This document shows positions 1 through 64,000 of a stretch of 64,000 nucleotides of DNA, one piece after another. Numbering within the stretch: the stretch's first letter is position 1; each line of letters starts with the position of its first letter. Location of the stretch: IMG/VR virus record IMGVR_UViG_3300020046_004224. One strand, 5' to 3'. Under the pieces are notes generated by a model. It was not told the DNA's origin. It did no database searches and saw only the letters and a list, made by a program, of their open reading frames with translations. Source of the stretch: a virus. Its lineage: Duplodnaviria > Caudoviricetes. The position numbers and the translations under genes are program-made.

Positions 1-218
1 GAAGTTTTATGATACAGATATTAAATTGGAAGAAATATAAAGATACATATCCAAATTGGGCAGGTAACAAGGTCAATTGGTGTTCATATTGTAAAAAGGT
101 AATTACCGATACTTGTAATTATGTGTCGTTGATCCCGCACAGCACTGAGGAAAGTGATATGTGTATGGATTGTGTAAAAGAACTTTGTGATAAACTTCAA
201 CAATTTAACAAAAAAGCA

Positions 219-247
219 TTGACAATAGTTGAATAGAGTATAGAGTA
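219..247 (+). promoter_or_regulatory. sigma70-type promoter
   Basis: TTGACA-17nt-TAGAGT upstream of ORF 298. Confidence 0.6.
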
Positions 248-297
248 AGACCAATTCCAAAACGGAAGATCAAACAAAACAAAAAAATATAAAAAAT

Positions 298-711
298 ATG
301 GCACGCCCAAAAAACCCAAATAACATCTACAACCTCACTTGCAAAGTAACGGGGTTGACACGCAAAACGAACCCTAATCAGTTCCGTGACCTTATGGCAC
401 GCTACGGTTTGACTCAGGACGAGCTTATCGCCTCCTATGTGTCATCTGGTCCTGGTGGTGGTCGTCGTCAGATTGCCTCTGAGAATCTGACTCCTGAACA
501 GGCGATTGAAAAATACGGCATTCATCCGAATGTTGCAACACGCCTAAAAGCTACCGTCAAACAGAAACCTGTTGATACGACTGCTGTTGTGATTGATGAA
601 GTTGCTGCCGAACCTGTTGATACGACTGAACCAATTGTCGAATCCAATGGTACATCGTTTAGTGTCAGTATTCGGGCAGAAGATGAGAAAGAAGTTGCAG
701 TAGAGGCTTAA
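298..711 (+). CDS. hypothetical protein (basic N-terminus, acidic tail)
   Basis: 137-aa ORF with its own promoter and terminator hairpin. Confidence 0.75.
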   Translation: MARPKNPNNIYNLTCKVTGLTRKTNPNQFRDLMARYGLTQDELIASYVSSGPGGGRRQIASENLTPEQAIEKYGIHPNVATRLKATVKQKPVDTTAVVIDEVAAEPVDTTEPIVESNGTSFSVSIRAEDEKEVAVEA

Positions 712-737
712 TGGCCTTATGATGTGTGGAGAGGAAT

Positions 738-780
738 GAAATGCGATTAGGGAACGAAAGGACTCTAATCGCATTTTGTT
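738..780 (+). terminator. intrinsic terminator
   Basis: AAATGCGATTAG...CTAATCGCATTT hairpin followed by T tract. Confidence 0.6.
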
Positions 781-806
781 AAAATTTCTATAAATAATTT
801 CAAATT

Positions 807-1082
807 ATGAGAAAAGACGAAATCAAATCACAAATCGAAATCTTAGTAGAGGATGCCTCTTTAGATATTTCTACACGAAAACTTACGAAAGTCGTGAACC
901 TTGCCGCAGAGTTGCTGGAGGATGTGGATATTACACTTGAAGAGATTGTGGAAGATTTCCAAAAAGTTGCTGGAGATGATGTAGATGATTGGAACGAATT
1001 CATCCAAGAAGTTTCGAATTTTGTCTATGAGACAATCGAAGAAGAACTTGACGATTCCGAATCGGAGACAGAAGATGAATGA
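807..1082 (+). CDS. highly acidic hypothetical protein
   Basis: 91 aa, D/E-rich; preceded by TATAAATA late-promoter motif. Confidence 0.7.
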   Translation: MRKDEIKSQIEILVEDASLDISTRKLTKVVNLAAELLEDVDITLEEIVEDFQKVAGDDVDDWNEFIQEVSNFVYETIEEELDDSESETEDE

Positions 1083-1371
1083 TACATATCGAGAAAGAAT
1101 GATTCCCCTATGGGAACAGTTGAAAAAGGGCATGACACACGCAGAGAGGCTATTTAACCATAGTCTTTTGAAGAACAATCGCATTGGTGATTACCTCATA
1201 AAGTCAACTCGTAAGCTGGACTGTATCAATGGGAATGGATACATAGATTATTCATTTAAACACGATGGCTGGATTAGCACAAGGAATCGGTCAAATGCAC
1301 AGTGGTTTACAAAAGATGAAGCTGTTGCAATTGCCAAAGATTGGAAACATTTTAAAATAGTAAAAAGATAA
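1075..1371 (+). CDS. hypothetical protein
   Basis: ORF; likely start MNDTYR overlaps the previous stop. Confidence 0.55.
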   Translation: MNDTYRERMIPLWEQLKKGMTHAERLFNHSLLKNNRIGDYLIKSTRKLDCINGNGYIDYSFKHDGWISTRNRSNAQWFTKDEAVAIAKDWKHFKIVKR

Positions 1372-1581
1372 ATTATGACAACAGAAGACTTAGTACCAAA
1401 CACTTACGAATTAGTTGGTGGACCTGAATGTGGAGCAAATTTTGAATTACCCTCAAACCATGAAGCGGATGTATTCACAGTCCCATACGAACGAATTATC
1501 AAGGGAATTGTTCATAAGTTTGGTGCAGTATATATGAAACGGACTGACGGTAAAGCACAATACAAAAATGGTTAATACTTT

Positions 1582-2274
1582 CTATAATAGTCCTATATCT
1601 TTTTTAATACTTTCTATAAAGAAAGATATATTGTCTATCAACACTTTATTTCCTTTTGATATGTTATCAAACGCCAACATAGGTTGCATATTTTTGTAAT
1701 AGAAACATATTCTTTGATGATCAGGAATGGTTAAATCGAAAAAAGAACAGGGTATTATATGATCTATGTGCCAATGATTGCCATAATTTTCCCACGTCAT
1801 AGTTGAATCAAACATCTTCTCTAAATATAGTTTGAATTCTTCGAAAGAAATACCTAATAAGCATTCTGTTTTTTGTGGTTTTACTTTACCTAAAGTTGCT
1901 AGGCGCAATCGAACTCTCAATGCACATGCTATCTTATTATGAGGCAGAGAATACCAATTATTTCTTTGTATACGCGCCTTTATTTTAGCATCCTCTCCGC
2001 GCCGTCTAATGTTATTCTTATCCAACATACTGATGCGCCACGCAATATCTTCTTCATATCTCTGTTTCCGGCATTTACGCATCCTTTCCTTCACCTCTGG
2101 TAATAAGTTTTTCATCTTCTCCTTTTCATGGTTCCTTAAATACCATTCATGCCTAACCTTTTTCTGACACATTCTACAATGACTATGATGACCATCTTTT
2201 GTTGCTTGACATTTGTTATATTCTGTGTATAGTTTGCTTTCTTGGCAATGACTACATATTTTAAAATCTTCCAT
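1582..2274 (-). CDS. HNH homing endonuclease
   Basis: N-terminal CxxC zinc motifs; WENYG-WHIDHIIP...N...NISKGNK HNH motif; opposite to the local gene orientation. Confidence 0.85.
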   Translation of the reverse strand: MEDFKICSHCQESKLYTEYNKCQATKDGHHSHCRMCQKKVRHEWYLRNHEKEKMKNLLPEVKERMRKCRKQRYEEDIAWRISMLDKNNIRRRGEDAKIKARIQRNNWYSLPHNKIACALRVRLRLATLGKVKPQKTECLLGISFEEFKLYLEKMFDSTMTWENYGNHWHIDHIIPCSFFDLTIPDHQRICFYYKNMQPMLAFDNISKGNKVLIDNISFFIESIKKDIGLL

Positions 2275-2831
2275 ATATTTATATTTATCTTTGTAGGTGA
2301 TATATCGAAGATTATTAAGTATGCAAAAAGTTTACAATTTCTAATGAAAGATTGATATGAATCCTCGTAATGCAGATTGGGCCGGAAAAATTCAAAAGCG
2401 ATTTCGTTGGTTGCGATTTCGTTTTGAATGGGGTCGTAGATGCTATAAAACAGATTGTTGTGGTGATACTCTCGAATCGTGGTGGGAATGGGAAAATATA
2501 TGAAAACGCTTGAAGATATTTTAACATTTATGCATAAACTTGGTGCATTTGAGAGAAGAAGTGCTAAGGTTAATCTCCTTGTAGGAAGAAAGAAGAAAGA
2601 TATGAAATTAGAATATCTACCAAAAACTTTAACCGACAAACAAGTAGATTCTATTTGTATGTCAATCCGTCACGACTTTGGTCTGGTTGTTTCTGATGAA
2701 TATGCCAGAGAGTGTGAAGGGATACATGGTTTTAGAGACTCTGGTATGACAGAAAAAGAACGCAACGATCTTCGTCATCAAGTACGTGAATTTTATCATG
2801 CAATTTATAAAGAATTTTACTACATCGAATC

Positions 2832-3554
2832 ATGAATGCATATATTGATGACAATCTAAAAGGTTGGATGAATAAGAAAACTGTGGTGGAAGGCCTGGAA
2901 AAAGCTGGATATATCATCATAAGTTTAATTCACCCATCCTTTAGTAGTGAAGTATTACAAGATGGTGTCTTTTACGGAAATGTAGGATTTATTCGAAAAG
3001 TAGTAGATCAATTGAAATATACTCCTAGATGGATTGGTCATGTCCCTGATGATCTTCTATTTCTTGCACGCCGAGAAATTAAAACAGAATCTATTGGAGA
3101 TGTTTTCAAATCTAAAGTTCCTAAATTCATCAAACCTGTTCCCGAAAAGGGAAAGAGTTTTGACGGATTTGTATATAATGCAGATCAACTAGATTCTTTA
3201 TATGTTGCCAACTATTTTATCAATGGAGACGAACAAGTAATCACCAGCGAAGTGGTTAATTTTATTTCCGAATGGCGGTGTTATATCTGTGATGGAGAAA
3301 TCCTAGACGGAAAACATTACAAAGGAGATTTTCGTATTTCCCCTAATTATGCGGTTGCCGATTTCGCCATTGAATGTTGGAAAGATGCTCCTGTTGCATG
3401 GAGTTGTGATCTTGGTATAACTGATCAAGGAACGACTTGTATTGTAGAATGTAATGATGTAATGTCACTCGGCATGTACGGACTTGCATCACATAAAGCT
3501 GCATACATGCTTGAAAAACGTTGGGAACAGATTCATAAAAACAAAGCACTATGA
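2832..3554 (+). CDS. ATP-grasp domain protein (DUF4343/R2K-like)
   Basis: FIKPV, SEVVNFISEWRCY, DLG, VECND motifs. Confidence 0.75.
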   Translation: MNAYIDDNLKGWMNKKTVVEGLEKAGYIIISLIHPSFSSEVLQDGVFYGNVGFIRKVVDQLKYTPRWIGHVPDDLLFLARREIKTESIGDVFKSKVPKFIKPVPEKGKSFDGFVYNADQLDSLYVANYFINGDEQVITSEVVNFISEWRCYICDGEILDGKHYKGDFRISPNYAVADFAIECWKDAPVAWSCDLGITDQGTTCIVECNDVMSLGMYGLASHKAAYMLEKRWEQIHKNKAL

Positions 3555-4063
3555 GAAAAGATACATTTTTAAAATTATTTGACAACTTACCGGATGATGC
3601 AGATATTCGGTATGCATATCATCCATCCGAATCATATGATGTTTATGACCAGGATGATTTTGCTATTCATAAACTATATGAAAAGGGTAAATCAACTCCT
3701 TCCTTTTTTGTCAATTCTATGGGTAGATCAAATTGCCCTGACGGGTATCAAACGGAGAACGAATATATTGTAAGTCAGAGTGCTATGACTTTGATCAATT
3801 CTTTCCCTAAAGACAAATACTGGACTATTTCAAATGGCGGTTATAGATATATAACGGTTAGCTACAGTCGTGCAAATTATAGCCGTAGATTTTCGGTTAT
3901 TATTAGAGATATGAAGTATTCTATCCGAGTCTCTGAGACGGGAGGAGATGTTGATATTACTGATGGATGGGATAATTTCTTCAAAGCTGTGACGCCGATC
4001 ATTCTGAAAGATTTACAGAAGTTTCGAGAAGAGTTGGAAGATGTACTAGAAACAGGAGTATGA
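3551..4063 (+). CDS. hypothetical protein
   Basis: 170-aa ORF translationally coupled to its neighbours. Confidence 0.6.
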   Translation: MRKDTFLKLFDNLPDDADIRYAYHPSESYDVYDQDDFAIHKLYEKGKSTPSFFVNSMGRSNCPDGYQTENEYIVSQSAMTLINSFPKDKYWTISNGGYRYITVSYSRANYSRRFSVIIRDMKYSIRVSETGGDVDITDGWDNFFKAVTPIILKDLQKFREELEDVLETGV

Positions 4064-4926
4064 ATAAATTAAATTTACAATATCAATTTCTTCTCTTCGG
4101 TATTATGGAGAAGGGAGAATGGGAGATGAATAGAACAGGGATTCGTGCGAAAACCTTTCCATCTGGGATGATCGTTCATGATATGTCAGAAGGATTTCCC
4201 CTTTTGACTATTAAACGAGTTCCGTTTAAATCTATGGCAGTAGAGCTTGAAGGATTTATTAAAGGTATTACCTGTAAAAATTGGTTCAAGGTGAGAGGTT
4301 GTAACATATGGAATGAATGGTGTAATCCTGAAAAGGTTCCGTATGGTACCGATGAATCTAGCAAGGCTAAAATGCTGCTAGAAGATGACCTCGGGCCTAT
4401 CTACGGTTCACAGTGGAGAAATTTCCATTCACCGACTGATACAAGTGGATATTTCGAGGATCAACTTGGAAATATCGTTAATAAGCTATTGACCAATCCA
4501 CAAGACCGAAGAATGATTTGTTCTGCATGGAATCCTCTTACAATAAGTCAAATGGCACTTCCTCCTTGCCATGTTATGTGGCAAGTATCGGTAATTAACA
4601 ATAAGTTAAATCTTTCGTGGTTTCAGCGTTCGTGTGACGTGCCTCTGGGGATTCCGTACAACATTGCATCTTATGGATTACTCCTACATTTACTTGCTAA
4701 AATATCTGGATTCCAAGAAGGAACACTTACAGGATTTCTAAATAATGTTCATTTTTATGAAAATCAGCTAGAAGGAGTCGAGGAGATTCTTTCAAGAGAA
4801 CCTAATAAAGCACTACCAATTATTGAGACTGATCCTATTGATAGTTTCTTCGATTGGGATCACACTAAATCTCGTATCAAGTTTTACGATCCGTTACCAA
4901 CAATTAAAATGCCAGTGGCAGTATAG
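4060..4926 (+). CDS. thyA: thymidylate synthase
   Basis: DLGPIYGSQWR, MALPPCH, QRSCD, PYNIASY motifs. Confidence 0.97.
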   Translation: MNKLNLQYQFLLFGIMEKGEWEMNRTGIRAKTFPSGMIVHDMSEGFPLLTIKRVPFKSMAVELEGFIKGITCKNWFKVRGCNIWNEWCNPEKVPYGTDESSKAKMLLEDDLGPIYGSQWRNFHSPTDTSGYFEDQLGNIVNKLLTNPQDRRMICSAWNPLTISQMALPPCHVMWQVSVINNKLNLSWFQRSCDVPLGIPYNIASYGLLLHLLAKISGFQEGTLTGFLNNVHFYENQLEGVEEILSREPNKALPIIETDPIDSFFDWDHTKSRIKFYDPLPTIKMPVAV

Positions 4927-5125
4927 AGATGGGTACATTATGTCGGAAGAACCAGACACAATTTGTATCCATCCTAATACTTTTGAAGTATTTCATAAGC
5001 TGAAAACTTATCGGAATATTCGAAAATATTTACGCTTTTGGGGATTTACAAGATCAGAACAGGATTATATTATAAAATTGTACAAAACTGCCGGACATAC
5101 ACCTTTCCAGTGATATATTAAGAAA

Positions 5126-5611
5126 ATGAATATTTTTTGTACATCAGAATGTCCTGAACGGTCTGCGCGATGGTGTGTTGATAGACACGTTTCGAAAATG
5201 CCCTTAGAGACGGCCCAACTTTTATGTGCAGCATATCATGTTCAAGGTATCCATGCTCCTTATAGATTAACGCATAAAAATCATCCATCAACAGTTTGGA
5301 GTCGCACATCATGTTTAAATTATGAATGGACAATTAAACATGGTAAAATGTTGTGCGACGAATATACCGCACGATATGGCAGAAGACATGCATCTCAGGA
5401 TGTGATCGAATGGTGTGATAATAATTCACATAATCTTAAATTTGATAATTTTGAACAGACAGAATTTGCAGTTGCAATTGGTTCTGATATGTTGTGTCGG
5501 CAAGTAACAGGATTTGATCAGATGCCAGTGGTGGATAAGTACCGTTTCTATTATAGATTAGACAAAGCCCATCTTCATCACTGGAAACGCAATAAACCGA
5601 ATTGGATTTGA
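5126..5611 (+). CDS. pyrimidine dimer DNA glycosylase/DenV-like protein
   Basis: MNIF...DRHVSKMPLETAQLL, THKNHPSTVW, YTARYGRRH family signature. Confidence 0.8.
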   Translation: MNIFCTSECPERSARWCVDRHVSKMPLETAQLLCAAYHVQGIHAPYRLTHKNHPSTVWSRTSCLNYEWTIKHGKMLCDEYTARYGRRHASQDVIEWCDNNSHNLKFDNFEQTEFAVAIGSDMLCRQVTGFDQMPVVDKYRFYYRLDKAHLHHWKRNKPNWI

Positions 5612-5662
5612 TTATATTAAAAAGTGTTAGACAAACCTCTATTTTCGTGTTAAGCTTCTGTC

Positions 5663-5935
5663 ATGAAATACCATCTACTGCTGTTGACTTGTCTTTTATT
5701 CTCTTGCACAAAAGAAGTCCTAGTTTCGCGTGAAGACGTTATCGAACGAGAAAAAAAAGATACTGTTGAATATTATTATAGATATAAGGTGTTACCATCT
5801 GATGTCAAGTATATAGAAACTATGGATAATGGTTGGGTTATTATCGAGATTAAAAATAATAGATTCTTGTATAGAGGGATGTGGTTGGGTAGTAACGGGA
5901 CAACTGAGGTTATGGTACCATATGTCGAAAAATAA
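5663..5935 (+). CDS. putative lipoprotein
   Basis: signal peptide with LFSC lipobox. Confidence 0.55.
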   Translation: MKYHLLLLTCLLFSCTKEVLVSREDVIEREKKDTVEYYYRYKVLPSDVKYIETMDNGWVIIEIKNNRFLYRGMWLGSNGTTEVMVPYVEK

Positions 5936-6098
5936 TATATGTATAACCTTCCAGTTAAATATTCGGTTATGGTTAAGGTGTGGGATTCGATTCAGATGAA
6001 ATCTTATAAGGTATTACATTTATCATTTAAGAAAAAAGAAAATCAACAATCTTTCTTAGAACAAATCGAAGACGCAACAATTTACCAAACATCATAAT

Positions 6099-7142
6099 AT
6101 GGGCGGACTGCTGTTTAAACATCCCAAAATGCCAAAGGACTTGTACGAAGACATCAAGAAAGAGGTTTTTGAAAAGCTATCACCACGCCCATTACTCGTT
6201 CCTGAATCTTTTCTAAATAAAGAAACTTTCGGTGATATTGATATTGTACTGGCATTTCCTCTGTTAACTGACGAATTTCTTAAAGAAACATTCCGAATCG
6301 AGGATAAAGATATTCATCATAATTCATCTGTGATTTCGATTAACTATCGAGATGCACAAATTGATTTTTGTCATTTTGAAGAGGAAAACGTTGAGGCGGC
6401 ATACAAATATATGCGCAACAGTGATTGCTCTAACATGGTGGGTTGCATTTGTCGCGGGGCACTTGGGTATAGGTTGACCCATAAAGGCTTGACGTACCCC
6501 GTCAGAATCAAGCAGGAGGACATGTTGGGCGAAATCCTTGTATCGAAGAACTTCAAGAAAATTCTAGAATTTATTGATTTGGATTATGAGAAATGGTCTA
6601 GTGGTTTTAATGATGAATTGGAACTTTTTGAATGGATCGTTAAATCGAAGTATTTCAGTCCTGCATTCTTTTATTATGAGAACCTGAACCACGAAAACCG
6701 CACAAGGAACAAGAAGAGAGCAACATATGGAAATTTCGTGCAGTGGTTAGAGGATAATGATGATGGACGCTTTGATAGATGTCATACTGTTACCGAAAAC
6801 AAACAAGAACATCTTTTCAGAGGTCTTTTACATTTTTATGAAGAAAGACATTTCCCATATAATGGACTTTGGATAGAACAGGTTCATGCGCTAATTCATA
6901 CAAGATATAATTTTGAAAAATCTCGACAAATATTTAATGGCAGTATTGTTCAAGAATTGACTGGTGCCATTGGTCCTCAGTTAGGAAAGATTATCCGAGA
7001 ATTTAATGAATATCTTAGAAATACATGTCACTTGACACGCGAACAAGGATATGGTAGTATCAATTACTTCATTGCCGAACATACAAAAGAAGAAATGGTA
7101 GAAATGTTTAACAATTGGTATAAAACATATGAATCCGAATAA
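6099..7142 (+). CDS. nucleotidyltransferase (Pol beta-like superfamily)
   Basis: KETFGDIDIV and AQIDF motifs. Confidence 0.7.
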   Translation: MGGLLFKHPKMPKDLYEDIKKEVFEKLSPRPLLVPESFLNKETFGDIDIVLAFPLLTDEFLKETFRIEDKDIHHNSSVISINYRDAQIDFCHFEEENVEAAYKYMRNSDCSNMVGCICRGALGYRLTHKGLTYPVRIKQEDMLGEILVSKNFKKILEFIDLDYEKWSSGFNDELELFEWIVKSKYFSPAFFYYENLNHENRTRNKKRATYGNFVQWLEDNDDGRFDRCHTVTENKQEHLFRGLLHFYEERHFPYNGLWIEQVHALIHTRYNFEKSRQIFNGSIVQELTGAIGPQLGKIIREFNEYLRNTCHLTREQGYGSINYFIAEHTKEEMVEMFNNWYKTYESE

Positions 7143-7824
7143 TAAATTTTACGAAATAATTGCAGATGAATCTGAATTGGATAAGTTTTTGAACTTTATT
7201 CCAGACACAGATGATTCTAACCAACTATATTGGAGTCTGTTCGCAAGGAAAAAATATGCAGTTGATCATCCTGCATTGTCCCATGATAAAACCCTTCTAA
7301 AACGGGGGACATCCACGAAAGAAAGACTGCGTTCTAAGTTGAAACAGCTAGAATGTCGTATTGGTGGATATTTAGGAAATAAAGATATTCCGATTCCACA
7401 AGAAGCTCTTGCCGTGTATATTTCTCCCGCTCCTAGAGATATGAAGAAAGCAACACTCAAATGTATTAAATCATTTGCTGATTTGTTGCAAAGGGATAAT
7501 AGTTATAATCTTCATCAAGAAGTATTAAACGTCATCCAGACAACTCATGGAGAGGATAAGTTTCATATTTTTGATATTGATTCGAAGGATATTTCAAATT
7601 TAGGCGTTGCAATGAGATTGGTTGATGAGCGGTGCGATGTGATCGAGACTAGGGGTGGATTTCATATTCTTGTTTCTAGTACTGACATCGAAGAATATGC
7701 CAAAAATTGGGATAAACAGTGGTATATGAAATTATCTAAAATGAGTGATGTTGTCGGAGATTGTCTAACACCTTTATGTGGTTGCTGGCAAGGCGGTTTC
7801 ATTCCCAAACTTATAACAAAATGA
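7129..7824 (+). CDS. hypothetical protein with AEP primase-like motifs
   Basis: FDID acidic motif and ETRGGFH motif. Confidence 0.5.
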   Translation: MNPNNKFYEIIADESELDKFLNFIPDTDDSNQLYWSLFARKKYAVDHPALSHDKTLLKRGTSTKERLRSKLKQLECRIGGYLGNKDIPIPQEALAVYISPAPRDMKKATLKCIKSFADLLQRDNSYNLHQEVLNVIQTTHGEDKFHIFDIDSKDISNLGVAMRLVDERCDVIETRGGFHILVSSTDIEEYAKNWDKQWYMKLSKMSDVVGDCLTPLCGCWQGGFIPKLITK

Positions 7825-8081
7825 TCCTTACTTTTATAGGATTATTATATTCTATTCTTTTTGCTGCCTGTTATGTTCCGCAAATAATCCAATTGTATAA
7901 AACGCATGAAACACGCGGTATTTCTATATCCCTGTATTGGATGTGCTTTGCCGCCTATATCTTAGCTATTATCTATACGATTTTTAATGTTGGCATTGAC
8001 AAAGTACTTCTCTTGAACTATGGTTCGGGTGGAATCCTTTGTACAATAACGCTATACCTGTACTACAAATTCAAATCTTAA
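7821..8081 (+). CDS. PQ-loop (SemiSWEET-like) membrane protein
   Basis: YVPQIIQLYKTHETRGISI PQ loop, three hydrophobic helices. Confidence 0.75.
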   Translation: MILTFIGLLYSILFAACYVPQIIQLYKTHETRGISISLYWMCFAAYILAIIYTIFNVGIDKVLLLNYGSGGILCTITLYLYYKFKS

Positions 8082-8088
8082 AATTCAC

Positions 8089-9498
8089 ATGAGTAAACAA
8101 GCCTACCAGACAGAACAAACCAAAAAATCACCACTTAAATACTCTCCATCCTTTAGGGAGTTTTTAGAGAGTATTCGAGAAACATGTAAAGTTGCACGAT
8201 GCTTACTCGAAGCTAGCACATTGTATAGATACTGCAATCCCGAGATTCCGATGAATTATATTTCTTTCCGAGATTCGGAAGGTATGATTTCGTTTATGCC
8301 AGCAGGACGGGAACAAAGATTGAATGAAAATGGAACATGGAGTACACAGGGACGGCAAACCACACGCCCTGTTAAATTTGCACGATCAATTCTCCATCCG
8401 CGAGTAGTCGAATCTATCAAAGATCATGAGTTTGCTGCATTTGCTGCAAGATTCAAAGCTAATGAATTATCTAATGAAATTAGCTTTAAAATTGTAAGCG
8501 TCAAAGAAGGTTATCACAAAGATGGATATTCTATCGATATTAGTTCCTGTATGGCTGGAAAACCAGTTCATAGGTTCTATGATATGTATGATTGCAAGGT
8601 ATTAGTGGCAATCAAAAAAGGTCGATACATTGCTAGAGCACTTCTATGGAATGAAGTATTCCTAAATACCAAGGAGACACCGATCAAATTAATGGATCGT
8701 GTATATTATGGTAATTGTAATGGAACTTGCCAACTTTTTATTGATTGGGCTATTGAGAATGGTTATCACCGAAAACAAAATCAAAATGGTTATAGTGATG
8801 AACCAATTGTGTCACCGACAGGCGAGGTTGTTAATAATCCTATTCTCAAAGTTTATAAAAAGACAAATGCCAAAGAGCGGATTTATAAACCATATTTGGA
8901 CACATTAGAATATACTGATCATAATTATAAAATTCTATCTAATATCTTTAGGGTAGCAAACACGGTGTATTATAATCTTAAAAGTGCCGAAAATTATAGG
9001 GAGAATAAAAAAGAGTTTGTTTTAGCGCATACATCCGAAACCCGATCCGAATATATACACAAAGGGGATACACTTAAATTTAAAGGAGAGTTGTATTATA
9101 AATTATGTTCATTATGTTGTGTTGCTGAAAATGGTCAATATTACCATAAACAAGACCCTAGAATATTCTCCTTTTTCCGTGGTTATTACACCACATTCTA
9201 CTTAAAAAAGACTCATGTGGTTGTTGACGGAAAGGTGTATAGAAAGACTGATCCCAAGATTATACAAGCAGGGAATAATAAATGGATTCTTAAAGAAGAA
9301 ATCAAAATTGAACCAATTAAAGATGTAAAAGTTGATACCAACAATGCATCGAAAGGATTTATGGATGTCGGAATTGATACAATTAGTCAGTATTTTACCC
9401 AGTGGTTTTATAATACTCCACCCCTCAACAACATATTGGTAGATTTCACGGTATCGGCTGATGAAAACCAAACAGAAGTCTTGACAACACGGGAATAG
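8089..9498 (+). CDS. hypothetical phage protein
   Basis: 469 aa; SSCM...ARALLW...DRVY motif, related to 21764-22999. Confidence 0.65.
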   Translation: MSKQAYQTEQTKKSPLKYSPSFREFLESIRETCKVARCLLEASTLYRYCNPEIPMNYISFRDSEGMISFMPAGREQRLNENGTWSTQGRQTTRPVKFARSILHPRVVESIKDHEFAAFAARFKANELSNEISFKIVSVKEGYHKDGYSIDISSCMAGKPVHRFYDMYDCKVLVAIKKGRYIARALLWNEVFLNTKETPIKLMDRVYYGNCNGTCQLFIDWAIENGYHRKQNQNGYSDEPIVSPTGEVVNNPILKVYKKTNAKERIYKPYLDTLEYTDHNYKILSNIFRVANTVYYNLKSAENYRENKKEFVLAHTSETRSEYIHKGDTLKFKGELYYKLCSLCCVAENGQYYHKQDPRIFSFFRGYYTTFYLKKTHVVVDGKVYRKTDPKIIQAGNNKWILKEEIKIEPIKDVKVDTNNASKGFMDVGIDTISQYFTQWFYNTPPLNNILVDFTVSADENQTEVLTTRE

Positions 9499-9509
9499 TC
9501 TGGTATTGT
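9481..9509 (+). promoter_or_regulatory. sigma70-type promoter of the Ro-like gene
   Basis: TTGACA-17nt-TATTGT. Confidence 0.65.
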
Positions 9510-9530
9510 ATCAATCACAATAAGAAAAAT

Positions 9531-11222
9531 ATGTTCACTGCAAAACAAACACAATTATTCACAGTTCCAGTTAAAGCAACAGCTAAGGCGAAAACATCCA
9601 CGGGTGTTACCCCTATCTTTGTTCATGCTGCACAAAAGCACACTGTCAAAACTCTATCGGGTAATGGTGCGGTTAAACTAAGTTCAACTCTCGACAATTT
9701 TGTTGATGCATTCGGAAAACTTGGAACCTATAAGGCTCCTCGTCCTTTTGCTGAAATTGAGAAAGATGCAGAACTTCTTTGGGGAACTGATCCATTAACT
9801 TCTGTGAAGTTTATTCACTACCTTCGTACGATTACTCGTAAGACACAACTCTTTGATGGTTCTGTCACCGATGAACCACAAAAAGGTGGTGAACTCAAGT
9901 ATGAACCAATCATGCGTATGATTTGGCTTTCCCAGAAAGCACCAGAAGTGTTCTGGAAAAATATCGGATTGTTCGTATCCCTTGGATCATGGCACGATAT
10001 TTTCACAATGTTGCAATATGATCTTGTCTATAATGGATGGGATAACCGTAAACTTGATTGGAAGAAATTTGGTGATCTAATCCTCACTGCATTGGAAAAC
10101 GAAAAGACTAATAATCTTGTTAAGAAGTATCTTCCACAAATCAAGTCTCGTTCCGACTGTAAAACCGTCGAAGCACAGGCAAATTGTATGATTGGAAAGT
10201 GGATTTGTTCACTCCTTTTTGGACCAAAGGACAATTCTTTCAATTATAAACAATACCGCAAGCTCAAAACTTCTGGTACTGCACATGATTGGCAGCAGTT
10301 GATTTCTCAACGTCAATTCGATAAGATCGATTTTGATAAAATTCATGGTCGTGCATTGAACCTTTTGGTTCGTAGCAAGTTCTTGAAGAATCAGAATCTT
10401 TCTGACAAGTATGCAAAATGGGTGGGTGATCCAAAGACTGCTGTTAAATACACTGGATTTGTTCATGAGTTGTTTGGTAAACTTCCTTCTAGTCTTTCTA
10501 GCTTGGAGAAGCATACCCAGGACACTATCAACAAGCAGTTTGCTACATTGGTGGAGAAGGGGTCGAGTGAGAATAAAGAAGAACAGTGTAATTTTATAGT
10601 TACGAGAGATACCAGCCCGTCGATGTCCTCGCTTGCAACTGGAACAGATATGTCATGTTTCAATATCGCAAAGGCGCTTGCACTCTATTTCTCAGAATTC
10701 CTCACAGGAAGGTTCTCAAATTCTTGGATTGAGTTTAATTCGACCGCAAAAATAAATCAGTGGATCGGAAATTCGCCCCTTGAAAAATGGTATAACGATC
10801 ATTCTCGTTATGTAGGAGGCACCAACTTCCAGAGTGTTATTGATCTATTCGTAACTCTTAAAAATGAAGGAATTGACGAGTCTGAGTTTCCCACTGGAAT
10901 TCTTCTTATTAGTGATTCCGAATTTAATCCGACACAGTTAAACAATACCAATGTAGAAGAGGCTCGCCGAAAACTTCGCACAGTTTTTAGTAACGAGTTC
11001 TCTGAAAAATTCCAAATCGTTCTCTGGAATCTCCAGAACAACTATTATGGAAAAGGTTCAGGCGAGAAGTTTGAAACTACTGCAAATGAAAAAGGTTGCT
11101 ATTACTTCTCAGGGTATAGTGCATCTGTGATCAGTTTCATCACTGGTCACGAAGTTCAGACTGCCCGCCAGTTGTTTGATACAGCGATGGATCAAGAAAT
11201 CATCAATATGGTAACACTGTAA
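9531..11222 (+). CDS. Ro60/TROVE-like helical-repeat plus vWA protein (DUF2828-type)
   Basis: SGNGA N-terminus, LGSWHDI, KKYLP, C-terminal vWA MIDAS DTSPSM, GGTNFQSV, ISDSEF, VLWNL, SGYS. Confidence 0.8.
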   Translation: MFTAKQTQLFTVPVKATAKAKTSTGVTPIFVHAAQKHTVKTLSGNGAVKLSSTLDNFVDAFGKLGTYKAPRPFAEIEKDAELLWGTDPLTSVKFIHYLRTITRKTQLFDGSVTDEPQKGGELKYEPIMRMIWLSQKAPEVFWKNIGLFVSLGSWHDIFTMLQYDLVYNGWDNRKLDWKKFGDLILTALENEKTNNLVKKYLPQIKSRSDCKTVEAQANCMIGKWICSLLFGPKDNSFNYKQYRKLKTSGTAHDWQQLISQRQFDKIDFDKIHGRALNLLVRSKFLKNQNLSDKYAKWVGDPKTAVKYTGFVHELFGKLPSSLSSLEKHTQDTINKQFATLVEKGSSENKEEQCNFIVTRDTSPSMSSLATGTDMSCFNIAKALALYFSEFLTGRFSNSWIEFNSTAKINQWIGNSPLEKWYNDHSRYVGGTNFQSVIDLFVTLKNEGIDESEFPTGILLISDSEFNPTQLNNTNVEEARRKLRTVFSNEFSEKFQIVLWNLQNNYYGKGSGEKFETTANEKGCYYFSGYSASVISFITGHEVQTARQLFDTAMDQEIINMVTL

Positions 11223-11228
11223 AAAATA

Positions 11229-11261
11229 TAAAACCCGTGAAGAACCTCTTCACGGGTTTTA
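11229..11261 (+). terminator. intrinsic terminator
   Basis: AAAACCCGTGAAGA-acc-TCTTCACGGGTTTT. Confidence 0.8.
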
Positions 11262-11511
11262 TTGTTCTCCGAATTATGAAATATACAAAAAGAAACCTAC
11301 ATAAGTTAATCGGTCTTTCCGTTAAGGATGCGAGAGAACAAATAAAAAAATGGTTTAATATGCCTTGTACAGTTAGAGGGTACAATCTGATTTACCCTGC
11401 TATTGCGGTGGAAGGTGTTATTCTATTCGTGGATGATGATAAGGTTCAAAATGAAGATGCACCAGTGGTTTTAGCAGGAGCAGGCGACCCCGCAAGATTA
11501 CAATAACATAT

Positions 11512-11736
11512 ATGAAAGTATCATTCGACGGTCTTAGACGACATATTGCAGAAGATTTCAATGCGCTGATAGGCGAGTTGCATTATCAAAATCCTGAACT
11601 TAAACAGGAAACCAATTGTGACAAACTTATCACAAATTTACGAGGCTCATTAGGAGCACTTATGGCTTGTTACGATTCAAACGAAGAAGATGATTTTAAT
11701 GATTTGAGTGAAGAAATTAAACTTTTAAAGCTTTAG
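11512..11736 (+). CDS. hypothetical protein
   Basis: 74-aa ORF. Confidence 0.55.
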   Translation: MKVSFDGLRRHIAEDFNALIGELHYQNPELKQETNCDKLITNLRGSLGALMACYDSNEEDDFNDLSEEIKLLKL

Positions 11737-11748
11737 CCCAAAATCCTC

Positions 11749-11777
11749 TTGACTCTTCCGATAAATGATGGTAATGT
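11749..11777 (+). promoter_or_regulatory. sigma70 promoter for the first ncRNA sub-array
   Basis: TTGACT-17nt-TAATGT with extended TG; predicted start at about 11784, the first RNA unit. Confidence 0.7.
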
Positions 11778-11785
11778 AAAGGACA

Positions 11786-11850
11786 AGATTTCGCATACAG
11801 CAACTCAATAAACATGATCTCTTAAATCAAACGTTAAAAACCGAAATCTG
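11786..11850 (+). ncRNA. ACAGCAA RNA unit 1 (Y-RNA-like; Lys anticodon-loop cargo)
   Basis: stem AGATTTCG/CGAAATCT, ACAGCAA, internal TGAT-CTCTTAA-ATCA hairpin. Confidence 0.7.
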
Positions 11851-11853
11851 ATA

Positions 11854-11971
11854 GAGTGTCCCAACAGCAAAAACAAAAAACTTTTTTTCTATTCAAAAAA
11901 CCCATCCAAGTTCGAATCTTGGAATCGTTGGCCGGATGATTGGTTGAGGGCAAAACGGCGACTGACACTCG
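11854..11971 (+). ncRNA. ACAGCAA RNA unit 2 (permuted tRNA-like)
   Basis: stem GAGTGTC/GACACTC, ACAGCAA, T arm CCAAG-TTCGAAT-CTTGG followed by a closed acceptor-like stem. Confidence 0.75.
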
Positions 11972-12099
11972 AAACAATTTTAGACGTTAGATATACTCTA
12001 TATTAGCTAATCCTTAAAGAAACATATTGGGAGTTTCAAAATACTGACGAAATAATCAGAAATATTAGAGTAGGGGTGACAAAACGGAAATCCCCAATA

Positions 12100-12228
12100 A
12101 GAATATCAACAGCATAATTAAATTATAACCCAATTCTCGGTCGGAGGTTCGAATCCTTCCAAGTATCTCAGTAGAGACTTGTAGCTCAGTGGTAGAGCAA
12201 GAACTAATAAAACCAAAATGATGTTCTG
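12100..12228 (+). ncRNA. ACAGCA RNA unit 3 (YrlA-like permuted tRNA mimic)
   Basis: stem AGAATATCA/TGATGTTCT; T arm GGAGG-TTCGAAT-CCTTC, loop-closed acceptor, then D arm TA-GCTC-AGTGGTA-GAGC. Confidence 0.85.
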
Positions 12229-12239
12229 AATAATTAAAC

Positions 12240-12404
12240 GCTCTTGTGTCTAATAACGTAGCCGTTACGTAAAATGTACAATGCATGGTATATGCAAAAC
12301 GGACACTCTGAAAGGCCGAAACAGAAATCTAGAAATATGTTACGGATAAAGGGGTTGTATATGAAAAGGATGGTAAGCTAGCTCGAACCTAGCCAAGGGC
12401 ACCA
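12240..12404 (+). ncRNA. oversized tRNA-like RNA (165 nt, CCA end)
   Basis: acceptor GCTCTTG/CAAGGGC-ACCA, T-like arm GCTAG-CTCGAAC-CTAGC, expanded interior. Confidence 0.65.
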
Positions 12405-12416
12405 ATTTTAAAAGTA

Positions 12417-12767
12417 ATGAAACCGAAGATTATAGGATACGAAAAAGATGGTAAATTCTATGGGGTTGCCACACATTTAAGAGGAGTCTATATTAGCAGC
12501 GGCGATATTAATATCTATTATGGTAATGATGTCAGACTTCTAAAAGATTTCGAATCCGCTAAACTTTTAGTTCAAGGTAAGGTTTATAGAGAAGGAACAT
12601 ATTTAAAACTGACTGAAAAAGAATTAGGATCATTTGGACGAGGCCGATTGTTTATATCAACTATTAAAAATGCTAAAGAATTCGAGATTACAAATAAATA
12701 TCCTAGTGATTCTACCGGAACAGTTGCACTGAGAGCATCATTTAAATTGACAAAGGATAGTAAGTAG
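12417..12767 (+). CDS. hypothetical protein inside the ncRNA array
   Basis: 116-aa ORF. Confidence 0.6.
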   Translation: MKPKIIGYEKDGKFYGVATHLRGVYISSGDINIYYGNDVRLLKDFESAKLLVQGKVYREGTYLKLTEKELGSFGRGRLFISTIKNAKEFEITNKYPSDSTGTVALRASFKLTKDSK

Positions 12768-12775
12768 TGTAAAGT
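12747..12775 (+). promoter_or_regulatory. sigma70 promoter for the second ncRNA sub-array
   Basis: TTGACA-17nt-TAAAGT directly before unit 4. Confidence 0.7.
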
Positions 12776-12782
12776 AAAGATA

Positions 12783-12840
12783 GAAGGACAGACAGCAAAT
12801 TAACACTTTTTATATGGTTTAAAAAACAAAGTGTCCTTCG
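12783..12840 (+). ncRNA. ACAGCAA RNA unit 4
   Basis: stem GAAGGACA/TGTCCTTC, ACAGCAA, small AU hairpin cargo. Confidence 0.7.
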
Positions 12841-12844
12841 GATA

Positions 12845-12966
12845 AGGTTCAAATCAGCAATACAATACAAAAACTCTTATTACGAACAAGCCGATCCAGT
12901 GCAATCCTGGTAATTGTGTAAGTCATCTACAAGTCCTAGTGGACAGGAAAAAGATACATGAACCTG
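12845..12966 (+). ncRNA. TCAGCAA RNA unit 5 (degenerate permuted tRNA-like)
   Basis: stem AGGTTCA/TGAACCT; CCAG-TGCAATC-CTGG T-like arm then TCCT-AGTGGAC-AGGA D-like arm. Confidence 0.7.
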
Positions 12967-12969
12967 AAA

Positions 12970-13029
12970 AAAACATTAACAGCAAAACCCAAAGGTTATC
13001 GAAGTTCAATTCTTCAAAATAATGTTTTG
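12970..13029 (+). ncRNA. ACAGCAA RNA unit 6 (mini tRNA-elbow cargo)
   Basis: stem AAAACATTA/TAATGTTTT; AACC/GGTT hairpin plus GAAG-TTCAATT-CTTC T arm. Confidence 0.65.
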
Positions 13030-13033
13030 TACA

Positions 13034-13169
13034 AAGTCATCAACCGCAATTATAACTTCTAAAGCAAAATCGCCGCCGAAAGGCTTTCGGGTTCAAGTCC
13101 CGACATAACCTTAACTGGCTGTGGTGAAATTGGTAAACACGGCGAAAAAGAAAACAAAATGGTGACTTG
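13034..13169 (+). ncRNA. ACCGCAA RNA unit 7 (permuted tRNA-Leu-like)
   Basis: stem AAGTCATCA/TGGTGACTT; TCGCC/GGCGA, V arm GCC-GAAA-GGC, T arm TCGGG-TTCAAGT-CCCGA, D arm GTG-AAATTGGTAAA-CAC. Confidence 0.85.
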
Positions 13170-13173
13170 AATA

Positions 13174-13353
13174 AAAATTCTAACAGCATATTAAATAATA
13201 AATAACGGCTCTAAGGTACTATAAGTCGGGAAACTGATCCAGGATGGTCTAATAAATGCTCGCTAAATCGAAAGACATGTGAGAAAGACGGGACAAAGGA
13301 TGGTAATCGAAAGACCCATAATCTGTAAGCCACATAAAAAAGATAGAATTTTG
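13174..13353 (+). ncRNA. ACAGCA RNA unit 8 (large multi-hairpin cargo)
   Basis: stem AAAATTCTA/TAGAATTTT, ACAGCAT, GGCT...AGCC domain with GAAA tetraloops. Confidence 0.65.
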
Positions 13354-13419
13354 AAAATATAAAATTACGTTTCACGGGATTGTCTGCCTTTGTTTTGTGT
13401 TTATATTTCATATTTGTTG

Positions 13420-13458
13420 AAAAAACCCCATAGGAGCGATTCTATGGGGTTTTTATTT
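13420..13458 (+). terminator. intrinsic terminator closing the ncRNA array
   Basis: AAAAACCCCATAGGA-gcga-TTCTATGGGGTTTTT. Confidence 0.8.
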
Positions 13459-13494
13459 GTATTGACTGTATAACAAACATTACTAAATAGCAGT

Positions 13495-13665
13495 ATGGTT
13501 ACTTCTCTTATTACTCTTTTAATTCTTGCCCTTGTTTTATGGCTTATTTATTTCGTTGTTGGGAAGTTTATCTCTGATACACCTCTTCAAATTATTGGAA
13601 TTATTTTAGGTCTTGTATTCCTTGTTAAGGCATTGGCGGCATTTGGAATATCCACAGGCTTATAA
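13495..13665 (+). CDS. small two-TM membrane protein (56 aa)
   Basis: manual translation MVTSLITLLILALVLWLIYFVVGKFISDTPLQIIGIILGLVFLVKALAAFGISTGL; below the ORF-track cutoff. Confidence 0.7.
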   Translation: MVTSLITLLILALVLWLIYFVVGKFISDTPLQIIGIILGLVFLVKALAAFGISTGL

Positions 13666-13675
13666 ATATATAATA

Positions 13676-14104
13676 ATGAAATTTGATCAATTCGTATCTT
13701 CCATAATAGAGAACCACAGAACTGTAAAGTATAGTGCATTAGTTCTCGATGATCAATCTCGTAATAAACTTCTAAATAATAAAGAGGTTATGAATAATGT
13801 GACGGATGAGCATGAAGTTATATGTCACCATATGACCATTAAAATGGGTGGACTGGTTGGAACGCCTCATGAATCACGGATCGGTGATAAAGAGGATATT
13901 ATTGCCACTCATGTCGGAAAGACTGACGATGACAATGTTATTGCTGTAAAAGTGAACGGAAGGAGTGACAACAGAACTCCACATGTGACAATTGCAGTAA
14001 ATCGTCAAAAAGGAGGAAAACCCGTTCATAGTAATACTATATCTGATTGGATATTGTTGAATAAATCAATACAACTTTCGGGCACAGTTGAAGAAATTTT
14101 TTAA
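13676..14104 (+). CDS. 2H phosphoesterase (cyclic phosphodiesterase/RNA-repair-like)
   Basis: two HxT motifs (HHMT, PHVT); TATAAATA at 13661 upstream of ATG 13676. Confidence 0.75.
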   Translation: MKFDQFVSSIIENHRTVKYSALVLDDQSRNKLLNNKEVMNNVTDEHEVICHHMTIKMGGLVGTPHESRIGDKEDIIATHVGKTDDDNVIAVKVNGRSDNRTPHVTIAVNRQKGGKPVHSNTISDWILLNKSIQLSGTVEEIF

Positions 14105-14114
14105 ATTTAAACAC

Positions 14115-14145
14115 AAAAAACTCGCCGTAAAAAGCGAGTTTTTTG
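14115..14145 (+). terminator. intrinsic terminator
   Basis: AAAAAACTCGC...GCGAGTTTTTT. Confidence 0.7.
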
Positions 14146-14219
14146 TTATTTAGATGTAGAATCGAAGGTTTCAAAAGGTTATAGTAAAAGCCTTTAGAAA
14201 CAGTAAATACCTTAACGCA

Positions 14220-15239
14220 ATGAGCAATTCTCCCGAAGATTTAAATATAAAAATTATCCCGAAGCAATCAATATTCGAAGAGCAAATATCACGAAAACCA
14301 GACCACTATCCTTGGACGCAGGATTTTATAAAAGCACTCCAAGATGGTTTCTGGACAAATAGAGAATTCAACTTTCAAAGTGATATTCAAGATTTTCGAG
14401 TTAAGCTAACTAAAGAAGAACAAGAGATAATAATCCGTGCATTAGCAACTATAGGACAGCTTGAGATATCAGTTAAGAAATTTTGGGCCAAGCTAGGAGA
14501 TAATCTACCCAAACCTTCGCTATATGATTTGGGATTTGTAATGGCTAATACCGAGGTTATTCATGGCGATGCATACGAGCGTTTATTAGAGGTCTTGGGT
14601 ATTGATGACACGTTCAATGAAATATTGAAGTTGGATATTATTAAAGGACGGGTTAATTATCTTAAAAAGCATACACATAAATTTCATAGTGACAACAAGA
14701 AACAATTTATATATTCACTTATTCTCTTCACATTATTCATTGAAAATATTGCACTGTTCTCGCAGTTCTATACCATAAACTGGTTCGGGAGATATAAGAA
14801 TGTATTAAAGGATACTAATAAACAAGTTGAATATACTTCCAGAGAAGAGGATTTACATGCAAAGATCGGAATACGAATTATCAAAGATATCCGCGAACAA
14901 CATCCCGAATTATTTGATGATGAATTGAAAGAGAAGATTCTATATGAATCCGAACAAGCTGTTAAGTATGAATGTGAAATCGTCGAATGGAGTATCAACG
15001 GATATAATGAGGAAAACTTGAGTAGTGCAGTTGTTCAAGAATTGATTAAACATCGTATGAATGATTCGTTGGTAGAGATTGGATATGATAGAATATTCGT
15101 AGTGGACGAATCATTACTAGCCAAAACAAGTTGGTTTAATGAACAACTCTATGGAAATAATATGACGGATTTTTTCCACTCACGCCCCGTAGAATATTCT
15201 AAGAATGCACAATCATTTGATGAGGAGGATTTATTTTAA
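14220..15239 (+). CDS. nrdB: ribonucleotide reductase class Ia beta subunit
   Basis: EVIHGDAY and SREEDLH di-iron motifs; DFFHSRPVEY tail. Confidence 0.95.
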   Translation: MSNSPEDLNIKIIPKQSIFEEQISRKPDHYPWTQDFIKALQDGFWTNREFNFQSDIQDFRVKLTKEEQEIIIRALATIGQLEISVKKFWAKLGDNLPKPSLYDLGFVMANTEVIHGDAYERLLEVLGIDDTFNEILKLDIIKGRVNYLKKHTHKFHSDNKKQFIYSLILFTLFIENIALFSQFYTINWFGRYKNVLKDTNKQVEYTSREEDLHAKIGIRIIKDIREQHPELFDDELKEKILYESEQAVKYECEIVEWSINGYNEENLSSAVVQELIKHRMNDSLVEIGYDRIFVVDESLLAKTSWFNEQLYGNNMTDFFHSRPVEYSKNAQSFDEEDLF

Positions 15240-15242
15240 TTT

Positions 15243-16895
15243 ATGGAAAAATATTATTGGTTGAATAGTCATAGTCGCCTCTTTCTCGAAAGAGGATACC
15301 TTACAGAGGGCGTAACCCCAGAACAACGTTATAGGCATATTGCCGAACATGCACAGAGTATATTAGGAATAGAAGGGTTTGCAGATAAGTTCGAAGACTA
15401 TCTATCTCGCGGATTCTATTCATTAGCCACTCCAATTATTACTAACTTTGGTAATAAAAGAGGATTGCCTGTCAGTTGTTTCAATAGTCATGTTTCTGAT
15501 GATACTGCGAAGATTTTTGAGAAGGTCGGAGAGGTTGGTATTATGTCAAAGATGGGCGGAGGAACGTCAGGATTCTTTGGAGATTTACGTCCTAGAGGAT
15601 CGCAGATTCAAGGTGGTGCGGGCGGAGAAACGGATGGTCCTGTGCGGTTTATGGAACTCTTCGATAAGACTGCTGATGTCATCTCACAAGGCTCTAGTCG
15701 TCGTGGATCATTCGCCGCATACCTTCCTGTAGAACATCCTGATATAGAAGAGTTTTTACAGATACGAGATGAAGGACATCCAATTCAAAATATGAGCATA
15801 GGTGTAACTATCACTGATGCATGGATGACCGAAATGACAGAAGGCGATAAGGTGAAGCGTAAATTATGGGGTAAGATAATTAAGAAGAGGTTTGAGAGTG
15901 GATACCCTTACATTTCTTTTATAGATACCATTAACAATAATGCACCACAAGTTTATAAAGATAAGGGATTGAAGATAAAGTCCCAAAACCTATGTAATGA
16001 AATTGCACTATTCTCGGATGAAAATAATTCATTCGTTTGTGTATTATCCTCATTAAATCTGCTTCATTGGGAAGAAATCATAGAGACGGATGCTATCGAA
16101 ACCTTAATATATTTTCTTGATGCTGTTAATGAAGAGTTTGTTCGTAAAACCGAAGGTATGCGATTTATGGAGGCACCTCATAATTTTGCCAAAACACATA
16201 GAGCATTAGGTATGGGTGTATTAGGATGGCATTCTTTCTTACAATCAAAGATGATTCCGTTTGAAAGTCTTATGGCTAGTTCATGGAACAATTCTATTTG
16301 GACAGTTATCAGAGAACGTGCAGACAAGGCTACCGAACATTTGGCGGAACTTCTAGGAGAGGCAGAGATTTTAAAAGGTTATGGAAGACGGAATGTGACA
16401 ACACTGGCAATTGCACCTACTACATCCTCATCATTTATTTTAGGACAAGTGTCTCCAAGTATAGAGCCAGAAAACTCAAACTATTTTGTTAAAAAACTAG
16501 CAAAGGGTTCTTTCACATATAAAAATCCGTATCTCAAAAAGGTATTGAAGGAATATGATAAAAATACGGAATCTGTTTGGGAGAGTATTCTCCTTCGTGG
16601 TGGAAGTGTTCAACACTTAGATTTCTTATCAGACAACGAACGTGATGTGTTTAAAACGTTCGACGAAACATCACAAATCGAAATAGTCAATCAGGCAGCA
16701 CAAAGACAACAAAAGATTGACCAAAGCCAATCCTTAAACCTTTCGATTCCAGCACTTACAAAACCAAAAGAATTAAGTACACTCCTTATTGATGGATGGA
16801 GAAAAGGAGTTAAGGGTTATTACTATCAACGTTCCACAAACCCATCTCAAGAACTGGCACGGAAAATAATGACTTGTGCATCATGTGAATCATAA
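15243..16895 (+). CDS. nrdA: ribonucleotide reductase class Ia alpha subunit (short, no ATP cone)
   Basis: PVSCF, NLCNEI, APTTSSS, GYYY, C-terminal CASCES. Confidence 0.95.
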   Translation: MEKYYWLNSHSRLFLERGYLTEGVTPEQRYRHIAEHAQSILGIEGFADKFEDYLSRGFYSLATPIITNFGNKRGLPVSCFNSHVSDDTAKIFEKVGEVGIMSKMGGGTSGFFGDLRPRGSQIQGGAGGETDGPVRFMELFDKTADVISQGSSRRGSFAAYLPVEHPDIEEFLQIRDEGHPIQNMSIGVTITDAWMTEMTEGDKVKRKLWGKIIKKRFESGYPYISFIDTINNNAPQVYKDKGLKIKSQNLCNEIALFSDENNSFVCVLSSLNLLHWEEIIETDAIETLIYFLDAVNEEFVRKTEGMRFMEAPHNFAKTHRALGMGVLGWHSFLQSKMIPFESLMASSWNNSIWTVIRERADKATEHLAELLGEAEILKGYGRRNVTTLAIAPTTSSSFILGQVSPSIEPENSNYFVKKLAKGSFTYKNPYLKKVLKEYDKNTESVWESILLRGGSVQHLDFLSDNERDVFKTFDETSQIEIVNQAAQRQQKIDQSQSLNLSIPALTKPKELSTLLIDGWRKGVKGYYYQRSTNPSQELARKIMTCASCES

Positions 16896-17031
16896 TATAT
16901 GAAACAAAAAGAAACTTGGGCAGAAAGGGTCTGTAGAGAGAATCGATCTATTTGTAATAAACTGACCGATAAAGAACGGGCCGAATTACTTAAAATAGCA
17001 AAATCTATTATAACTACCAAACATTAAAAAT

Positions 17032-17062
17032 AAAAGGAGTACTTGACTGTACTCCTTTTTTT
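17032..17062 (+). terminator. intrinsic terminator
   Basis: AAAAGGAGTAC...GTACTCCTTTTTT. Confidence 0.7.
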
Positions 17063-17268
17063 GTTACAATACCCTATGAGTAAAACAATCACAATTCCAG
17101 TTGTAACACGAACACAAGATAATGGCGATGGAGGTTATACGACCTATGTCTATAATAACAACGATGAACTTATTAAGGATCATCCGAAGTCGAAAAGTTA
17201 TGCTATTATCGATGGAGTACATATGAACCGTGACACATTCACAGTCAATAAAATAGAAAACAAATAAC

Positions 17269-17586
17269 ATGAAAAACAACATTCAAAAACTAATCGATTT
17301 TTTCAGTAATCCGAGTAATCGGTGCAAGGGCAGTTATGCTCGCGGAAATAAACTATGCCTTCTCGGTGCAATGGGACATTTCTTCAATACAAATCAAGAA
17401 CGTGCGCTTAGAGTATTTCTCCTTGATCGTCTCGAACTGTTTGTGGCAAATCATAATCGGAAATTCGCCAATAGTAAGGAGACAGGATATATCAATATTC
17501 AAAATCTAAATCTTGCCACATTCAATGATGAGGTAGATAACACAACTCTTTTAAATTTCCTCGGTTCTTGCCAAGCAGAAGCATAA
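17269..17586 (+). CDS. hypothetical protein
   Basis: 105 aa; CLLGA...FND motif resembling 42210-42551. Confidence 0.55.
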   Translation: MKNNIQKLIDFFSNPSNRCKGSYARGNKLCLLGAMGHFFNTNQERALRVFLLDRLELFVANHNRKFANSKETGYINIQNLNLATFNDEVDNTTLLNFLGSCQAEA

Positions 17587-17741
17587 AGGTCGAAACTTTC
17601 CGCGATAAAGATGGTAAATTCTTTGTCGGACTTGAAGGCGAACACGAATCCTATATGAATACAGTCTTTGAAAATGGAGTAATCACCAAAGAATACACTT
17701 TCCAAGAGGTTCGTGATAATGCAGCATCTTTCCTAAAATAA
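17586..17741 (+). pseudogene. C-terminal remnant of nicotinamide phosphoribosyltransferase (NadV-like)
   Basis: frame lacking a plausible 5' part reads ...YMNTVFENGVITKEYTFQEVRDNA, the typical NAMPT C-terminus. Confidence 0.55.
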
Positions 17742-17744
17742 TCT

Positions 17745-18392
17745 ATGATTAAATACCTAAAAAACCAATGGATGTGGTTCAAGATTGATAATGCACCGAT
17801 ACTCGGTGATGATAAAGGCAATGCGTTTTTCATTAAACGTGTTCAAAAGGCTAATCCCGAATGGAGCACCGTCAAAATCAATCTTTTGATTGAAGAGTAT
17901 AAACAATTCATGTACCTTGCTGGGACATCTGATGAAGATTGTACTCCTTCCCAAGATGTTGACAAAGTTTGGCATGAACATATTCTATTCACAAAAGATT
18001 ATTACGATTATTGTAATAACATCATCGGAAAGATCATTCACCATAAACCAGAACGTGAAAACGACGATTCGAAAAAATATGAGAAAGCTTTTGAAAAGAC
18101 AAATGCTAAAAAGAAGGCAGCGTTCAAACCCGCTCCTTCACCTAAGCCAAGTGTGGTTTCTCCGTCTATTGTTCAACCAGCGGACACGTCATTGACTGAT
18201 ATGTTGCTAATGCAAACTATTCTCAATAATAATGATACTCCTCCTGTATCACATGAGCCATGTCACGATTCATCACCATCTCATGCATCTTGTAGTAGTC
18301 ATTCAGAATCATCACATTCGTCTTGTAGCAGTTCATCATGTTCGTCTTCATCTTGTAGCAGTTCATCCTGTGGAGGAGGCGGCGGAGATTAA
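17745..18392 (+). CDS. glycine-rich-domain protein (DUF1399-like) with Cys/Ser/Gly tail
   Basis: EYKQFMYL, PSQDVDKVWHEHIL, IHHKP; tail (SCSSS)n-CGGGGG. Confidence 0.7.
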   Translation: MIKYLKNQWMWFKIDNAPILGDDKGNAFFIKRVQKANPEWSTVKINLLIEEYKQFMYLAGTSDEDCTPSQDVDKVWHEHILFTKDYYDYCNNIIGKIIHHKPERENDDSKKYEKAFEKTNAKKKAAFKPAPSPKPSVVSPSIVQPADTSLTDMLLMQTILNNNDTPPVSHEPCHDSSPSHASCSSHSESSHSSCSSSSCSSSSCSSSSCGGGGGD

Positions 18393-18394
18393 TT

Positions 18395-18865
18395 ATGATT
18401 AAGATAAAATGCCCCGATCATTATAAGAATTATTATACAGAGGATGATTTTTTGTCTCGGAATACTCTATTCCTCGCAGGTTCTATCTCAAATGCCGCCG
18501 ATTGGCAGACTTATACAGAAGAACGTCTTTCTAAATGTTTACACACAGTCAATCCAAGGAGAGATAATTTTGATAAATCCGATCCGTCGATGGAGCGAGA
18601 ACAGATTACATGGGAATATGAACATTTAGAATATTCTGGTATATTGCCGTTTTATTTCAGTCATGAGACGGTGGCACCTATTACATTATTTGAATATGGG
18701 TGCTATCTCGAAACAGATAAAGAAATCTATGTTGCAATTCATCCAGATTACCCACGAAAAAATGATGTAATTATTCAAACAGAATTACGTCACCCCTTCT
18801 TAGCAAAGAAAATACGGTTTGATTTAGATGATTCAATCAACGATATTCTAAAAGATTATGAGTGA
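18395..18865 (+). CDS. nucleoside 2-deoxyribosyltransferase-like protein
   Basis: FLAGSI, WQ, NPRR, QITWE, PITLFEYG. Confidence 0.8.
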   Translation: MIKIKCPDHYKNYYTEDDFLSRNTLFLAGSISNAADWQTYTEERLSKCLHTVNPRRDNFDKSDPSMEREQITWEYEHLEYSGILPFYFSHETVAPITLFEYGCYLETDKEIYVAIHPDYPRKNDVIIQTELRHPFLAKKIRFDLDDSINDILKDYE

Positions 18866-19691
18866 TAGAAAAACAATTGTAATAGGTGATGGTTATGTAG
18901 GCTCTGCATTTAAAAATGTGTATGAAATTTGGAATGAAAAGATTCTCGAAAATCAAGAATGGAGATACCTTCTTTTAGATGTTTCTACCATCATCTATAC
19001 GGTTGATAATCGTTCGAACCATATTCGCGACAATTGGGAAGATAACTATAAAAAAATATATGATCTTCTTGAACACGGTAAAAAATTCAATATCAAAATT
19101 GTATATATCTCGACTGCTGATTTGTATGGAAATTGTTGGGATTGGGAATCAAATAGGGAGACTTCTAGGGCACTCGACATGAACACTGACTATAGGTTGA
19201 CCAAACATGTTGCAGAACGCGCCCTAGACGGCTCTAACAGCCTAATACTGCGCATCAAGAATCCTTTCGATGATCGAGTCCATGAAGATAATTGGTTGGT
19301 GAGTAATTTAACCAGAGATAAGCTGTTCTGTTGGCAAGATTCATACACATATCTCCCTGATTTAGTAAAAGCCTGTCAGACATTGATAGAAAAAGACGAA
19401 AGTGGAATATTCAATGTGGTTCAAAGTACTGCGGCATCAGTTGTGTACTTTTATAAGAATATTCTTCAATTGCCGAAGTTTATGGTATTGGATGGTGATA
19501 TACTAGACAATCCCCAACTTAATAATAGTTTGGATAATATCGTTGTACATGCGGATGTGAATTCGGAAAAAATTGAAAAGCATATTGAACTAATGCCCTT
19601 GGGTGCAGCAGTCATTCTATCTTGGGATGCAATACAAAAAGGTATTGACAGTATCTTATATGATGGTAGCATACCTTATGGACAACACTAA
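18858..19691 (+). CDS. NAD-dependent epimerase/RmlD-like sugar nucleotide enzyme
   Basis: GDGYVG Rossmann motif, YIST, YxxxK (YRLTK). Confidence 0.75.
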   Translation: MSDRKTIVIGDGYVGSAFKNVYEIWNEKILENQEWRYLLLDVSTIIYTVDNRSNHIRDNWEDNYKKIYDLLEHGKKFNIKIVYISTADLYGNCWDWESNRETSRALDMNTDYRLTKHVAERALDGSNSLILRIKNPFDDRVHEDNWLVSNLTRDKLFCWQDSYTYLPDLVKACQTLIEKDESGIFNVVQSTAASVVYFYKNILQLPKFMVLDGDILDNPQLNNSLDNIVVHADVNSEKIEKHIELMPLGAAVILSWDAIQKGIDSILYDGSIPYGQH

Positions 19692-20118
19692 CGAAATGGA
19701 ACCAGTCGAACTAACACAACCACTAGAACAAATGATCAATCCACCATCCGACGATTTTATCAACAATCCTATGAGGCGTTCCTTGATGGATATTTGTATT
19801 TGGTGTCCAATCTACACTATTAGTTTCTGGGTCAGTTATTATCTATCATCTTCGTATGTAGATAAACTGAAAAGAAAATTTAACGATAAAACCAAGCAAA
19901 AGAATACTGCCCGAACACTGAAAGAAAAAATCAAGAGAACTGTGCGAACATATCGTTATAATTTCCAAAAATTTAATGATGAAACTTGTCCAACATGTTT
20001 CGAGACAAATGCGGATGGTACTGATTATATTCGAGGAAGTGTTAATTGTATCACAAATAGAAATCCGTATCGGCTACAAGACATGTCCAATGCGTTTAGT
20101 TCTAGACAAGGATGGTAA
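19678..20118 (+). CDS. hypothetical protein
   Basis: ORF; probable start MDNTN. Confidence 0.5.
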   Translation: MDNTNEMEPVELTQPLEQMINPPSDDFINNPMRRSLMDICIWCPIYTISFWVSYYLSSSYVDKLKRKFNDKTKQKNTARTLKEKIKRTVRTYRYNFQKFNDETCPTCFETNADGTDYIRGSVNCITNRNPYRLQDMSNAFSSRQGW

Positions 20119-20127
20119 TTAAATAAT

Positions 20128-20454
20128 ATGACACGAACATATATTGCAGGTGGAATGACCGGTATTAAAGATTTTAATTATCCTGCATTCGCGGATATGG
20201 AACGATATTTACTTAATGTAATGGATTGTGCTCATGAAGTTTTAAATCCAATTACTATTGCTGACGGTGATACAACCCAGCCTTATGAATTTTATATTCG
20301 AGAATCCATTAAAATGCTTCTTCGTGCAAATGCAGTTGTATTTCTCGAAGGATGGGAAAAAAGTAATGGTGCGAGACTAGAACATAGTATTGCAAAGGCA
20401 TTGAAGTTGAAGATGTATAATCATAATCTGGAGATTTTGAAAGAAAATGAGTGA
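20128..20454 (+). CDS. DUF4406 family protein
   Basis: YIAGGMTG, FNYPAF, GWEKSNGARLE. Confidence 0.85.
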   Translation: MTRTYIAGGMTGIKDFNYPAFADMERYLLNVMDCAHEVLNPITIADGDTTQPYEFYIRESIKMLLRANAVVFLEGWEKSNGARLEHSIAKALKLKMYNHNLEILKENE

Positions 20455-20857
20455 TGTCAAACAGGTTATTGTAGTTAGAAAGTTCCCCAAACTTAAAATT
20501 GGAAAATACTGTAGTCAGGTTGCCCATGCATCTATGAGCGTATTCTTCAAATCTTTTGTTCCAGTTACTCGATTTGAAGGTAATACACCTATAGTAAATC
20601 ATTGGGAATTGCCAGGATTAGAGTATTTTGACGAATATATCAATGGTCGATTTAAAAAGATTGTTGTTTATGTCGATACAGAAGAAGAACTTCTTGATAT
20701 TCATAAACGAGCATCTGTTAAAGGAATTCACTGTTCCCTTATTAAGGATGCCGGTCTGACTGAATTTGGCGGAGTTCCGACATATACAGCCGTTGGTATC
20801 GGTCCTTGGGATTCAAAAGAAATCGACGAAATCACTGGACATCTTAAACTATTGTAG
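20447..20857 (+). CDS. peptidyl-tRNA hydrolase (Pth2 family)
   Basis: KQVIVVR, GK..SQVAHAS, KKIVV, DAGLTEF, GIGP, IDEITGHLKLL. Confidence 0.92.
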   Translation: MSDVKQVIVVRKFPKLKIGKYCSQVAHASMSVFFKSFVPVTRFEGNTPIVNHWELPGLEYFDEYINGRFKKIVVYVDTEEELLDIHKRASVKGIHCSLIKDAGLTEFGGVPTYTAVGIGPWDSKEIDEITGHLKLL

Positions 20858-20868
20858 TAAGGTCTGAC

Positions 20869-21762
20869 ATGCTCTACAACACACGCATTGCCCCATCGCC
20901 AACAGGATTCATTCATCTTGGTAACATCCGCACGGCATACCATAACTGGCTTGCTGCACGATCAACCGGGGGGAGGTTTGTTCTACGTATTGATGATACT
21001 GATAAAGCTCGTAGTGAAGAACAGTATGTTGATAAAATCTATGAAACTTTCCAATGGCTAGGACTTGATTATGATTCCACATTTCGCCAAAGCTCACGTT
21101 TAGATTTCTATAAAAATCTTGCACATAGGTTGATCAAAGCAGGACTTGCCGAAGAAATCGAAGGTGGTGCAATCCGATTGATTGTTAACTATAAAATTCC
21201 AGAATCTTGGACAGATATTATTGCGGGCAATGTCACCACATCTGCAAAAGATTTAGATGTTTTGAACAATATCATCATCATTCGCAGTGATCAAAATCCT
21301 ACATACAACTTTGCAAGCATTGTCGATGATATGACAACAGAGGTGAATTTGATCATTCGTGGAACTGATCATATCTCAAATACCATCAAACAGCTTGCAA
21401 TCATCGAAGCATTTAAACAATTAGAACATCCTGCGATTGGTATCTTATTTGATCGAGAAGTAAAATTTGCGCATGTCGGATTGGTATTTGAAAAGGGTAA
21501 GAAACTGTCAAAGCGTGACGGCTCAAGCAACTTCGATACACATAGAGATAACGGCACTGATCCTGATGCTATTCTTAACTGGATTCTTCGACTTGGTTGG
21601 AGTCCGTCTGATGCGAATTTCGATGCAAAAGAACCGATTATTACCAAAGACCGTGCCAAGGAAATTTTCTGGACTGATGGCTCTATGAGGAATTCATCCG
21701 CTAGTCTGGATATGAATAAACTGAATTTTTACAACAAAAAATACAAAAACCTAAAGAAATAA
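20869..21762 (+). CDS. glutamyl-tRNA synthetase catalytic domain only (GluRS/GluQRS-like)
   Basis: TRIAPSPTG, HLGN, LRIDDTD, RGTDH, KLSKR; no anticodon-binding domain. Confidence 0.88.
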   Translation: MLYNTRIAPSPTGFIHLGNIRTAYHNWLAARSTGGRFVLRIDDTDKARSEEQYVDKIYETFQWLGLDYDSTFRQSSRLDFYKNLAHRLIKAGLAEEIEGGAIRLIVNYKIPESWTDIIAGNVTTSAKDLDVLNNIIIIRSDQNPTYNFASIVDDMTTEVNLIIRGTDHISNTIKQLAIIEAFKQLEHPAIGILFDREVKFAHVGLVFEKGKKLSKRDGSSNFDTHRDNGTDPDAILNWILRLGWSPSDANFDAKEPIITKDRAKEIFWTDGSMRNSSASLDMNKLNFYNKKYKNLKK

Positions 21763-21763
21763 T

Positions 21764-22999
21764 ATGAAAACAGAAGACCTAAAAGACTATATCGAATTTC
21801 TCTCCGAAGGAAATGACGGATTTCGATCCATCAAAAATCATCCTATTGTTCAAGAAATCGTCAAAGATGAAAATCTGCGATTCTGGATTCCTAATGACAA
21901 TGTTGTTGAAATCGAATTTGAATCAACTGAAGATATTTGGGAAAAGGCATCTGCTAAAAATATTGCAGCATTTCTTCGATTGAACGGATTTACTATCAAT
22001 TTCAAGAATCGAACAGTCAGTAAAGATGGTGGAAAAAACAATCAACGAATTGGACGAGTTCTACAATCTGCTGATCCCGCCCTTATAAAGGCATGGAAAA
22101 AGTTGACCAACACTAATTCCAATCCAGATAAAAAATCCAATCGCCAATGGGTCATTTCCGCCAATCCTATTGATATTTGCAATGCTACATATGGCCGCAA
22201 ATGGACATCTTGTTTAAATGATGGTAAACATCTGTACGAAATGGAGGATGGAAGATTCTCACTTATTGCATACCTGTGCGATGTAGGCGACACGATGATT
22301 ACCAATCCCCATGCACGATATTTGCTTCATGTGGGTGATGTGAGTTCAGATGATTCCACGGTTCGAAAAGTATTCAAATTCGGGAAATCTAACACACCCC
22401 GCAGTGAATTCACTCTATATAAGGGGAAGATTTCCCAGAATACTACAGGTATTCTGTTGACTGATACCTTATATGGTAATTGCACAATATCTGAAAAAAA
22501 TATTCTTCATTCATATGTCAAAAAGGCTAATAACGAAGCTTTGAAAGATGTTAAATCCAATGTTGTTCCGATTTCTGTCAATGGTTTATATGTGAATAAA
22601 TGCTTTCCAAGTACATATAAAAAATCCGATACACCAAAAGTTACTAAAAAGACAGGAGATAAGCCTGATACAAGAATGAAGAGAAAATTTGCTGAATATA
22701 GATATTATTCGGTTAATCCTAACTACGAACTATTGGAGTATGTTATTAACACAAATCAATTTACTAATAAGGTACTAACAGATCGAATTTTTAAAGATGA
22801 TAATCATCTCAAAATTCTCCGCAAGACAACAGTGATTCCGACAATGGTTAAAAATCTCGAAGGAGAAATCAGTGTCTTGAAAAAGAAACTGGCGGATAAT
22901 ATCGGCAATCCCCGCGTAATTCGTGCTATATCCAACGAATTTGTTGAAGCTGATGATAGATTGAAAGAACTTCAAAAGATTTCTGAGAAATTGGTCTGA
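21764..22999 (+). CDS. hypothetical phage protein
   Basis: 411 aa; WTSCL...ARYLL motif. Confidence 0.6.
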   Translation: MKTEDLKDYIEFLSEGNDGFRSIKNHPIVQEIVKDENLRFWIPNDNVVEIEFESTEDIWEKASAKNIAAFLRLNGFTINFKNRTVSKDGGKNNQRIGRVLQSADPALIKAWKKLTNTNSNPDKKSNRQWVISANPIDICNATYGRKWTSCLNDGKHLYEMEDGRFSLIAYLCDVGDTMITNPHARYLLHVGDVSSDDSTVRKVFKFGKSNTPRSEFTLYKGKISQNTTGILLTDTLYGNCTISEKNILHSYVKKANNEALKDVKSNVVPISVNGLYVNKCFPSTYKKSDTPKVTKKTGDKPDTRMKRKFAEYRYYSVNPNYELLEYVINTNQFTNKVLTDRIFKDDNHLKILRKTTVIPTMVKNLEGEISVLKKKLADNIGNPRVIRAISNEFVEADDRLKELQKISEKLV

Positions 23000-23015
23000 G
23001 TATATCGTTTAACTC

Positions 23016-24011
23016 ATGAAAATACTAAATATTTTCATGTCGAACGAATGCCTAATACCCTCTTATACGATTCATGATATCGGTGATATTGAAACTCTCT
23101 CCGAGATATATCCATCCACTGTCACTCAATTGAATATTCCGAAAATTTGGGGTAAGACAAAGGGTAAGGGTATTACAGTTGCAATTCTTGATTCAGGAAC
23201 ACCATATAAACATCCTGATTTAAAGGATAATATCGATTTATCCAAATGTAGAACATTTATTACAAATGAAGACATCTTTGATATATATGTCGGACATTCG
23301 ACACACGTAAACGGAACGATTGGTGCATGTGCCAATAGCATAGGAATCGTCGGAATTGCACCAGAAGTGACACTGGTTAGCATCAAAGTTCTTAATAAAA
23401 ATGGACGAAGTGAGAACGACAGCATTCAAAAAGGATTAGAATATTGTCTTACTCTCAATCCAGATGTTATTAATATGTCATTAGGTGGTACTGATCCTAT
23501 GCCAGGGGTTCATGAAGTTATTAAAAAATTAGTTAAACGTGGTATCCCTGTAGTATGTAGTGCAGGAAATAGCGGAGAAAATAAGGTATTATATCCAGCC
23601 CAATATGATGAATCTATCGCAGTCGGGGCATATTCAGATAGCACGTTTAAAGACCGTGCTCGCTTCTCTGCATGGGGAAGCACTCTTGATATAATGGCAC
23701 CAGGGGAAAAGATATTCAGCACCTATCTAAATGGTCAATACTCCGTCATGTCGGGGACTTCTATGGCAGCACCAGCAGTAAGCGGAGTCATTGCTTTGAT
23801 GCTCTCATACCTCAAAAAGAACAACAAATCTCTGACAGTTGAAGAGATTAAGAATCTTTTATATGGAACATGTTTAGATATAGGAAAAAATGGTCGAGAT
23901 GATGATCATGGATGGGGTATCATAAATCCTGAATCTATTTTCTCAAAAATGAGTGGAGAACCTATAAAGAAGAAAAATATCTGGCAAAAATTCATAGGTC
24001 TATTTAAATAG
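23016..24011 (+). CDS. subtilisin-like S8 serine peptidase
   Basis: AILDSG, HSTHV, SAGN, SGTSMAAP catalytic motifs. Confidence 0.93.
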   Translation: MKILNIFMSNECLIPSYTIHDIGDIETLSEIYPSTVTQLNIPKIWGKTKGKGITVAILDSGTPYKHPDLKDNIDLSKCRTFITNEDIFDIYVGHSTHVNGTIGACANSIGIVGIAPEVTLVSIKVLNKNGRSENDSIQKGLEYCLTLNPDVINMSLGGTDPMPGVHEVIKKLVKRGIPVVCSAGNSGENKVLYPAQYDESIAVGAYSDSTFKDRARFSAWGSTLDIMAPGEKIFSTYLNGQYSVMSGTSMAAPAVSGVIALMLSYLKKNNKSLTVEEIKNLLYGTCLDIGKNGRDDDHGWGIINPESIFSKMSGEPIKKKNIWQKFIGLFK

Positions 24012-24016
24012 ATCAT

Positions 24017-24319
24017 ATGGAAATTTTATTGTTGTTGCTTGCATGTTTTGGTATGACATGCATTTTTGTGCATGGTGAGATAATGGATATTGTTGGTATT
24101 CGCCCGTTTCTGAATAAATGGGAATTTACGCGAAAGTTACAAAAATGTGCATTGTGTTCAGGCGTATATATTAGTGCATTTGTTGGAATATTATTTTTAC
24201 CATGGTTATGGGTTATTCCTTTTGCATTTGCTGGTGCAGGAGTTTCTTTTATACTAGAACGTTTATGTATATTGATGGATGAATTAATAATAAAATTAGA
24301 AAAAGAAAAGGTTGACTAA
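24017..24319 (+). CDS. membrane protein (DUF1360-like)
   Basis: hydrophobic helices flanking CxxC (CALCSG). Confidence 0.55.
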   Translation: MEILLLLLACFGMTCIFVHGEIMDIVGIRPFLNKWEFTRKLQKCALCSGVYISAFVGILFLPWLWVIPFAFAGAGVSFILERLCILMDELIIKLEKEKVD

Positions 24320-24341
24320 CGAATGCTCCTCTGTATGATGA

Positions 24342-24812
24342 GTGTATATGAAAGCACTTTATCTTTTGAGTCTTGTTTTATACTCCTGTTCAACATACAA
24401 AGGAATTGACCATACGCCTGAAAAAGTCAATATTCGAACAACCGCATACTGTTCATCCGAGTCAGATCATATCAAATATGGAAATAAGTCCGCACTTGGA
24501 ACGACCTTAAAAAAAGGAACTATTGCGGCTGATATCAGTGTATTTCCGATTGGAACAAAATTGAAAATTGATAATTATGTTTATGAAGTGTCGGATTATG
24601 GTTCTGCTCTTGTGAAAGATGAGAAGAGCATTCCGACTGTTGACATCTACACGGTAAGTCGCTCGTCTATGAATCGATGGGGAGTACGATACTTCAACAA
24701 TGTTGATGTTATCGAATGGGGAAGTTACGAAAAGAGTAAAGAACTTCTAAGTGATCGGCTTAAATATAAACATTGTCGTATTATGTACGAAAGGATTCAA
24801 AAGAAAATTTAA
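24342..24812 (+). CDS. 3D-domain lipoprotein (cell-wall lytic-type)
   Basis: TTAY, IAAD..FPIGT, DYGSA, VDIY; lipobox LYSC. Confidence 0.8.
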   Translation: MYMKALYLLSLVLYSCSTYKGIDHTPEKVNIRTTAYCSSESDHIKYGNKSALGTTLKKGTIAADISVFPIGTKLKIDNYVYEVSDYGSALVKDEKSIPTVDIYTVSRSSMNRWGVRYFNNVDVIEWGSYEKSKELLSDRLKYKHCRIMYERIQKKI

Positions 24813-25054
24813 TGAAATACAAAGAAAAACATCAAATAGTATTAGATAACTGTGACGGATATTCCTATGTAACCGACGAGGAAACACAGGCAGATTATCA
24901 GAAATTTTATCATTGGGTAAAGAAAGACGACAAGATTCTATTTCCCTTTATCTATAATATCAATTTCCGAATTGGTGGATTCGTCGAAAAATGCATAATC
25001 TTTATTCCTAAGAAAAGAACTATCCGTACCGTTGATGGACGTAAAATGGTCTAA

Positions 25055-25495
25055 TTATGGAAACACTCCTACAGTATCTATACGTAAATTAAGTACTGTT
25101 GATGGGGGATTGGCAAATATCAATTTGATCGAGGCTCCTATAGAAGGCAAATCCATACTAGCATCTTCCAACACGACTGAATCGGCTGGAATGCTTGTGC
25201 TCTGTTCAATATAACACTGTGCGCCCATAAAACTCGGAGCAGTACTATGTACATAAATAATCTCATTCGAGACAATATTAAATGTAATTTGTTTTGTGGA
25301 AGATTCGTCTATGTCAAACGAAACCGAACCAATAAGCGTTCCACTTGATCGGTAAAAGTTTACTACATGAGCACTAAACAAATCATTACACAGTAATCGA
25401 TTTTTAACATTTACTACTAGAGAGTTGCCGCTATTAGAAAAAATCCCAAAGGACTTGCCTATAACTATTCGCTTCCGGCGTAATAAATTTATCAT
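25055..25495 (-). CDS. hypothetical protein
   Basis: 146-aa ORF downstream of 25514-25888. Confidence 0.5.
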   Translation of the reverse strand: MINLLRRKRIVIGKSFGIFSNSGNSLVVNVKNRLLCNDLFSAHVVNFYRSSGTLIGSVSFDIDESSTKQITFNIVSNEIIYVHSTAPSFMGAQCYIEQSTSIPADSVVLEDASMDLPSIGASIKLIFANPPSTVLNLRIDTVGVFP

Positions 25496-25513
25496 TTAAT
25501 TACAATTCGTTTA

Positions 25514-25888
25514 TTAGAAATTGATCAAATCTTCTGGTAAGAATTTCTTATATTGGAATGCAATGCCTGTTCCGGCACTAACTGTGATACTCGTTAATGG
25601 TGCCATCCATGTATATCCGGCGGGGAATGAAAAGTTGTTATATGCAGATGGTGTTACGGTATAAATCGTTCCAGTATGGCTGCTATCAGTATGGGTTGTT
25701 CTAAATCCGGCACTGGTGATAACTGATGCCGTTAAAAATTCAATTGCATAAAAAACGTGATCTGTGGCTGGAGTATATGTTCCCGATCCTGTTAGAGGCA
25801 TTTGTCCGTGACCCCCAAAAGAGAGTTCCCATGCAAACAACTCTCTGCGATCATTATACATAAAACTAGTACTTGGTTGTAAATTCAT
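25514..25888 (-). CDS. hypothetical (possibly virion) protein
   Basis: 124-aa T/S/G-rich ORF with a TAAGTA promoter motif. Confidence 0.6.
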   Translation of the reverse strand: MNLQPSTSFMYNDRRELFAWELSFGGHGQMPLTGSGTYTPATDHVFYAIEFLTASVITSAGFRTTHTDSSHTGTIYTVTPSAYNNFSFPAGYTWMAPLTSITVSAGTGIAFQYKKFLPEDLINF

Positions 25889-25891
25889 AAC

Positions 25892-25915
25892 AATACTTAT
25901 TGATCAATAAGTATT
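25892..25915. promoter_or_regulatory. palindromic bidirectional late-type promoter
   Basis: AATACTTATTGATCAATAAGTATT perfect palindrome between divergent genes. Confidence 0.55.
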
Positions 25916-25925
25916 TTGTAATTAA

Positions 25926-26432
25926 ATGAAATTTATCGAATTGTATAATCTGTTGACCGATTCATATTCAGATGAAACACCAAAAGTTTCTATATCGGAC
26001 CTAATTATACGAGGTCAGAAACTTGACGGAAAATCGATAAAGATAGAGTTTTCGAACGGGGCATACACTAATGGAGTTATACGGAAGTGGTTCAATCCCA
26101 AAACATTCGAAGAAAAAGATTACAGTATAGGAATTGTTTCATGGGGCGCAACCCCTATGTCATCTATTATGGATAGAGGTCTTATTGCTCAAAAGGACTA
26201 TAAGGGGCGTGGATTTGCTTCCAAATGTTTTAACGAATTACTCAAGATAGCCAAACAAAATAATATAGATATCTTTACTATTTTTGCTCCCTCGGACGAT
26301 AGCCAAGCTGTTATGAAGAATTATACAGATAAAAATGTATTAATCCCCATAGAAAGCAGTAAAGCTGCATATGGAGATTTTTACACCGAATTTCGTATAA
26401 ACTGGTCGGAGGCTAATAAAAGATTAAACTAA
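25926..26432 (+). CDS. GNAT-family acetyltransferase
   Basis: DYKGRGFASK acetyl-CoA binding motif. Confidence 0.65.
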   Translation: MKFIELYNLLTDSYSDETPKVSISDLIIRGQKLDGKSIKIEFSNGAYTNGVIRKWFNPKTFEEKDYSIGIVSWGATPMSSIMDRGLIAQKDYKGRGFASKCFNELLKIAKQNNIDIFTIFAPSDDSQAVMKNYTDKNVLIPIESSKAAYGDFYTEFRINWSEANKRLN

Positions 26433-27689
26433 CTTTGTAATTGGAAGTTCTTTATTTCCAACTGACATAGGTCTTCCTGGGGCGGAGCTTTCTAAAGGTG
26501 TCATCCACGGTTTAGCCGGATCAATCCCAAGGAAATGGCCCACTGTGGCATTAAACATACCAGGAGTTACATGATCCTCTTCGACCCGTTCTCCGTTAGG
26601 AGTAGTCTTACCAATGGCATATCCACCGAGATTTAAACCACCAAGAAGCATAGAAAATGCTTGCGCATGGTGATCTTTTCCCATATTAATATTTATTTTA
26701 GGAGTTCTTCCGAAATCTGTTGCAACAACAATCAATGTATCTTTTAAGAGTCCTTCGTTCTTCAAATCACCGAATAGTGAAGACAATGCTTTATCTAAAT
26801 CACCACCACGTTGTGTCATGTTGGTTTCGATGTCAGTATGCATGTCAAATCCGCCATAGGTTACTTCACAATAACGAACACCACTCTTTATCAATCTTTT
26901 TGCAAGCAACAGACCACTACCGATTTGGGTTCTTCCATAAGTGTCTCTTGCCTCTGGAGTTTCTTTATTCAAATCAAACACATTCAAATCGTCGCTTTTC
27001 AATAGTTTCAATGCTTCATCATATATTGAAGAATATGCACTCACATCAGATGTGTTAAAATTCTTTATGAAGTTATTATTCAGTGTATTTAGCACATTGT
27101 TTCGGCTATTAAATTCTGTTTCTGATCCTAATATTTTACTATATCTTAGACCCTCATTTGGATTAAGAATTGAAAGTGGATAGTACTTCTTATTAAAATA
27201 TCCACCACCAGGATTATCTGTATCAGGGGATATAGAAACATAATCAGGAATAGAGGGATGGAGTTTGCCCAACATACTGTATGATATTGATCCCATAGTT
27301 GGATGAATTATCAAACTACTCTTATTGTAAGAGGTTTTGATTGTATATTTCGACATTGCATGGGCACCAGATTTGGATACCATGCTTCTTACTGGAATAA
27401 ATTTGTCTCCGTGCTTTGCAAGGTTTGGATAATAACTTGAAATCAAGAAATCTCCAGTTGTTTTTATTGCCGTTGCATTTCCTCTTATTTCTACATCTTC
27501 TTTCGGGTCTAAAAAGTCAGTATGAGATATTCCTCCATCGAGATAGATGTATATGACATGCTTTGCTTTTCCAAAAGTTCCATTCCCGTTAGTTGATGCA
27601 AATAGATTATTAGGAAGCATACTAACTCCTAATGTTCCGAGTGCCAACTTTTCAATAAATGATCTACGTGATTCTGTATTGTTTTCCAT
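26424..27689 (-). CDS. DUF1501 family protein with Tat signal
   Basis: MENNTESRRSFI Tat leader; IYIYLDGGISH.D.LDPK, YGGFDMH, TDFGRTP, GKDHH. Confidence 0.88.
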   Translation of the reverse strand: MENNTESRRSFIEKLALGTLGVSMLPNNLFASTNGNGTFGKAKHVIYIYLDGGISHTDFLDPKEDVEIRGNATAIKTTGDFLISSYYPNLAKHGDKFIPVRSMVSKSGAHAMSKYTIKTSYNKSSLIIHPTMGSISYSMLGKLHPSIPDYVSISPDTDNPGGGYFNKKYYPLSILNPNEGLRYSKILGSETEFNSRNNVLNTLNNNFIKNFNTSDVSAYSSIYDEALKLLKSDDLNVFDLNKETPEARDTYGRTQIGSGLLLAKRLIKSGVRYCEVTYGGFDMHTDIETNMTQRGGDLDKALSSLFGDLKNEGLLKDTLIVVATDFGRTPKININMGKDHHAQAFSMLLGGLNLGGYAIGKTTPNGERVEEDHVTPGMFNATVGHFLGIDPAKPWMTPLESSAPGRPMSVGNKELPITKLV

Positions 27690-27690
27690 A

Positions 27691-27867
27691 TTAATATTTT
27701 TGCTTTTCGATATCTCGGAGTTCGGTTCTCCATATTTCCTTCTTACTTTCAAAATTCTTGTCACCTGTATCAGGCATCTCGACAAGTTTTTTCATATTAA
27801 AAATTCTTTCTGCCATCTTGTGTAGGCATTGCTCTTGATCACACTGTAAAATTAGTAAGTTGTCCAT
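27691..27867 (-). CDS. small hypothetical protein (58 aa)
   Basis: ORF MDNLLILQC... fills the gap between the DUF1549 and DUF1501 genes. Confidence 0.5.
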   Translation of the reverse strand: MDNLLILQCDQEQCLHKMAERIFNMKKLVEMPDTGDKNFESKKEIWRTELRDIEKQKY

Positions 27868-27868
27868 A

Positions 27869-29575
27869 TTATTTTTTAAATAGAAATTCGCGAGAATTGA
27901 CCAATGCCCATATAAGGTCTTTCTCTTCTGTTTTTGTTATTAAATCTTTTTCCTCAAGGGTCGGTAGCCGTGAATATACTGTTAAAAATATATCTTTCTT
28001 ATCAAGATTAGTTATCAAAGATTCCTTACTGTTAACTAGCTCCATAACTGGGGAATTCATCATAACCAATAACTGGGTTATGCTACCACCATTATCACTT
28101 GAGTCTATTAATATTCTGTCTGAGCTTCCATATTCTTTGAGGAATTGCCCAACGAAACTATTCTTGTTCATCACATATGCTGATCGAACTAATTCTATGT
28201 TTTTATATTTTAAAAAGTTGACGCTCATCTCCCTATCATATTTTCGAATATCTTCCATTTTATCAAGAAGAAGCTTACCATTGACATTCACCCAATCTAT
28301 TTCAATAAGATCAGCATATTTTTGAAAAACGACACGGGAATAATTTGTATCTGGCAGTATAAATGTTAATATACTATCCCATAATTGATATGCAGATAAT
28401 CTCTGAACCAAAACAGACTGGTGATTGTAGTTGACCATATTATCGTTGTATGCCACTCTATTATAAAAATCCGAAGAGATTATATGGCGAATTAACTCAC
28501 GCACACTGTAATTATGGGACTCTAAATAATCACCTAGATATTTTACTACTTGACCCTCTTTATGATCGTTTATAATAAAATTTATTTCAGGATTTATAAG
28601 TGGAGCACCTACTATATGTTTCCACATTCTATTAGCTATTGCATATGAGAAATTATCGTGTGTAGTTATCCATTCAGATATAGTGTCTCTTTTATCCTTA
28701 GTAGTGTTTTTAATCTTCCCGTCTAACGATACCGGAACAACTTCTTCAAAAGGCTTCCCATCTTTGTATTTGTAATCATGTGGAAGTTTTATCATCTTCC
28801 CGTCATTATTCTTCAAATTAAATAAATTTGATGCTAGTAGTTGTCTAACACCATTATCTATTCGGTCCTTCTTTGTGATTTCTTTGATTTCTTGATCAAC
28901 TCTTTTCAGAATATCACCGTACTCTTTTCGAGATTCTCTATTGTCAACAGTTGTAAAAAATGCTGCCATTTCAAAGAATTGTCTTTGTGTATAATCTTGG
29001 AAAGGATCGTCATGACACTGTGCGCAGGAAAGGTCTGTAGCAGTGAAAATTTGAAGAGTTGTAGCCAAATTATCGAGGGGTGTACCGTTATCACGTAGAA
29101 TATAACCAGTCGCCCCATTGTCAGAGTATCTACCAGTTGCAGTTAATAGATCATATACAAATTTATTATATGGTTTATCTGTTCGTATAGAATTTCTCAC
29201 ATAGTCCATATATGGATATGATTTTAAAAGACCGACATCATCAGATAATCTCTCTGGACGTATTCTTAGAATATCTGCCCAAAAATTATAAAGGTTATTA
29301 ACATAATCCTCAGAATTGAGAACTTTATCGATAACCTTTTCTTTCTTTGTAGGTGATTTATCTTGAGTGAATTCGTTTATTTCCTTTAGTGTTGGAATTC
29401 TTCCTGCAACATTTAAATATGTTCTACGTATCCATGTATTATCATCTATTTTAGTTGCAACTCCTTTGATGGAATTCTTAGAATAAAATGACTGTAATTC
29501 TTTGTCAAGATCGTTAAATCCGCTTCCTAATATAGGAATTACACATAACAGTAAGGATAACAAAATAGTTTTCAT
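27869..29575 (-). CDS. DUF1549/DUF1553 (PSD1-type) secreted protein
   Basis: signal peptide; IRRTYLNVAGRIPT, DKPYNKFV.DLLTA, CAQCHD, ANRMW, RLSAYQLWDS, WALVNSREF. Confidence 0.88.
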   Translation of the reverse strand: MKTILLSLLLCVIPILGSGFNDLDKELQSFYSKNSIKGVATKIDDNTWIRRTYLNVAGRIPTLKEINEFTQDKSPTKKEKVIDKVLNSEDYVNNLYNFWADILRIRPERLSDDVGLLKSYPYMDYVRNSIRTDKPYNKFVYDLLTATGRYSDNGATGYILRDNGTPLDNLATTLQIFTATDLSCAQCHDDPFQDYTQRQFFEMAAFFTTVDNRESRKEYGDILKRVDQEIKEITKKDRIDNGVRQLLASNLFNLKNNDGKMIKLPHDYKYKDGKPFEEVVPVSLDGKIKNTTKDKRDTISEWITTHDNFSYAIANRMWKHIVGAPLINPEINFIINDHKEGQVVKYLGDYLESHNYSVRELIRHIISSDFYNRVAYNDNMVNYNHQSVLVQRLSAYQLWDSILTFILPDTNYSRVVFQKYADLIEIDWVNVNGKLLLDKMEDIRKYDREMSVNFLKYKNIELVRSAYVMNKNSFVGQFLKEYGSSDRILIDSSDNGGSITQLLVMMNSPVMELVNSKESLITNLDKKDIFLTVYSRLPTLEEKDLITKTEEKDLIWALVNSREFLFKK

Positions 29576-29590
29576 AGTACTGAGATATAC

Positions 29591-30745
29591 TTACCAAAAC
29601 CACGCTTCTTTCAAAATAATTTTATTTTTTCGATCTTTTCCAAAAGAAAACCCAAATAGAGGAATTCCTAATTCTCTAGATATGTTAAATGCCGTGTTTA
29701 GATAATGATCATGTTCTTTGAATGGATCATTATCTAAACAAGAAACAAACAGATAATCCACATTGGTATATTTCAATGCGTGTCGAAGAAGATCATAATC
29801 CAATTTCCCGACTCTAAAATTCTTCTGCCACTCATTGAATTGGTTGTCTTCTCCAACCAACTGAATGCCTTCTACTTCACTCGGAAGTGGTCCATTTCCG
29901 TGTCGAGTCATGTATGAGCGGGTAAGACCCAAACGAACAATGTTCCCATCGTAATTGATTCTTTTCAGGAATTCTTCTGCAAGGGTGGTAGTAGTATCTG
30001 TTGCAGAGACGTGGGGCAGAAATCCACGATCTTTATCAAGTAATGCACCTTGAGCACCCTCAAAAATAACGGTTTCTGAATTGTTGATCAATTCTTTACA
30101 TTGTTCATCATCAACAATTGTGATAAATGCTTCAATATTTTTATATGTTTTAATTAACATCCGGTCTTCGGAACAATCAGTTACAAATAAACCATTCCAA
30201 TTCTCATCGCGAATATAATTATCAAATCCAATATCCTTTCGGATATTAACGATAATATCATAAAGGTATTCATCTAACTCGAACTCAGATGCAATCAAAT
30301 CACCTATTCTGAGCGGTCTATATTTCTGTGAATATTCTACAGTTTTCCACTGTCCTAGACCTACAGAACCATGCTGTTTAACCCTTTCTTCAATTCTATT
30401 TGCATAGATATGGTAAGGGGTTGTTACCAATGCATCCCTATGAACATACACCTTTGGAAAATATCCAAATTTATCTAAAAACTCTCCCATTTCTAGTATA
30501 AGCAGAATCGGATTTACGATTACAGAATCGAGTAACAAGGTATCCGCGCCAGCAAATGAACCAGCCGATAGTTGTCTAAAACAAAAATGTTTATCATCAA
30601 CATGAACATTATGCCCGCATTGCGATCCTCCGTTGTATCGAACAACTAATTTTGAATTGTAAAGATTAGTGAGATGGTCTGTTACACTTCCTTTTCCAGA
30701 ATCCCCGGCAGAGAGGTCCGTCACGATAATTGCTTGTTTAGCCAT
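29591..30745 (-). CDS. purA: adenylosuccinate synthetase-like protein
   Basis: GDSGKG, RYNGGSQCGH, FEGAQGALLD, TRHGNGP; Asp retained in the GD motif. Confidence 0.82.
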   Translation of the reverse strand: MAKQAIIVTDLSAGDSGKGSVTDHLTNLYNSKLVVRYNGGSQCGHNVHVDDKHFCFRQLSAGSFAGADTLLLDSVIVNPILLILEMGEFLDKFGYFPKVYVHRDALVTTPYHIYANRIEERVKQHGSVGLGQWKTVEYSQKYRPLRIGDLIASEFELDEYLYDIIVNIRKDIGFDNYIRDENWNGLFVTDCSEDRMLIKTYKNIEAFITIVDDEQCKELINNSETVIFEGAQGALLDKDRGFLPHVSATDTTTTLAEEFLKRINYDGNIVRLGLTRSYMTRHGNGPLPSEVEGIQLVGEDNQFNEWQKNFRVGKLDYDLLRHALKYTNVDYLFVSCLDNDPFKEHDHYLNTAFNISRELGIPLFGFSFGKDRKNKIILKEAWFW

Positions 30746-30842
30746 GCTAGTACAGTAAAACACCTTGAACAAAAGTCAACGACAATCATTCAAGGTGTTT
30801 ACGTAAAACCGAATATATTATAATTGTTTAATAAAATTCGTT

Positions 30843-31718
30843 TTACAGGATAATATCTGTTGGATTTACAGGCTCAACCTTTCCGATACTCGGAATAGGC
30901 GAAACTGTTCCGACATTGCCACTTGTATGATCAATCACATACTTTGCAACAATATCTGGAATTGTGGTATAATCATCCGTCACAATGAGATGTTCACCTA
31001 GAATATCTCGCAGTGTTGGAATGACTTCCCTAGATTTGTAACCATGATCAATATGAATATGAACAAAGTTCCATTTCTGTGTCAGTTTCTCCAAAATCTG
31101 ATTAGTTGTCAAGGATGCTTCCTCATTAGTATCAGAATATGTTGAATTCAAGAATGAATTCGGAATAACATCATGGATATTTTCATCACCAAAGGTGAAG
31201 ATGAATCCTTTTTTCTGACGTTTTTCCCATGCATCCGTAACTACGAAACGATTCGCAAAGTCCCATACAAGACTATAACTTTCGCCACCATTGCCGCCAC
31301 CGTTACCTTCGATATATGTCCGAGTAAGCCACATATCCAATTCTGCATCACCTGATTCAAATTGTCCTACTTGAATAGGGAATCTGTCGGATTTATGATC
31401 TCCAACCGCAAGGAAAAGCAGTGCTGCATCAGGAACACCTCCAGTAATAATTGAACTCATCAATTTGGGAAGTCCGGTCTGAACAAGGTTATGAGGGATT
31501 TTTCCCATGGAACCTGTTACATCCATACCCAAAATAATTGGCACGGTATTAGGATGCGTTGGCGAATCTCGACATTCGCGCAACTTGACCGTTTTAGGAT
31601 TCATAGATTCATGAATCATCCTCTGTCTCTGTTGCTCAAAAGTATCTTCAAAAGACTTTGAGCAAAATGCTGCTGTGCTTGCTGCTCGCGCAGTGAAATC
31701 GTATGATGTGTTTCCCAT
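30843..31718 (-). CDS. vWA domain protein
   Basis: DVTGSM MIDAS, GQFES, GGGNGGESY, FTFGDE. Confidence 0.8.
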   Translation of the reverse strand: MGNTSYDFTARAASTAAFCSKSFEDTFEQQRQRMIHESMNPKTVKLRECRDSPTHPNTVPIILGMDVTGSMGKIPHNLVQTGLPKLMSSIITGGVPDAALLFLAVGDHKSDRFPIQVGQFESGDAELDMWLTRTYIEGNGGGNGGESYSLVWDFANRFVVTDAWEKRQKKGFIFTFGDENIHDVIPNSFLNSTYSDTNEEASLTTNQILEKLTQKWNFVHIHIDHGYKSREVIPTLRDILGEHLIVTDDYTTIPDIVAKYVIDHTSGNVGTVSPIPSIGKVEPVNPTDIIL

Positions 31719-31724
31719 AATATT

Positions 31725-32084
31725 TTATTCGAAAAGATTTTTGTAACTTGCTTGTGCGACTTCGAGTTGAATCTCAAGATTACGAAGTTTTAGACCAAGC
31801 TCGATATCTTTCGCAACGAATTGATCAGGACTAAAATCGCTTGCAACAATCAAGCTGTTGGCGTCTGTCCTAGAAAGGTCGAGTGTGTTGTTTCGATCAC
31901 GCCGAACTCGTTTAATGTCCTTCTCAAGGTCTTCTACCTTGCGTTTGTACGCCATTTCCGCATCTTCTGCAATGGAAACTGCACGATCATATTTGATCTG
32001 TTTATTGCTGCGTTTAAGGGTATCGAAAAATTTTCCCTTAACATCTGGTTCATTAACATCTGGTTCTGTATTTGTATCACTCAT
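31725..32084 (-). CDS. coiled-coil hypothetical protein
   Basis: 119-aa ORF upstream of the vWA gene. Confidence 0.6.
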   Translation of the reverse strand: MSDTNTEPDVNEPDVKGKFFDTLKRSNKQIKYDRAVSIAEDAEMAYKRKVEDLEKDIKRVRRDRNNTLDLSRTDANSLIVASDFSPDQFVAKDIELGLKLRNLEIQLEVAQASYKNLFE

Positions 32085-32101
32085 AGGCTTCTATTATATC
32101 A

Positions 32102-32446
32102 CTATTGTTTGTCTTTGTCTATCTGTTTTTTATATTTTCTGAACATTTCTGCTACCTCCGCCTTCCCCCATAAACCGAAACATGCTTCTATTTTATGTTT
32201 CCCACGCCACGTTGTAACGCCATAATGGTTTCTCGAAGAATTTTTATATTCATCAGAATCTTCTGATGTATTCCACACTTCATAAGGAATTGTATATTTT
32301 TTCTCATTTATATCATACAAAATAAGGCCAATGACTTTGCTCCAATTAAATTGATAAGGCTCGCCATCGATTACAATAAATCGAAATCCTTTTCGTTTTT
32401 TAAAAAGTGAAGTATCCACTTCATGTCCCATCATTTTAAGAATCAT
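32102..32446 (-). CDS. hypothetical protein
   Basis: ORF in the minus-strand operon. Confidence 0.55.
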   Translation of the reverse strand: MILKMMGHEVDTSLFKKRKGFRFIVIDGEPYQFNWSKVIGLILYDINEKKYTIPYEVWNTSEDSDEYKNSSRNHYGVTTWRGKHKIEACFGLWGKAEVAEMFRKYKKQIDKDKQ

Positions 32447-32660
32447 ATATTATATCTTTAATTATTATTGACGAGCGTGTAATCCTCATCAATATCATAC
32501 ACATCTATCATATATCGTTCAACCTCTTCAATTTGTCCAATGGATAAATGTACTTCAACTTCATCATAACAACACCCCTTAGAACACATTTGCATCTTTT
32601 TAATCATCATAGGCTTTAATGCCTTGATGGTTAAATCATCATATATAGATTCATCGCCAA

Positions 32661-33566
32661 TCATAGTTTCTGACTCAGGTTAAACAATAATGCACTGAAA
32701 TTGATTTCAGTATCAGCAACAAATGCATGTTTGTACATATAATCGGCAATCAGTAGCACTGCAACAGTATTACACTCCTTTACATATAAGTCAAATAGAG
32801 ATTTCATCAATTGATGATAATCGTTGCCGAATTTATCGGAGTTAGAAATAACAAACTTTCTAATTTCAAATGCATCTTCCTTTGCTTTTAGTTTCGTTTT
32901 GACGGATTCTGCAACGCCTGTATCAGTCTTGATCTTATAGATAAATGCACCAGTAGAACAATTTCTCTGCAATTCATTAATAGTTTTTCGAATATCAGGA
33001 AAATAGGTTTTAACCAAAAGACGAATATTTAAAACTTGTTCTTTCTCTACTTTAATACCTTCTGATTTTAAAATAGTAACTACCCTCTCAAGGATTTCTT
33101 TTTCGGTAACGGTGAATGTAAATTCTTGGCATCTCGACCTAATAGCTTCGATGATCTTGGAACGATAATTGCCAGTTAGAATAAATTTAACTTGATCTAG
33201 ATATTCTTCCAAAGTCACTCGCAATGCTTGTTGAAAAACTGTGCTTGCTCCATCTACTTCGTTGAGGATGACCACTTTAGGATTATCATCGATGCTTGCA
33301 ATTTCGATATATCCTTGAATTTTCTCTCTTAATACATCAATGGTACCCTGTTCGGATGCATTGATGATCATATAAGAATGCGGGGAAAACTTATCAGCAA
33401 GAATTTTTGCCATTGAGCTTTTTCCCGTGCCTGGACTTCCTGTAAAAAGGAGATTATTAGGTATTTCTTTTAAATTTAGGAAAAAGTTTTTATCTTCCTC
33501 ATTTAAAAGAACATCTTCTATTGTTTTCGGACTATATTTCATAGTCCATACTTGATTAATTGTCAT
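32661..33566 (-). CDS. sliding clamp loader subunit (T4 gp44/RFC-like)
   Basis: WTMKYSP, GSPGTGKS, INAS, NEVD, SRC, FPDIRKTINELQ. Confidence 0.92.
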   Translation of the reverse strand: MTINQVWTMKYSPKTIEDVLLNEEDKNFFLNLKEIPNNLLFTGSPGTGKSSMAKILADKFSPHSYMIINASEQGTIDVLREKIQGYIEIASIDDNPKVVILNEVDGASTVFQQALRVTLEEYLDQVKFILTGNYRSKIIEAIRSRCQEFTFTVTEKEILERVVTILKSEGIKVEKEQVLNIRLLVKTYFPDIRKTINELQRNCSTGAFIYKIKTDTGVAESVKTKLKAKEDAFEIRKFVISNSDKFGNDYHQLMKSLFDLYVKECNTVAVLLIADYMYKHAFVADTEINFSALLFNLSQKL

Positions 33567-34498
33567 TATTTTTTTATTTTAAGTGTGAATGGAACGCCTC
33601 CAACGATTTCGACTTTACCTTTTATCTGTTGGAAAAATTCTTTAAACACTCTTTTATGTTCATCGCTCATCGGTGGTGATGGCGGAGCAATTAAAGGAAT
33701 GCTATCAATTTGTAGATATGGTATTCCTTCTTTTGTAAGATTCCAGTACATATCAATAACATTTAGCATTCAGGGTTCCCCATATGAATAGATGGACTCC
33801 GCCAACTATCAGTACGCCTTGCGCACCAAAGGATATGTATATCCCTAGATATACCATGCATTTTGCTATTTCTTTATAATGTTTCTTTATTGTATCTAAC
33901 ATAAGTGTAATCTCCGATTCTAAATGGTTTACCGTCTTGGGTATGAACTGCAAACATTGCAATATCCGTTTCCAATGTCTCTAATGCCGTCCACAATGCA
34001 TTTAATGATTTTAATTCTTGCGGACTGCATTTTTTCGCAATTTCAATACAATCTTTCGCAAGAGTTTTTACATCCTCGAAAGATGTAAGATTAGCCGTTA
34101 ATGAGGGATTGACCATTATATTGTAAAATAGGTGAAGGATTTTGTTCGTTGACCTGAATACCTTGTAGAGTTGACAGAAGATTTATCACTTGACCCACTT
34201 TATCGGCAGGAATTGCGAATGTTTGATACCCGACTGTGATGTTAATACGATTAGAGCTTATAAGATTTGCCATGTAGTATTATAGTGGAGTGCCTAATCT
34301 AATTCAAGGATGTTCTGTAACAAAAAGAAAAATCACGCTTTAGTGTATAATTTCTTAAACTCTTCGACTGACATATAATATTCCTTCTTTTTATCTTCGT
34401 GATATGCAGTAACAGTCGGAGTGTTCTCATATGTGAATACTGTATATTTTCCACTTCGAGATGAATCGCTGGCACAAATCAAATTGCGTTCAAATGCT

Positions 34499-34843
34499 TT
34501 AAAGTCCGTCATCAAAGAGGTCATATTTTTCAATTAGTTCAGGATTTTCAAATATATTTCCGATAATTCTAAGAGGTCTAATCTGGTCATAGAAACTATA
34601 CCCGCTTTCTCTTAAAACAAAAGCCCCATTATTACTAAAGTCGATAATATCTATAATCTGGTTCTTATGGCACAGCGTTTGTGTCTCAATTATATCTCCT
34701 TTATAAATATCTTTTTTATTTTGGTCAACCATTCCCGTCCACTGGTGTATGATGTACTCAGGATCGTCAAAATTTATAAAACAGTTCCAGGGAATAAATT
34801 TTAAAAGCTTCGTGTCCCATACACGGAATTTGAAATTGTTCAT
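34499..34843 (-). CDS. YopX family protein
   Basis: KFRVWD, QWTG..D.NKKDIYKGDI, IGNIFENPEL. Confidence 0.85.
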   Translation of the reverse strand: MNNFKFRVWDTKLLKFIPWNCFINFDDPEYIIHQWTGMVDQNKKDIYKGDIIETQTLCHKNQIIDIIDFSNNGAFVLRESGYSFYDQIRPLRIIGNIFENPELIEKYDLFDDGL

Positions 34844-35158
34844 AATGTATGATAAGCTAAAATCTTAACATGTCAATTAAAACATCAAAAATTGAAAAAT
34901 ATGGATTCTATGCATATATAAAGGGATTGGAAAAAGGTCTTGGGCTTGTTGTTCTAGGAATAGATACTGATGTATCGGGTGTAAAACTTCATATAGGTAA
35001 GATAGAGCGATTTTCAATGAAGAAGACCGAATTTGAGCGCCTGCTTAATTACGACATAATAGAATTTGTAGATATTGTTCCTAAGTTCGTATGGAAAGAG
35101 TACAAAAAGACATATGATAAATGATTTGACTATGGCTCCTTGACGCTTATACTATCTC

Positions 35159-36079
35159 ATGCAATATGACAAACTTATTATAGATGGTAACAACTTTCTA
35201 TTTCGGGCTTTCTTTACAAAAAGACCCAACAAATATATTAACGGAATAAATGCAACGCCTATTCATCAGTTTATGAATATGATAAAATCGGTTGTTGGCA
35301 AGTTCCGTCCTAAAGAAATATATCTAACATGGGATAAAAAACTAAACTCGACCAAACCGAATTTTAGAAAAACTCTTGTTCCATATAAAGAACAGAGAAT
35401 TGAAAGTGATGCAATGCATGAACTGTTTGAGACTATTCCATATATTCAAGAATTTATGGATGCACTCGGAGTTAAAACGATCTATCCTGTCAACATGGAA
35501 GCGGATGATGTTATTCGATTTTTATCCATAGGTTATCTAAAAAGCACCATTATTGTGTCATCTGATAATGATCTTCTCCAGCTTATCACCGACGATGTTC
35601 ATCTATATCTTCCTACGAAAGATGTTATTGTAACATTGGAAAATTTCGAAGAGGTTGTAACTGTCAAGCCTGAATTGTTTATTCTATACAAAGCTATTTT
35701 AGGAGACAAATCAGATAATATCGAAGGTATATCTGGTTATGGTCCAGTTAAATCTAAAATTCTTGCACAAGAAATATACGATGACCACGAAATGGGCGAC
35801 GAAGACCCTTTGGATAAATATCCACAAGAAATTTTTGCTAAAATTGATCTCAATAAACGTGTCATGGATTTGAGTCGCACAGAATCGGAACAACCAGAGG
35901 AGTATGAATTTTATAAAGATCAGGCACGCAACTTTAATACTGAGTTCAATTCTGATAAGCTTCATGAACTATTTGAAAATCTTGAAATGATTCAGTTTTT
36001 AAAGAATTTTGGTGAATGGAATAGATTGTTTAATCCTGATTATGATAATAGTGATTTACTTTTACAAATTTGTATGTAA
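35159..36079 (+). CDS. 5'-3' exonuclease / T4 RNase H-like flap nuclease
   Basis: IIDGNN, EADDVI, SSDNDLLQL, GDKSDNI.G..GYGP. Confidence 0.92.
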   Translation: MQYDKLIIDGNNFLFRAFFTKRPNKYINGINATPIHQFMNMIKSVVGKFRPKEIYLTWDKKLNSTKPNFRKTLVPYKEQRIESDAMHELFETIPYIQEFMDALGVKTIYPVNMEADDVIRFLSIGYLKSTIIVSSDNDLLQLITDDVHLYLPTKDVIVTLENFEEVVTVKPELFILYKAILGDKSDNIEGISGYGPVKSKILAQEIYDDHEMGDEDPLDKYPQEIFAKIDLNKRVMDLSRTESEQPEEYEFYKDQARNFNTEFNSDKLHELFENLEMIQFLKNFGEWNRLFNPDYDNSDLLLQICM

Positions 36080-36092
36080 ATAAAACATATAT

Positions 36093-36281
36093 ATGCAATT
36101 GCTACAAAATACCCCTATTACATGTCGATCATGTCAAAATCCTACAATGGGCCGTGAGACTCCAGTGAGAAAATCAGATGGTTCATTAGTTATGGAATGT
36201 GATTGGCGCTGCCAGAGATGTGGAACATACCTCAAACATGGCATAACCAGAATCATCGAATCGGCTCCCCAAAAGAAATAA
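36093..36281 (+). CDS. zinc-ribbon small protein
   Basis: two CxxC pairs. Confidence 0.6.
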   Translation: MQLLQNTPITCRSCQNPTMGRETPVRKSDGSLVMECDWRCQRCGTYLKHGITRIIESAPQKK

Positions 36282-36679
36282 TGAAAACAAGTAAAAAGAT
36301 TCTATATATATGTTTATCTTTATTGATAACCGCTACAATAAGTGGGGGTCTATCATTAGGGGTCGAACTATTTCTTGCACTCTCGTTCTGGAAAAGTTTC
36401 TTTTTCTTCTCAACAGCACAATTAGTAATTCCCTTTCTATGGTCGAAATATTATGAAACAGCTAATTTACTTGCATATGCAAAAGAATATGCAAGTAAAC
36501 CATTTAAGGAATATCGAATCGGACTTAACTGTGCCCATTGTGGACACAACAACAAAGTCGAAGTTAATCTAGTTGATACAGAATTTAAATGCACCAACTG
36601 TGGAAAGGACAACGGTATTCATGTAGAATTTATGACTGCCGCTATTACCGAACCTATTGGTGATACAAATTTTCTATGA
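36281..36679 (+). CDS. membrane protein with C-terminal zinc ribbon
   Basis: two TM helices, CAHC and CTNC. Confidence 0.6.
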   Translation: MKTSKKILYICLSLLITATISGGLSLGVELFLALSFWKSFFFFSTAQLVIPFLWSKYYETANLLAYAKEYASKPFKEYRIGLNCAHCGHNNKVEVNLVDTEFKCTNCGKDNGIHVEFMTAAITEPIGDTNFL

Positions 36680-37122
36680 GTTTAATTAAGCCTGATATGG
36701 ATTATGATCCGACTAAGCGTATGGATATGTATATCCCTGGAAAATCCCAGACAATAATGCCGGAAAAACTAGAAAAAATTCCAACCACATCAAAAGAGGA
36801 ATTTCACCAGAGTCTTCAATTATTCATGAATAATTTCGAAGATATGGATTTTATCCGATTCTATAATCTATCCAAGATAACCTTTAAAACAAGTATAAAT
36901 GTCCAAGATAGTGTCTCGTTTTTCGAGAAATTCTCAACATTATATGTCGGAGCACTGAAAAAGAACTTTCCGACTAAAGACTTAGAACAAGTAGAAAAAT
37001 CTTTATATATTATAAAAACACATCTTGCAGAAATACTTAAACATGATAATGTTGAGAACAAATTTTTGTTGCCTATGTTGATAGGCATGACAGAAGGAAT
37101 ATTAAATGATGAAAACTATTAA
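36676..37122 (+). CDS. hypothetical protein
   Basis: coupled ORF. Confidence 0.55.
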   Translation: MSLIKPDMDYDPTKRMDMYIPGKSQTIMPEKLEKIPTTSKEEFHQSLQLFMNNFEDMDFIRFYNLSKITFKTSINVQDSVSFFEKFSTLYVGALKKNFPTKDLEQVEKSLYIIKTHLAEILKHDNVENKFLLPMLIGMTEGILNDENY

Positions 37123-37660
37123 GAAATTAGCAAAAGAATATTATAAACCCGACAATGATACTGTGGATTGGTCTAAGCTCGTAGGAAAAACATGCGTAGT
37201 TGAGGTATACAACCGGCCAAATAACACACGGCTTATCAAAGAATTATATATTATAGATTTCGAAGAGACTAATAATATTATAAAATTTAAATACGATAGC
37301 GATAAAGATTCACAATGGTTAGGGCTTGATAGTTATACGGATGTCAACTTTAGACTTATTTTTGTGTTTGAACCTATAAAACCCGAGGAACCGAAAAACT
37401 ATAAAGATTTATCACTGATTCTCGAAGAGGCCAAAAAGAATAATGAATATATTCCACCGAAAAATCCTCTAAGACCGGTATATCCATACAACCCAGGATG
37501 GGATTATCCTGTTAATCCTCCGTCATGGCTGAAACCGAATAATCCACTTCAACCATATTGTTTAGAGAACGATATGTTTAGAGTGCATGATCCGATATAC
37601 TCCCATCAAAAGGAATACGATGATCATGAACCTTGGACTTGCCACGATCTACAAAATTAA
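37106..37660 (+). CDS. hypothetical protein with Pro-rich tail
   Basis: coupled ORF. Confidence 0.55.
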   Translation: MMKTIKKLAKEYYKPDNDTVDWSKLVGKTCVVEVYNRPNNTRLIKELYIIDFEETNNIIKFKYDSDKDSQWLGLDSYTDVNFRLIFVFEPIKPEEPKNYKDLSLILEEAKKNNEYIPPKNPLRPVYPYNPGWDYPVNPPSWLKPNNPLQPYCLENDMFRVHDPIYSHQKEYDDHEPWTCHDLQN

Positions 37661-37665
37661 TTTAA

Positions 37666-38205
37666 ATGGAAAATATAAACACATTCATCTTGCCGGAAAT
37701 TAAAAAACCGGAAAAACCAAAAAAAGAACCTAAGAAAATTCTTGATACTAAAGAACGTTTGACACGAACCAATCGAGAGGTTACGTGTGCATACTGCAAC
37801 GACTTGAAAATTCTTAATCCAGATCAATATCAACTTTTATATGATATTCATGGGTCAGATGAAAAGATTGCAGATGAATATATGTGCAAACCTTGTGAAA
37901 TGAAATCTAAGAATAATCCAGTAGAATTCTGGATAACACATGGAGAACTTTTACAAAATCTTTCTAAAGACCTGAAAGATATGTTTGATGCATTCAACGG
38001 GTCGTTTAAGACTCAGCAAGACCTGACAGTATTACAAAGTATTGTGACAGGAAAATTAAAGGAGTCTAAAATAGTATCTTTTAATATACTTCTTTCCCGT
38101 GACAACCTCGCCAAAGGTGTCCAAATAAAAGATTTCCCGTTTGTGGGAACAATAAATCTAAAAATATATGAACAAAGAAAAAATCGGATCGAAGTTATCA
38201 GATAA
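37666..38205 (+). CDS. zinc-finger hypothetical protein
   Basis: CAYC...CKPC. Confidence 0.55.
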   Translation: MENINTFILPEIKKPEKPKKEPKKILDTKERLTRTNREVTCAYCNDLKILNPDQYQLLYDIHGSDEKIADEYMCKPCEMKSKNNPVEFWITHGELLQNLSKDLKDMFDAFNGSFKTQQDLTVLQSIVTGKLKESKIVSFNILLSRDNLAKGVQIKDFPFVGTINLKIYEQRKNRIEVIR

Positions 38206-38666
38206 ATATAAAATTAAACCCGCATCAGAAATGTCCTTAGAGGAGGAGGCAAAATGGGTAGCATTATGTAATGCATTGAAATTTATCAATACAACTAGTC
38301 AATTAACAGGAATGGTGGTAGAAGAAAAGGATATTTCACACGGAGATTTACTAACTTATATTAATAATGTAAGCGGTGATATAAAAACCTGCGTTGAGCA
38401 GATGGGCGGAATACCTTTTAAATATTCTCTACGAGGTGGAACAGAAGAATCAAAAAATACAGAAGAACTAACATACGAATTTTTAGCATGAAGAAATATT
38501 TTCTATTAATAGCTGGGGATGACTACTATCCTGCAAATGGTACGTATGACTGGCAAGGATGTTATGAAACATATGATGCTGCTTATGATGCTTATTTAAA
38601 ATTGGATAGATGCTATGATTGGCATAATATAGTCGATCTACGAGAGTGGATGAACAAAAAAATCTT

Positions 38667-38700
38667 AAAAATCCCAGGTGAAAACCTGGGATTTTTTGTT
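38667..38700 (+). terminator. intrinsic terminator
   Basis: AAAATCCCAGGT-gaaa-ACCTGGGATTTTTT. Confidence 0.7.
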
Positions 38701-38734
38701 TCTGTAAAAAATGTTTTTGATGATAAATAATTAC

Positions 38735-39415
38735 ATGGCACTAGGCAGTATCAAAAACGCAAGAGAAGTATTTCAGCAACACGATTTTTCGAGATCATGG
38801 CAGATTAGAATTTTGAACATGAATAATGTTCCTGATTATGTGTATAGAGAAATTATCGAAAAACCTGCTGGAATGGGTGGACACGTTTATGCTAAGACAT
38901 TAACTATTCCTGGTCGAGAAATTACAAATATCGAAGTTCCATATCAAGGGTTTCCTATCAATGTTCCTGGTATGGCAAAATATACGCCAAACCCAATTTC
39001 TATAGTTTTCAGAACGCCATCCGATTACTTGGTTCGAAATGCATTGGAAAGATGGAGCTTTGAAACCATCAGTGATGAAACTTCCTGTGGAAAGGGATCA
39101 GCATGTGATAATACCACTATAGACTTGGCTGTGTTAGCCCCTAATTGTGATATTATGCGAGTATATAGATTACATGGAGTGTATCCTCAGAGTGTCGGCG
39201 AGATTGCGTACGATATTACAGGCAACGATTTAACCGAATTCACGGCAGCATTTCAATATCAATACTGGAGAATCGCTCATGCATACGAAACTGGAGTACT
39301 AGACTCTAATGCCGGGGCACAGGCCGAAATTGACAATGTATTCGCGTCTTATGAGGCGAAGATTTTGGCTGGATCAGGTTCGACATGTCCTCCACTAAAT
39401 CTTCCCCAAAGATAA
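38735..39415 (+). CDS. tail tube-like protein (T4 gp19/gp54 family)
   Basis: IPGREITNIEVPYQG..I..PG, YRLHGVYP.SVGEI, F.YQYW; TAAATA upstream. Confidence 0.75.
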   Translation: MALGSIKNAREVFQQHDFSRSWQIRILNMNNVPDYVYREIIEKPAGMGGHVYAKTLTIPGREITNIEVPYQGFPINVPGMAKYTPNPISIVFRTPSDYLVRNALERWSFETISDETSCGKGSACDNTTIDLAVLAPNCDIMRVYRLHGVYPQSVGEIAYDITGNDLTEFTAAFQYQYWRIAHAYETGVLDSNAGAQAEIDNVFASYEAKILAGSGSTCPPLNLPQR

Positions 39416-39452
39416 ATTATATTGATTTTACTTCTTCTTAGTTTTATAGTAT

Positions 39453-40694
39453 GTGATGAGAAAATCATGGCCTAAAACATTGGAAGATGTTAAAGTATTG
39501 CTACCCGATTATATAGATATTAAGGATGAAACCTATCAAGGATTTCATAAATCTGCAACATTTATTGATAAGGATTATAATACAGAATTTATAAGAACTG
39601 TTAGATATGTAGTGGTGTATAAATCTGGCTGCAACGAAAGACAAAAGAACCATCGCCAAGATCAAAAATTATATTATTCAACCGAATATATACAGGACAC
39701 ATGTAACAGTGTTCGTTCTAGAAAAGAATTACAAGATAAATTTCCGACAATATTCAATTATATTAAAAATAATGATATACCATTCAACTTGTATTGCTCC
39801 CATTTTATTAAAAGCAATTCATCCAGGGGCGAAGAAATAACCAAATTAATAGCACAAAAATTACTACATCCACATCCATTTATCGAAAATTGTCGAGATG
39901 CTATTCCTTGTTATAGGGCAGAACTGGATATATATTTTCCAACATTGAAAATAGCGTTTGAATATAATGGGTGGTATTTTCATAAAAAGGAACATACCAT
40001 GAATAAAGATACCGTAAAGAAAATCAAGTGTGCCGAAAATGGTATTCTGCTACTGGTTATAAATGAATCCCGAGAGGGTATTGAACATACTAAGGATATA
40101 ATAGTTTATATAAAACAGTGGTTCATTCAAAACATTGATAAAATAAACAATTATTGTAATATATTATATCACCCATTAGACATTAATTCTTTAGATATTT
40201 CTATCGAAGATGTTTATAAACATTTAACCTCTCTGGACGATATTAAATCTTCTATAAAAGAGTGTTCAAGTCTTACCGAATTTAAGGTGAAACACAAAAA
40301 TAGCTGGAACATTTTACGCTATAATGATTTATTATACTTGTTAAATGATCTTCCTATTATCAGAGATTATAATAAATATACGGATGAGGAATTTATCCAA
40401 AAAGCAACTACAGAATTTACGTCGTATGCCGATTTTATCAGATCAAAACTTTTTAAAAAGCTTATCAATAATCAAAACAGAAGAAAAATATTGGATACTA
40501 TAAGAGATATATTCCCTAAATTTACCCATAACAAATACCATTGGTCCGCATTTTCCGATTTTGAATTAATAAATTTTATTGCAAAGAAATTCTCTTCTTA
40601 TAAAGAATTTTCCAAAAACAAGCCTCTTTATAAGAAATGTCATAAGAGAGGTTTAGTTAAAACTATTAAAATTAATTTTAGTAGTTTTCTCTAA
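39453..40694 (+). CDS. putative homing endonuclease (PD-(D/E)xK/Vsr-like)
   Basis: ELDIYFPTLKIAFEYNGWYFH...D..K...C; repeated helical DNA-binding units. Confidence 0.75.
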   Translation: MMRKSWPKTLEDVKVLLPDYIDIKDETYQGFHKSATFIDKDYNTEFIRTVRYVVVYKSGCNERQKNHRQDQKLYYSTEYIQDTCNSVRSRKELQDKFPTIFNYIKNNDIPFNLYCSHFIKSNSSRGEEITKLIAQKLLHPHPFIENCRDAIPCYRAELDIYFPTLKIAFEYNGWYFHKKEHTMNKDTVKKIKCAENGILLLVINESREGIEHTKDIIVYIKQWFIQNIDKINNYCNILYHPLDINSLDISIEDVYKHLTSLDDIKSSIKECSSLTEFKVKHKNSWNILRYNDLLYLLNDLPIIRDYNKYTDEEFIQKATTEFTSYADFIRSKLFKKLINNQNRRKILDTIRDIFPKFTHNKYHWSAFSDFELINFIAKKFSSYKEFSKNKPLYKKCHKRGLVKTIKINFSSFL

Positions 40695-41334
40695 TATGTT
40701 TCTCATATCTTTTACGAACAATTGTTTTTAAATTATATCCTTTATCTTCGATTTGTGGAATTAGATTATTTCGTAACCAGTTTCGACGATATGTTTCATC
40801 AGTATTGGTTTCATCTTCTACAACATATTTCTCCAAATCATGTTCTTTGACAAAAGCCCGAAACTCTTCCTTTTCATTTAGAATAAATGGGCGAATAATA
40901 GTAAGACCGAAATCTTTATATTCGGTAACAAGGGGGACTGGGAGGTATTCCGGTACTCCGTTTAAACAATTATACATGTAATTTTCACATGCATCGTCGA
41001 TGTGATGACCTGTGATAACGTGTCCCATTCCAGCCATTGCTTTATAACGCAATGTTCGTAATTCCGCCTCTGTGGTATGAAAATGTTCAGAAGTATCTAA
41101 TCTCCTTTCCCGCCAAACAAGACCAATATTAAAATCAATACAGAAATCAACAACTGCTTTTTCCATGAGATCGTTCTGTGGACGCAGTTTATGATTGAAA
41201 TGAAAACAATTAACATTGATCTTAGGGCATTTCATTTTAAGAAATGCCGCAATAGCAAGGCTATCAACCCCGCCACTACATGCAACGGTTACTTTGTTGT
41301 TTGCTAATTTCAGAATTTGAGGAATGAATCTCAT
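40678..41334 (-). CDS. tilS: tRNA(Ile) lysidine synthetase, minimal catalytic domain
   Basis: SGGVDS PP-loop, HFNHKLR, R.LRY, GHHIDD, RP, DETN....RRN.LR. Confidence 0.88.
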   Translation of the reverse strand: MRFIPQILKLANNKVTVACSGGVDSLAIAAFLKMKCPKINVNCFHFNHKLRPQNDLMEKAVVDFCIDFNIGLVWRERRLDTSEHFHTTEAELRTLRYKAMAGMGHVITGHHIDDACENYMYNCLNGVPEYLPVPLVTEYKDFGLTIIRPFILNEKEEFRAFVKEHDLEKYVVEDETNTDETYRRNWLRNNLIPQIEDKGYNLKTIVRKRYEKHIRENY

Positions 41335-41347
41335 TCCATATCATACA

Positions 41348-42106
41348 CTATTCACCAGCTAAGTCAACCATATCTGTCATATATGTATAAGTTGTTTTTA
41401 ATATCCATTTCTTTGTTGCATCAGATACTTGGCCCATCCAATGTTCTTGTGGTAATTTATTAAGAACCGCTTTAACGGCACGGTTGATAGCTGTTTGTTT
41501 TTGCGTCTCATCTTCTGCATTATGTGCTTGCATCAAATGATATTGGACCATTTGGTTATTTTGTATTTCCCCCGGCAACCAGCCCATGAAATGTGCATTA
41601 ACCTCATCGTCCGAATTTATATATTCGTCTTGCGACGTTGGACGGTTATTTTTAAATCGACCAACATCCTGTACAATATCCTCATATGCATGAGCAATTT
41701 CATGACGAAGCATGTCTTTAATATATTTAGGAAGACTTTTGTTGATGAAATCTTCGAATTTTCTTTCTTTATAGTAGTCCTGGTCTTTCTTAGATGCATT
41801 TACATAGATTTCAATACGTCCATTAGATTCTGCGGTTTCGGGGAAATACATTGCAGAGGCACCGGATTCATTATCAGTCGGATTTTGTTGCATCTCTGCT
41901 CTTGCTGCATGAGAACGTCCTTTATATAATTTAATATCTAAATCATACATATCACCAATGGATACTGTAATAGTATCACCAGAACGTATTGATTTCTTCT
42001 TTGCAAGTTTTTCTTGTAATTGATTAATTACGTCTTCTGATAATGTGGCAAGATCGACGAAATATGCACGTTCTCTAAGTAAAAGATATTGTTTAAGGTC
42101 TAACAT
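41348..42106 (-). CDS. putative zincin metallopeptidase-like protein
   Basis: HEIAH motif plus downstream Y...DEVNA. Confidence 0.55.
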   Translation of the reverse strand: MLDLKQYLLLRERAYFVDLATLSEDVINQLQEKLAKKKSIRSGDTITVSIGDMYDLDIKLYKGRSHAARAEMQQNPTDNESGASAMYFPETAESNGRIEIYVNASKKDQDYYKERKFEDFINKSLPKYIKDMLRHEIAHAYEDIVQDVGRFKNNRPTSQDEYINSDDEVNAHFMGWLPGEIQNNQMVQYHLMQAHNAEDETQKQTAINRAVKAVLNKLPQEHWMGQVSDATKKWILKTTYTYMTDMVDLAGE

Positions 42107-42209
42107 AAAAATACTTATCGGCTATTCAGTAAAAACCAAATAGCCGATAAATACGATGGAGAAACTCATCACAGTTTCTCAGATTTAGGGTAGATTGCCC
42201 TAAAAATTA

Positions 42210-42551
42210 TTACATACAATTTTCGAGATGGCTGGCAATCCAGCGGAAAGACATTCCCTTATCATTCAATTTCATGAGATTCTCGGTTACTGCGGAATCT
42301 TCAAAGGTCAAGACCTTTGGAAGGAAGTTGTATTGCTTTCCTGATGGTGCTCCTGCCATCTTTGTGATAGAACCCTTATTCACGCCTGCAATACGGTATG
42401 CAACGCCTAAAACGTCATATGCATCATCCTGTGGATCACGCATTCTGCCGTTGGTTTGTGTATATCTTCCACTACGCAGTGCTCTCACAAGTTTGTTGCG
42501 AAAACGACGTGGGAGTTTTTGATTTTTAATTTCTGTATTTTCTGTTTCCAT
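42210..42551 (-). CDS. hypothetical phage protein
   Basis: ALRSGRY.Q...DVLGVA...LND...F..IA motif. Confidence 0.65.
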   Translation of the reverse strand: METENTEIKNQKLPRRFRNKLVRALRSGRYTQTNGRMRDPQDDAYDVLGVAYRIAGVNKGSITKMAGAPSGKQYNFLPKVLTFEDSAVTENLMKLNDKGMSFRWIASHLENCM

Positions 42552-42589
42552 AAGGCTTTAAACTTAACATATCGGCCAAACCGCTTCAA

Positions 42590-42805
42590 CTAAAATCTAC
42601 GAACAATTCTGCCTTTTGTATAATCTGTCGGAGACATTTCTAGTAATACCTTATCGCCAACTTCTGGCTTGATTCTATTCTTTGTCATCTTCCCTGATAG
42701 ATATGCCAAAACTTCGGCATCGACCTTTTCCAATGTAACTTTAAAAAATCCATTTGGAAGAATTTTTGTTACTAATGCCTTAACTTCGACACATGCTGTT
42801 TTCAT
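42590..42805 (-). CDS. infA: translation initiation factor IF-1
   Basis: LPNGFFKV, AYLSGKM, GDKV..EMSP.D.TKGRI. Confidence 0.93.
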   Translation of the reverse strand: MKTACVEVKALVTKILPNGFFKVTLEKVDAEVLAYLSGKMTKNRIKPEVGDKVLLEMSPTDYTKGRIVRRF

Positions 42806-43046
42806 AAATGAAACTTATACAATTTATTTGTCAAATCAACATTTTTATATAATTGCATATCAATTACATTCTCACGTTCCCGTCCATCTCTGTATGAGAT
42901 ACCAAATTCTTCTTGAGAATCAACAGTAATATCCAATTTAATTGGTGTTTTGGTATTTATACTCTTTTGGATGAATGCCATCATTACCAATATTGGTGAC
43001 AAAAGATCATCGCTTCCTTCTAATTCTAATTTCATTTAACTATGTA

Positions 43047-43126
43047 TGAGGCGGCTCAGGGGATCGCACCCTGCTTTTTAATAAGAATTTTGCAGATTCT
43101 CCGTTTCACTAGCCACGTCAGCCGCC
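43047..43126 (-). tRNA. tRNA-Cys(GCA)
   Basis: cloverleaf; AGAAT-CTGCAAA-ATTCT. Confidence 0.85.
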
Positions 43127-43205
43127 ATTTATTTTACTTATAGTAGAGTACGATACAACACATCAACAAACATGCAAGTCATTTTCACTTTAAAGTTAAA
43201 ATGGT

Positions 43206-44177
43206 ATGATATTGCGGGATGCAACTATAAGTATGTATATGTGGTTTGATAAATATATTTTCTATGATAAATTAGTATCTCCTATAAACGGATATGAATG
43301 TAAGCGGTTATCGTGCCAAAATATTAAAAATTTTGGGTTTTCTTCGATGGAGGAATTTCATAAAGAATATCCAGGATTTCCTACAAAATGTGAGAAACAA
43401 AAAACAATATATAAAGATTGCTTACAAGCAATGAGTGTTATAGGCAATGAAGTGGCTCGACAAAATAAAATTAAACGAATAGAAGAATATAAAAAATCCC
43501 CTAAGTTATGTATCAAATGTGGTAAAAGCTTGTCATACGAGCAACTTTTAGAAAACGGGGTATATTGTGGAAGAGTATGTGCCAACGAAAATAATAATGG
43601 CAAAACCTTATCCGAAGAAACAAAACAAAAAATAAAACAAAGTTTAAGAGAGCATTATGATGCCGATGGTATTGTGCTCAAGAAAAATACAACAATTCAG
43701 AAACAATGTATTATGTGTAACAAAAATTTCTATTGTAATTACAATTCCAATGCAAAAACATGTAGTTCAATATGTCGGACTGCTATTTGTACAAAAAAGT
43801 CGCGTGAAAATCCTAACTGCGGAGGGCAAAAACGGACACATAGAACATACTTCAATAATATTATAGGAGATTCTGCTTATTTAGAAAGTTCATTTGAAGT
43901 TCGTCTGGCGACCATCTTAAATAATATGAATATATTATGGACACGCCCTTCTTATCTGTGGTATCTAGATAAAACCACAAATAAAAGACGATATTATCCA
44001 GATTTTTACCTACCCATTTATAATGTGTATCTTGATCCTAAAAATGATTTCTTAATCAAGACTGATAGTAAAAAGATTGAAAGTTGTGCCGAATATAATA
44101 ATGTCAAGATATTCATTCTTTCGGATAATATGATAAACGAGTCATATATAACAGAGTTTATTCAGAAAATCTCATAA
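43206..44177 (+). CDS. putative homing endonuclease
   Basis: zinc fingers, NUMOD-like SEETKQKI, ESSFE...YYPDFYLP...DPK. Confidence 0.75.
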   Translation: MILRDATISMYMWFDKYIFYDKLVSPINGYECKRLSCQNIKNFGFSSMEEFHKEYPGFPTKCEKQKTIYKDCLQAMSVIGNEVARQNKIKRIEEYKKSPKLCIKCGKSLSYEQLLENGVYCGRVCANENNNGKTLSEETKQKIKQSLREHYDADGIVLKKNTTIQKQCIMCNKNFYCNYNSNAKTCSSICRTAICTKKSRENPNCGGQKRTHRTYFNNIIGDSAYLESSFEVRLATILNNMNILWTRPSYLWYLDKTTNKRRYYPDFYLPIYNVYLDPKNDFLIKTDSKKIESCAEYNNVKIFILSDNMINESYITEFIQKIS

Positions 44178-44182
44178 AGCAG

Positions 44183-44257
44183 TGGTACCCAATACAGGAC
44201 TCAAACCTGTAACTTTCGCAATGTAAATGCGACACTCTATCATTGAGTTAATCGGGC
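44183..44257 (-). tRNA. tRNA-Val(TAC)
   Basis: TCGCA-TTTACAT-TGCGA; CCA. Confidence 0.9.
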
Positions 44258-44271
44258 ATGTTTCATAAATT

Positions 44272-44348
44272 TGGTACCTATACAGAGATTCGAACTCTGA
44301 ACAAAATGTTTTTGAGACATTCCCCTCTGCCAATTGGGGTATATAGGC
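44272..44348 (-). tRNA. tRNA-Leu(CAA), short variable loop
   Basis: AATGT-CTCAAAA-ACATT; CCA. Confidence 0.88.
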
Positions 44349-44359
44349 ATTTAAAAATT

Positions 44360-44440
44360 TGGTGCCCTCGACGAGATTCGAACTCGTAATTATGTCACAG
44401 TTTTTAAGACTGCCGGATATACCAATTCTCCTACGAGGGC
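44360..44440 (-). tRNA. tRNA-Leu(TAA)
   Basis: GCAGT-CTTAAAA-ACTGT; CCA. Confidence 0.88.
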
Positions 44441-44459
44441 TTATATATTACTTTTACTT

Positions 44460-44535
44460 TGGTACCCCTAGTAAGATTTGAACTTACAAACCAGGCTTCT
44501 AAGACCTGTACGGTTGCCAATTACGTCATAGGGGC
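44460..44535 (-). tRNA. tRNA-Leu(TAG), short variable loop
   Basis: CAGGT-CTTAGAA-GCCTG; CCA. Confidence 0.88.
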
Positions 44536-44545
44536 ATTTAAAATT

Positions 44546-44621
44546 TGGCGAAGTGTACTGGTAATGCTCCAGCTATTTCTAACTTGACAGGTTAGCGACT
44601 CTACTTTTTGTCCTACACTCC
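44546..44621 (-). tRNA. tRNA-Asp(GTC)
   Basis: CTAAC-CTGTCAA-GTTAG; G73-CCA; atypical T loop. Confidence 0.8.
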
Positions 44622-44694
44622 AAAGACCCCGAAAATTATGCATTATTAAGAGGCATCCAAGGTTTAATAATTCTACTTATACCATACACCAACA

Positions 44695-45309
44695 TTATTC
44701 TTTTGTAAAGCTTAATTTTGTGTATTTTCTCATATATTCTTGATACAACATATAAGTCCCTGACGAAAAATCAAATACCTGTTTATCAATCAAAAACCAA
44801 GGATCATGACTCATGACAATTGATGTTCCTTTAATTGTTGGTAATACATGATCGAAAAAAATGTGCTTGGCACGAACATCTAAATTTCCATCAATCTCAT
44901 CAAATATAAAAAGAGTCTTTTCTTCGTTTTTCTTTTTTGCCATTGCTACTATCTCCGCCTGACAATTAATCCCTTCTGACGAATGCAATGAGCCAATTCC
45001 TGCCGCTGACTCCATAGTTAGGTCTAAGTCTACCCACATACTTTGCCGAGTTTTAGCAGTGTAATGCCAAACATCAGTTATATCATCAAAACCTTCAAAT
45101 GAAAATCCCTTCATCATATAGTCTGGTGGAGGAGTCATCCAGTTTCCCTTTTTCTTTAACTTTTTATTTAGAAAATTAACTAATGTGGAAAATGTGACGG
45201 TTTTACCAGAACCATTTAAACCTACTACATATGTTATTGCATTTGGAATTATAGGAAGTTCAAAACCTTCTGGAATATTTTTTAAACCCTTTTCAAATTT
45301 TATTTTCAT
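44695..45309 (-). CDS. ABC-type ATPase
   Basis: GLNGSGKT Walker A, SEG signature-like, FDEID, SHD. Confidence 0.75.
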   Translation of the reverse strand: MKIKFEKGLKNIPEGFELPIIPNAITYVVGLNGSGKTVTFSTLVNFLNKKLKKKGNWMTPPPDYMMKGFSFEGFDDITDVWHYTAKTRQSMWVDLDLTMESAAGIGSLHSSEGINCQAEIVAMAKKKNEEKTLFIFDEIDGNLDVRAKHIFFDHVLPTIKGTSIVMSHDPWFLIDKQVFDFSSGTYMLYQEYMRKYTKLSFTKE

Positions 45310-46181
45310 ATTTTAATCTTTTACTGGATATTCAAACATACTGAGGTGGCAATATCCATCTTCTCCTAATTCGTCCAGCCATACTGCACACCAAGAGGAA
45401 TATACTTCACATTTCTTAACAATATAAATTCCTCCTGTATGAAGTTTCTCTTTTGCATTTGCAATAATATTAGTAAAATGAGGATAAAACATTCCTTCGG
45501 CAGTTAAGAACTTTACTTTATCACCAACTTTCGGCCAATGATCGTCTTTAGGTTTTCTAAAAAAATCAGTCATTTCTTCGGGAGTAGCTATTGTATAGTC
45601 TATAGATTTATTCGATTTGGGTCGTGTTGGTCTGGATAGATATTTATATATTTCGTTATTCATGATGTTTTCCGAGCCATCGTTCATAATCCACAACTTA
45701 CACAGGTTTCATAGGTAATCAAGGGAACAATTTTATTTTCTCCTGTTTTTTCTTTTATAAGAAGTGAGATATCGTGATAGAATTCCCACCACTCGGAGAA
45801 TGCAAACTCCAAACCATTTAATCTCATTACAGTTTTTACATCTGTATGATTTTCTATATTTGGATAATAATATAAACTATTCAACTGTTTAATTTTACCT
45901 TCTTTGAGAAGTTCTTGGGCTTCTTTTTCCGTTATCATCATATACTTGTTAATTTTGTTATATCTATGATCAATTGTTCCAGCTTTTCGATTTTTCTTAT
46001 ATACTCGCCGCATCCATGATAATCTGTTTGTTCACAATCCCAACATTTATATTTCGGTTCTACTAGATTATTCGTTACAGGACAATCGTCATAACCGTAT
46101 TTACAGCCACAAACCTTGCAGCAATGCGTCTCACAGCATCTATGAGCTTGGAAGTTATCTATCATCTGATATATTTTTAAT

Positions 46182-46261
46182 TGGTATCTCCTGTGGGAAT
46201 TGAACCCTTATACAATTCAAAGTTCGAAGCTTTGCGTGATGTTCCATTTCACTAAAGAGAC
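46182..46261 (-). tRNA. tRNA-Arg(TCG)
   Basis: CAAAG-CTTCGAA-CTTTG; CCA. Confidence 0.75.
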
Positions 46262-46285
46262 ATTTAATTTAATCATCTTCCATAT

Positions 46286-46360
46286 TGGTGCCTCATCTAG
46301 GATTCGAACCTAGAATTCAAAATTCGTAGTGTTGTGTGATATCCATTTCACCAAAGAGAC
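46286..46360 (-). tRNA. tRNA-Arg(ACG)
   Basis: loop CTACGAA; canonical T arm; CCA. Confidence 0.85.
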
Positions 46361-46367
46361 ATTTAAA

Positions 46368-46454
46368 TGGCAGAAACGGAGGGATTCAAACTCTAGACAC
46401 CTTGCGGTGTACTTGTTTTCCAAACAAGCTACTCAGTCAACTAGTTTACCTTCC
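46368..46454 (-). tRNA. tRNA-Ser(GGA), degenerate
   Basis: CTTGT-TTGGAAA-ACAAG, long V arm, G73-CCA. Confidence 0.7.
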
Positions 46455-46464
46455 TTTTAAAATT

Positions 46465-46552
46465 TGGTGGGACAACCTAGAGTTGAACTAGTTGCCGCCG
46501 CCGCACTTATTAATGGCAATAGATTTACAGTCTACCGTGCGGGGATTATCCC
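46465..46552 (-). tRNA. tRNA-Tyr(GTA), D-armless
   Basis: GTAGA-CTGTAAA-TCTAT; acceptor GGGATAA/TTGTCCC-ACCA; no D hairpin. Confidence 0.75.
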
Positions 46553-46584
46553 TTTTGATACAATATCATATACTTATAGTTCTG

Positions 46585-47142
46585 TCAACCATAATAGTAA
46601 TCTTTCCATCTATCTCCTAAAATATCATATAAATTTTTCAGATCAGATTTTAAAATCTTATTAGTGTGTACTAGTCTATGACAGTTTGGACATAATAAAG
46701 TTAAATTTGTGTGGTTGTGCGGGTCGGGTATTTTTCGACCGTTGATGTGGTGAATGTCGCACGTTGATTCATTCCATGAACAAATCGAACATCCTATGTT
46801 TAATCTTTTTAAGATTTTAGAGACTGTTCTCTTGGAGAATTCTAGTAAAGATGTCGCTGTATCGGCTTTAAATTTATTTTTCGTTCCTCCACCAACCCTT
46901 TTCGATCTTTCGTCTGTTGATAACAGATTGTTATATTTCTTGCGAACAACGTTTTTATAATCCCCTCTTTCGTGCTTTAGGCTAATAGCATCTGCTATCT
47001 TTTTATTGTGTTCCTCCGAATGAACAGGTCTTTTTCTATTACTCGCCTTCGCTGCGCACGATAAATTACAAAATCTTTTATATGATTTATCCCAATTTGT
47101 TTTTGGAATAAATTCTAGACCACATTCTTCACATATTTTCAT
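46585..47142 (-). CDS. HNH homing endonuclease
   Basis: CSIC...DIHH...N...LCPNCHRLVH. Confidence 0.85.
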   Translation of the reverse strand: MKICEECGLEFIPKTNWDKSYKRFCNLSCAAKASNRKRPVHSEEHNKKIADAISLKHERGDYKNVVRKKYNNLLSTDERSKRVGGGTKNKFKADTATSLLEFSKRTVSKILKRLNIGCSICSWNESTCDIHHINGRKIPDPHNHTNLTLLCPNCHRLVHTNKILKSDLKNLYDILGDRWKDYYYG

Positions 47143-47214
47143 TTTACGAATACAGACTCCCGCTACACCACCAATCGTAGCCGTTAACGCATATTTACTT
47201 TACTTATCTTAAAA

Positions 47215-47412
47215 CTATCGAATATTCGCAGATACTACTTTACCATCTTTAATAACAAAATTTACTCGGTCGGAACGGGCATCCATAGTTACGAAAAATT
47301 TTTCATCGTCTCGCTCTAGCACCCGTGCTCGAAAGCCTTTTGACTTTGCCAAATCTCTTGCATCTTCTTCGGTTAGATTAAAATATTCTTTCATATTAAC
47401 ATACTCTTTCAT
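47215..47412 (-). CDS. potato-I/I78-like protease inhibitor fold protein
   Basis: VTMDARSDRVNFVIKDGKV motif. Confidence 0.55.
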   Translation of the reverse strand: MKEYVNMKEYFNLTEEDARDLAKSKGFRARVLERDDEKFFVTMDARSDRVNFVIKDGKVVSANIR

Positions 47413-47739
47413 AATCCACTACTATATCATCAGTATCATCAAGTGTCAAGACGCTTCTGTTTATTATAGTACCAATTTGTTATCATCTTTATAAATGTCT
47501 TGTCTTTAAAATAAAGACAAAAAGTATATATAATGGCTAATAAAATCCCTACTATGAACACTGCTATTACAAATATATTTGTCCAGGGTATAATGCAAAA
47601 TATTATTGGCGGATCAGATATGGCAAATGTATGAAAATTAAAAAATTTAAACACTTTGTTCCAATATTTTCCGATAAAAAGAGCCAGAACAACACTGAGA
47701 ATATAATAAAATAAATAAATCATAATTTTTAAAATTAAA

Positions 47740-47817
47740 CAGTGATTAAAGAGGCTCGAACTCCTTATTTCGGACTGACTATATATTGCCGCGTAATGTC
47801 CCTTATACTAAATCACC
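47740..47817 (-). pseudogene. tRNA-like gene with aberrant anticodon arm
   Basis: acceptor GGTGATT/AATCACT, D and T arms present, 15-nt anticodon loop, no CCA. Confidence 0.55.
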
Positions 47818-47828
47818 TAAATTAAATT

Positions 47829-47902
47829 TGGTACTCTAGGTTGGTATCGAACCAACGTCTGCGACTTATCGGGTCGCTGCTAGGCCACTCAGCTACAGGA
47901 GC
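47829..47902 (-). tRNA. tRNA-Ile(GAT)
   Basis: GCGAC-CCGATAA-GTCGC; CCA. Confidence 0.85.
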
Positions 47903-47906
47903 ATTT

Positions 47907-47999
47907 TGGCGGATAGCAGAATATTCGAAATCCAACCTTGGATTGACCAAGATCACACTCCTTAGCAGGGAGGTCTACTGCCTTTGTAGTTTACTATCC
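47907..47999 (-). tRNA. tRNA-Ser(GCT)
   Basis: CTCC-CTGCTAA-GGAG, long V arm, G73-CCA. Confidence 0.8.
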
Positions 48000-48695
48000 A
48001 TTAAAATTCTTCACCAAGGTATCATACACTTCTGAAAATGTCAACCCGTCTTTTAACTTTAAAATATCACCTTTTCGTAATACATAAAGTTTATGAGGAA
48101 AACTTTTCCATTTACATCTATCTTTTTCTGTTTCATACCCTTTAACTTCTACATAACATCCTAAAGTCTCTATGTAAAAATCAGGCGTATAATGACTGTC
48201 GATTCCGACCTCATTTGTATAAGGAAACCTTCTAGTATTTCGATCCCATATTAAATCAGAATTGTTCAATGCTTTTACAACTTCAACTTCCCAAGTTCCA
48301 TCTACTGATATATCGCACTGCTTTGATGTATTATACAATGTAATCTTTTTACATCTTCCGGCAGTAGATACCCAACCGTTCTCGTAACGTCTAAGCATAT
48401 CAAATTTTCTATCGCTCTTAAATTTAATCTTTTCTAATTCAGTCATCCTACCCCACATCGAACCTCTTTCGACTAAAGATTCTCGCATCTTATTCCTCAT
48501 ATTTTCTGCTAACTCAACTCCGTAGATTTCATCATACGTCTTACCTTTCCTACATGACGGAATAATATGCTTATATCCTTTCGGAAGTCCAGTTTTATGT
48601 TTGATTTTATCAGGATTTTGATCACACGACATTTCATGTGCTTTCATAGACCCTGCGTTATTAATAGTTCTTTGACAAAATTTACATTCCATCAA
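47994..48695 (-). CDS. putative homing endonuclease (PD-(D/E)xK)
   Basis: DGTWE...YTPDFY....YVEVKG. Confidence 0.75.
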   Translation of the reverse strand: MMECKFCQRTINNAGSMKAHEMSCDQNPDKIKHKTGLPKGYKHIIPSCRKGKTYDEIYGVELAENMRNKMRESLVERGSMWGRMTELEKIKFKSDRKFDMLRRYENGWVSTAGRCKKITLYNTSKQCDISVDGTWEVEVVKALNNSDLIWDRNTRRFPYTNEVGIDSHYTPDFYIETLGCYVEVKGYETEKDRCKWKSFPHKLYVLRKGDILKLKDGLTFSEVYDTLVKNFNG

Positions 48696-49510
48696 ATTAC
48701 TTATTCAAATTCCTGCGAAAAACCAACATTCGCGTCTAATCCAATTTTATGAATACATTAATGCACCAAGAATAAGTCCTACGATAGACATAACCCCAAC
48801 AAACAAGAGTCCTCCACAAAAGGCTAAACCATGCCAATTAGAATAATCCACATTGTAATCTTTTTCCAAATCGTTGAATGTATAATGCAGTAGTTTTTTC
48901 ATGGGTTAATATTAACGCAGTTATTGTTTGTTGTCAACGAGATATTTCAGGGATAATGAGTTTCTTTACAAGCCTTCTCGATAAGTTTAATCCTGTCTAC
49001 TACATCCCCATGTTTCCGTAACTTCTGCAAACATACTCTCATATCAATTATATGATTTTCAAGAAGTTCTGCCCACCATTTACCCTTGGGGGTATTTCTA
49101 CCTTGTTTAGCATCATGTTCAAATAACAGTTCAGTTGTATTATCGATGCCTATTTGGATATTTCGAATAATCTCACCGATTTCAGTACTTTCTATACTCA
49201 CTGTCAAAGGTTCATAATCCTTTGGTGGAAGTAGAATATCAGGCATCTTTTTAGGGAAACATTCCGAACCATCGAAAAAATCTCTTTTGACGGAATCTTT
49301 CATCCAGTGTGTATTTGAATAATCACTCATATTTTATTAATGATTTAAATTCCAAATCTATCTCTTTTATTCGACTATTAATTAATTTAGTACGCCGTTG
49401 TCCGTAATCGGAAACCATATCTATTAATATTTGATATAGTTCCTTCCTCTCATTTGCAAGAGTATACACTAATGCTGATGTTGGATTATCTGTTTTCATA
49501 AAATAATTAT

Positions 49511-49668
49511 AGGATAATAACAGGACTCGAACCTGTAAGGGACTTTCGTCTTCCATATATTTCTATACAGCCATAGTTAATTCTTTGACCTGGGGTACCG
49601 AACCTTTCGGTTTATTTATTCAGCATCTCTACACGATCCCCGCGTTTGCCATTTCGCCACACTATCCT
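49511..49668 (-). ncRNA. oversized tRNA-Leu-like RNA with the anticodon arm replaced
   Basis: D arm GCG-AAATGGCAAA-CGC, T arm ACAGG-TTCGAGT-CCTGT, acceptor GGATAGT/ATTATCC, ~80-nt insert. Confidence 0.65.
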
Positions 49669-49670
49669 AT

Positions 49671-49744
49671 TGATGTCCGTACGGTGCTCGCAACCGTTTC
49701 TCGTCCTTACCAAAGACGTGCATCACTACATATGCTTACAGACC
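49671..49744 (-). tRNA. tRNA-Thr(GGT)
   Basis: CGTCT-TTGGTAA-GGACG. Confidence 0.75.
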
Positions 49745-49992
49745 ATGTAATCTTCATCTTTCTAAAAAACTGTCTTTTGTGGAATGTTATGTGGTTTGCC
49801 TGTAACATCCTCTATTTTATCAAGTCTAAATCCGGCCCCTCGTCTTTTATTTCCAAAAATTTCTTTAGCAGATTTTAAATCTTCCGCAATTATTCTTCGA
49901 ATAGGCCAAGATGAACGGCCAGACCATTTACCTTTATGATAACTGTAGTGAAAAAGAAATACTCTCATTTTGTCTTTTATTTTATAGTTTTT

Positions 49993-50080
49993 TGGCGGCG
50001 AGATAGAGATTCCAACTCTAGACACCTTTAACAGTGCAGGCATTTTCAAGATGCTTTCTTCGTGCTTCCAGACCCTCGCC
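49993..50080 (-). tRNA. tRNA-Ser(TGA)
   Basis: GCAT-CTTGAAA-ATGC, long V arm, G73-CCA. Confidence 0.75.
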
Positions 50081-50103
50081 ATTTTATTCTACTTATTATT
50101 TTT

Positions 50104-50215
50104 TGGTGGACTATTTGAGATTTGAGATTTGAACTCATTCAGGCTGCGCGAACCTTTTCCAATTGTGTCATAGAGACTGCCTCTACTAATACCGTTGCAG
50201 GTAATTAACTAGCCC
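50104..50215 (-). ncRNA. aberrant tRNA-like RNA
   Basis: acceptor GGGCTA/TAGTCC-ACCA, T loop TTCAAAT with a 7-nt tandem duplication, no clear anticodon arm. Confidence 0.45.
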
Positions 50216-50389
50216 AATACTCTAAACAATAACCCTTGATTGTGCTATTGTCAAGAACTGAATATCTCAGGTAATGCAATAAAGAAACAATGTATTAAAA
50301 GAAATATCACATTTCCGACTAATGGTTATTGGCAGAGGATTCGTGCAGGTTATTCTCATGAAGAGGCACTTAATATTCGTCGAAATTAA

Positions 50390-50464
50390 TGGGGTTCTTG
50401 CCGAGGATCGAACTCGATTATATCGCTCCACAAGCGAGTGCATCACCAAAATGCTTCAAAAACC
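50390..50464 (-). tRNA. tRNA-His(GTG)
   Basis: loop TTGTGGA; G-1:C73; CCA. Confidence 0.85.
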
Positions 50465-50639
50465 ATCTTTAAATTAAACAATATGTTGTATACCTCGAAG
50501 AACTACAACTATACACGTCTCAACTTTCGAAGCAGGATGAACGCCTCTTCTATTATCTTACGTGGTAAATCCTGAGATTGTTCATAATCTAGATATATTG
50601 TTATCGTAATATAACACTGGTGCTTCTTCTGGTCAAGCA

Positions 50640-51578
50640 TTATCTGTAGAGATAATCTGGTAGATTGAAATGTTCTTTAACTTTATTCGCAGCGTCTATC
50701 TCAGAAGAAAATCTCAAATAGACGATCCCCTTCTTATCTTTCTTCAACGAAAATATCCATTCATCTCTCTTCGAATCATACGAAACATATTTGTATTTTG
50801 ATTTTGGGATATAAACTGTTTTGATTTTTTTATTGATTGCTTTATTCTGTCTAGAAAATGGTGAAATATTTTTACTGTCAATATTATAATCTTTACACCA
50901 TTTTTTAATAGTATTTCCAGTCTTTAACCCAAAATTCTTTGCCACACATTCCATTGATTTAGTAGTCAATAATAAAATCAATTCCTCTTTGGATGGACGG
51001 ACAGCTTTACGTCTACGCTCTCCATCACATGCGATACACTTACCTCTTTTATTATTTTTACAAATAACATTATCACACTTTTCACATCGAGGCAGAGTTT
51101 TCTTATGCCTTTTTCCTGCATAAGTCTCTGTCTGTGAATGACAGTTGGGGCACAAGAATGATAAATTGGATATTGTGTTATCGTCTGATATTCCGTTTTT
51201 ATGTTCCAGTTGTAGAGTGAGTGATTTATTATTCCATTCTGGAAGAATCCCACATTCATCACATATATATGGTACTAAATTAAATCTTAAAACGTATATC
51301 TTTACTTGATTTCTTGATATATATAACTTATTATCTATAATATCTCTAAACTTAGCTTCCGTCATCGTTCGAGTCAAAATAGATGATTTCTCTCTATTAA
51401 GAAAGTGGGAATGATCTACATTCAGAGCTTTCATTCGTTGTTTACATGTAATAAAATTATTACCTTTATTTTGTAATCCGAATGTTCGCAACAATTCCGA
51501 CATCGTTTTTGAATTTTTGACTCTTGTGATGAACTCATCATCAGGTATTGACCATATTATACTAGTTCTTTTTCTCAT
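50640..51578 (-). CDS. HNH homing endonuclease (C-terminal AP2-like domain)
   Basis: LQLEHKNG...N...LCPNCHSQT; SKYKYVSY...W...F.SE.DAA. Confidence 0.85.
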   Translation of the reverse strand: MRKRTSIIWSIPDDEFITRVKNSKTMSELLRTFGLQNKGNNFITCKQRMKALNVDHSHFLNREKSSILTRTMTEAKFRDIIDNKLYISRNQVKIYVLRFNLVPYICDECGILPEWNNKSLTLQLEHKNGISDDNTISNLSFLCPNCHSQTETYAGKRHKKTLPRCEKCDNVICKNNKRGKCIACDGERRRKAVRPSKEELILLLTTKSMECVAKNFGLKTGNTIKKWCKDYNIDSKNISPFSRQNKAINKKIKTVYIPKSKYKYVSYDSKRDEWIFSLKKDKKGIVYLRFSSEIDAANKVKEHFNLPDYLYR

Positions 51579-51639
51579 TACACTTACTTACATAAGTAGT
51601 AATAGATTGTATACATGTATTATTGGTTCGTTACTTTTT

Positions 51640-51714
51640 TGGTAGCCTCTCCCAGATTCAAACTGGGAATGTCGCAGTCAAAGTGCGAAGTGTTGTCAAT
51701 TACACCAAGAGGCT
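51640..51714 (-). tRNA. tRNA-Gln(TTG)
   Basis: TCGCA-CTTTGAC-TGCGA; CCA. Confidence 0.85.
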
Positions 51715-51729
51715 ATCTTTTTACTAAAT

Positions 51730-51803
51730 TGGCAGCGAATGAAGGTATTGCGCCCTCTTTCCAGGGGTTGGAAGCCTGTACATTACTTTTATGTTAACTC
51801 GCT
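51730..51803 (-). tRNA. tRNA-Trp(CCA)
   Basis: CAGGC-TTCCAAC-CCCTG, A1-U72, G73. Confidence 0.7.
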
Positions 51804-51989
51804 ATTTCTTTTCTTTACTTTACACTATATACTTATCTTTGTCAACCTCTTTTGATATGTTATCTAAAATGCTCTTGGTTATCTTATTTTGATTTTCGAT
51901 AAATAATTTAAACAATTCATGGGCCTGTCCCTCGGTTACAGAACGGTCTATATCTGATGGACAATCGGGGATAGGTGTTGTAAATTCAA

Positions 51990-52250
51990 TCATATTTTTA
52001 TAAAATCTTCGTTATCATATTTACCGTGTACGATATTCATTGCGAAAGCAAGACCGACAGGACCGCTCATAGGCTGAACACTGACGATTTCGTGTATCAA
52101 AAATTCAGGACTCATGCGCCGAATCATAGGAATCATGATTTTAGAAAAATCTGGAACTGCGGGTTCTACTACTTTTGGTAGTAACGGTGCAACAACAGTC
52201 GCAACCACGGTTCCGAATAATTTCTTGAAAAATGTACGTCTTGAATTCAT
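51990..52250 (-). CDS. Tat-like leader fused to a major capsid protein (gp23) Gol-region fragment
   Basis: MNSRRTFFKK leader; IMIPMIRRMSPEFLIHEIVSVQPMSGPVGLAFAM. Confidence 0.7.
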   Translation of the reverse strand: MNSRRTFFKKLFGTVVATVVAPLLPKVVEPAVPDFSKIMIPMIRRMSPEFLIHEIVSVQPMSGPVGLAFAMNIVHGKYDNEDFIKI

Positions 52251-52255
52251 TTTTA

Positions 52256-52338
52256 TGGAGCTAACGGTCAGATTCGCACTGACGGTGTGGTATTCATTCT
52301 TACAAGGAATGCGCTTTCGACTTCTCAGCCACGTTAGC
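52256..52338 (-). tRNA. tRNA-Thr(TGT)
   Basis: CATTC-CTTGTAA-GAATG; CCA. Confidence 0.82.
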
Positions 52339-52354
52339 AATTTTATTAACTTTT

Positions 52355-52431
52355 TGGTACTCCTGACAAGATTCGAACTTGCATCAAAATCGCCCTTAAC
52401 GATTCGCCTCTACCAATTGGGCTACAGGAGC
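52355..52431 (-). tRNA. tRNA-Leu(AAG), short variable loop
   Basis: AATCG-TTAAGGG-CGATT; CCA. Confidence 0.85.
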
Positions 52432-52436
52432 ATTTA

Positions 52437-52838
52437 CTACTCAAACTTTAACTCTTTTTCTTCTTTTGTCAATGAGATATTCTTCTCAAAAGGATACTCG
52501 TTGTAAAATATAACATTATACCACCATCCGATATATTCCTGTTCAGGACATCCACCATCATCGTCATAAGGCAATGCATCATACAACTCATGAACCTTTT
52601 CTACATTCTTTTCGAGGAATGCATCCAATATATCCAATTGTCTTTGAAGTTGATCACCAGTAAAATTTTTCGCCAACCGCTGTCTTTCCTGTTCGGGAAA
52701 GAACTCATATTCCTTTGTGATTGTTTTTACAATTTTCATTTTTTTCATATATTGGTTTATAAGGTCTATTACAAATAGATCAGACTCCTTCCAACTTTCT
52801 CTCGCATCATTCGCAAAACATATATCGGATATACTCAT
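52437..52838 (-). CDS. hypothetical protein
   Basis: ORF between tRNA genes. Confidence 0.55.
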   Translation of the reverse strand: MSISDICFANDARESWKESDLFVIDLINQYMKKMKIVKTITKEYEFFPEQERQRLAKNFTGDQLQRQLDILDAFLEKNVEKVHELYDALPYDDDGGCPEQEYIGWWYNVIFYNEYPFEKNISLTKEEKELKFE

Positions 52839-52841
52839 ATT

Positions 52842-52916
52842 TGGTGCGGTATGTCGGAATCGAACCGACATATGAAACTTGGAAGGCTCCCATAATAACC
52901 ATTATATTAATACCGC
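52842..52916 (-). tRNA. tRNA-Gly(TCC)
   Basis: GGAGC-CTTCCAA-GTTTC; CCA. Confidence 0.88.
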
Positions 52917-53002
52917 ATAAAATTGTGCGCTCTACTTTATCCCCTATCACTGTCGAATATCACAGTATAGATTCGGGGGTTGAAACACAAATTCGATTTC
53001 AT

Positions 53003-53075
53003 TATCAAAGGTGAGATTTGAAACTCACACATCCCCTGCAAGCAAGAGGGCATTCTCCATTAAATTACTTCGATA
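53003..53075 (-). pseudogene. pseudo-tRNA with a 9-nt anticodon loop
   Basis: ATCGAAG/CTTTGAT acceptor, CCCT-CTTGCTTGC-AGGG, 8-nt T loop, no CCA. Confidence 0.5.
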
Positions 53076-53589
53076 AAATTATTTATACTTCAATTGTCAC
53101 ATACTCAACAACCTTTACATAAGACTTTTTTTGTTTTACCATGATAACTTTAACCTCCTCAAGGGCAGTTTTAACCGCTTCCATACTATAAAACAAAGTT
53201 GGAGATGGACTTGACCAACCATCTCTTAATGGTACAAATTCTGATGCAACAACCCAAAACAATCCTAGCCATAATTGTTTCACAAAGTAAACCGTGTTTC
53301 CTCTGTCATTTAACTGTTCGTATATTCTAAATTTCTTCTTCATATTTTTGTTAGTTTAACGTAGCACAACCGTTGATGATGTCAAGAGACTTTGTAAACC
53401 AATGATTCGCCATCTTTAACAACTTCTATCAAGTCTTTCATATCAAATCGTATAGACATCTCAGGAATACCAAACGGACTAACATCCACAGACCCGTCTG
53501 ATTTTCTCCAATGCTCGACGTATGTACTGAACCATCTTCCCCTCGGAACGCACCAAAGAGTACCTTTAAATTCATCGCCCTTCATAACA

Positions 53590-54198
53590 TTATTCATGTG
53601 TGCCTCCGTCTAAGAACATTTTCCATTCATCACGCATAAAATTGAAGATCATTCCATTTTTTGGCTTAACAGGCTTTCTCACAAGCTTTAAACCACATTC
53701 TTTCGGAGTTCTGTCACCTTTCCAAATATTGAGCGCCTTATCACACGTCGCCAAATTTTCCCAACTGTTCTGACCGCCTCTTGAGCTAGGCAAAATATGA
53801 TCGATACTGACAGATTCTCTATCAAGTTTCTTACCAGTGTATTGACAGGTGTAGTCATCTCTTTGCCATATATTAGACTTGGTAGGAAATACAACTTTCT
53901 TAAAAATGATTTTGTTGAAACTTGCACATACAATGATTGCAGGAAGACGAAATTCTTCTTTTGAAGTTTTCACAGATTCGTCATATGATCGAACTGGTAA
54001 TTTTCTCCAATCTTCGAAATCACGAACAACTTCCATATATTCGATTTTATTCTTGTTTATATTTCCGTCTTCGTCGATTTCATAAGAAATATCAATAGGG
54101 AATGCCGCACCCGATATTATATCAATCATGGCGGTTTTCCAGTTACTAACTCCACATGGAAAAAATCCCTTTGTTAATTTTAATATTTCTTGTTTCAT
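53590..54198 (-). CDS. HNH endonuclease
   Basis: RDDYTCQYTG, SIDHILP.SRGG.NSWENL...N..K.DRTP. Confidence 0.88.
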   Translation of the reverse strand: MKQEILKLTKGFFPCGVSNWKTAMIDIISGAAFPIDISYEIDEDGNINKNKIEYMEVVRDFEDWRKLPVRSYDESVKTSKEEFRLPAIIVCASFNKIIFKKVVFPTKSNIWQRDDYTCQYTGKKLDRESVSIDHILPSSRGGQNSWENLATCDKALNIWKGDRTPKECGLKLVRKPVKPKNGMIFNFMRDEWKMFLDGGTHE

Positions 54199-54723
54199 TG
54201 ATTACTCTACATTAAATCCTTTCATCTGTCAACAGCATTCGCCGATTATTCCGCGCACGGCTTGATATATACTAAAGAATAAATTCTTCCTACCGACTCC
54301 TAGTTTATGTATATCCCAATAATGTGTTGAAATTTATTCGTCCAAAGGTTTTAATTCTAAACTAGAATAAACCTCTTCTCTAACTTTTGAATCCATCATC
54401 ACTGCGAATGCAATATTTAATAATTGTATTCTAATACATGTGAGTTCGTAACTAGAAAATCCATGGCAGTCTCTGAGGTCTTCTAAAATTTTATCGATTG
54501 TTGGTGTTTTCATTTCCAAACTTTCTTATAGATTCTCATTTTTGTTTCTATGCTTGGCGAATCGCCTTCATAGTAGCAACCACCATAATCAGTTTCAGAA
54601 CTAATATCTATTCGAACATCAGCATTTTCAAAAACAGTATAACGGTATGAATCGATAATAGTCTCTGAAACTAGTTCTAGATGTTCGGTGAAGGGTTTTT
54701 TTGTAGTTTTCTTTTTTGCCATA

Positions 54724-55176
54724 TTATTGTAACTTACTTCCTACCAATGTTGAAATTGTTCTGTTATCAGTTGCACCATTTACAAGCTCTGAAACACGTT
54801 TGATAACCTTACCCATATCCTTCTTAGATGTGGCTCCAAGCTGTGCAATAACACCGTCAACGAGGATTTCGAGTTGCATATCAGTCAGTGCAGGAGGAAG
54901 ATATTCGCGGAGTAATTGCATCTCCAAAAGTTCCGTTGCTGCTAATTCGATTCTGTTTTCCTTTGTAAAAATATTAAAGGAATCTTCTCGTTGTGCAACT
55001 TGTTTACGAATAATACTAAGTGCCTCAGTATCCTCTAAGGGCGTATTAACATTTCCTTTGATAATTGCGGCATTTGTGAATGCATTTTTAAGTTGCCGCA
55101 ACATTGCAAGCTTGGTTTTATCAGACTTGCGCATTGCATCCTTGATATCTTCGTTAATTTGTTCTTGTAGTTTCAT
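54724..55176 (-). CDS. GatB/YqeY domain protein
   Basis: KDAMR, QREDS...F....R.ELA..E, YLP, KDMGKV. Confidence 0.9.
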   Translation of the reverse strand: MKLQEQINEDIKDAMRKSDKTKLAMLRQLKNAFTNAAIIKGNVNTPLEDTEALSIIRKQVAQREDSFNIFTKENRIELAATELLEMQLLREYLPPALTDMQLEILVDGVIAQLGATSKKDMGKVIKRVSELVNGATDNRTISTLVGSKLQ

Positions 55177-55462
55177 CTTTTAATATTTTTTCAGTTTTCT
55201 TTTTTCACATCGTCTGCCGCAAACTTTACATTTTCCATATTGTCCAATATGAGTCAAATCGCATCTACACCAGAAATATTCTTTCTTTGCCGTGAGACTC
55301 TTTTCTCTATTGGTTTTGGAATATTCCATAAATTTACCATTCTCGAAAAACGGCATCCCAATCGACAGATTCTACCTCTTCTTCGGTAAAGAATAAACTC
55401 AGAGTTATTGCTGGTTCATCTCTAGATTCTATTTGGGTTGATTCATTCATACTTTAAAAAAT

Positions 55463-55619
55463 TGGTCGAAAAGGATAGGGGATGTCCTATCGTTTCGATG
55501 ACTTTCATCATCACATCATACACTCCTTGCCATCCGGTAAGGGTTAGCGCCAGTAACGGGTAGGATTTCTATCATAGCTAATAGAAATATACTGCTTGCC
55601 ACACTCAGCTACTTCTCGA
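55463..55619 (-). ncRNA. oversized tRNA-like RNA (157 nt, CCA end)
   Basis: acceptor CGAGAAG/CTTTTCG-ACCA, D arm GCT..GG..AGC, GATAGG/CCTATC arm, multi-hairpin interior. Confidence 0.6.
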
Positions 55620-55629
55620 TTTTAAAAAT

Positions 55630-55705
55630 TGGTGGGCTAGACACGACTTGAACGTGCAACTTAGAAATTAAAAGTTTCTTATTCTACCAATTGAATTACT
55701 AACCC
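55630..55705 (-). tRNA. tRNA-Lys(TTT)
   Basis: AGAAA-CTTTTAA-TTTCT; CCA. Confidence 0.9.
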
Positions 55706-55722
55706 GATTCTATACTATACAC

Positions 55723-55768
55723 TGCATTGAACTTAAATCAACAAAAACATTGATTTAAGTTCAATGCA
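55723..55768. repeat. perfect 19-bp inverted repeat carrying back-to-back promoters
   Basis: TGCATTGAACTTAAATCAA-8nt-TTGATTTAAGTTCAATGCA. Confidence 0.8.
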
Positions 55769-55784
55769 TCGCTAAATACTTAAT

Positions 55785-56822
55785 ATGAAAAAATGTTTAA
55801 TATGCGATTTATCTCTTAGTGGCAAACAACGATTATTCTGTTCCAGATTATGTAAAGACAAACACTATGCAACCATGGATGATTCTTTAGACGCACCTCT
55901 TATAGAAGAAATAAAAATGTTGTATAATAGTGGTTTAAGTTTTCGACATATAGCAATACTAAAAGGTATTCCCAAACTCGTTCTTTGGAAATTAGGGCGA
56001 ACGGGGGTGGTCCCTTCCCGAACACGGGGTCAACAAGCAACTTTAACCAATACAGGACGCACACAAAGTCCAGAATCTAGGGAGAAAATATCCAAGGCAA
56101 GAAAAAAATTCTTATCCGAGAATCCAAATATGGTGCCGTATAAACTAAATCATAAGCACACCAAAATATCTTACCCAGAACAATACTTCATAGAATGTTT
56201 TCAAAACAAATTCGTCTATCAGCACAGAGTTTCAACATATACCTTAGATTTTGCTGATATCGAAAATAAACTGGATATAGAAATTGATGGATGTCAACAT
56301 CGTTTAGACCCTAAAATTGTTAATCATGATTGGAAAAGAAACATATACTTAACTGAACATGGATGGAATGTTTTACGAATAAACTGGTCAATCTTTAAAA
56401 GTCTTCCACCAGAAAACCAACGAAATATAGTGAAAGATATACTACAGGATATTGTTCCTAGTTCTTCGTCGATATCGTTCTATCCAGCAAACATTGCTAT
56501 ATCTAATGAAGAATTTATGATAAATATTCAGAGATTAAAGAATCGTAATATATGTCCTATATGTGGTTCGCATAAATGTGCAGAATCTATAAACTGCTCC
56601 AAATGTGCAGGCAGCACCCGAGTTAAAATACCCTGGCCCTCTGTTGAAGAAATGTCAAAGATGATCTGGGAAATTCCTGCAACTCGGATTGCACAAAATA
56701 TGGGAATATCAGACAATGCTGTTATCAAATTCTGTCGAAAACATAATATCTCAAAACCAGAGCGTGGATATTGGCAAAAACTATATGGTGGAGACACGGA
56801 GAGTCGCGCTCCGAATTCCTAA
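55785..56822 (+). CDS. putative homing endonuclease (DUF559/Vsr-like)
   Basis: SYPE, YTLDFA, IEIDG.QH, D.KRN.YL...GW.VLRI; zinc finger and HTH. Confidence 0.8.
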   Translation: MKKCLICDLSLSGKQRLFCSRLCKDKHYATMDDSLDAPLIEEIKMLYNSGLSFRHIAILKGIPKLVLWKLGRTGVVPSRTRGQQATLTNTGRTQSPESREKISKARKKFLSENPNMVPYKLNHKHTKISYPEQYFIECFQNKFVYQHRVSTYTLDFADIENKLDIEIDGCQHRLDPKIVNHDWKRNIYLTEHGWNVLRINWSIFKSLPPENQRNIVKDILQDIVPSSSSISFYPANIAISNEEFMINIQRLKNRNICPICGSHKCAESINCSKCAGSTRVKIPWPSVEEMSKMIWEIPATRIAQNMGISDNAVIKFCRKHNISKPERGYWQKLYGGDTESRAPNS

Positions 56823-56860
56823 TTGCAAGTTAGGTGTGTTACTGTTAGCACTATGCCCCC
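56786..56860 (-). tRNA. tRNA-Ala(TGC)
   Basis: CCTAA-CTTGCAA-TTAGG; G3:U70; CCA. Confidence 0.85.
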
Positions 56861-56871
56861 TTATATCTTTA

Positions 56872-56946
56872 CGGTCTAGATAGTGAGTACCGCCCTCACA
56901 TCCACTGAATCCCAAATTCAGGGCATTACTTGTCTGCCATATCTAG
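56872..56946 (-). tRNA. tRNA-Pro(TGG)
   Basis: CTGAA-TTTGGGA-TTCAG; C1-G72, A73. Confidence 0.8.
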
Positions 56947-57009
56947 ATTAAATCTTTCGGAAAATTATAAACTTAATATTCCCTGCCCTTGTCAATTCAA
57001 GTCGTTATG

Positions 57010-57084
57010 TGCCGATTGCGGAAGTCGAATCCGCATTTTCCAGTTTGAAAAACTAGTGCTCTAGTCCAGTTAAGCTAAATCGGC
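57010..57084 (-). tRNA. tRNA with TTC (Glu) anticodon on an atypical body
   Basis: CTAGT-TTTTCAA-ACTGG; body GCCGATTTAGCT... Confidence 0.7.
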
Positions 57085-57095
57085 TTTTGTGAAAT

Positions 57096-57191
57096 TGGTG
57101 GGCGGGAATTCTCGCTATTATGAAATACGTTTCACGATACTTTCAGCCATACGAGCTTAGGAAATCATGAGGTACTTGTCAAGCGCCGCCC
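57096..57191 (-). ncRNA. CCA-terminated RNA with acceptor stem but non-tRNA interior
   Basis: GGGCGG/CCGCCC-ACCA; no canonical T or D loop. Confidence 0.5.
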
Positions 57192-57226
57192 ATTTAAAAC
57201 TATCTTTTTAATTGATTATATTTTAC

Positions 57227-57448
57227 AAAAGGTGTGCTTCTACGCCAAAGAAGAATCAAGCCTTACCAGTTACGGGGTACTCTTTTACTTTCCACGGTTA
57301 GACGGTATCCAACTTGAGTATCAATATCTAACTTTGATATACTCAAGTCACCACAATCATTAGTTACTTAAAACTAACTCGTTGGCATCGGAGGCCCGCG
57401 TTTCGCTTCACTCATTAAAGATGGCTGCTTCTAAGCCAACTACCTTTT
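57227..57448 (-). ncRNA. 23S rRNA H43-H44 (uL11-binding GTPase-associated centre) mimic RNA
   Basis: GTTGGCTTAGAAGCAGCCATC and GCGTAGAAGCACAC enclosed by AAAAGG/CCTTTT, ~165-nt insert. Confidence 0.8.
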
Positions 57449-57461
57449 TATAAAAAAAACT

Positions 57462-57577
57462 TTCTGATTATAGGACTCGAACCTATACCTACTTAATGTC
57501 GTATCTAATACTCTAGTCGGAATTGCACCGATTTCCGCCCCTCGACGGGGTTGTGCTGCCATTAACACCAAATCAAA
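57462..57577 (-). ncRNA. tRNA-like RNA with two T arms
   Basis: acceptor TTTGATT/AATCAGA, D arm, CCCC/GGGG arm, TCGG-TGCAATT-CCGA and ATAGG-TTCGAGT-CCTAT. Confidence 0.55.
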
Positions 57578-57580
57578 AAT

Positions 57581-57655
57581 TGGCGTCCCCTGTTGGAATT
57601 GAACCAACGTTTATAGTTCGAGAAACTATTATCCTAACCGCTAGACGAAGGGGAC
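57581..57655 (-). tRNA. tRNA-Glu(CTC)
   Basis: GTCCCCTTCGTCTAG Glu body; ATAGT-TTCTCGA-ACTAT; CCA. Confidence 0.88.
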
Positions 57656-58019
57656 ATTTGCTACTACTCACTAAGATACATCAGGTTTCAGAAGAGTCAA
57701 GAAGTTTTTGAAATTCTCGGAGCTTCCAGATCATACTCAATGCATACTTCATTTTGAGTTCTTCTCTTGAAAACATTTTTGGGTCTTCTGCTATCTTGTA
57801 TTCGCCACCAGAATGATTGCAATATTCTTTCCAAGAAACTCTCTTCATTTCAGGAGATTCATCATAATCAAATTTAGGAAATGCACCATAACTATAGAAT
57901 CCAACATGCTTGCCCACCTGAACATCACATTCTTGATGCTCTAGCAAATCTTTCTCTAGTGCATTTGCTGCAAAATATGCTAATAATATGTTTTCATTCA
58001 TTCTATCATTTCTTAATTT

Positions 58020-58097
58020 TGGCTCCTACCCGTGGTTACGATCCACGCTTATCGAGATTAACAGTCTCGCGCTTAACACCAAGCCAGCCCGATAGGA
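58020..58097 (-). tRNA. tRNA-Asn(GTT)
   Basis: CGAGA-CTGTTAA-TCTCG; G73-CCA. Confidence 0.85.
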
Positions 58098-58523
58098 ATT
58101 TTATATTCTCGTTTCTTTATCCAATTCGACGAACTCTTTCCATAAACTCAAAATTTCTTCTTTTTTCGACGAATTGTTCATTTTGAACACCGTCTTTTCT
58201 TTCTCCCATAACTTAACATTCATTTCGAAATCGTCAAACGCTTTGTCTAATCTTTTTCCTTGGTCAATAACTTTTTGAACTCTTTCTATAAATTCTTTAT
58301 CGATTAAATCAATATCATATTGAAAAGAATTATCCATATATTAATCTGCCGCTCTGTTTATTTCAAATGCTTCTAACCCACACACCTTTGCAACAGTACC
58401 ATCTTCACAGTAAAGTGCAACTTCTAATCTCTGCGTCTGCTCAACTTTGACAACTTTTTTACCTTTATAGTGTGGATAAAATGATAAAACGTATTGTGCA
58501 GTTTCTATCTTATTCATAAATTT

Positions 58524-58599
58524 TGGTTGCTTGAGTCGGTTACGATCCGACCTATATAGTTCTTCAAACTATCGCTTTCACCAGATTAGCTTTCAAGCA
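58524..58599 (-). tRNA. tRNA-Phe(GAA)
   Basis: ATAGT-TTGAAGA-ACTAT; CCA. Confidence 0.82.
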
Positions 58600-58619
58600 A
58601 TTAATATATTTCTTTAATC

Positions 58620-58850
58620 ATTTTTGCCGTTTCCGGCCCTACACCACCCGTTCTTAGGTTGTGTCACTCTATTATTATTTGCCGTATTTGAGTTAATAAT
58701 TGAAACCTCTCGTCGGATGCTCCGAACGGGTTTCCCTCTATCGGAGTTATGAAAACTGTATATTTCGTTCCCCAATGGGTGTAAACGAAACCACAGTCCC
58801 GGTCTTTGCCGGACTGCCTTTAAAACTTTGATGTTTTGAATATGTTCTCA
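58620..58850 (-). ncRNA. putative structured ncRNA
   Basis: ORF-free, GC-rich, several hairpins, downstream of a TTGCAT-17-TAAAGT promoter. Confidence 0.45.
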
Positions 58851-58918
58851 TATTATTATCTTTACTTACTCTACTTTACACTATTTTGTTTTGTTATGCA
58901 AATCTAATTTCTTTCATA

Positions 58919-59401
58919 TTATTTCAATAATTCAGGATTTTCAAATATATTACCGATAACACACATTCTTGCTCTGCCACAAATAGGAGAAGATGGAGGT
59001 AGTTCATATCGATATATAGTACCTGTCGAATCGTCTCCTACTATATAACGCATCCAACTAAAATCTCCAATACCTCCGTCTGGGGCAGTGCCCAATTTAA
59101 TCGGTTTCAACTTAAATGCACCGTCATCAAAGATAACTTTGAATAAACAAGATGTATCAACTTCGATCACATCATAATACTTTAAATAAACTATATCGCC
59201 CTCATATATTTCTTGTTTGTTAACATCTTTTTTTCCTGTAAATGATTGAACAACGAACCAATCGTCTGTTCTTTTGAGAAATTCTGAAACAGGTGCATTC
59301 CCTTTTAAAAGATATGATGGTTCAAAGTCTAATCCATTGGAAGTAGATAAAAAACGATTTTGTCCACGACTTTCCCAAATTCGGAATTTAACATCTTTCA
59401 T
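58919..59401 (-). CDS. YopX family protein
   Basis: KFRIW, FTGKKDVNKQEIYEGDI, IGNIFENPEL. Confidence 0.85.
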   Translation of the reverse strand: MKDVKFRIWESRGQNRFLSTSNGLDFEPSYLLKGNAPVSEFLKRTDDWFVVQSFTGKKDVNKQEIYEGDIVYLKYYDVIEVDTSCLFKVIFDDGAFKLKPIKLGTAPDGGIGDFSWMRYIVGDDSTGTIYRYELPPSSPICGRARMCVIGNIFENPELLK

Positions 59402-59429
59402 ATTGTTTTATCTTTAATTGATTAGTTGT

Positions 59430-59506
59430 TGGTACTTCATCAGACACTCGAAATCTGTTTTATTCGCATATGAAACGAACTCGATAGCCACTACCGACCA
59501 TGAAGC
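59430..59506 (-). tRNA. tRNA with CAT anticodon (elongator Met or Ile2)
   Basis: TTCGT-TTCATAT-GCGAA; CCA. Confidence 0.78.
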
Positions 59507-59518
59507 ATTTTTAAAAAT

Positions 59519-59603
59519 TGATGCGGAGGTGGGAGTCGAACCACACTAGGTCAAAGGACAACGGGATATGAACCCGTCCAGCTACCGTTGCTGACACTCT
59601 GCG
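59519..59603 (-). tRNA. initiator tRNA-fMet(CAT)
   Basis: C1:A72 mismatch, three G-C pairs ACGGG-TTCATAT-CCCGT. Confidence 0.8.
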
Positions 59604-59898
59604 ATTTAAATATTACCACTACTTATCCTTTTTGTCAACGTTTTTCTCTAAAAGTTTCAAAAACACTCCAAATTAAAGAAAATATCAATATTGCAAATGT
59701 AATTCCCCCGCATACAAATGCCATTATAATAAATTTACAGATTGAACCATTGAACGGGACAACTCCAACTGACATACACTTTTTAGAATAATCCCTAAGA
59801 AACAAGAATCCTATAATAGAATAAAACAAATACATAAGGAAATACACCATTAACTAATATACTGGAACGGTTTAGCAAATGCAATAAATAAATTCATA

Positions 59899-62800
59899 AT
59901 GATTTTAAATAGTGTCACATCAGCCGCAGCGTTCCCAACCGAAGAACTTGTAATAAATATTAATGATGTGTCCCCTGCATTGAATAATATTCGAACAGGT
60001 GTTCGCTATACATATTATCAATATAATAACTCAGATAAATTTTTAACAAACACATCTTACTCACTGTCATCTATTGCAACGGAAGTAGACTTTAATAATG
60101 ATCTGTATCAGCCGACAACTTCTGCCAATCTTCCCGGCGATTTTCCGGTTAAATGGACAATAAATCACACATCAGTTCCTACCAATACTAATCACTTCCT
60201 TTATTTGACATTCCTTGGTGGTGCATCTGCAATATCAGTCCATCCAACCCAGCCTTATCCAATAGTAACAAAACTATCAAATAGCCAGATGACGGTATCG
60301 TGTGGTATGTTACCATTTCAGTCATATGAAGGAGAAGTCACAAAAGACGATTTTCGCCATGATCTTTCTACATCTTTGGTGAAAAATGCATCAACCTTTG
60401 GTATGACTTTTACCGTTTCGTTACCGTATATATCCAAAGGAAGACGAGATTTTGTTTTTGCTAATACGAAAAATTACTCCAATACACTGAAAGCAACCCT
60501 CGATAAAAACATAATCGGAAATAGTTTTAGTGTTACAGTTCCATTGGTATCTGCCAAAACCCAAACCGACTATACATGGAACACTGTTTTATATGATAGA
60601 ACATCATTAGTGACATCCCAAAATACAGAATCAATAACATTGACATCATTATCCTCGGAAGAATTACAACAAGAAGTCGGTGTAAATGCCCCTTATTTCG
60701 GAACATCGACCCTCAATCTTGCAACAGGTGCATTGAACTTGATTACAAAAGCACCTCTATTAGTGGCAGGAAATGATACAATCATATGCACATACGAAAC
60801 ATCTTCTGTATTATCTCCTTCTGAATATACGGTAACTACACCAGGAGCAAATTATTTCAACATATCGACAAACACAAATCCTATCTATTTTTACAACTAT
60901 GGTTTTAGATATTCAGGAACAGGTGTAACCGCAAAAGATGCATTCACTGTTAGTTTTTATCCTTCTGCTGGTATTACTGCAACCGGGACATCCGACTCTC
61001 TGGGAGTATCGTCTGTATATGTGTCAACTGTTTTCAACGATAGTTTCTTCCAAACATCGTATCCTATAGAAATAAATTCATCAAACATGAAAAAGCGTTT
61101 CATAGAACGATCCGATGATTATTCTCTTAGTGCATTTGATGTTGCCACAAACATTCTTTATAAAAATAATCAATGGATGCCTGCAAGTGCCGTGATGCGA
61201 TTTGTGAATGATGGGTTAGGAAACAATTATACTGCGGGAATACAATTAAGTTCTAAAATAGGAGCAATTTACAATTGTACAGAAGATGTTAATTTCCTTC
61301 TTAATAATAAGAATATTGTATTTTCATTATATCTAACAGAATATGATGATGTTTCTGCCCGTGTAAATGCCGTGGTATTCCCTTCACCCGATCCTGAACT
61401 GTTAATAAAGTGGGGTGCATTTCCTCCAGAAAATATAACACTGAGGGATGTCAACACTGGTCAAGAATTGGAACTTGGTGAATATTATCCTGCGGGAGAC
61501 ATCGAGGTAGATGTTTACAATCTCGGTGTAGATAAAACTCAAATAACCTTGTATTCACAAGAATTTGAAACCTCTGCAAGCACTTATTGGTTTCCATCTT
61601 CTTCTGTTATAGGTGATGTGTATTTAGAAATTCGTGATAACCTTACCGATTATAATCCAACAAACACAGGAGAGATAAGTGCATTCTTCAATAGACGTGG
61701 ATATTTATACCGTGTTCCGACCAATGCGAATATCATATGGTCCGAACGTATAAATTCCGATCTCGGTACCATAAGGTTCAATACTAGAGATAATGCTCGA
61801 CTCATAGAGGAATCGACCGTTTATCCATCAACTATAAATTATTCAGTGATGCAGGCATCGGTATCTACTCTTCCTGTTATTAAGAATCCATCAAGAGTCG
61901 CATTCAGTATATCTTGTAATGTGTTTGATGAGGATTATTCTATAGAAGGTAACAGATTAATTTATTTCCGTGCATACCCCGAAGACATACTATTATACAT
62001 GATAGCATCGTCGGGAGTGGGGTATGAGGATAGTAGTGAACGCACCAATATAATATCAACAACTTCTGGAATTTGGTCATTATCGGCCCAATATCCTAAT
62101 CTTGTTATCGATTCGTTATCTAGTATAATATGGACTAGTCATAATTCCAACGGAGTCACATTAACTGGAAGTGGTGATACATTCTCATTAACTTTAAGTA
62201 CTCTATCTGCATATGTGAACATCTCGGCTGCAAATGTCACACCGTTCTTAGGTAACTTCAAAAGTTATAATTTTTATGATACATTGAATTTCTATCTACT
62301 TTCATCACTTCCTGTTATGGATTATATAGGGTTTCCTGAATTTAAATATGATACTACCGGAAAAACACAGTTAACATATAATACACGCACCGCCTCCCAA
62401 GGTATGACATCATATAATCCATGTCATACAGAGAATTTCTTATTCTCTGCAACACCTGGATTTACTACATATAAATGGTCTTTGGGTAATTTGAATATAA
62501 CTACAGATTCCAATCTTGTCACCATTCCTGTAGAATATTCAGATATCTCTGCATCGGGACTTATTCAGCTATCCGCCTTTAATGATGTATTTCTGGAGTC
62601 GGATCAAAAAACAGTTTATAATTTTGTATCATCAGATAATTCAACCAAATATAAACAAGATATAGATTTTATAAACTATAAAGATAGTTCAATAACACTG
62701 TCTGTTGATAATGATCTTTATGATACTTCTAAATATACATCTAGACCGTTGATGTCAGTTGTTATAGACACCAAAGACCTAATGTTAAATTCATTTGACA

Positions 62801-64000
62801 TAAATGTGGTTCTTAGTGGAATCAGCGGTGTTCAGTTGAAGAACTTAGTGGGCACTATCAATGCATTTGATAAACAATTCAAGGCAGACATACAGAATTC
62901 AGATTTCATCATTGCAGAAAATTCATTCAATAACTTCAATCTATATCTTTCAGGTAATGTAAATGTAACCTATGGTTCTGGGTTCTGTTCCAGAAATCAA
63001 CCAGTGTCATCCTCAGTAATTCCGTTGTCAGTGTTTAATGGTCCAAATCTAGATTTATATACTGAAAAAAATATTATTTCTTCTGGAGAGATAGCATACT
63101 TCTACAACAGAAGCAATGATAATTTCTCATCAAATTCATATAGAAGTTTTACTGCATTTACGTTCGATGCAGGAGATGGAACATTAACATCGTCTACATC
63201 TGCTATTCTATCAGCGGCGTATGTCAGCGAGGGGGTTTATACTCCCATGTTGACTGGGTTCTTAACCACCGGTGAAGTGCTAACCTCTCAATGGTCTAAG
63301 ATGGTATGTGTCCACGATTCATTCGACTCTTATGATGAGAATATTCTCACACAATTCAATAGTGAATATAGCTTGCCATATTCTTTAAATGATGTCAAAA
63401 TAAGCGCAAACTCATGGCAATATGCCTCGGTTATAAACAATTCGTTTGATAAATTAAAGACCAATTTGGAATTCTTATCATCCCGATGTGCCTCGTATAA
63501 TACAAATTATCCGATTGCATTTGGCGGATATTTAGGAACTAAGTTTAACAACTTCAAATGGATTACCAATTATGACACAACTGATGTAGATAACAACGTA
63601 TTCGAAAATATCAATTGTGGAACCATATATGATGGTAAATTAATTTGTATGAATGGTGGTAACTTGGAAATATTTGATATATCTTCAACACCATCTAAAT
63701 TATACTCTTCGTCAAAAATAAACAAAAACGAAGTATTCATCAATGTTGTTAAATTAAAATATGATGGTAATCGTCTGTATATCCTTGATAGAGGGCGTAA
63801 GTCATTTTTCGTTTTATTATTTGATATAGACTCTCCTGAAACATCAGAGCTTACTCATTATTGGGGCGGGATCGGTGATCGTCTAGGTCGAACAAAATTC
63901 AACGATCCGGTAGATTTTGTGTTGGACTCTGATAATAATATATACATATTGGATAAGGCGTCCTATATAATCAAGGTTTATAATAAAAATTTAAACTGGA
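59899..64000 (+). CDS. very large Ser/Thr-rich virion protein (PKD-like and NHL-repeat-like parts), 3' partial
   Basis: frame from ATG 59899 (MILNSVTSAAAFPTEE...) open in the stretches I translated, up to the window end; FDAGDG PKD-like motif; FNDPVDFVLDSDNNIYILD NHL-like repeat; TAAATA upstream. Confidence 0.85.
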   Translation, partial: MILNSVTSAAAFPTEELVININDVSPALNNIRTGVRYTYYQYNNSDKFLTNTSYSLSSIATEVDFNNDLYQPTTSANLPGDFPVKWTINHTSVPTNTNHFLYLTFLGGASAISVHPTQPYPIVTKLSNSQMTVSCGMLPFQSYEGEVTKDDFRHDLSTSLVKNASTFGMTFTVSLPYISKGRRDFVFANTKNYSNTLKATLDKNIIGNSFSVTVPLVSAKTQTDYTWNTVLYDRTSLVTSQNTESITLTSLSSEELQQEVGVNAPYFGTSTLNLATGALNLITKAPLLVAGNDTIICTYETSSVLSPSEYTVTTPGANYFNISTNTNPIYFYNYGFRYSGTGVTAKDAFTVSFYPSAGITATGTSDSLGVSSVYVSTVFNDSFFQTSYPIEINSSNMKKRFIERSDDYSLSAFDVATNILYKNNQWMPASAVMRFVNDGLGNNYTAGIQLSSKIGAIYNCTEDVNFLLNNKNIVFSLYLTEYDDVSARVNAVVFPSPDPELLIKWGAFPPENITLRDVNTGQELELGEYYPAGDIEVDVYNLGVDKTQITLYSQEFETSASTYWFPSSSVIGDVYLEIRDNLTDYNPTNTGEISAFFNRRGYLYRVPTNANIIWSERINSDLGTIRFNTRDNARLIEESTVYPSTINYSVMQASVSTLPVIKNPSRVAFSISCNVFDEDYSIEGNRLIYFRAYPEDILLYMIASSGVGYEDSSERTNIISTTSGIWSLSAQYPNLVIDSLSSIIWTSHNSNGVTLTGSGDTFSLTLSTLSAYVNISAANVTPFLGNFKSYNFYDTLNFYLLSSLPVMDYIGFPEFKYDTTGKTQLTYNTRTASQGMTSYNPCHTENFLFSATPGFTTYKWSLGNLNITTDSNLVTIPVEYSDISASGLIQLSAFNDVFLESDQKTVYNFVSSDNSTKYKQDIDFINYKDSSITLSVDNDLYDTSKYTSRPLMSVVIDTKDLMLNSFDINVVLSGISGVQLKNLVGTINAFDKQFKADIQNSDFIIAENSFNNFNLYLSGNVNVTYGSGFCSRNQPVSSSVIPLSVFNGPNLDLYTEKNIISSGEIAYFYNRSNDNFSSNSYRSFTAFTFDAGDGTLTSSTSAILSAAYVSEGVYTPMLTGFLTTGEVLTSQWSKMVCVHDSFDSYDENILTQFNSEYSLPYSLNDVKISANSWQYASVINNSFDKLKTNLEFLSSRCASYNTNYPIAFGGYLGTKFNNFKWITNYDTTDVDNNVFENINCGTIYDGKLICMNGGNLEIFDISSTPSKLYSSSKINKNEVFINVVKLKYDGNRLYILDRGRKSFFVLLFDIDSPETSELTHYWGGIGDRLGRTKFNDPVDFVLDSDNNIYILDKASYIIKVYNKNLNW

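What the first reader, a model, noticed from the sequence alone, without database searches (positions are those of the whole stretch)
9531..13460. Ro60-like (DUF2828-type) protein with an array of 8 modular ACAGCAA-tagged RNAs: a candidate new phage RNP system
Seen in sequence: 8 non-coding units follow the TROVE/vWA-like gene, at 11786, 11854, 12100, 12783, 12845, 12970, 13034 and 13174. Each has a 7-9 bp terminal stem of different sequence but intact pairing, a flanking 5' A and 3' G, an ACAGCA(A/T)-type motif just inside the 5' strand, A-rich linkers and a variable cargo. Two sigma70 promoters (11749, 12747) start at units 1 and 4, and a terminator ends the array at 13420. Established: Ro60/Rsr proteins bind Y RNAs through a terminal stem, and Y RNA genes lie next to the ro gene. 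The canonical bacterial Y RNA Ro-binding motif (GNCGAA-type) is not what is conserved here. Inference: this is a divergent Ro-like protein with its own RNA handle that displays a library of interchangeable RNA cargos as decoys or adaptors.
Basis: partly seen in the sequence, partly recalled or inferred. Interest (0 to 1): 0.95.

Follow-up and report, generated by a model that had tools for sequence, protein, structure and literature searches.

The report
Phage Ro60-like protein with handle-tagged RNAs
A large phage encodes a ring-shaped protein that folds like the RNA-binding autoantigen Ro60 and, just downstream, eight small RNAs that share one conserved "handle" but carry different tRNA look-alike parts; I found no paper or Rfam family describing this RNA family, which probably forms a second kind of Ro/Y-RNA particle used in the phage-host fight over tRNAs.

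Summary
All eight units are present at the stated coordinates. Each has a 7-9 bp closing stem, ACAGCA(A/U) or a close variant just inside the 5' strand, and a 3' G. A covariance model built from 11 short units ranks four of them as the only significant hits in 64 kb; a second model ranks a fifth next. The other three have orthologs with compensatory changes in a syntenic relative.

The 563-aa protein (DUF7788/DUF2828) is modelled at pLDDT 92.6. It matches Ro60 over its full length (Z 19.1) and keeps the MIDAS motif, but does not hit Pfam TROVE.

Handle RNAs lie beside DUF2828-type genes in cyanobacterial, Listeria, Bacillus, Fusobacterium, Campylobacter, Mycobacterium and E. coli phages. A phage with canonical TROVE Ro60 has none.

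Cargos include a tRNA-Lys anticodon-arm look-alike, T arms and permuted YrlA-like tRNA bodies. The short units resemble Dictyostelium Class I RNAs (Rfam RF01414, up to 39.3 bits; cut-off 41.5).

A family member, Bas63 gp130, is reported to counter the Ppl defence, and I found unannotated handle RNAs next to it. Binding and expression remain untested.

The scan has found this system before on other DNA, in hundreds of windows. I found no paper describing the RNA family. Verdict: first reading supported; new variant of the Ro60/Y-RNA kind.

The parts
9531..11222 (+). 563-aa Ro60-fold protein of the DUF7788/DUF2828 family: a HEAT-like helical ring plus a C-terminal vWA domain with a MIDAS motif (D360-x-S362-x-S364).
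   Evidence: Pfam DUF7788 2.3e-11 and weak DUF2828. PHROG 850 'RNA-binding protein' 7.9e-32. AF2 model pLDDT 92.6, pTM 0.91. The top 10 PDB matches are all Ro60. MIDAS residues are invariant in 103 homologs.
11228..11262 (.). Hairpin plus U-run terminator directly after the protein gene.
   Evidence: the hairpin is also what the spurious His_leader match picks up.
11512..11736 (+). 74-aa ORF of no known family between the gene and the array, partly conserved in L002. The overlapping 89-aa ORF 11237-11506 is doubtful.
11750..11778 (+). Promoter-like site TTGACT-17-TAATGT in front of unit 1. It is weak by consensus, but its -10 block is conserved in L002.
11786..11850 (+). Unit 1: handle plus hairpin UGAU-CUCUUAA-AUCA, a tRNA-Lys anticodon-arm look-alike.
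   Evidence: R1 23.8 bits, R2 33.6 bits. Rfam RF01414 23.9 bits. The loop is kept with covarying stems in 6 related loci.
11854..11971 (+). Unit 2: handle plus cargo with T arm CCAAG-UUCGAAU-CUUGG and further hairpins.
   Evidence: R1 26.6 bits, E 0.002; fold; ortholog in L002.
12100..12228 (+). Unit 3: handle (ACAGCAU) plus a permuted tRNA-like body (T arm, acceptor-like hairpin, D arm), i.e. a YrlA-type cargo.
   Evidence: Rfam YrlA 32.4 bits, E 1.7e-4, below the cut-off of 69. Fold. The L002 ortholog also hits YrlA.
12241..12403 (+). 163-nt tRNA-like RNA without a handle: 7-bp acceptor stem, T arm GCUAG-CUCGAAC-CUAGC and an ACCA 3' end. It is 92% identical to L002, more than the flanking coding DNA. 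Its role is unknown.
   Evidence: A frameshifting indel in L002 argues against coding. The exact 3' half is found only in L002's contig.
12417..12767 (+). 116-aa ORF of no known family inside the array, conserved in L002.
12747..12775 (+). Promoter-like site TTGACA-17-TAAAGT in front of unit 4.
   Evidence: 10 of 12 consensus positions.
12783..12840 (+). Unit 4: handle plus a U-run/A-run hairpin and a 3' ACAAA motif. This is the best match to the family model.
   Evidence: R1 63.6 bits, but this unit is in the model's training set. Fold z -3.4. Two compensatory stem changes against L002.
12845..12966 (+). Unit 5: handle variant AUCAGCAA plus cargo with a T-arm-like hairpin CCAG-UGCAAUC-CUGG and hairpin GUCC-UAGU-GGAC.
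   Evidence: R2 20.8 bits, E 0.15, the fifth-best hit in the window. Both cargo hairpins covary with L002.
12970..13029 (+). Unit 6: handle plus a small hairpin and T arm GAAG-UUCAAUU-CUUC. The cargo differs in the L002 ortholog.
   Evidence: R1 20.8 bits, R2 26 bits; fold z -2.75.
13034..13169 (+). Unit 7: handle variant ACCGCAA (ACAGCAU in L002) plus a permuted tRNA-like body (T arm CGGG-UUCAAGU-CCCG and a D-arm-like element).
   Evidence: Fold z -2.64. The closing stem and T stem covary with L002. R2 gives only 13.7 bits.
13174..13353 (+). Unit 8: handle (ACAGCAU) plus a 130-nt structured cargo of unknown kind.
   Evidence: The ortholog in L023 is conserved exactly up to the 3' G, after which similarity stops. 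Fold. No match to E. coli rRNA.
13421..13454 (+). Intrinsic terminator that ends the array.

Best explanation
The gene at 9531-11222 encodes a Ro60-shaped RNA-binding protein of the DUF7788/DUF2828 family: a helical ring plus a vWA/MIDAS domain. The eight RNAs are its Y-RNA-like partners. Each is a modular molecule. A 7-9 bp helix joins the 5' and 3' ends. Next to it is an internal loop whose 5' side is ACAGCA(A/U) and whose 3' side is A-rich (often ACAAA). Together these form a constant 'handle' that docks on the protein. The rest is a variable 'cargo' held out from the particle: a tRNA-Lys anticodon arm (unit 1), T arms (units 2, 5, 6), whole permuted tRNA-like bodies as in YrlA (units 3, 7) and an unknown 130-nt fold (unit 8). 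The RNAs are probably made from two promoters as two polycistronic transcripts and cut apart in the 3-5 nt A/U-rich linkers. During infection the particles would present tRNA look-alike parts to proteins that read or cut tRNA (anticodon nucleases, tRNA repair or modification enzymes, exoribonucleases). They would act either as bait or as tethers, as Y RNA tethers Ro60 to PNPase, and so serve counter-defence. Shown: the fold prediction, the handle's covariation, the gene-RNA linkage across phages and the nature of the cargos. Inferred: binding, processing and the counter-defence role.
For: Fold: the AF2 model built with 103 homologs has pLDDT 92.6. The top 10 Foldseek hits are all Ro60/TROVE. 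VIA-align gives Z 19.1 over 425 residues to Xenopus Ro60, against about 11 for plain vWA domains. A family profile finds Ro60 as the best PDB sequence match, E 5.8e-4. The DxSxS MIDAS motif is invariant.

RNA family: model R1 gives 47 hits at E<=1 in 16 sources, all on the gene's strand. The closing helix is 96.6% paired, against 32-45% when the partners are slid, and all 7 pairs show double changes (that alignment is fitted to the model).

Linkage: handle units lie beside the homologous gene in Leptolyngbya phage Lbo-JY46, six IMG/VR relatives, and Listeria A511, Bacillus Chewbecca, Fusobacterium Fnu1, Synechococcus B3, Mycobacterium Douge and Campylobacter Los1. In five complete phage genomes (632 kb) all 14 hits at E<=0.1 lie within about 3.3 kb of the gene and on its strand, and 10 of them are not in the training set. 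Bxz1, which has a canonical TROVE Ro60, has no hit in 156 kb.

Position: the units lie upstream of the gene in some phages and downstream in others, which argues for trans-acting RNAs.

Cargo: the Lys anticodon-type loop CU(C/U)UUAA is kept with covarying stems in 7 loci. YrlA-like matches occur in units of the window, L002 and Douge. The cargo at the unit 6 position is swapped between orthologous arrays.

Function: Bas63 gp130 is reported as a Ro60-like counter of the Ppl defence (preprint 10.1101/2024.10.10.617714). I verified that it belongs to this family and has unannotated handle RNAs between the tRNA genes next to it.
Against: No experiment shows that any DUF2828-type protein binds any of these RNAs. 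In the preprint, gp130 alone restored T7 growth on a Ppl strain when expressed from a plasmid or from T7, both without the Bas63 RNAs, so at least that activity does not need the phage's own RNAs. In this window the gene has its own terminator and lies 560 bp from the array, so the two are separate transcription units. Units 3, 7 and 8 are not recognised by either covariance model. The protein fails Pfam TROVE, and its DUF2828 score (20.4) is below the cut-off of 29. Neither expression nor processing is shown.
Confidence: 0.7

Rival explanations
1. The RNAs work on their own and the Ro60-like protein is only a neighbour. On this view the closing stem plus ACAGCAA is a processing or stability signal, or the binding site of a host factor or of another phage protein. 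The RNAs act as free baits or regulators, and the co-location reflects the habit of phages to cluster RNA genes and RNA-metabolism genes.
For: gp130 acts against Ppl without the Bas63 RNAs. In several phages the units sit inside tRNA clusters. Here the gene and the array are separate transcription units.
Against: The linkage also holds in phages where the units are not in a tRNA cluster: Lbo-JY46, Douge and this window, whose 17 tRNAs lie more than 30 kb away. The DUF2828-type gene is the only neighbour shared by all these loci. In five complete genomes no hit lies away from the gene. The protein's fold is that of a dedicated binder of small RNAs.
Confidence: 0.15
2. The RNAs do bind the protein, but as gatekeepers or regulators of its own activity, as Y RNA blocks access to the Ro60 cavity. 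The tRNA-like cargos would then be recognition tags for host tRNA enzymes (modification, CCA addition, RNase P/Z) that stabilise or mature the RNAs, not baits.
For: This is the established dual role of Y RNAs, and YrlA is modified by tRNA enzymes (PMC4201824). The protein is active alone in the preprint.
Against: An array of eight different cargos, with cargo swapping between relatives, and a bare anticodon arm kept across relatives are more than a simple lid would need.
Confidence: 0.1
3. The units are not functional RNAs. They would be decayed tRNA genes, repeats, or cis-acting leader or attenuator elements of nearby genes.
For: Several cargos contain tRNA-derived arms. In some phages the units lie in the leader of the protein gene.
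Against: Compensatory changes occur in the closing stems and in the cargo hairpins, while the single-stranded motif stays fixed. Conservation of unit 8 stops exactly at the unit's end. The units lie on either side of the gene in different phages, and here they have their own promoter-like sites and terminator.
Confidence: 0.03

Closest known systems
Ro60 (Rsr, TROVE2) with Y RNAs, especially bacterial and mycobacteriophage YrlA (Rfam RF02553; Chen et al. 2014, PMC4201824) and Thermus phage phiLo Ro60 with Yrl1/Yrl2 (PMC12135203; PDB 9KOP, 9L5Y)
   Same: A ring of helical repeats plus a vWA/MIDAS domain. Small RNAs encoded next to the gene. Each RNA joins its ends in a stem, followed by an internal loop and an effector module. 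Some effector modules are permuted tRNA-like bodies (T arm, acceptor-like hairpin, D arm).
   Different: The protein does not match Pfam TROVE and is only 9-15% identical to Ro60 structures. The conserved RNA element is single-stranded ACAGCAA beside a sequence-variable stem, not the bulged conserved helix or the GNCGAA/CGAA motif. There are up to eight RNAs per locus, many of them only 55-65 nt with a single hairpin as cargo. A phage with canonical TROVE (Bxz1) lacks the handle.
Bas63 (Escherichia phage JohannRWettstein) gp130, counter of the Ppl defence (PhageMaP preprint, bioRxiv 10.1101/2024.10.10.617714)
   Same: Same protein family: DUF7788 2.4e-43 and DUF2828 1.5e-29; profile A5 E 1.4e-53. 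The authors noted its Ro60-like structure. Handle RNAs lie just downstream of the gene.
   Different: It shares only about 24-25% identity with this protein, judging from related Felix O1-type phages. In Bas63 the RNAs lie hidden between tRNA genes, and the authors guessed that annotated tRNAs might be the Y RNAs. The anti-Ppl activity was seen with the protein alone. No such test exists for this phage.
Class I RNAs of Dictyostelia (Rfam RF01414; Kjellin et al. 2021, PMC7919456)
   Same: RNAs of about 55-65 nt. A short stem joins the 5' and 3' ends. The conserved motif (CC)UUACAGCAA lies directly after the 5' strand. The interior is variable, an A-rich stretch precedes the 3' strand, and a G follows it. 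The Rfam model scores phage units at 39.3, 37.2, 34.5, 33.4, 32.5 and 30.7 bits in relatives and 23.9 bits for unit 1; the cut-off is 41.5.
   Different: Class I RNAs are eukaryotic nuclear genes with their own promoter element and are reported as unique to Dictyostelia. Their known direct binder is the RRM protein Rnp1A, not a Ro60-like protein. All phage hits are below Rfam's cut-off. Whether Dictyostelia have a DUF2828-type protein was not tested here.

Membership tests
Ro60 / TROVE (Pfam PF05731) | Sequence match to the TROVE profile | tested here: not met
   No PF05731 hit at E<=0.01. A family profile reaches Ro60 PDB sequences only in the vWA part, at E 5.8e-4.
Ro60 / TROVE (Pfam PF05731) | Fold: a ring of HEAT-like helical repeats closed by a C-terminal vWA domain | tested here: met
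   AF2 pLDDT 92.6. Ro60 chains fill ranks 1-10. Z 19.1, 425 residues aligned, rmsd 4.1 to 1YVP_A.
Ro60 / TROVE (Pfam PF05731) | MIDAS motif (DxSxS) in the vWA domain | tested here: met
   D360, S362 and S364 are invariant in 103 homologs.
Ro60 / TROVE (Pfam PF05731) | Binds Y RNAs through a conserved helix in the terminal stem | not testable with these tools
   Needs RIP, EMSA or a structure. The neighbouring RNAs have a different conserved element.
DUF7788 / DUF2828 (PF25043 / PF11443) | Scores above Pfam's cut-offs | tested here: met
   DUF7788 43.8 bits against a cut-off of 27.1. DUF2828 reaches only 20.4 against 29. Homologs in A511, Douge, Los1, Chewbecca, Fnu1, B3 and Bas63 pass both. 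PHROG 850 7.9e-32.
YrlA-type Y RNA (Rfam RF02553) | Score at or above the gathering cut-off (69 bits) | tested here: not met
   Unit 3 scores 32.4 bits, E 1.7e-4.
YrlA-type Y RNA (Rfam RF02553) | Terminal stem plus a permuted tRNA-like domain (T arm, acceptor-like hairpin, D arm) | tested here: met
   Units 3 and 7; T-stem covariation with L002.
Dictyostelium Class I RNA (Rfam RF01414) | Score at or above the gathering cut-off (41.5 bits) | tested here: not met
   Unit 1 scores 23.9 bits. The best relative scores 39.3 bits, in Lbo-JY46.
Dictyostelium Class I RNA (Rfam RF01414) | A short stem joining the ends, with the conserved motif ending in ACAGCAA directly after the 5' strand | tested here: met
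   Lbo-JY46 units even carry (C)UUACAGCAA.
Dictyostelium Class I RNA (Rfam RF01414) | Binding by Rnp1A, and the upstream DUSE promoter element | not testable with these tools
   These are eukaryotic features.
ACAGCAA-handle RNAs (family defined by this scan; models R1 and R2) | Match to a covariance model of the handle | tested here: met
   Units 4, 1, 2 and 6 at E 3.5e-7 to 0.014. Unit 5 at E 0.15. Unit 7 at noise level. Units 3 and 8 not found.
ACAGCAA-handle RNAs (family defined by this scan; models R1 and R2) | Encoded next to a DUF2828-type gene on the same strand | tested here: met
   The array starts 564 bp after the gene, on the same strand. The same holds in all comparison genomes.

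The most novel reading that the evidence does not exclude
The phage handle RNAs and the Class I RNAs of Dictyostelia are one RNA family with one kind of partner. On this reading a DUF2828-type Ro60-like protein is the missing core binder of Class I RNAs in social amoebae, and perhaps of undiscovered relatives in other eukaryotes that carry DUF2828 genes. That would make a second, pan-domain Ro/Y-RNA-like ribonucleoprotein that phages and giant viruses use in conflicts over tRNA.
Probability: 0.25. Interest if true: 0.9.

Novelty: new variant of a known kind. Interest (0 to 1): 0.8.

Why it matters
Ro60 with Y RNAs has been the only known particle of its kind. If this reading is right, there is a sister particle with its own RNA handle, spread across phages of cyanobacteria, Firmicutes, Actinobacteria, Fusobacteria, Campylobacter and enterobacteria. 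It would carry a modular display of tRNA parts.

That would give a testable mechanism for a reported counter-defence protein (Bas63 gp130 against Ppl). It would explain many unannotated gaps in phage tRNA clusters and add a large RNA family to the catalogues. It would also offer the first lead from outside the amoebae on what the abundant, long-unexplained Class I RNAs of Dictyostelium bind and do.

Tried and rejected
1. A single-sequence AF2 model was useless (pLDDT 37); it was replaced by the model built from the alignment.

2. phmmer of the protein against PDB sequences gave nothing meaningful.

3. blastn of the locus against 50,697 phage records gave no DNA match.

4. No whole genome is held for the window, so a genome-wide search for further units or for RtcB was not possible. 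Pfam scans of 20 neighbouring ORFs showed no RNA-repair gene.

5. Reads: no run holds more than 0.22 of the sampled words. Two raw-read wastewater runs gave no reads. One cDNA-labelled run, which the tool itself rates as probably DNA, has identical contigs only at 12778-12927 and 13115-13375. A tiny RNA-seq run has one 233-nt contig at 13063-13295 (5 differences). The runs were chosen for holding the array, and contigs show neither ends nor levels, so this is no evidence for or against expression.

6. Two stem+motif hits in the tRNA region (56733-56510 and 55816-55583, minus strand) lie outside the tRNA genes, in sequence that reads like coding DNA, and neither model recognises them.

7. ARAGORN, even with relaxed settings, calls no credible tRNA in the array.

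8. Unit 8 cargo as an rRNA mimic: blastn against E. coli genomes gave only chance-level matches.

9. The tRNA-like RNA at 12241-12403 as a general part of the system: its exact 3' half occurs only in L002's contig, and blastn finds it in no other relative.

10. The protein atlas gave only viral DUF2828 clusters and no help on eukaryotic relatives.

11. The three other proteins pulled down with Class I RNA DdR-21 are not named in the papers I could read.

Full report
**What is there**

The window is part of a large tRNA-rich phage. It holds 17 tRNA genes, ribonucleotide reductase, and thymidylate synthase and a T4-type clamp loader. The protein occurs on contigs of up to 204 kb.

At 9531-11222 (+) lies a 563-aa ORF followed by its own terminator hairpin at 11228-11262. 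Two small ORFs follow. The RNA array then runs from about 11750 to 13454 on the same strand.

Each closes its ends in a 7-9 bp helix that also appears in the minimum-free-energy fold. Each has a 3' G. Each carries, 0-3 nt after the 5' strand, one of these motifs:
- ACAGCAA in units 1, 2, 4 and 6
- ACAGCAU in units 3 and 8
- AUCAGCAA in unit 5
- ACCGCAA in unit 7

**More than chance**

- ACAGCAA occurs 5 times in the 64-kb window (both strands), and 4 of those lie in this array on the + strand.
- A stem+motif finder gives 7 units in 1.6 kb against 13 in the other ~126 kb of both strands. Only 2 of those 13 have the 3' G. My Poisson estimate from these counts is p about 1e-9.
- Model R1 was built from 11 short units (one from this window, the rest from seven other phage loci). 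Run without filters over the whole window, it finds units 4, 2, 1 and 6 (E 2e-11 to 0.04) and nothing else below E 2.8.
- Model R2, rebuilt from 47 matches, ranks unit 5 fifth (E 0.15). It scores unit 7 at noise level and misses units 3 and 8, which have variant motifs and 100-150 nt cargos.

Units 3, 7 and 8 therefore rest on comparison with a syntenic relative, an IMG/VR contig fetched as L002 and L023, whose protein is 83% identical:
- The closing stems and cargo hairpins of units 4, 5 and 7 change by compensatory substitutions.
- Unit 7's motif reads ACAGCAU in the relative.
- Unit 6 keeps its handle position but carries a different cargo.
- Unit 3's ortholog also matches YrlA.
- Similarity for unit 8 stops exactly after its 3' G.

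**The protein**

Pfam gives DUF7788 (2.3e-11) and a sub-threshold DUF2828 match, with no TROVE hit. PHROGs gives family 850, 'RNA-binding protein'.

A single-sequence model failed. With 103 homologs of 27-83% identity, AlphaFold2 gives pLDDT 92.6 and pTM 0.91.

- Foldseek against the PDB puts Ro60/TROVE structures in the first ten places, led by Thermus phage phiLo Ro60 (E 1.2e-7).
- VIA-align gives Z 19.1 to Xenopus Ro60, with 425 residues aligned at rmsd 4.1 and model residues 36-543 on chain residues 11-537. Plain vWA domains score about 11.
- A profile of the family finds Ro60 as its best PDB sequence match (E 5.8e-4, vWA part).
- The MIDAS residues D360, S362 and S364 are invariant.

So the protein has the Ro60 architecture but belongs to a separate sequence family.

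**Linkage of gene and RNAs**

The best named relative is Leptolyngbya phage Lbo-JY46 (43% identity). It has five units directly after the gene, separated by 4-nt linkers, each with (U)UACAGCAA. Six IMG/VR relatives have arrays of 1-6 units.

At about 21-25% protein identity the same design sits beside the DUF2828-type gene in six further phages:
- Listeria phage A511: three units in the leader
- Bacillus phage Chewbecca: units within and after the tRNA array
- Fusobacterium phage Fnu1
- Synechococcus phage B3
- Mycobacterium phage Douge: three units downstream, one with a YrlA-like body
- Campylobacter phage Los1

R1 gives 47 hits at E<=1 in these 16 sources, all on the gene's strand. On that model-fitted alignment the closing helix is 96.6% paired, against 32-45% for slid partners, and every pair shows double changes.

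In five complete phage genomes (632 kb) all 14 hits at E<=0.1 lie within about 3.3 kb of the gene; ten of them were not used to build the model. As a control I searched mycobacteriophage Bxz1, which encodes a canonical TROVE Ro60 (98 bits). It has no hit at E<=1 in 156 kb.

The units lie upstream of the gene in some phages and downstream in others. That fits trans-acting RNAs better than a leader element.

**Cargo**

- Unit 1 carries the hairpin UGAU-CUCUUAA-AUCA. A 7-nt loop CU(C/U)UUAA on a 4-5 bp stem whose sequence covaries recurs in handle units of seven loci. It equals the anticodon loop of the phage's own tRNA-Lys, AGAAA-CUUUUAA-UUUCU at 55663-55679 on the minus strand. That this loop is the target of the anticodon nuclease PrrC is from my own knowledge.
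- Units 3 and 7 carry permuted tRNA-like bodies: T arm, acceptor-like hairpin, D arm. Unit 3 matches Rfam YrlA at 32.4 bits, below the cut-off of 69.
- Units 2, 5 and 6 show T-arm-type hairpins.
- Unit 4 has a U-run/A-run hairpin with a 3' ACAAA motif shared by many short units.
- Unit 8 has a conserved 130-nt fold that matches nothing I tried.

**What is known**

- Ro60 with Y RNAs is the obvious relative. Chen et al. 2014 (PMC4201824) described YrlA next to TROVE genes in bacteria and mycobacteriophages, with a GNCGAA-type motif.
- The phiLo Ro60 paper (PMC12135203) concerns a canonical TROVE protein with CGAA-motif RNAs.
- A full-text search for DUF2828 found five unrelated papers.
- The PhageMaP preprint (10.1101/2024.10.10.617714) reports that Bas63 gp130 looks like Ro60 and counters the Ppl defence. 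It also reports that gp130 does so when moved alone to a plasmid or into T7. The authors guess that some annotated tRNAs might be its Y RNAs.

I checked the Bas63 link directly. bas63_0130 is a family member: DUF7788 2.4e-43, DUF2828 1.5e-29, profile A5 E 1.4e-53. Unannotated handle RNAs lie between the tRNA genes just downstream. One is an R1 hit at 82238-82299. Two more are visible by eye: one with UUCAGCAA and one with a permuted tRNA-like body.

**Class I RNAs**

The short phage units also match Rfam's model of Dictyostelium Class I RNAs. In relatives the scores are 39.3, 37.2, 34.5, 33.4, 32.5 and 30.7 bits, and unit 1 scores 23.9 bits; the cut-off is 41.5. The shared features are the size, the terminal stem, the motif ending in ACAGCAA directly after the 5' strand, and an A-rich 3' part.

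Kjellin et al. 2021 (PMC7919456) state that Class I RNAs were found nowhere outside Dictyostelia, and that their known direct binder is the RRM protein Rnp1A. I could not test whether Dictyostelia encode a DUF2828-type protein.

**Mechanism and limits**

The most likely reading is a Ro60-like particle. The constant handle docks on the protein, and the variable cargos present tRNA parts to tRNA-reading or tRNA-cutting host proteins, or tether such proteins, in the service of counter-defence.

- Shown: the fold prediction, handle covariation, gene-RNA linkage and the nature of the cargos.
- Inferred: binding, processing in the A/U-rich linkers, and function.
- Against a strict need for the RNAs: gp130 works alone against Ppl.
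- Expression could not be settled from public reads.

**Standing in this scan**

The scan's notes show the same system reported from hundreds of other windows. Those reports include the Ro60 fold, the Class I resemblance, the anticodon-arm cargos and the Bas63 link. This report is an independent confirmation on a new phage lineage, with each of those points re-tested here. It adds one element not in the finding: a conserved 163-nt tRNA-like RNA with an ACCA end inside the array.

Noticed in passing
window 12241-12403 (+): A conserved 163-nt tRNA-like RNA lies inside the array, without the ACAGCAA handle. It has a 7-bp acceptor stem (GCUCUUG/CAAGGGC; GCCCUUG in L002), a T arm GCUAG-CUCGAAC-CUAGC abutting the acceptor strand, and an ACCA end 13 nt before the ATG of the 116-aa ORF. 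It is 92% identical to L002, with indels that rule out coding. ARAGORN and Rfam do not call it.
   Followed up: partly
window 11972-12099 (+); L002 about 7556-7662: The spacer between units 2 and 3 has no handle in this window. At the same place the syntenic relative L002 carries an extra unit (stem AGAGUAU/AUACUCU, ACAGCAA, T-arm cargo), so units are gained, lost or replaced within the array.
   Followed up: partly
L010 3498-4049 (Listeria phage A511): A ROOL RNA match (87.5 bits, just under the cut-off of 99.1) lies between the tRNA array and the DUF2828-type gene of A511. The same locus has RtcB, an RNA ligase and an HD phosphohydrolase downstream.
   Followed up: no
window 20869-21762 (+): A 297-aa protein consists only of the class I Glu/Gln-tRNA synthetase catalytic domain (3.3e-55). 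Its size and make-up recall glutamyl-Q tRNA(Asp) synthetase, a tRNA anticodon modifier (that comparison is from my own knowledge).
   Followed up: no
window 26424-29575 (-): Adjacent genes carry DUF1501 and PSCyt2/PSD1 (DUF1549/DUF1553) domains. From my own knowledge this pair is typical of Planctomycetota and relatives and is unusual in a phage; it may hint at the host.
   Followed up: no
L022 2439-2500, 2892-2964, 2978-3110 (Bas63, MZ501086 82238-82909): Three unannotated handle RNAs lie in the gaps of the Bas63 tRNA cluster downstream of gp130. Two of them overlap a short 'hypothetical protein' CDS annotated on the opposite strand (bas63_0137), which is therefore doubtful.
   Followed up: partly
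window 11765-11785 and 12764-12782: Both promoter-like sites in front of the two halves of the array share a GU(A/G)-rich block ending in GTAAAG just before the first unit. The block is conserved in L002 and may be a phage-specific promoter or start signal.
   Followed up: no

What the first reader, a model, noticed from the sequence alone, without database searches (positions are those of the whole stretch)
11854..13169. Circularly permuted tRNA mimics as cargo, including a class II (Leu-like) version
In units 3 and 7 (clear) and units 2 and 5 (degenerate), the T arm comes before the D arm and the acceptor stem is closed by a loop. The anticodon stem opens into the carrier stem, so there is no CCA end and no anticodon at the normal position. 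Unit 3 has GGAGG-TTCGAAT-CCTTC then GCTC-AGTGGTA-GAGC. Unit 7 adds a GCC-GAAA-GGC variable arm and a Leu-type D arm. Unit 6 carries only a small hairpin plus a T arm. This topology matches the known YrlA tRNA-mimic class, but several differently derived copies in one locus is unusual. They could titrate proteins that read the tRNA elbow.
Basis: partly seen in the sequence, partly recalled or inferred. Interest (0 to 1): 0.85.

Follow-up and report, generated by a model that had tools for sequence, protein, structure and literature searches.

The report
Phage tRNA-mimic RNAs beside Ro60-like gene
A large phage carries, next to a gene for a Ro60-shaped RNA-binding ring protein, a row of small RNA genes of which two clearly (and one partly) contain an inside-out tRNA look-alike; this is a widespread and apparently uncatalogued cousin of the known bacterial Y-RNA (YrlA) tRNA mimics.

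Summary
It holds in part for unit 2 and is not supported for unit 5.

Units 3 (12100-12227) and 7 (13034-13168) have a T arm, then a closed acceptor-like hairpin, then a D arm. All of this sits inside a terminal "handle": a 7-9 bp stem followed by ACAGCAA.

- **Detection.** Rfam YrlA hits unit 3 at 32 bits, below its cut-off. A model built from 40 related units detects unit 7, which was not in the training set, at 58 bits.
- **Linkage.** In 83 related phage loci the model finds 103 such modules, all on the strand of the neighbouring gene. That gene folds like Ro60 (TROVE ring plus vWA).
- **tRNA core.** The modules keep it: U8, A14, G18G19 and the T loop are conserved, and the 15-48 Levitt pair covaries.
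- **Re-permutation.** After rotation at the acceptor loop, ARAGORN of 103 as tRNAs. Controls gave none.
- **Class II.** Unit 7 belongs to a recurrent class II subtype with a Leu-like D arm and a covarying variable arm.

These are not YrlA members. The YrlA Ro-binding motif is absent and the Rfam threshold is missed. They are a new variant of the Ro60/Y-RNA kind.

The likely role is as adaptor or decoy RNAs of the Ro-like protein. That role is inferred, not shown. This scan has met the same RNA family before on other DNA.

The parts
9531..11222 (+). Gene for a Ro60-like protein (563 aa; Pfam DUF7788 with a weak DUF2828 hit), the presumed protein partner of the RNAs
   Evidence: Pfam. PHROG 850 'RNA-binding protein', 8e-32. 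AF2 model with pLDDT 81.5. The top full-length Foldseek matches are Ro60/TROVE structures 9kop, 2i91, 9l5y, 1yvp and 2nvo. The MIDAS-type D360-x-S362-x-S364 is conserved.
11786..11849 (+). Unit 1: handle RNA with a small non-tRNA cargo (context)
   Evidence: 8-bp terminal stem plus ACAGCAA. Weak Rfam Dicty_Class_I_RNA hit, 23.9 bits.
11854..11970 (+). Unit 2: degenerate tRNA mimic. T arm at 11906-11922, a short hairpin, and a D-loop remnant near 11940-11953 without a D stem.
   Evidence: R1 47.1 bits, as a training member. Its ortholog L009:8442-8554 keeps the same layout. ARAGORN does not call it after rotation.
12100..12227 (+). Unit 3: class I permuted tRNA mimic. T arm at 12143-12159, closed acceptor-like hairpin at 12160-12181, U8 A9, D arm at 12184-12198, 4-bp anticodon-stem analog, G15-C48.
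   Evidence: Rfam YrlA 32.4 bits. R1 79.5 bits. ARAGORN calls it an intron-bearing tRNA only after rotation.
12783..12839 (+). Unit 4: handle RNA without tRNA parts (context)
   Evidence: R1 matches the handle only, 27.4 bits. A promoter-like site at 12747-12775 places a start at its first base.
12845..12965 (+). Unit 5: handle variant (UCAGCAA) with three conserved hairpins; not shown to be tRNA-like
   Evidence: R1 10.7 bits, E 8. Compensatory changes against L009 keep the hairpins, but the 'D arm' is a UAGU tetraloop hairpin.
12970..13028 (+). Unit 6: handle RNA with a small hairpin and a lone T arm (13001-13015)
   Evidence: Units with only a T arm recur in the family.
13034..13168 (+). 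Unit 7: class II (Leu-like) permuted tRNA mimic with handle variant ACCGCAA. Anticodon-stem analog 13070-13073 with 13142-13145, variable arm 13075-13084, T arm 13087-13103, weak acceptor-like region 13104-13121, U8 G9, D arm 13124-13140, A15-U48.
   Evidence: R1 57.9 bits, not in the training set. D half nearest to tRNA-Leu. Member of the class II subtype. Weak acceptor stem. Not called by ARAGORN after rotation.
13174..13352 (+). Unit 8: handle RNA with a large non-tRNA cargo (context)
   Evidence: 9-bp terminal stem plus ACAGCA.
13421..13454 (+). Intrinsic terminator ending the array
   Evidence: 15-bp stem plus T run.

Best explanation
Units 3 and 7, and in decayed form unit 2, are circularly permuted tRNA-like modules. 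Each runs anticodon-stem analog, (variable arm), T arm, loop-closed acceptor-like stem, U8, D arm. Each is carried inside a small RNA whose two ends pair into a 7-9 bp stem followed by ACAGCAA.

They belong to a large family of handle RNAs encoded next to a divergent Ro60-like ring protein (DUF2828/DUF7788) in many phages.

**Proposed mechanism, by analogy with Ro60/Y RNA particles.** The handle docks the RNA on the Ro-like protein encoded at 9531-11222. The tRNA-shaped module folds into an L with an intact elbow and presents it to proteins that recognise tRNA shape. Those proteins are thereby tethered to, or kept away by, the particle. Different modules (class I, class II, T arm only, non-tRNA) would address different partners.

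**Shown here:** the structures, their conservation and covariation, their linkage to the gene, and the Ro60-like fold.

**Inferred:** expression, binding of the handle by the protein, and what the tRNA-like part recruits.
For: **Structure in the window.**
- Folds and motifs.
- Rfam YrlA hit on unit 3, E 1.7e-4.
- Unit 7 detected at 57.9 bits without being in the training set.

**Family.**
- R1 gives 103 hits at E<=1e-3 in 83 loci, all on the strand of the Ro-like gene. 81 lie downstream at a median distance of 750 nt. 57 loci have at least one hit and 34 have two or three.
- ACAGCA with a closing stem occurs 353 times on the gene strand and 67 times on the other strand.
- Covariation on the 103-sequence model-fitted alignment: 96% of cells are paired against 62% in shuffles, and 524 double changes against 153.

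**tRNA core, in 81 modules.**
- U8 in 77, A14 in 79, GG in 78, G53-C61 in 81, and U54 U55 C56 R57 A58 nearly invariant.
- The 15-48 pair is G-C in 37 and A-U in 32, Fisher 6e-17. No secondary-structure model imposes this.
- Acceptor-like stems are mostly 6-9 bp.

**Re-permutation.** ARAGORN of 103 after rotation at the acceptor loop. It of 103 unrotated, 0 of 515 shuffled and 0 at wrong rotations.

**Class II subtype.** Variable-arm and anticodon-stem analogs covary.

**Protein.**
- Ro60/TROVE structures are the best full-length fold matches.
- Only this gene, not its neighbours, travels with the RNAs.

**Cultured relatives with the same pairing.**
- Mycobacterium phage Douge: 68.9 bits, directly after its annotated 'Ro-like RNA binding protein'.
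- Leptolyngbya phage Lbo-JY46, Listeria phage P100 and the Felix O1-like phage SP116.

**Literature.**
- YrlA tRNA mimicry and binding to Rsr (PMC4201824).
- Phage Ro60 binds phage Y-like RNAs and host PNPase (PMC12135203).
Against: - There is no expression or processing data for this phage.
- No binding data exist for this protein family with these RNAs.
- A terminator-like hairpin (11228-11262) and two small ORFs separate the Ro-like gene from the array. They are therefore linked but probably not one transcript.
- The YrlA model scores far below its threshold and the YrlA Ro-binding motif is absent. Docking through ACAGCAA is an analogy only.
- Unit 7's acceptor-like stem is weak, and ARAGORN does not call units 7 or 2 after rotation.
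- Part of the covariation counts rests on units picked, or aligned, by criteria that reward pairing.
Confidence: 0.62

Rival explanations
1. Decoys against host immunity aimed at tRNA. The modules imitate particular tRNA classes in order to soak up host nucleases or sensors that recognise tRNA shape. The Ro-like protein would serve only to stabilise them or hold them in place. This is a rival about function and overlaps with the best explanation.
For: - Modules of different tRNA types coexist in one locus.
- In many relatives the arrays sit inside phage tRNA gene clusters.
- A Ro60-like protein of the Felix O1-type phage Bas63 (gp130) was reported to counter the Ppl defence system, and its authors suspected Y RNAs among the adjacent tRNA genes (PMC11482910). 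Felix O1-type phages carry a distant homolog of the window's protein next to handle units.
Against: - The modules have no anticodon loop, which is the target of the best known anticodon nucleases.
- Ppl is described as a DNA-directed candidate, not a tRNA nuclease (PMC11482910).
- Many units carry no tRNA parts at all.
- Nothing here shows any interaction.
Confidence: 0.17
2. Substrates for tRNA-processing enzymes. RNase P and RNase Z would cut in the acceptor-like loop and CCA would be added. This would give a two-piece RNA with a real acceptor end, as seen for M. smegmatis YrlA. The tRNA shape would then serve maturation, or even charging, rather than tethering.
For: - Acceptor-like stems of 6-9 bp with loops of 14-24 nt are common in the family.
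- M. smegmatis YrlA, which has a 7-bp stem, is cut by RNase P and receives CCA in vivo (PMC4201824).
Against: - Unit 3 and several relatives close the stem with a 4-nt loop. Unit 7 lacks a proper stem.
- No encoded CCA follows the 3' strand in the examples read.
- S. Typhimurium YrlA and D. radiodurans Yrn1 are not cleaved (PMC4201824).
Confidence: 0.08
3. Decayed tRNA gene remnants, or artefacts of neighbouring tRNA halves (T arm of one gene, D arm of the next), with no function of their own.
For: - Dimeric tRNAs do give weak hits to such models. R1 scores 14-28 bits on the real tRNA clusters of the window.
- Unit 2 has lost its D stem, and unit 5 is not tRNA-like.
Against: - ARAGORN and Rfam find no linear tRNA in 11786-13352.
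- The modules are enclosed by a handle shared with non-tRNA units.
- The modules are conserved, with compensatory and tertiary covariation, across 57 loci.
Confidence: 0.05
4. True circularly permuted tRNA genes that mature into decoding tRNAs, as in the red alga Cyanidioschyzon merolae.
For: - The 3' half precedes the 5' half.
- After rotation, ARAGORN accepts many as tRNAs with an 'intron' at the anticodon position.
Against: - The 4-5 bp anticodon-stem analog runs into the conserved handle instead of a 7-nt loop. The 'anticodons' that ARAGORN assigns are arbitrary.
- The same handle carries non-tRNA cargos.
- Short tetraloops close some acceptor stems.
- No splicing-type junction motif was seen.
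Confidence: 0.02

Closest known systems
YrlA, the tRNA-like bacterial and mycobacteriophage Y RNA bound by Ro60/Rsr (Rfam RF02553; Chen et al. 2014, PMC4201824; structure preprint 10.1101/312249)
   Same: - Encoded beside a Ro60-fold protein.
- The 5' and 3' ends pair into a stem.
- Inside lies a T arm, then a loop-closed acceptor-like stem, then a D arm, with an optional variable arm.
- tRNA tertiary nucleotides are kept, including a covarying 15-48 pair.
- Sister RNAs carry only a T arm, like YrlB.
   Different: - The GNCGAAN0-1G motif is absent in all 103 modules. A terminal stem plus ACAGCAA takes its place.
- Rfam scores are 24-36 bits against a threshold of 69.
- The partner protein is the DUF2828/DUF7788 branch, with no Pfam TROVE hit.
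- The arrays hold up to about 10 units with 4-nt GAUA spacers.
- Several modules of different tRNA classes occur per locus.
Phage Ro60 with Y-like RNAs Yrl1 and Yrl2 of Thermus phage phiLo (PMC12135203; PDB 9kop, 9l5y)
   Same: - A phage-encoded Ro60-fold protein with small RNAs encoded beside it.
- 9kop is the best structural match of the window's protein.
   Different: - The phiLo RNAs were picked by a CGAA motif and are described as stem-bulge-stem RNAs, not tRNA mimics.
- Sequence identity in the Foldseek structural alignments to the top Ro60/TROVE matches (9kop, 2i91, 9l5y) is about 10-15%.
- The handle motif is different.
Circularly permuted tRNA genes (Cyanidioschyzon merolae and some other algae; from my own knowledge)
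   Same: The 3' half (T arm side) is encoded before the 5' half (D arm side).
   Different: Those genes mature into normal decoding tRNAs. Here there is no anticodon loop and the ends stay in a conserved handle.
Dictyostelium Class I RNAs (Rfam RF01414; Kjellin et al. 2021, PMC7919456)
   Same: [quoted passage not shown]
- The interior is variable.
- The genes are clustered.
- The Rfam model hits simple handle units at 24-39 bits.
   Different: - No hit reaches the 41.5-bit threshold.
- No tRNA-like cargos are described in Dictyostelium.
- The only protein shown to bind is an RRM protein.
- Homology is untested.

Membership tests
YrlA (Rfam RF02553) | tRNA-like domain in the order T arm, closed acceptor-like stem-loop, D arm, with tRNA tertiary nucleotides | tested here: met
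   Units 3 and 7. Family statistics, including 15-48 covariation. Rotation test.
YrlA (Rfam RF02553) | Score at or above the Rfam gathering threshold (69 bits) | tested here: not met
   32.4 bits for unit 3. 24-36 bits in relatives. None at gathering threshold in 13 loci.
YrlA (Rfam RF02553) | GNCGAAN0-1G motif near the 5' end, the presumed Rsr-binding site (PMC4201824) | tested here: not met
   Absent from the 5' part of all 8 window units and of all 103 family modules. ACAGCA is present in 74 of 103.
YrlA (Rfam RF02553) | Encoded next to a Ro60 ortholog | tested here: met
   The array starts 564 nt after a gene whose model matches Ro60/TROVE structures over its full length. The linkage holds in 57 of 83 loci. 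Caveat: Pfam sees DUF7788/DUF2828, not TROVE.
YrlA (Rfam RF02553) | Bound by Ro60/Rsr; carries tRNA-type modifications | not testable with these tools
   Needs immunoprecipitation and modification mapping.
Circularly permuted tRNA genes | 3' half encoded before the 5' half | tested here: met
Circularly permuted tRNA genes | Processing restores an anticodon arm with a 7-nt loop and gives a decoding tRNA | tested here: not met
   The anticodon-stem analog of 4-5 bp opens into the conserved handle, and no loop is possible. RNA data could not be obtained.
ACAGCAA-handle RNAs next to DUF2828-type Ro-like genes (uncatalogued; defined here and in earlier notes of this scan) | 7-9 bp terminal stem, ACAGCAA right after its 5' strand, an A-rich run before its 3' strand, same strand as the Ro-like gene and close to it | tested here: met
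   Units 1-4, 6 and 8 fit exactly. Unit 5 has UCAGCAA and unit 7 has ACCGCAA. Strand bias 353 against 67. Adjacent units are 4 nt apart in 77 cases, with GAUA in 54 of them.
Dictyostelium Class I RNA (Rfam RF01414) | Score at or above the gathering threshold (41.5 bits) | tested here: not met
   23.9 bits for unit 1. The best score in relatives is 39.3 bits. None at gathering threshold.
Ro60/TROVE proteins (for the neighbouring gene) | Ring of helical repeats plus a vWA domain with a MIDAS motif | tested here: met
   Foldseek top hits cover 540-600 aligned columns of Ro60 structures. D360-x-S-x-S364 is conserved in 21 homologs.
Ro60/TROVE proteins (for the neighbouring gene) | Match to the Pfam TROVE domain | tested here: not met
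   Only DUF7788 (2e-11) and a weak DUF2828 hit at E<=0.01.

The most novel reading that the evidence does not exclude
The array is a set of identity-specific tRNA look-alikes (class I, class II Leu-like, Glu-like and others across the family) loaded on a second, undescribed kind of Ro particle. The phage uses this particle to capture or redirect particular host proteins that read tRNA shape, as a counter to immunity or RNA damage. The ACAGCAA handle would be the same recognition element as in the unexplained Class I RNAs of Dictyostelium, which would then be the partner RNAs of the eukaryotic DUF2828 proteins.
Probability: 0.12. Interest if true: 0.85.

Novelty: new variant of a known kind. 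Interest (0 to 1): 0.62.

Why it matters
Ro60/Y RNA particles are conserved from bacteria to humans, yet the job of the tRNA-like part of bacterial Y RNAs is still unknown.

This family offers more than a hundred natural variants. They share one handle and one partner gene but carry interchangeable cargos. The cargos include class I and class II tRNA shapes, lone T arms and non-tRNA folds.

The family also occurs in cultured phages, including Mycobacterium phage Douge, Listeria phage P100, Felix O1-type phages and Leptolyngbya phage Lbo-JY46. The question "what does the tRNA mimic recruit?" therefore becomes testable by pull-down and deletion.

It may also give the RNA partners for a Ro60-like phage protein reported to defeat a bacterial defence system (PMC11482910). 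I did not check Bas63 gp130 directly; Felix O1-type relatives carry a distant homolog.

Finally, these units are easy to miss or to misannotate in phage genomes.

Tried and rejected
- **Whole genome and sequencing runs.** There is therefore no expression, end or processing evidence.
- **DNA search of cultured phages.** A blastn search with the locus found nothing. Only the protein search reached cultured phages.
- **PDB sequence search with the protein.** Only chance-level hits. The Ro60 link needed a fold comparison.
- **Rfam at gathering thresholds.** Neither YrlA nor Dicty_Class_I_RNA reaches threshold in the window or in 13 loci.
- **Neighbouring genes as system parts.** I tested the 469-aa ORF, the small ORFs, the gene at 13676-14104 and the RNR genes. 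None travels with the Ro-like gene, so I dropped them.
- **Published transcriptomics of Listeria phage CKA15 as expression evidence.** The three handle units lie at 25,282-25,565 of that genome. The most transcribed region reported is 26,236-26,727 (PMC12282133). They do not coincide. The coordinates of the other two regions were not found in the text I read.
- **Isotype typing of the T halves.** Not informative.
- **The Avesson 2011 paper.** It reports the proteins bound to Dictyostelium Class I RNA but is not held. Whether one of them is a DUF2828 protein could not be checked.
- **Unit 5 as a tRNA mimic.** Rejected.
- **Reading the units as linear tRNAs or tmRNA.** Rejected.
Full report
**What is in the sequence**

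The stretch 11786-13352 on the + strand is a row of eight small units. It is interrupted by one conserved 116-aa ORF (12417-12767) and ends at a strong terminator (13421-13454).

Each unit begins and ends with the two strands of a 7-9 bp stem. The 5' strand is followed at once by ACAGCA(A). In unit 5 this is UCAGCAA and in unit 7 ACCGCAA. The 3' strand is preceded by an A-rich run.

Unit 3 (12100-12227) contains:
- a T arm GGAGG-UUCGAAU-CCUUC (12143-12159);
- an 8-bp hairpin with a 2-nt bulge and a 4-nt loop (12160-12181);
- U8 and A9;
- a D arm GCUC-AGUGGUA-GAGC (12184-12198);
- A26;
- a 4-bp analog of the anticodon stem that opens into the handle.

Unit 7 (13034-13168) contains:
- a 4-bp anticodon-stem analog (13070-13073 with 13142-13145);
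- a variable arm GCC-GAAA-GGC;
- a T arm (13087-13103);
- U8 and G9;
- a 3-bp D stem with an 11-nt loop (13124-13140);
- G26.

**Is it more than chance?**

Rfam's YrlA model hits unit 3 end to end with E 1.7e-4, although at 32.4 bits it is far below the family threshold of 69.

I built a covariance model (R1) from 40 related units. It scores unit 3 at 79.5 bits and unit 2 at 47.1 bits, both of them training members. It scores unit 7, which it had never seen, at 57.9 bits with E 2e-8. Unit 5 scores only 10.7 bits with E 8.

A perfect T arm occurs in 67 of 336 handle units. Shuffles give 2.2 and the reverse complement gives 4.

**Relatives**

The gene just upstream (9531-11222, 563 aa) has more than 1700 homologs, mostly on large phage contigs. 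I fetched 83 distinct loci around homologs.

- In these loci ACAGCA with a closing stem is found 353 times on the gene's strand and 67 times on the other strand.
- R1 finds 103 tRNA-module units at E<=1e-3, every one on the gene's strand. Of these, 81 lie downstream at a median of 750 nt.
- 57 loci have at least one hit and 34 have two or three.
- None of the other genes around the window's locus travels with it.
- Adjacent units are separated by exactly 4 nt in 77 cases, usually GAUA.

**Structure evidence**

On the 103-sequence alignment the terminal stem, T stem and D stem are paired in 96% of cells, against 62% in shuffles. There are 524 double-sided changes against 153.

These counts lean on units that were picked or aligned with pairing in mind. 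The more telling evidence is tertiary. In 81 modules:
- position 8 is U in 77;
- position 14 is A in 79;
- the D loop holds GG in 78;
- G53-C61 and U54 U55 C56 R57 A58 are practically invariant;
- the Levitt pair 15-48 switches between G-C (37) and A-U (32) with few exceptions, Fisher 6e-17.

No secondary-structure model imposes that 15-48 correlation. It is the same argument that established tRNA mimicry for YrlA (PMC4201824).

The hairpin between the T and D arms is mostly 6-9 bp, the length of an acceptor stem.

I cut each module in the loop of the acceptor-like hairpin and rotated it. ARAGORN with introns allowed then of 103 as tRNAs whose 'intron' is the handle. It calls none of the 103 unrotated, none of 515 dinucleotide shuffles and none at three wrong rotation points.

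Unit 3 is called. Units 7 and 2 are not. The anticodons it reports are meaningless, because there is no anticodon loop.

**Unit by unit**

- **Unit 3** is a complete class I mimic (G15-C48).
- **Unit 7** is a class II mimic (A15-U48).
  - Its D half is closest to tRNA-Leu among 335 tRNAs of these phages, scoring 36 against 28 for the next isotype.
  - The same subtype recurs in at least eight other hits of the strict pattern, and by eye in L009 and L070. It combines a Leu-type D arm, a variable-arm hairpin often capped by GAAA, and stems that change in a compensatory way (GCC/GGC, GAU/AUC, GGAU/AUCC, GAUC/GAUC). The anticodon-stem analog also covaries.
  - The window's copy has a weak acceptor-like stem. 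Its ortholog in the closest relative has a clean 7-bp one.
- **Unit 2** keeps a canonical T arm and a short hairpin but only a remnant of the D loop.
- **Unit 5** is well conserved, and its hairpins are kept by compensatory changes. However, its 7-nt loop is UGCAAUC and its supposed D arm is a tetraloop hairpin. I do not count it as a tRNA mimic.
- **Unit 6** has a lone T arm, a cargo type that recurs in the family.

**The neighbouring protein**

Pfam sees only DUF7788 and, weakly, DUF2828. PHROGs calls the protein an RNA-binding protein.

An AlphaFold2 model (pLDDT 81.5, pTM 0.81) has Ro60/TROVE structures as its best full-length matches. They include Thermus phage phiLo Ro60, Xenopus and human Ro60 and Deinococcus Rsr. 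vWA domains follow these matches. A MIDAS-type D-x-S-x-S motif is conserved.

Distant homologs in cultured phages are annotated 'DUF2828' or 'Ro-like RNA binding protein'.

Handle units lie beside the gene in four cultured phages:
- Mycobacterium phage Douge, with a full tRNA-module unit at 68.9 bits;
- Leptolyngbya phage Lbo-JY46, with five units;
- Listeria phage P100, with three units;
- the Felix O1-like phage SP116.

**How it most likely works**

In known systems the paired ends of a Y RNA dock on Ro60. The rest of the RNA gates the protein or tethers it to another enzyme such as PNPase (PMC4201824, PMC12135203).

By analogy I propose two steps. The stem-plus-ACAGCAA handle docks on the Ro-like protein. 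The L-shaped module then presents an intact tRNA elbow to proteins that recognise tRNA shape.

These steps are shown: structure, conservation, gene linkage and the Ro60-like fold. These steps are inferred: expression, docking, and the identity of whatever reads the elbow.

A decoy role against host immunity is a serious functional rival. A Felix O1-type Ro60-like protein counters the Ppl system, and its authors suspected Y RNAs among the adjacent tRNA genes (PMC11482910). Against a role as decoys for anticodon nucleases, the modules lack an anticodon loop.

Maturation by RNase P and CCA addition, as in M. smegmatis YrlA, is possible for family members with long acceptor loops. It is unlikely for unit 3, which has a 4-nt loop.

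**Comparison with what is known**

The modules work like YrlA but fail two of its defining features. The GNCGAAN0-1G motif is absent from all 103 modules, and the Rfam threshold is missed. Their partner is a different branch of Ro-like proteins.

They are not permuted tRNA genes in the algal sense, since no anticodon arm can form.

I found no Rfam family for them. In the papers I could search I found no description of this handle or of its tRNA-like cargos. Two papers only speculate that Y RNAs may lie near such genes (PMC11482910, PMC12282133).

Earlier notes of this scan report the same RNA family on other DNA. I treat them as leads, not as evidence.

**Verdict**

This is a real, conserved feature and a new variant of the Ro60/Y-RNA kind. 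The functional reading remains open.

Noticed in passing
window 11849-11854, 12839-12845, 12965-12970, 13028-13034, 13168-13174; all loci: Adjacent handle units are separated by exactly 4 nt in 77 of the close pairs across loci. The spacer is GAUA in 54 of them. In the window the spacers are 4-5 nt (GAUA, GGAUA, GAAA, GUACA, GAAUA). This may be a processing site or a short 3' tail.
   Followed up: partly
window 11787-11850; L004:8308-8364; L088:6734-6791: Rfam's Dictyostelium Class I RNA model (a short end-joining stem plus a motif containing ACAGCAA) hits the simple handle units at 23.9, 37.2 and 39.3 bits, just under its 41.5-bit threshold. Whether this reflects shared ancestry or convergence is open.
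   Followed up: partly
L030:7989-8102: One handle unit carries a non-permuted tRNA body. Rfam tRNA scores 52.6 bits over model positions 6-65 at 8028-8088. The handle stands where the acceptor stem would be. This is a second way of mounting a tRNA shape on the same handle.
   Followed up: no
L049:7922-8281; L020, L047, L015: In several relatives the array is embedded in the phage tRNA gene cluster. In L049 it lies next to a phage tmRNA gene (72 bits).
   Followed up: no
window 12417-12767: A 116-aa ORF sits in the middle of the array and is kept at 79% identity in the closest relative (L009:9614-9958). It has no Pfam or PHROG match.
   Followed up: partly
window 11750-11778 and 12747-12775: Two promoter-like sites, TTGACT-N17-TAATGT and TTGACA-N17-TAAAGT, would each start transcription at about the first base of a unit (unit 1 and unit 4). 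A motif GAUGGUAA recurs four times in 11000-14000.
   Followed up: partly
window 12228-12416 and 11971-12099: Two stretches inside the array are neither handle units nor ORFs. They include a 13-bp hairpin at 12025-12099 and a T-arm-like GCUAG-CUCGAAC-CUAGC near 12378-12394. I did not analyse them.
   Followed up: no
window 20869-21762: A 297-aa protein with only the catalytic domain of class I Glu/Gln tRNA synthetases (Pfam tRNA-synt_1c, 3e-55), of the GluQ-RS-like kind.
   Followed up: no
L091:3652-3918 (Listeria phage P100); cka15 25,282-25,565: Three handle units lie 74-340 nt upstream of the DUF2828 gene gp165 in P100-like Listeria phages and are unannotated in all 54 records. The CKA15 protein homolog was reported in virions (PMC12282133).
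   Followed up: partly

What the first reader, a model, noticed from the sequence alone, without database searches (positions are those of the whole stretch)
46465..46552. D-armless tRNA-Tyr with a possible pseudoknot replacing the D arm
Only 10 nt (TCCCCGCACG) separate the acceptor and anticodon stems. CCGCAC in this segment is exactly complementary to GTGCGG inside the enlarged variable-arm loop (TGCC-ATTAATAA-GTGCGG-CGGC-GGCA). The following GG could stand in for G18/G19. This is a rewired tRNA core with an intact GUA anticodon and ACCA end. It may evade tRNA-Tyr-targeting nucleases.
Basis: seen in the sequence. Interest (0 to 1): 0.7.

Follow-up and report, generated by a model that had tools for sequence, protein, structure and literature searches.

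The report
Pseudoknotted phage tyrosine tRNA, rewired D arm
This phage gene encodes a tyrosine tRNA that has no D hairpin and rebuilds that helix by pairing with a strand inside its variable arm. The non-cloverleaf design is conserved in many phages and mobile tRNA arrays, the gene finders I ran miss it, and I found no paper describing it.

Summary
Window 46552..46465 (minus strand) has an acceptor stem, a GUA anticodon arm, a T arm and ACCA, but no D hairpin. CCGCAC is exactly complementary to GUGCGG in the variable region. In this one sequence that match is only marginally unlikely (shuffle p about 0.05).

It is one member of a large family. I collected 71 distinct relatives from phage contigs and bacterial tRNA arrays, with 43 different 5' strands in the wider set. 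On an unfitted MAFFT alignment, this helix (X) and a second helix (Y) that closes the variable arm covary as strongly as the acceptor and anticodon stems. X and Y cross, so the core is a pseudoknot.

The acceptor/T branch is 8+4 bp, not 7+5. A conserved YGG follows the X 3' strand. ARAGORN and Rfam's tRNA model miss the gene. In a Schlesneria 40-gene tRNA array it fills the only missing isotype, Tyr.

Best reading: a functional tyrosine tRNA with a strand-permuted D arm. Evasion of nucleases that cut the tRNA-Tyr variable arm (Septu, Retron-Eco7) is plausible but untested.

This scan has found the same design several times before on other DNA. I found no published description.

The parts
46465..46552 (-). 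Whole gene: 88-nt tRNA-Tyr(GUA) with encoded CCA, pseudoknotted and without a D hairpin
   Evidence: Sequence. The family covariance model R1 scores it 78.5 bits, though it is in the training set. ARAGORN does not call it and Rfam RF00005 gives no match at E<=1.
46545..46552 (-). Acceptor stem 5' strand GGGAUAAU (8 nt); pairs with 46469-46476
   Evidence: Columns 1-8 with 86-93 are 98% paired and 6 of 8 pairs change on both sides. Pair 8:86 is paired in 71 of 71 sequences. The close relative L008 has C:G where the window has U:G.
46537..46542 (-). Helix X 5' strand CCGCAC, sitting where the D-stem strand would be
   Evidence: Columns 11-16 with 51-56 are 92% paired and 5 of 6 pairs change on both sides. 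A member's own strands give 6/6 pairs in 84% of family members, against 13% when strands are paired across members.
46519..46535 (-). Anticodon arm GUAGA-CUGUAAA-UCUAU; anticodon GUA at 46526-46528
   Evidence: The 7-nt loop is invariant and the stem is 99.7% paired with all 5 pairs covarying.
46515..46518 (-). Helix Y 5' strand UGCC (base of the variable arm); pairs with 46493-46496
   Evidence: Columns 35-38 with 65-68 are 95% paired. Pair 37:66 shows CG 28, UA 21, GC 13, AU 7.
46507..46514 (-). A/U-rich linker AUUAAUAA between Y 5' strand and X 3' strand
   Evidence: Variable length (about 4-12 nt) and A/U-rich across the family.
46501..46506 (-). Helix X 3' strand GUGCGG, inside the variable-arm loop
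   Evidence: As for the 5' strand.
46497..46500 (-). CGGC loop with conserved GG, candidate stand-in for D-loop G18/G19
   Evidence: YGG follows the X 3' strand throughout the family; G at columns 58-59 is at least 90% conserved. Its role is inferred.
46493..46496 (-). Helix Y 3' strand GGCA
46477..46491 (-). T arm: 4-bp stem CUAG/CUAG with loop UUCAACU
   Evidence: Columns 71-74 with 82-85 are 98% paired. The nominal fifth pair (70:86) fails in 46 of 71 sequences.
46465..46476 (-). Acceptor 3' strand GUUGUCCC, discriminator A, encoded CCA
   Evidence: Sequence. A73 is present in 70 of 71 family members.
46560..46588 (-). Promoter-like site TTGACA-17-TATTGT (TG-extended) ending 8 nt before the tRNA 5' end; it overlaps the HNH stop codon
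   Evidence: The hexamers and spacing are conserved in L008. This is a consensus match only.
46585..47142 (-). HNH homing-endonuclease gene directly upstream (context, not part of the tRNA)
   Evidence: PHROGs HNH hits. Homologues lie next to tRNA-Tyr genes in 31 of 37 loci.
47151..47190 (-). Orphan 5' fragment of a canonical tRNA-Tyr (acceptor strand, D arm, anticodon stem strand, ...CUGUA), ending 8 nt before the HNH ATG
   Evidence: No matching 3' half lies nearby. Its acceptor strand does not pair with 46469-46476.

Best explanation
This is a functional tyrosine tRNA gene of a large phage. It belongs to a widespread family whose core is rewired.

Shown by covariation: an 8-bp acceptor stem and a 4-bp T stem; a normal anticodon arm with an invariant CUGUAAA loop; a 6-bp helix X between the strand after the acceptor stem and a strand inside the variable-arm loop; and a 4-bp helix Y that closes the variable arm. 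X and Y cross, which makes a pseudoknot.

Inferred: helix X replaces the D stem and stacks on the anticodon stem. Its 5' strand runs straight into the anticodon stem, so it takes the geometric place of the normal D-stem 3' strand. The 3' strand of X, followed by YGG, takes the place of D-stem 5' strand plus D loop, so the GG can reach the T loop and form the elbow. A 6-bp helix with a roughly 4-nt GG loop and an 8+4 acceptor branch is the same set of proportions as in tRNA-Sec and allo-tRNAs. The result would be an L-shaped molecule that host TyrRS can charge (G1:C72, A73, GUA, a protruding extra arm) and that the ribosome can use.

Speculative: because its variable arm is locked into the core, it may escape defence nucleases that cut the variable arm of ordinary tRNA-Tyr.
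For: - The gene is intact and sits in a minus-strand tRNA array with a promoter-like site of its own.
- A 96%-related phage fragment (L008) keeps the gene with 4 changes. One converts an acceptor U:G to C:G and the others lie in unpaired segments.
- A pattern for the design matched 116 stretches in IMG/VR and 56 in GTDB genomes (about 40 of them genuine on inspection), far more than the handful I estimated from its information content.
- The wider set holds 89 distinct sequences (2-3 are false) with 43 different X 5' strands. A member's own strands give 6/6 pairs in 84%, against 13% across members.
- On a MAFFT alignment, all five helices are 92-99.7% paired with double-sided changes. None of 500 shuffles reaches the observed values, and slid controls give 43-56% pairing.
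- RNAalifold independently predicts helix X and the 8+4 branch.
- In Schlesneria sp. T3-172, a 40-gene tRNA array has ARAGORN-called tRNAs for 19 amino acids, all but Tyr. The rewired gene sits in the gap between tRNA-Glu and tRNA-Leu.
- A structure-only scan of 1.83 Mb with any anticodon allowed found 53 distinct hits, all GUA.
- G1:C72 occurs in 69 of 71 members and A73 in 70 of 71; CCA is usually encoded in the phage copies.
Against: - There are no expression, charging or structure data.
- The X pairing in this one sequence is only marginally unlikely on its own (p about 0.05), and the single-sequence fold z-score is -1.27.
- Most family members were retrieved with a pattern that fixed GGG, TT at positions 9-10, C11, the anticodon loop and T-K-G after the anticodon stem. 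Conservation at those positions is partly circular. The paired columns other than C11 were left free.
- The window copy has CC where most members have UU at positions 9-10.
- The neighbouring tRNA-Ser(GGA) in this window looks degraded, so some decay occurs in this array.
- Schlesneria also has a canonical tRNA-Tyr elsewhere on its chromosome, so the rewired gene is not essential there.
- The 3D arrangement and the GG-to-T-loop contact are inferred by analogy.
Confidence: 0.8

Rival explanations
1. It is a tRNA-shaped decoy or sponge rather than a decoding tRNA. It would be made to bind or saturate a tRNA-Tyr-directed defence nuclease or another tRNA-binding factor, without being used on the ribosome.
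For: It occurs in phage and mobile tRNA arrays, which the literature treats as anti-defence cargo (PMC12803027 abstract; PMC11555353). Schlesneria keeps a canonical tRNA-Tyr as well. This phage carries other tRNA-like RNAs, according to unchecked scan notes.
Against: The anticodon loop is invariant, the anticodon stem covaries, A73 and G1:C72 are kept, and the 12-bp acceptor branch and encoded CCA are preserved. These are all features needed for charging, EF-Tu binding and decoding. The gene also fills the single missing isotype in an otherwise complete array.
Confidence: 0.1
2. It is a decaying pseudogene: a class II tRNA-Tyr that lost part of its D arm by deletion when the neighbouring HNH endonuclease gene inserted. 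On this view the 6-nt complementarity is chance.
For: The window-only match has p about 0.05. An orphan 5' tRNA-Tyr fragment and an HNH gene lie directly upstream. The adjacent tRNA-Ser(GGA) looks degraded. Gene finders reject the gene.
Against: The same architecture, with compensatory changes in both extra helices, recurs in 71 aligned homologues from unrelated phage contigs and bacterial arrays. Only 7 of 108 pattern-derived loci have the HNH nearby. All stems of the window copy are intact.
Confidence: 0.03
3. Only helix X forms, nested, giving a three-way junction with an extended anticodon arm. Helix Y is either an alternative conformer or does not coexist with X, so there is no true pseudoknot.
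For: The minimum-energy and RNAalifold folds contain X but cannot represent Y. Y is only 4 bp, and two of its pairs hardly vary.
Against: Pair 37:66 of Y shows four Watson-Crick types (CG 28, UA 21, GC 13, AU 7) and Y is 95% paired. The linkers of about 4-12 nt and about 4-7 nt seem long enough for both helices to form together.
Confidence: 0.07

Closest known systems
Canonical bacterial and phage class II tRNA-Tyr(GUA), e.g. the annotated tRNA-Tyr of Klebsiella phage vB_KpP_FBKp27, and the related phage contig L001:7765-7857
   Same: GUA anticodon in a CUGUAAA loop, G1:C72, A73, overall length of about 85 nt, an extra arm between the anticodon and T arms, and a position inside phage tRNA arrays. 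BLAST aligns the window gene from its anticodon arm onward to the Klebsiella phage gene at 71% identity.
   Different: Canonical genes have 18-25 nt with a D hairpin between the acceptor and anticodon stems, a 12-20 nt variable arm and a 7+5 acceptor branch. Here there are 9 nt, no D hairpin, a 26-nt variable region whose loop supplies the missing strand, and an 8+4 branch.
tRNA-Sec and the (8/4) allo-tRNAs, tRNA-Ser and tRNA-His of bacteria and phages (Mukai et al. 2017, PMC5389517)
   Same: A 12-bp acceptor branch split 8+4; a long (6-bp) D-type helix with a roughly 4-nt loop; a long extra arm; and occurrence in phage tRNA clusters.
   Different: In those tRNAs the D helix is an ordinary hairpin and the fold is a cloverleaf. 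Here its two strands are separated by the whole anticodon arm, and the helix forms as a pseudoknot with the variable-arm loop. No tRNA-Tyr of this kind is described in that paper.
D-armless mitochondrial tRNAs (metazoan mt-tRNA-Ser(AGY), nematode mt-tRNA-Ser; PMC4013460, PMC7609411)
   Same: No D hairpin, with a short connector between the acceptor and anticodon stems.
   Different: The mitochondrial forms simply lose the arm and become shorter and more flexible (PMC7609411). This family keeps full length and rebuilds the helix from a relocated strand. It is found in phages and bacteria.
Phage tRNA-Tyr used against tRNA-cutting defences (T5, SP15 and T6 tRNA-Tyr versus Retron-Eco7 PtuAB and Septu; PMC11555353, PMC13096335)
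   Same: A phage-encoded tRNA-Tyr. The defence enzymes cut the variable arm of tRNA-Tyr, and T5 resistance is attributed to a distinctive variable loop. A homing endonuclease gene lies beside the tRNA-Tyr gene: SegB in T6, an HNH here.
   Different: Those tRNAs are cloverleaves. No test of this family against any nuclease exists. The HNH here is a different endonuclease family from SegB (GIY-YIG).

Membership tests
tRNA, canonical cloverleaf (Rfam RF00005) | Acceptor stem closed by 5' and 3' ends, with discriminator and CCA | tested here: met
   8 bp, A73, encoded CCA. The stem covaries.
tRNA, canonical cloverleaf (Rfam RF00005) | Anticodon arm: 5-bp stem, 7-nt loop with U33 and purine 37 | tested here: met
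   GUAGA-CUGUAAA-UCUAU. The stem is 99.7% paired across the family.
tRNA, canonical cloverleaf (Rfam RF00005) | T arm with a UUCRA-type loop | tested here: met
   CUAG-UUCAACU-CUAG. The stem is 4 bp, not 5.
tRNA, canonical cloverleaf (Rfam RF00005) | D arm as a local hairpin between positions 10 and 25 | tested here: not met
   Only 9 nt lie between the acceptor and anticodon stems, and no local stem is possible.
tRNA, canonical cloverleaf (Rfam RF00005) | Score at or above the model's gathering threshold (29 bits), or a call by a tRNA finder | tested here: not met
   No RF00005 match at E<=1 and no ARAGORN call. The same holds for L008 with ARAGORN and for the Schlesneria copy. The crAss001 copy is unannotated in GenBank. 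tRNAscan-SE was not available.
Bacterial-type tRNA-Tyr identity | Anticodon GUA, discriminator A73, G1:C72 (established identity elements) | tested here: met
   All are present in the window. Across the family GUA is invariant, A73 occurs in 70 of 71 and G1:C72 in 69 of 71.
Bacterial-type tRNA-Tyr identity | Long variable arm presented to TyrRS | tested here: inconclusive
   A 4-bp helix Y closes an 18-nt loop that is tied back into the core. Whether TyrRS accepts this is unknown.
Bacterial-type tRNA-Tyr identity | Charged with tyrosine | not testable with these tools
   Needs an aminoacylation assay.
Pseudoknotted (rewired D arm) tRNA-Tyr family defined in this scan | 6-bp helix X between nt 11-16 and a strand in the variable-arm loop | tested here: met
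   CCGCAC:GUGCGG, 6 of 6 Watson-Crick pairs. Family covariation.
Pseudoknotted (rewired D arm) tRNA-Tyr family defined in this scan | 4-bp helix Y closing the variable arm, with YGG after the X 3' strand | tested here: met
   UGCC:GGCA and CGGC. Family data.
Pseudoknotted (rewired D arm) tRNA-Tyr family defined in this scan | 8+4 acceptor/T branch | tested here: met
   U8:G pair in the window. Column pair 8:86 is paired in 71 of 71 sequences.
(8/4) allo-tRNA / tRNA-Sec-like tRNAs | D stem-loop hairpin with a long stem and tetraloop | tested here: not met
   The helix has the same proportions, but its strands are 30 nt apart and it is not a hairpin.
tRNA gene interrupted by a group I intron carrying the HNH ORF | Group I intron core, with matching 5' and 3' exons flanking the ORF | tested here: not met
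   No intron family was found in the window region at E<=1 or in 12 homologous loci. The upstream 5' fragment does not pair with this gene's 3' strand.

The most novel reading that the evidence does not exclude
Nature has produced a tRNA whose core is a pseudoknot, with the D-stem strands permuted around the anticodon arm. It is nevertheless charged by ordinary TyrRS and used by the ribosome. It spreads in phages and mobile tRNA arrays because its buried variable arm makes it resistant to defence nucleases (Septu/PtuAB type) that disable host tRNA-Tyr.
Probability: 0.3. Interest if true: 0.9.

Novelty: new variant of a known kind. Interest (0 to 1): 0.8.

Why it matters
The cloverleaf is treated as near-universal outside organelles. 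A conserved, full-length tRNA that rebuilds its D helix as a pseudoknot would show that the L-shape can be reached by a different strand topology.

It would explain why tyrosine tRNAs appear to be missing from some phage and array tRNA sets, because the gene finders tried here skip it. It also points to a blind spot in tRNA annotation.

It offers a natural scaffold for orthogonal tRNA engineering. It gives a concrete candidate for how phages protect tyrosine decoding from variable-arm-cutting defences. A cultured system exists for testing: crAss001 carries an unannotated member.

Tried and rejected
- **Canonical cloverleaf parses.** I tried alternative D stems and alternative anticodon loops in the variable region. 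None pairs.
- **Group I or other intron carrying the HNH ORF.** Rejected. Rfam finds none. The non-coding remainder around the ORF is under 50 nt on each side. The upstream 5' fragment does not match this gene's 3' strand.
- **Dependence on the HNH cassette.** Rejected. Only 7 of 108 family loci have the HNH nearby.
- **Exact 22-mer search of IMG/VR.** No hits.
- **Neighbouring 204-aa ATPase-like protein.** No relatives in IMG/VR.
- **The 1367-aa ORF against GenBank phages.** No match.
- **blastn of family member L102 against GenBank phages.** No match.
- **Is the design the sole cellular tRNA-Tyr of Planctomycetota?** No. Schlesneria has a canonical tRNA-Tyr elsewhere, and the rewired gene lies in a tRNA array.
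- **TyrRS gene in the window.** None found among the ORFs scanned. Only 64 kb of the phage is visible.
- **Other isotypes with this architecture.** None in 1.83 Mb and none elsewhere in the window.
- **Literature.** Five full-text searches and two papers on non-canonical tRNAs (a review and a research article) gave no description of the design.

Full report
**What is at the coordinates**

The window is part of a large phage; no whole genome is held for it. It carries ribonucleotide reductase, a clamp-loader protein, a Ro60-like protein and HNH endonucleases. It has no close relative among GenBank phages.

A minus-strand array of at least 19 tRNA genes lies between 44 and 59 kb. The reported element runs from 46552 to 46465 on the minus strand. 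It reads GGGAUAAU-CC-CCGCAC-G-GUAGA-CUGUAAA-UCUAU-UGCC-AUUAAUAA-GUGCGG-CGGC-GGCA-A-CUAG-UUCAACU-CUAG-GUUGUCCC-A-CCA.

- an acceptor stem;
- a short linker instead of a D arm;
- a normal anticodon arm with GUA;
- a 26-nt variable region in which GUGCGG is the exact complement of the linker's CCGCAC;
- a T arm and an ACCA end.

ARAGORN does not call the gene. Rfam's tRNA model gives no match even at E<=1. A TTGACA-17-TATTGT promoter-like site ends 8 nt upstream.

**Is the pairing more than chance?**

Judged on this sequence alone, barely. A 6-nt Watson-Crick match between the two segments appears in about 5% of shuffles. The single-sequence fold forms the helix but has a z-score of only -1.27. 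The question had to be settled with homologues.

**Finding homologues**

- A protein 4 kb away has relatives in metagenomes. One related phage contig, L001, carries an ordinary cloverleaf tRNA-Tyr at the syntenic place between tRNA-Ile and tRNA-Arg.
- The HNH gene directly upstream of the element has a 96%-identical relative on a short contig, L008. That contig keeps the same tRNA with four changes. One turns an acceptor U:G into C:G, and the others fall in unpaired segments.
- More distant HNH homologues in IMG/VR also lie beside tRNA-Tyr genes. A structure scan of those loci found five independent tRNA-Tyr genes with the same odd layout: a 10-nt D region and a 26-30-nt variable region. Their linker strands differ (CCUGCC, CCUGCU, CUUCAC, CCUCAU), and each is matched by a complementary strand in its own variable region.
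- A degenerate pattern for the layout then matched 116 stretches in IMG/VR and 56 in GTDB genomes. About 40 of the genome matches are genuine.

**Covariation**

The collected set holds 89 distinct sequences, of which 2-3 are false, with 43 different linker strands. A member's own two strands form 6 of 6 pairs in 84% of cases. When one member's strand is tested against other members' variable regions, the figure is 13%.

I aligned 71 distinct sequences with MAFFT, which does not fit the alignment to any structure. I then counted pairs for a structure with five helices. Overall, 96.7% of cells are paired, against 72% in shuffles. None of 500 shuffles reaches any observed measure. Sliding the 3' partners by 1-3 columns gives 44-56% pairing.

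| Helix | Paired cells | Covariation |
|---|---|---|
| X (linker strand with variable-loop strand) | 92% | 5 of 6 pairs change on both sides; pair 13:54 shows UA 23, CG 17, UG 10, AU 9, GC 8 |
| Y (first 4 nt after the anticodon stem with the 4 nt before the T arm) | 95% | pair 37:66 shows CG 28, UA 21, GC 13, AU 7 |
| Acceptor stem | 98% | 6 of 8 pairs change on both sides |
| Anticodon stem | 99.7% | all 5 pairs covary |
| T stem | 98% | 3 of 4 pairs change on both sides |

RNAalifold independently recovers X. It also revealed that position 8 pairs with the nucleotide after a 4-bp T stem, in 71 of 71 sequences with 25 double-sided changes. The nominal fifth T-stem pair fails in 46 of 71 sequences. 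The acceptor branch is therefore 8+4 bp, not 7+5.

One caveat applies. The retrieval pattern fixed GGG, U9-U10, C11, the anticodon loop and three bases after the anticodon stem. Conservation at those positions is partly circular. The paired columns other than C11 were left free.

**Evidence that it is a working tRNA-Tyr**

- The anticodon loop is invariant. G1:C72 and A73, which are bacterial tyrosine identity elements by established knowledge, are kept in 69 and 70 of 71 sequences. CCA is usually encoded in the phage copies.
- The complete genome of Schlesneria sp. T3-172 has a 40-gene tRNA array. ARAGORN finds tRNAs for 19 amino acids there, all but tyrosine. The rewired gene sits in the 100-nt gap between tRNA-Glu and tRNA-Leu. 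Rfam's tRNA model also skips it there. The same genome has a canonical tRNA-Tyr elsewhere, so the rewired gene belongs to the array's set rather than the cell's core set.
- A scan of 1.83 Mb of held loci for the architecture with any anticodon returned 53 distinct hits, all GUA.
- A covariance model of the family finds only this one member in the window.
- The same model finds an unannotated member in the cultured phage crAss001, between its annotated tRNA-Lys and tRNA-Phe. There X is ACAUCA:UGAUGU and Y is CUCC:GGAG.

**How it probably works (inference)**

The X 5' strand is followed after one nucleotide by the anticodon stem. If X stacks on that stem, the 5' strand occupies the place of the normal D-stem 3' strand plus nucleotide 26. 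The X 3' strand is followed by a conserved YGG loop. It would then occupy the place of the D-stem 5' strand plus the D loop, so the GG could reach the T loop as G18/G19 do.

Helix Y bridges the end of the anticodon stem and the start of the T stem, where a class II variable arm normally emerges. The A/U-rich linker returns the chain to the core.

The proportions match those described for tRNA-Sec and allo-tRNAs: a 6-bp helix, a roughly 4-nt GG loop and an 8+4 branch (PMC5389517; PMC7609411). The difference is that the helix here is not a hairpin. This picture needs probing or a solved structure.

**Why a phage would carry it**

Published work supports the premise:
- Septu and Retron-Eco7 PtuAB cut the stem of the tRNA-Tyr variable arm.
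- T5 tRNA-Tyr resists cleavage through its distinctive variable loop.
- A homing endonuclease beside the T6 tRNA-Tyr gene helps T6 escape by amplifying that gene (PMC13096335, PMC11555353).

A variable arm locked into a pseudoknot is a plausible way to escape such enzymes. Nothing here tests it. The anticodon loop is standard, so it gives no protection against anticodon-loop nucleases.

**Context: the HNH gene**

The HNH ORF (47142..46585) is preceded by an orphan 5' fragment of a canonical tRNA-Tyr that ends at CUGUA, 8 nt before the ATG. The layout is recurrent among 37 distinct homologue loci:
- 17 have a complete tRNA-Tyr starting at or just after the stop codon;
- 14 have a complete tRNA-Tyr just upstream;
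- 23 have a YUGUA motif within 75 nt upstream of the start codon, consistent with a 5' fragment ending in the anticodon loop.

No group I intron is detectable. This looks like a homing endonuclease family that targets tRNA-Tyr genes and leaves or brings an intact copy. The rewired tRNA does not depend on it, because only 7 of 108 family loci have the HNH nearby.

**Novelty**

Five full-text searches and two papers on non-canonical tRNAs, a review and a research article, gave no description of a tRNA-Tyr of this kind. The earlier notes of this scan show that the same design has been found and followed up several times on other genomes, with the same conclusion. I reproduced their main claims independently: the family, the covariation, the failure of gene finders, the mobile arrays and the crAss001 member.

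- the isotype-slot argument in a complete genome;
- covariation support for the 8+4 branch;
- the restriction of the architecture to GUA;
- the separation of the tRNA family from the HNH family.

**Verdict**

It is a new structural variant of a known kind of molecule. It is of high interest as a class and is ready for experiment.

Noticed in passing
window 46585-47190 (-); L009, L010-L015, L017, L021, L023, L027, L030 and others: The HNH endonuclease family (conserved C-terminus W.DYYYG) lies beside tRNA-Tyr genes in 31 of 37 distinct homologue loci. A 5' tRNA-Tyr fragment ending in the anticodon loop often sits just upstream of the ATG, and a complete tRNA-Tyr often starts at the stop codon. 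No intron is detectable. It looks like a homing endonuclease that targets tRNA-Tyr genes and duplicates or replaces the target.
   Followed up: partly
window 46368-46454 (-): The tRNA-Ser(GGA)-like gene next to the Tyr gene is not called by ARAGORN or Rfam. Its T stem and acceptor stem have mismatches that are absent from the copy in the close relative (L008:1105-1194, which ARAGORN calls). It is probably a decaying copy.
   Followed up: partly
L009:3526-3612; L010:3526-3610 (and L011-L015): These loci hold another uncalled tRNA-Tyr type directly after the HNH stop codon. It has a 5-bp D hairpin with a 5-nt loop (GCCAG-CGGCU-CUGGC), an unusual T loop (AUCGACA) and no complete CCA. L009 and L010 differ by compensatory changes in the acceptor, D and anticodon stems.
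   Followed up: no
L043:2829-2900 and L029 (about 1960-2045): These tRNA-Tyr-like genes have a 14-nt D region (AUCCAGGGAGAAGC) with no evident D stem. This may be a third non-canonical layout.
   Followed up: no
window 26424-27785 (-) and 27869-29575 (-): The phage ORFs carry DUF1501 and PSCyt2+PSD1 domains, families that I recall as typical of Planctomycetota. This hints at the host and fits the many rewired tRNA-Tyr genes found in Planctomycetota tRNA arrays.
   Followed up: no
L227 (Schlesneria sp. T3-172, NZ_CP172346.1, about 826-831 kb): A chromosomal array of about 40 tRNA genes on one strand covers all 20 amino acids once the rewired tRNA-Tyr is counted. About 40 further genome hits, mostly Planctomycetota MAGs, carry the same rewired gene; their context was not examined.
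   Followed up: partly
MH675552.1 4141-4235 (+) (Bacteroides phage crAss001): An unannotated member of the rewired tRNA-Tyr family lies between the annotated tRNA-Lys and tRNA-Phe. It has an 8-nt D region (X ACAUCA:UGAUGU, Y CUCC:GGAG). The family model scores it 30 bits, E 2.7e-6.
   Followed up: yes
L010:3640-4175: A non-coding stretch of about 530 nt after the HNH/tRNA-Tyr unit has many hairpin-like repeats. It also contains a T arm plus acceptor 3' strand (CUAACAC) that matches the orphan 5' fragment upstream of the HNH. Its nature was not examined.
   Followed up: no
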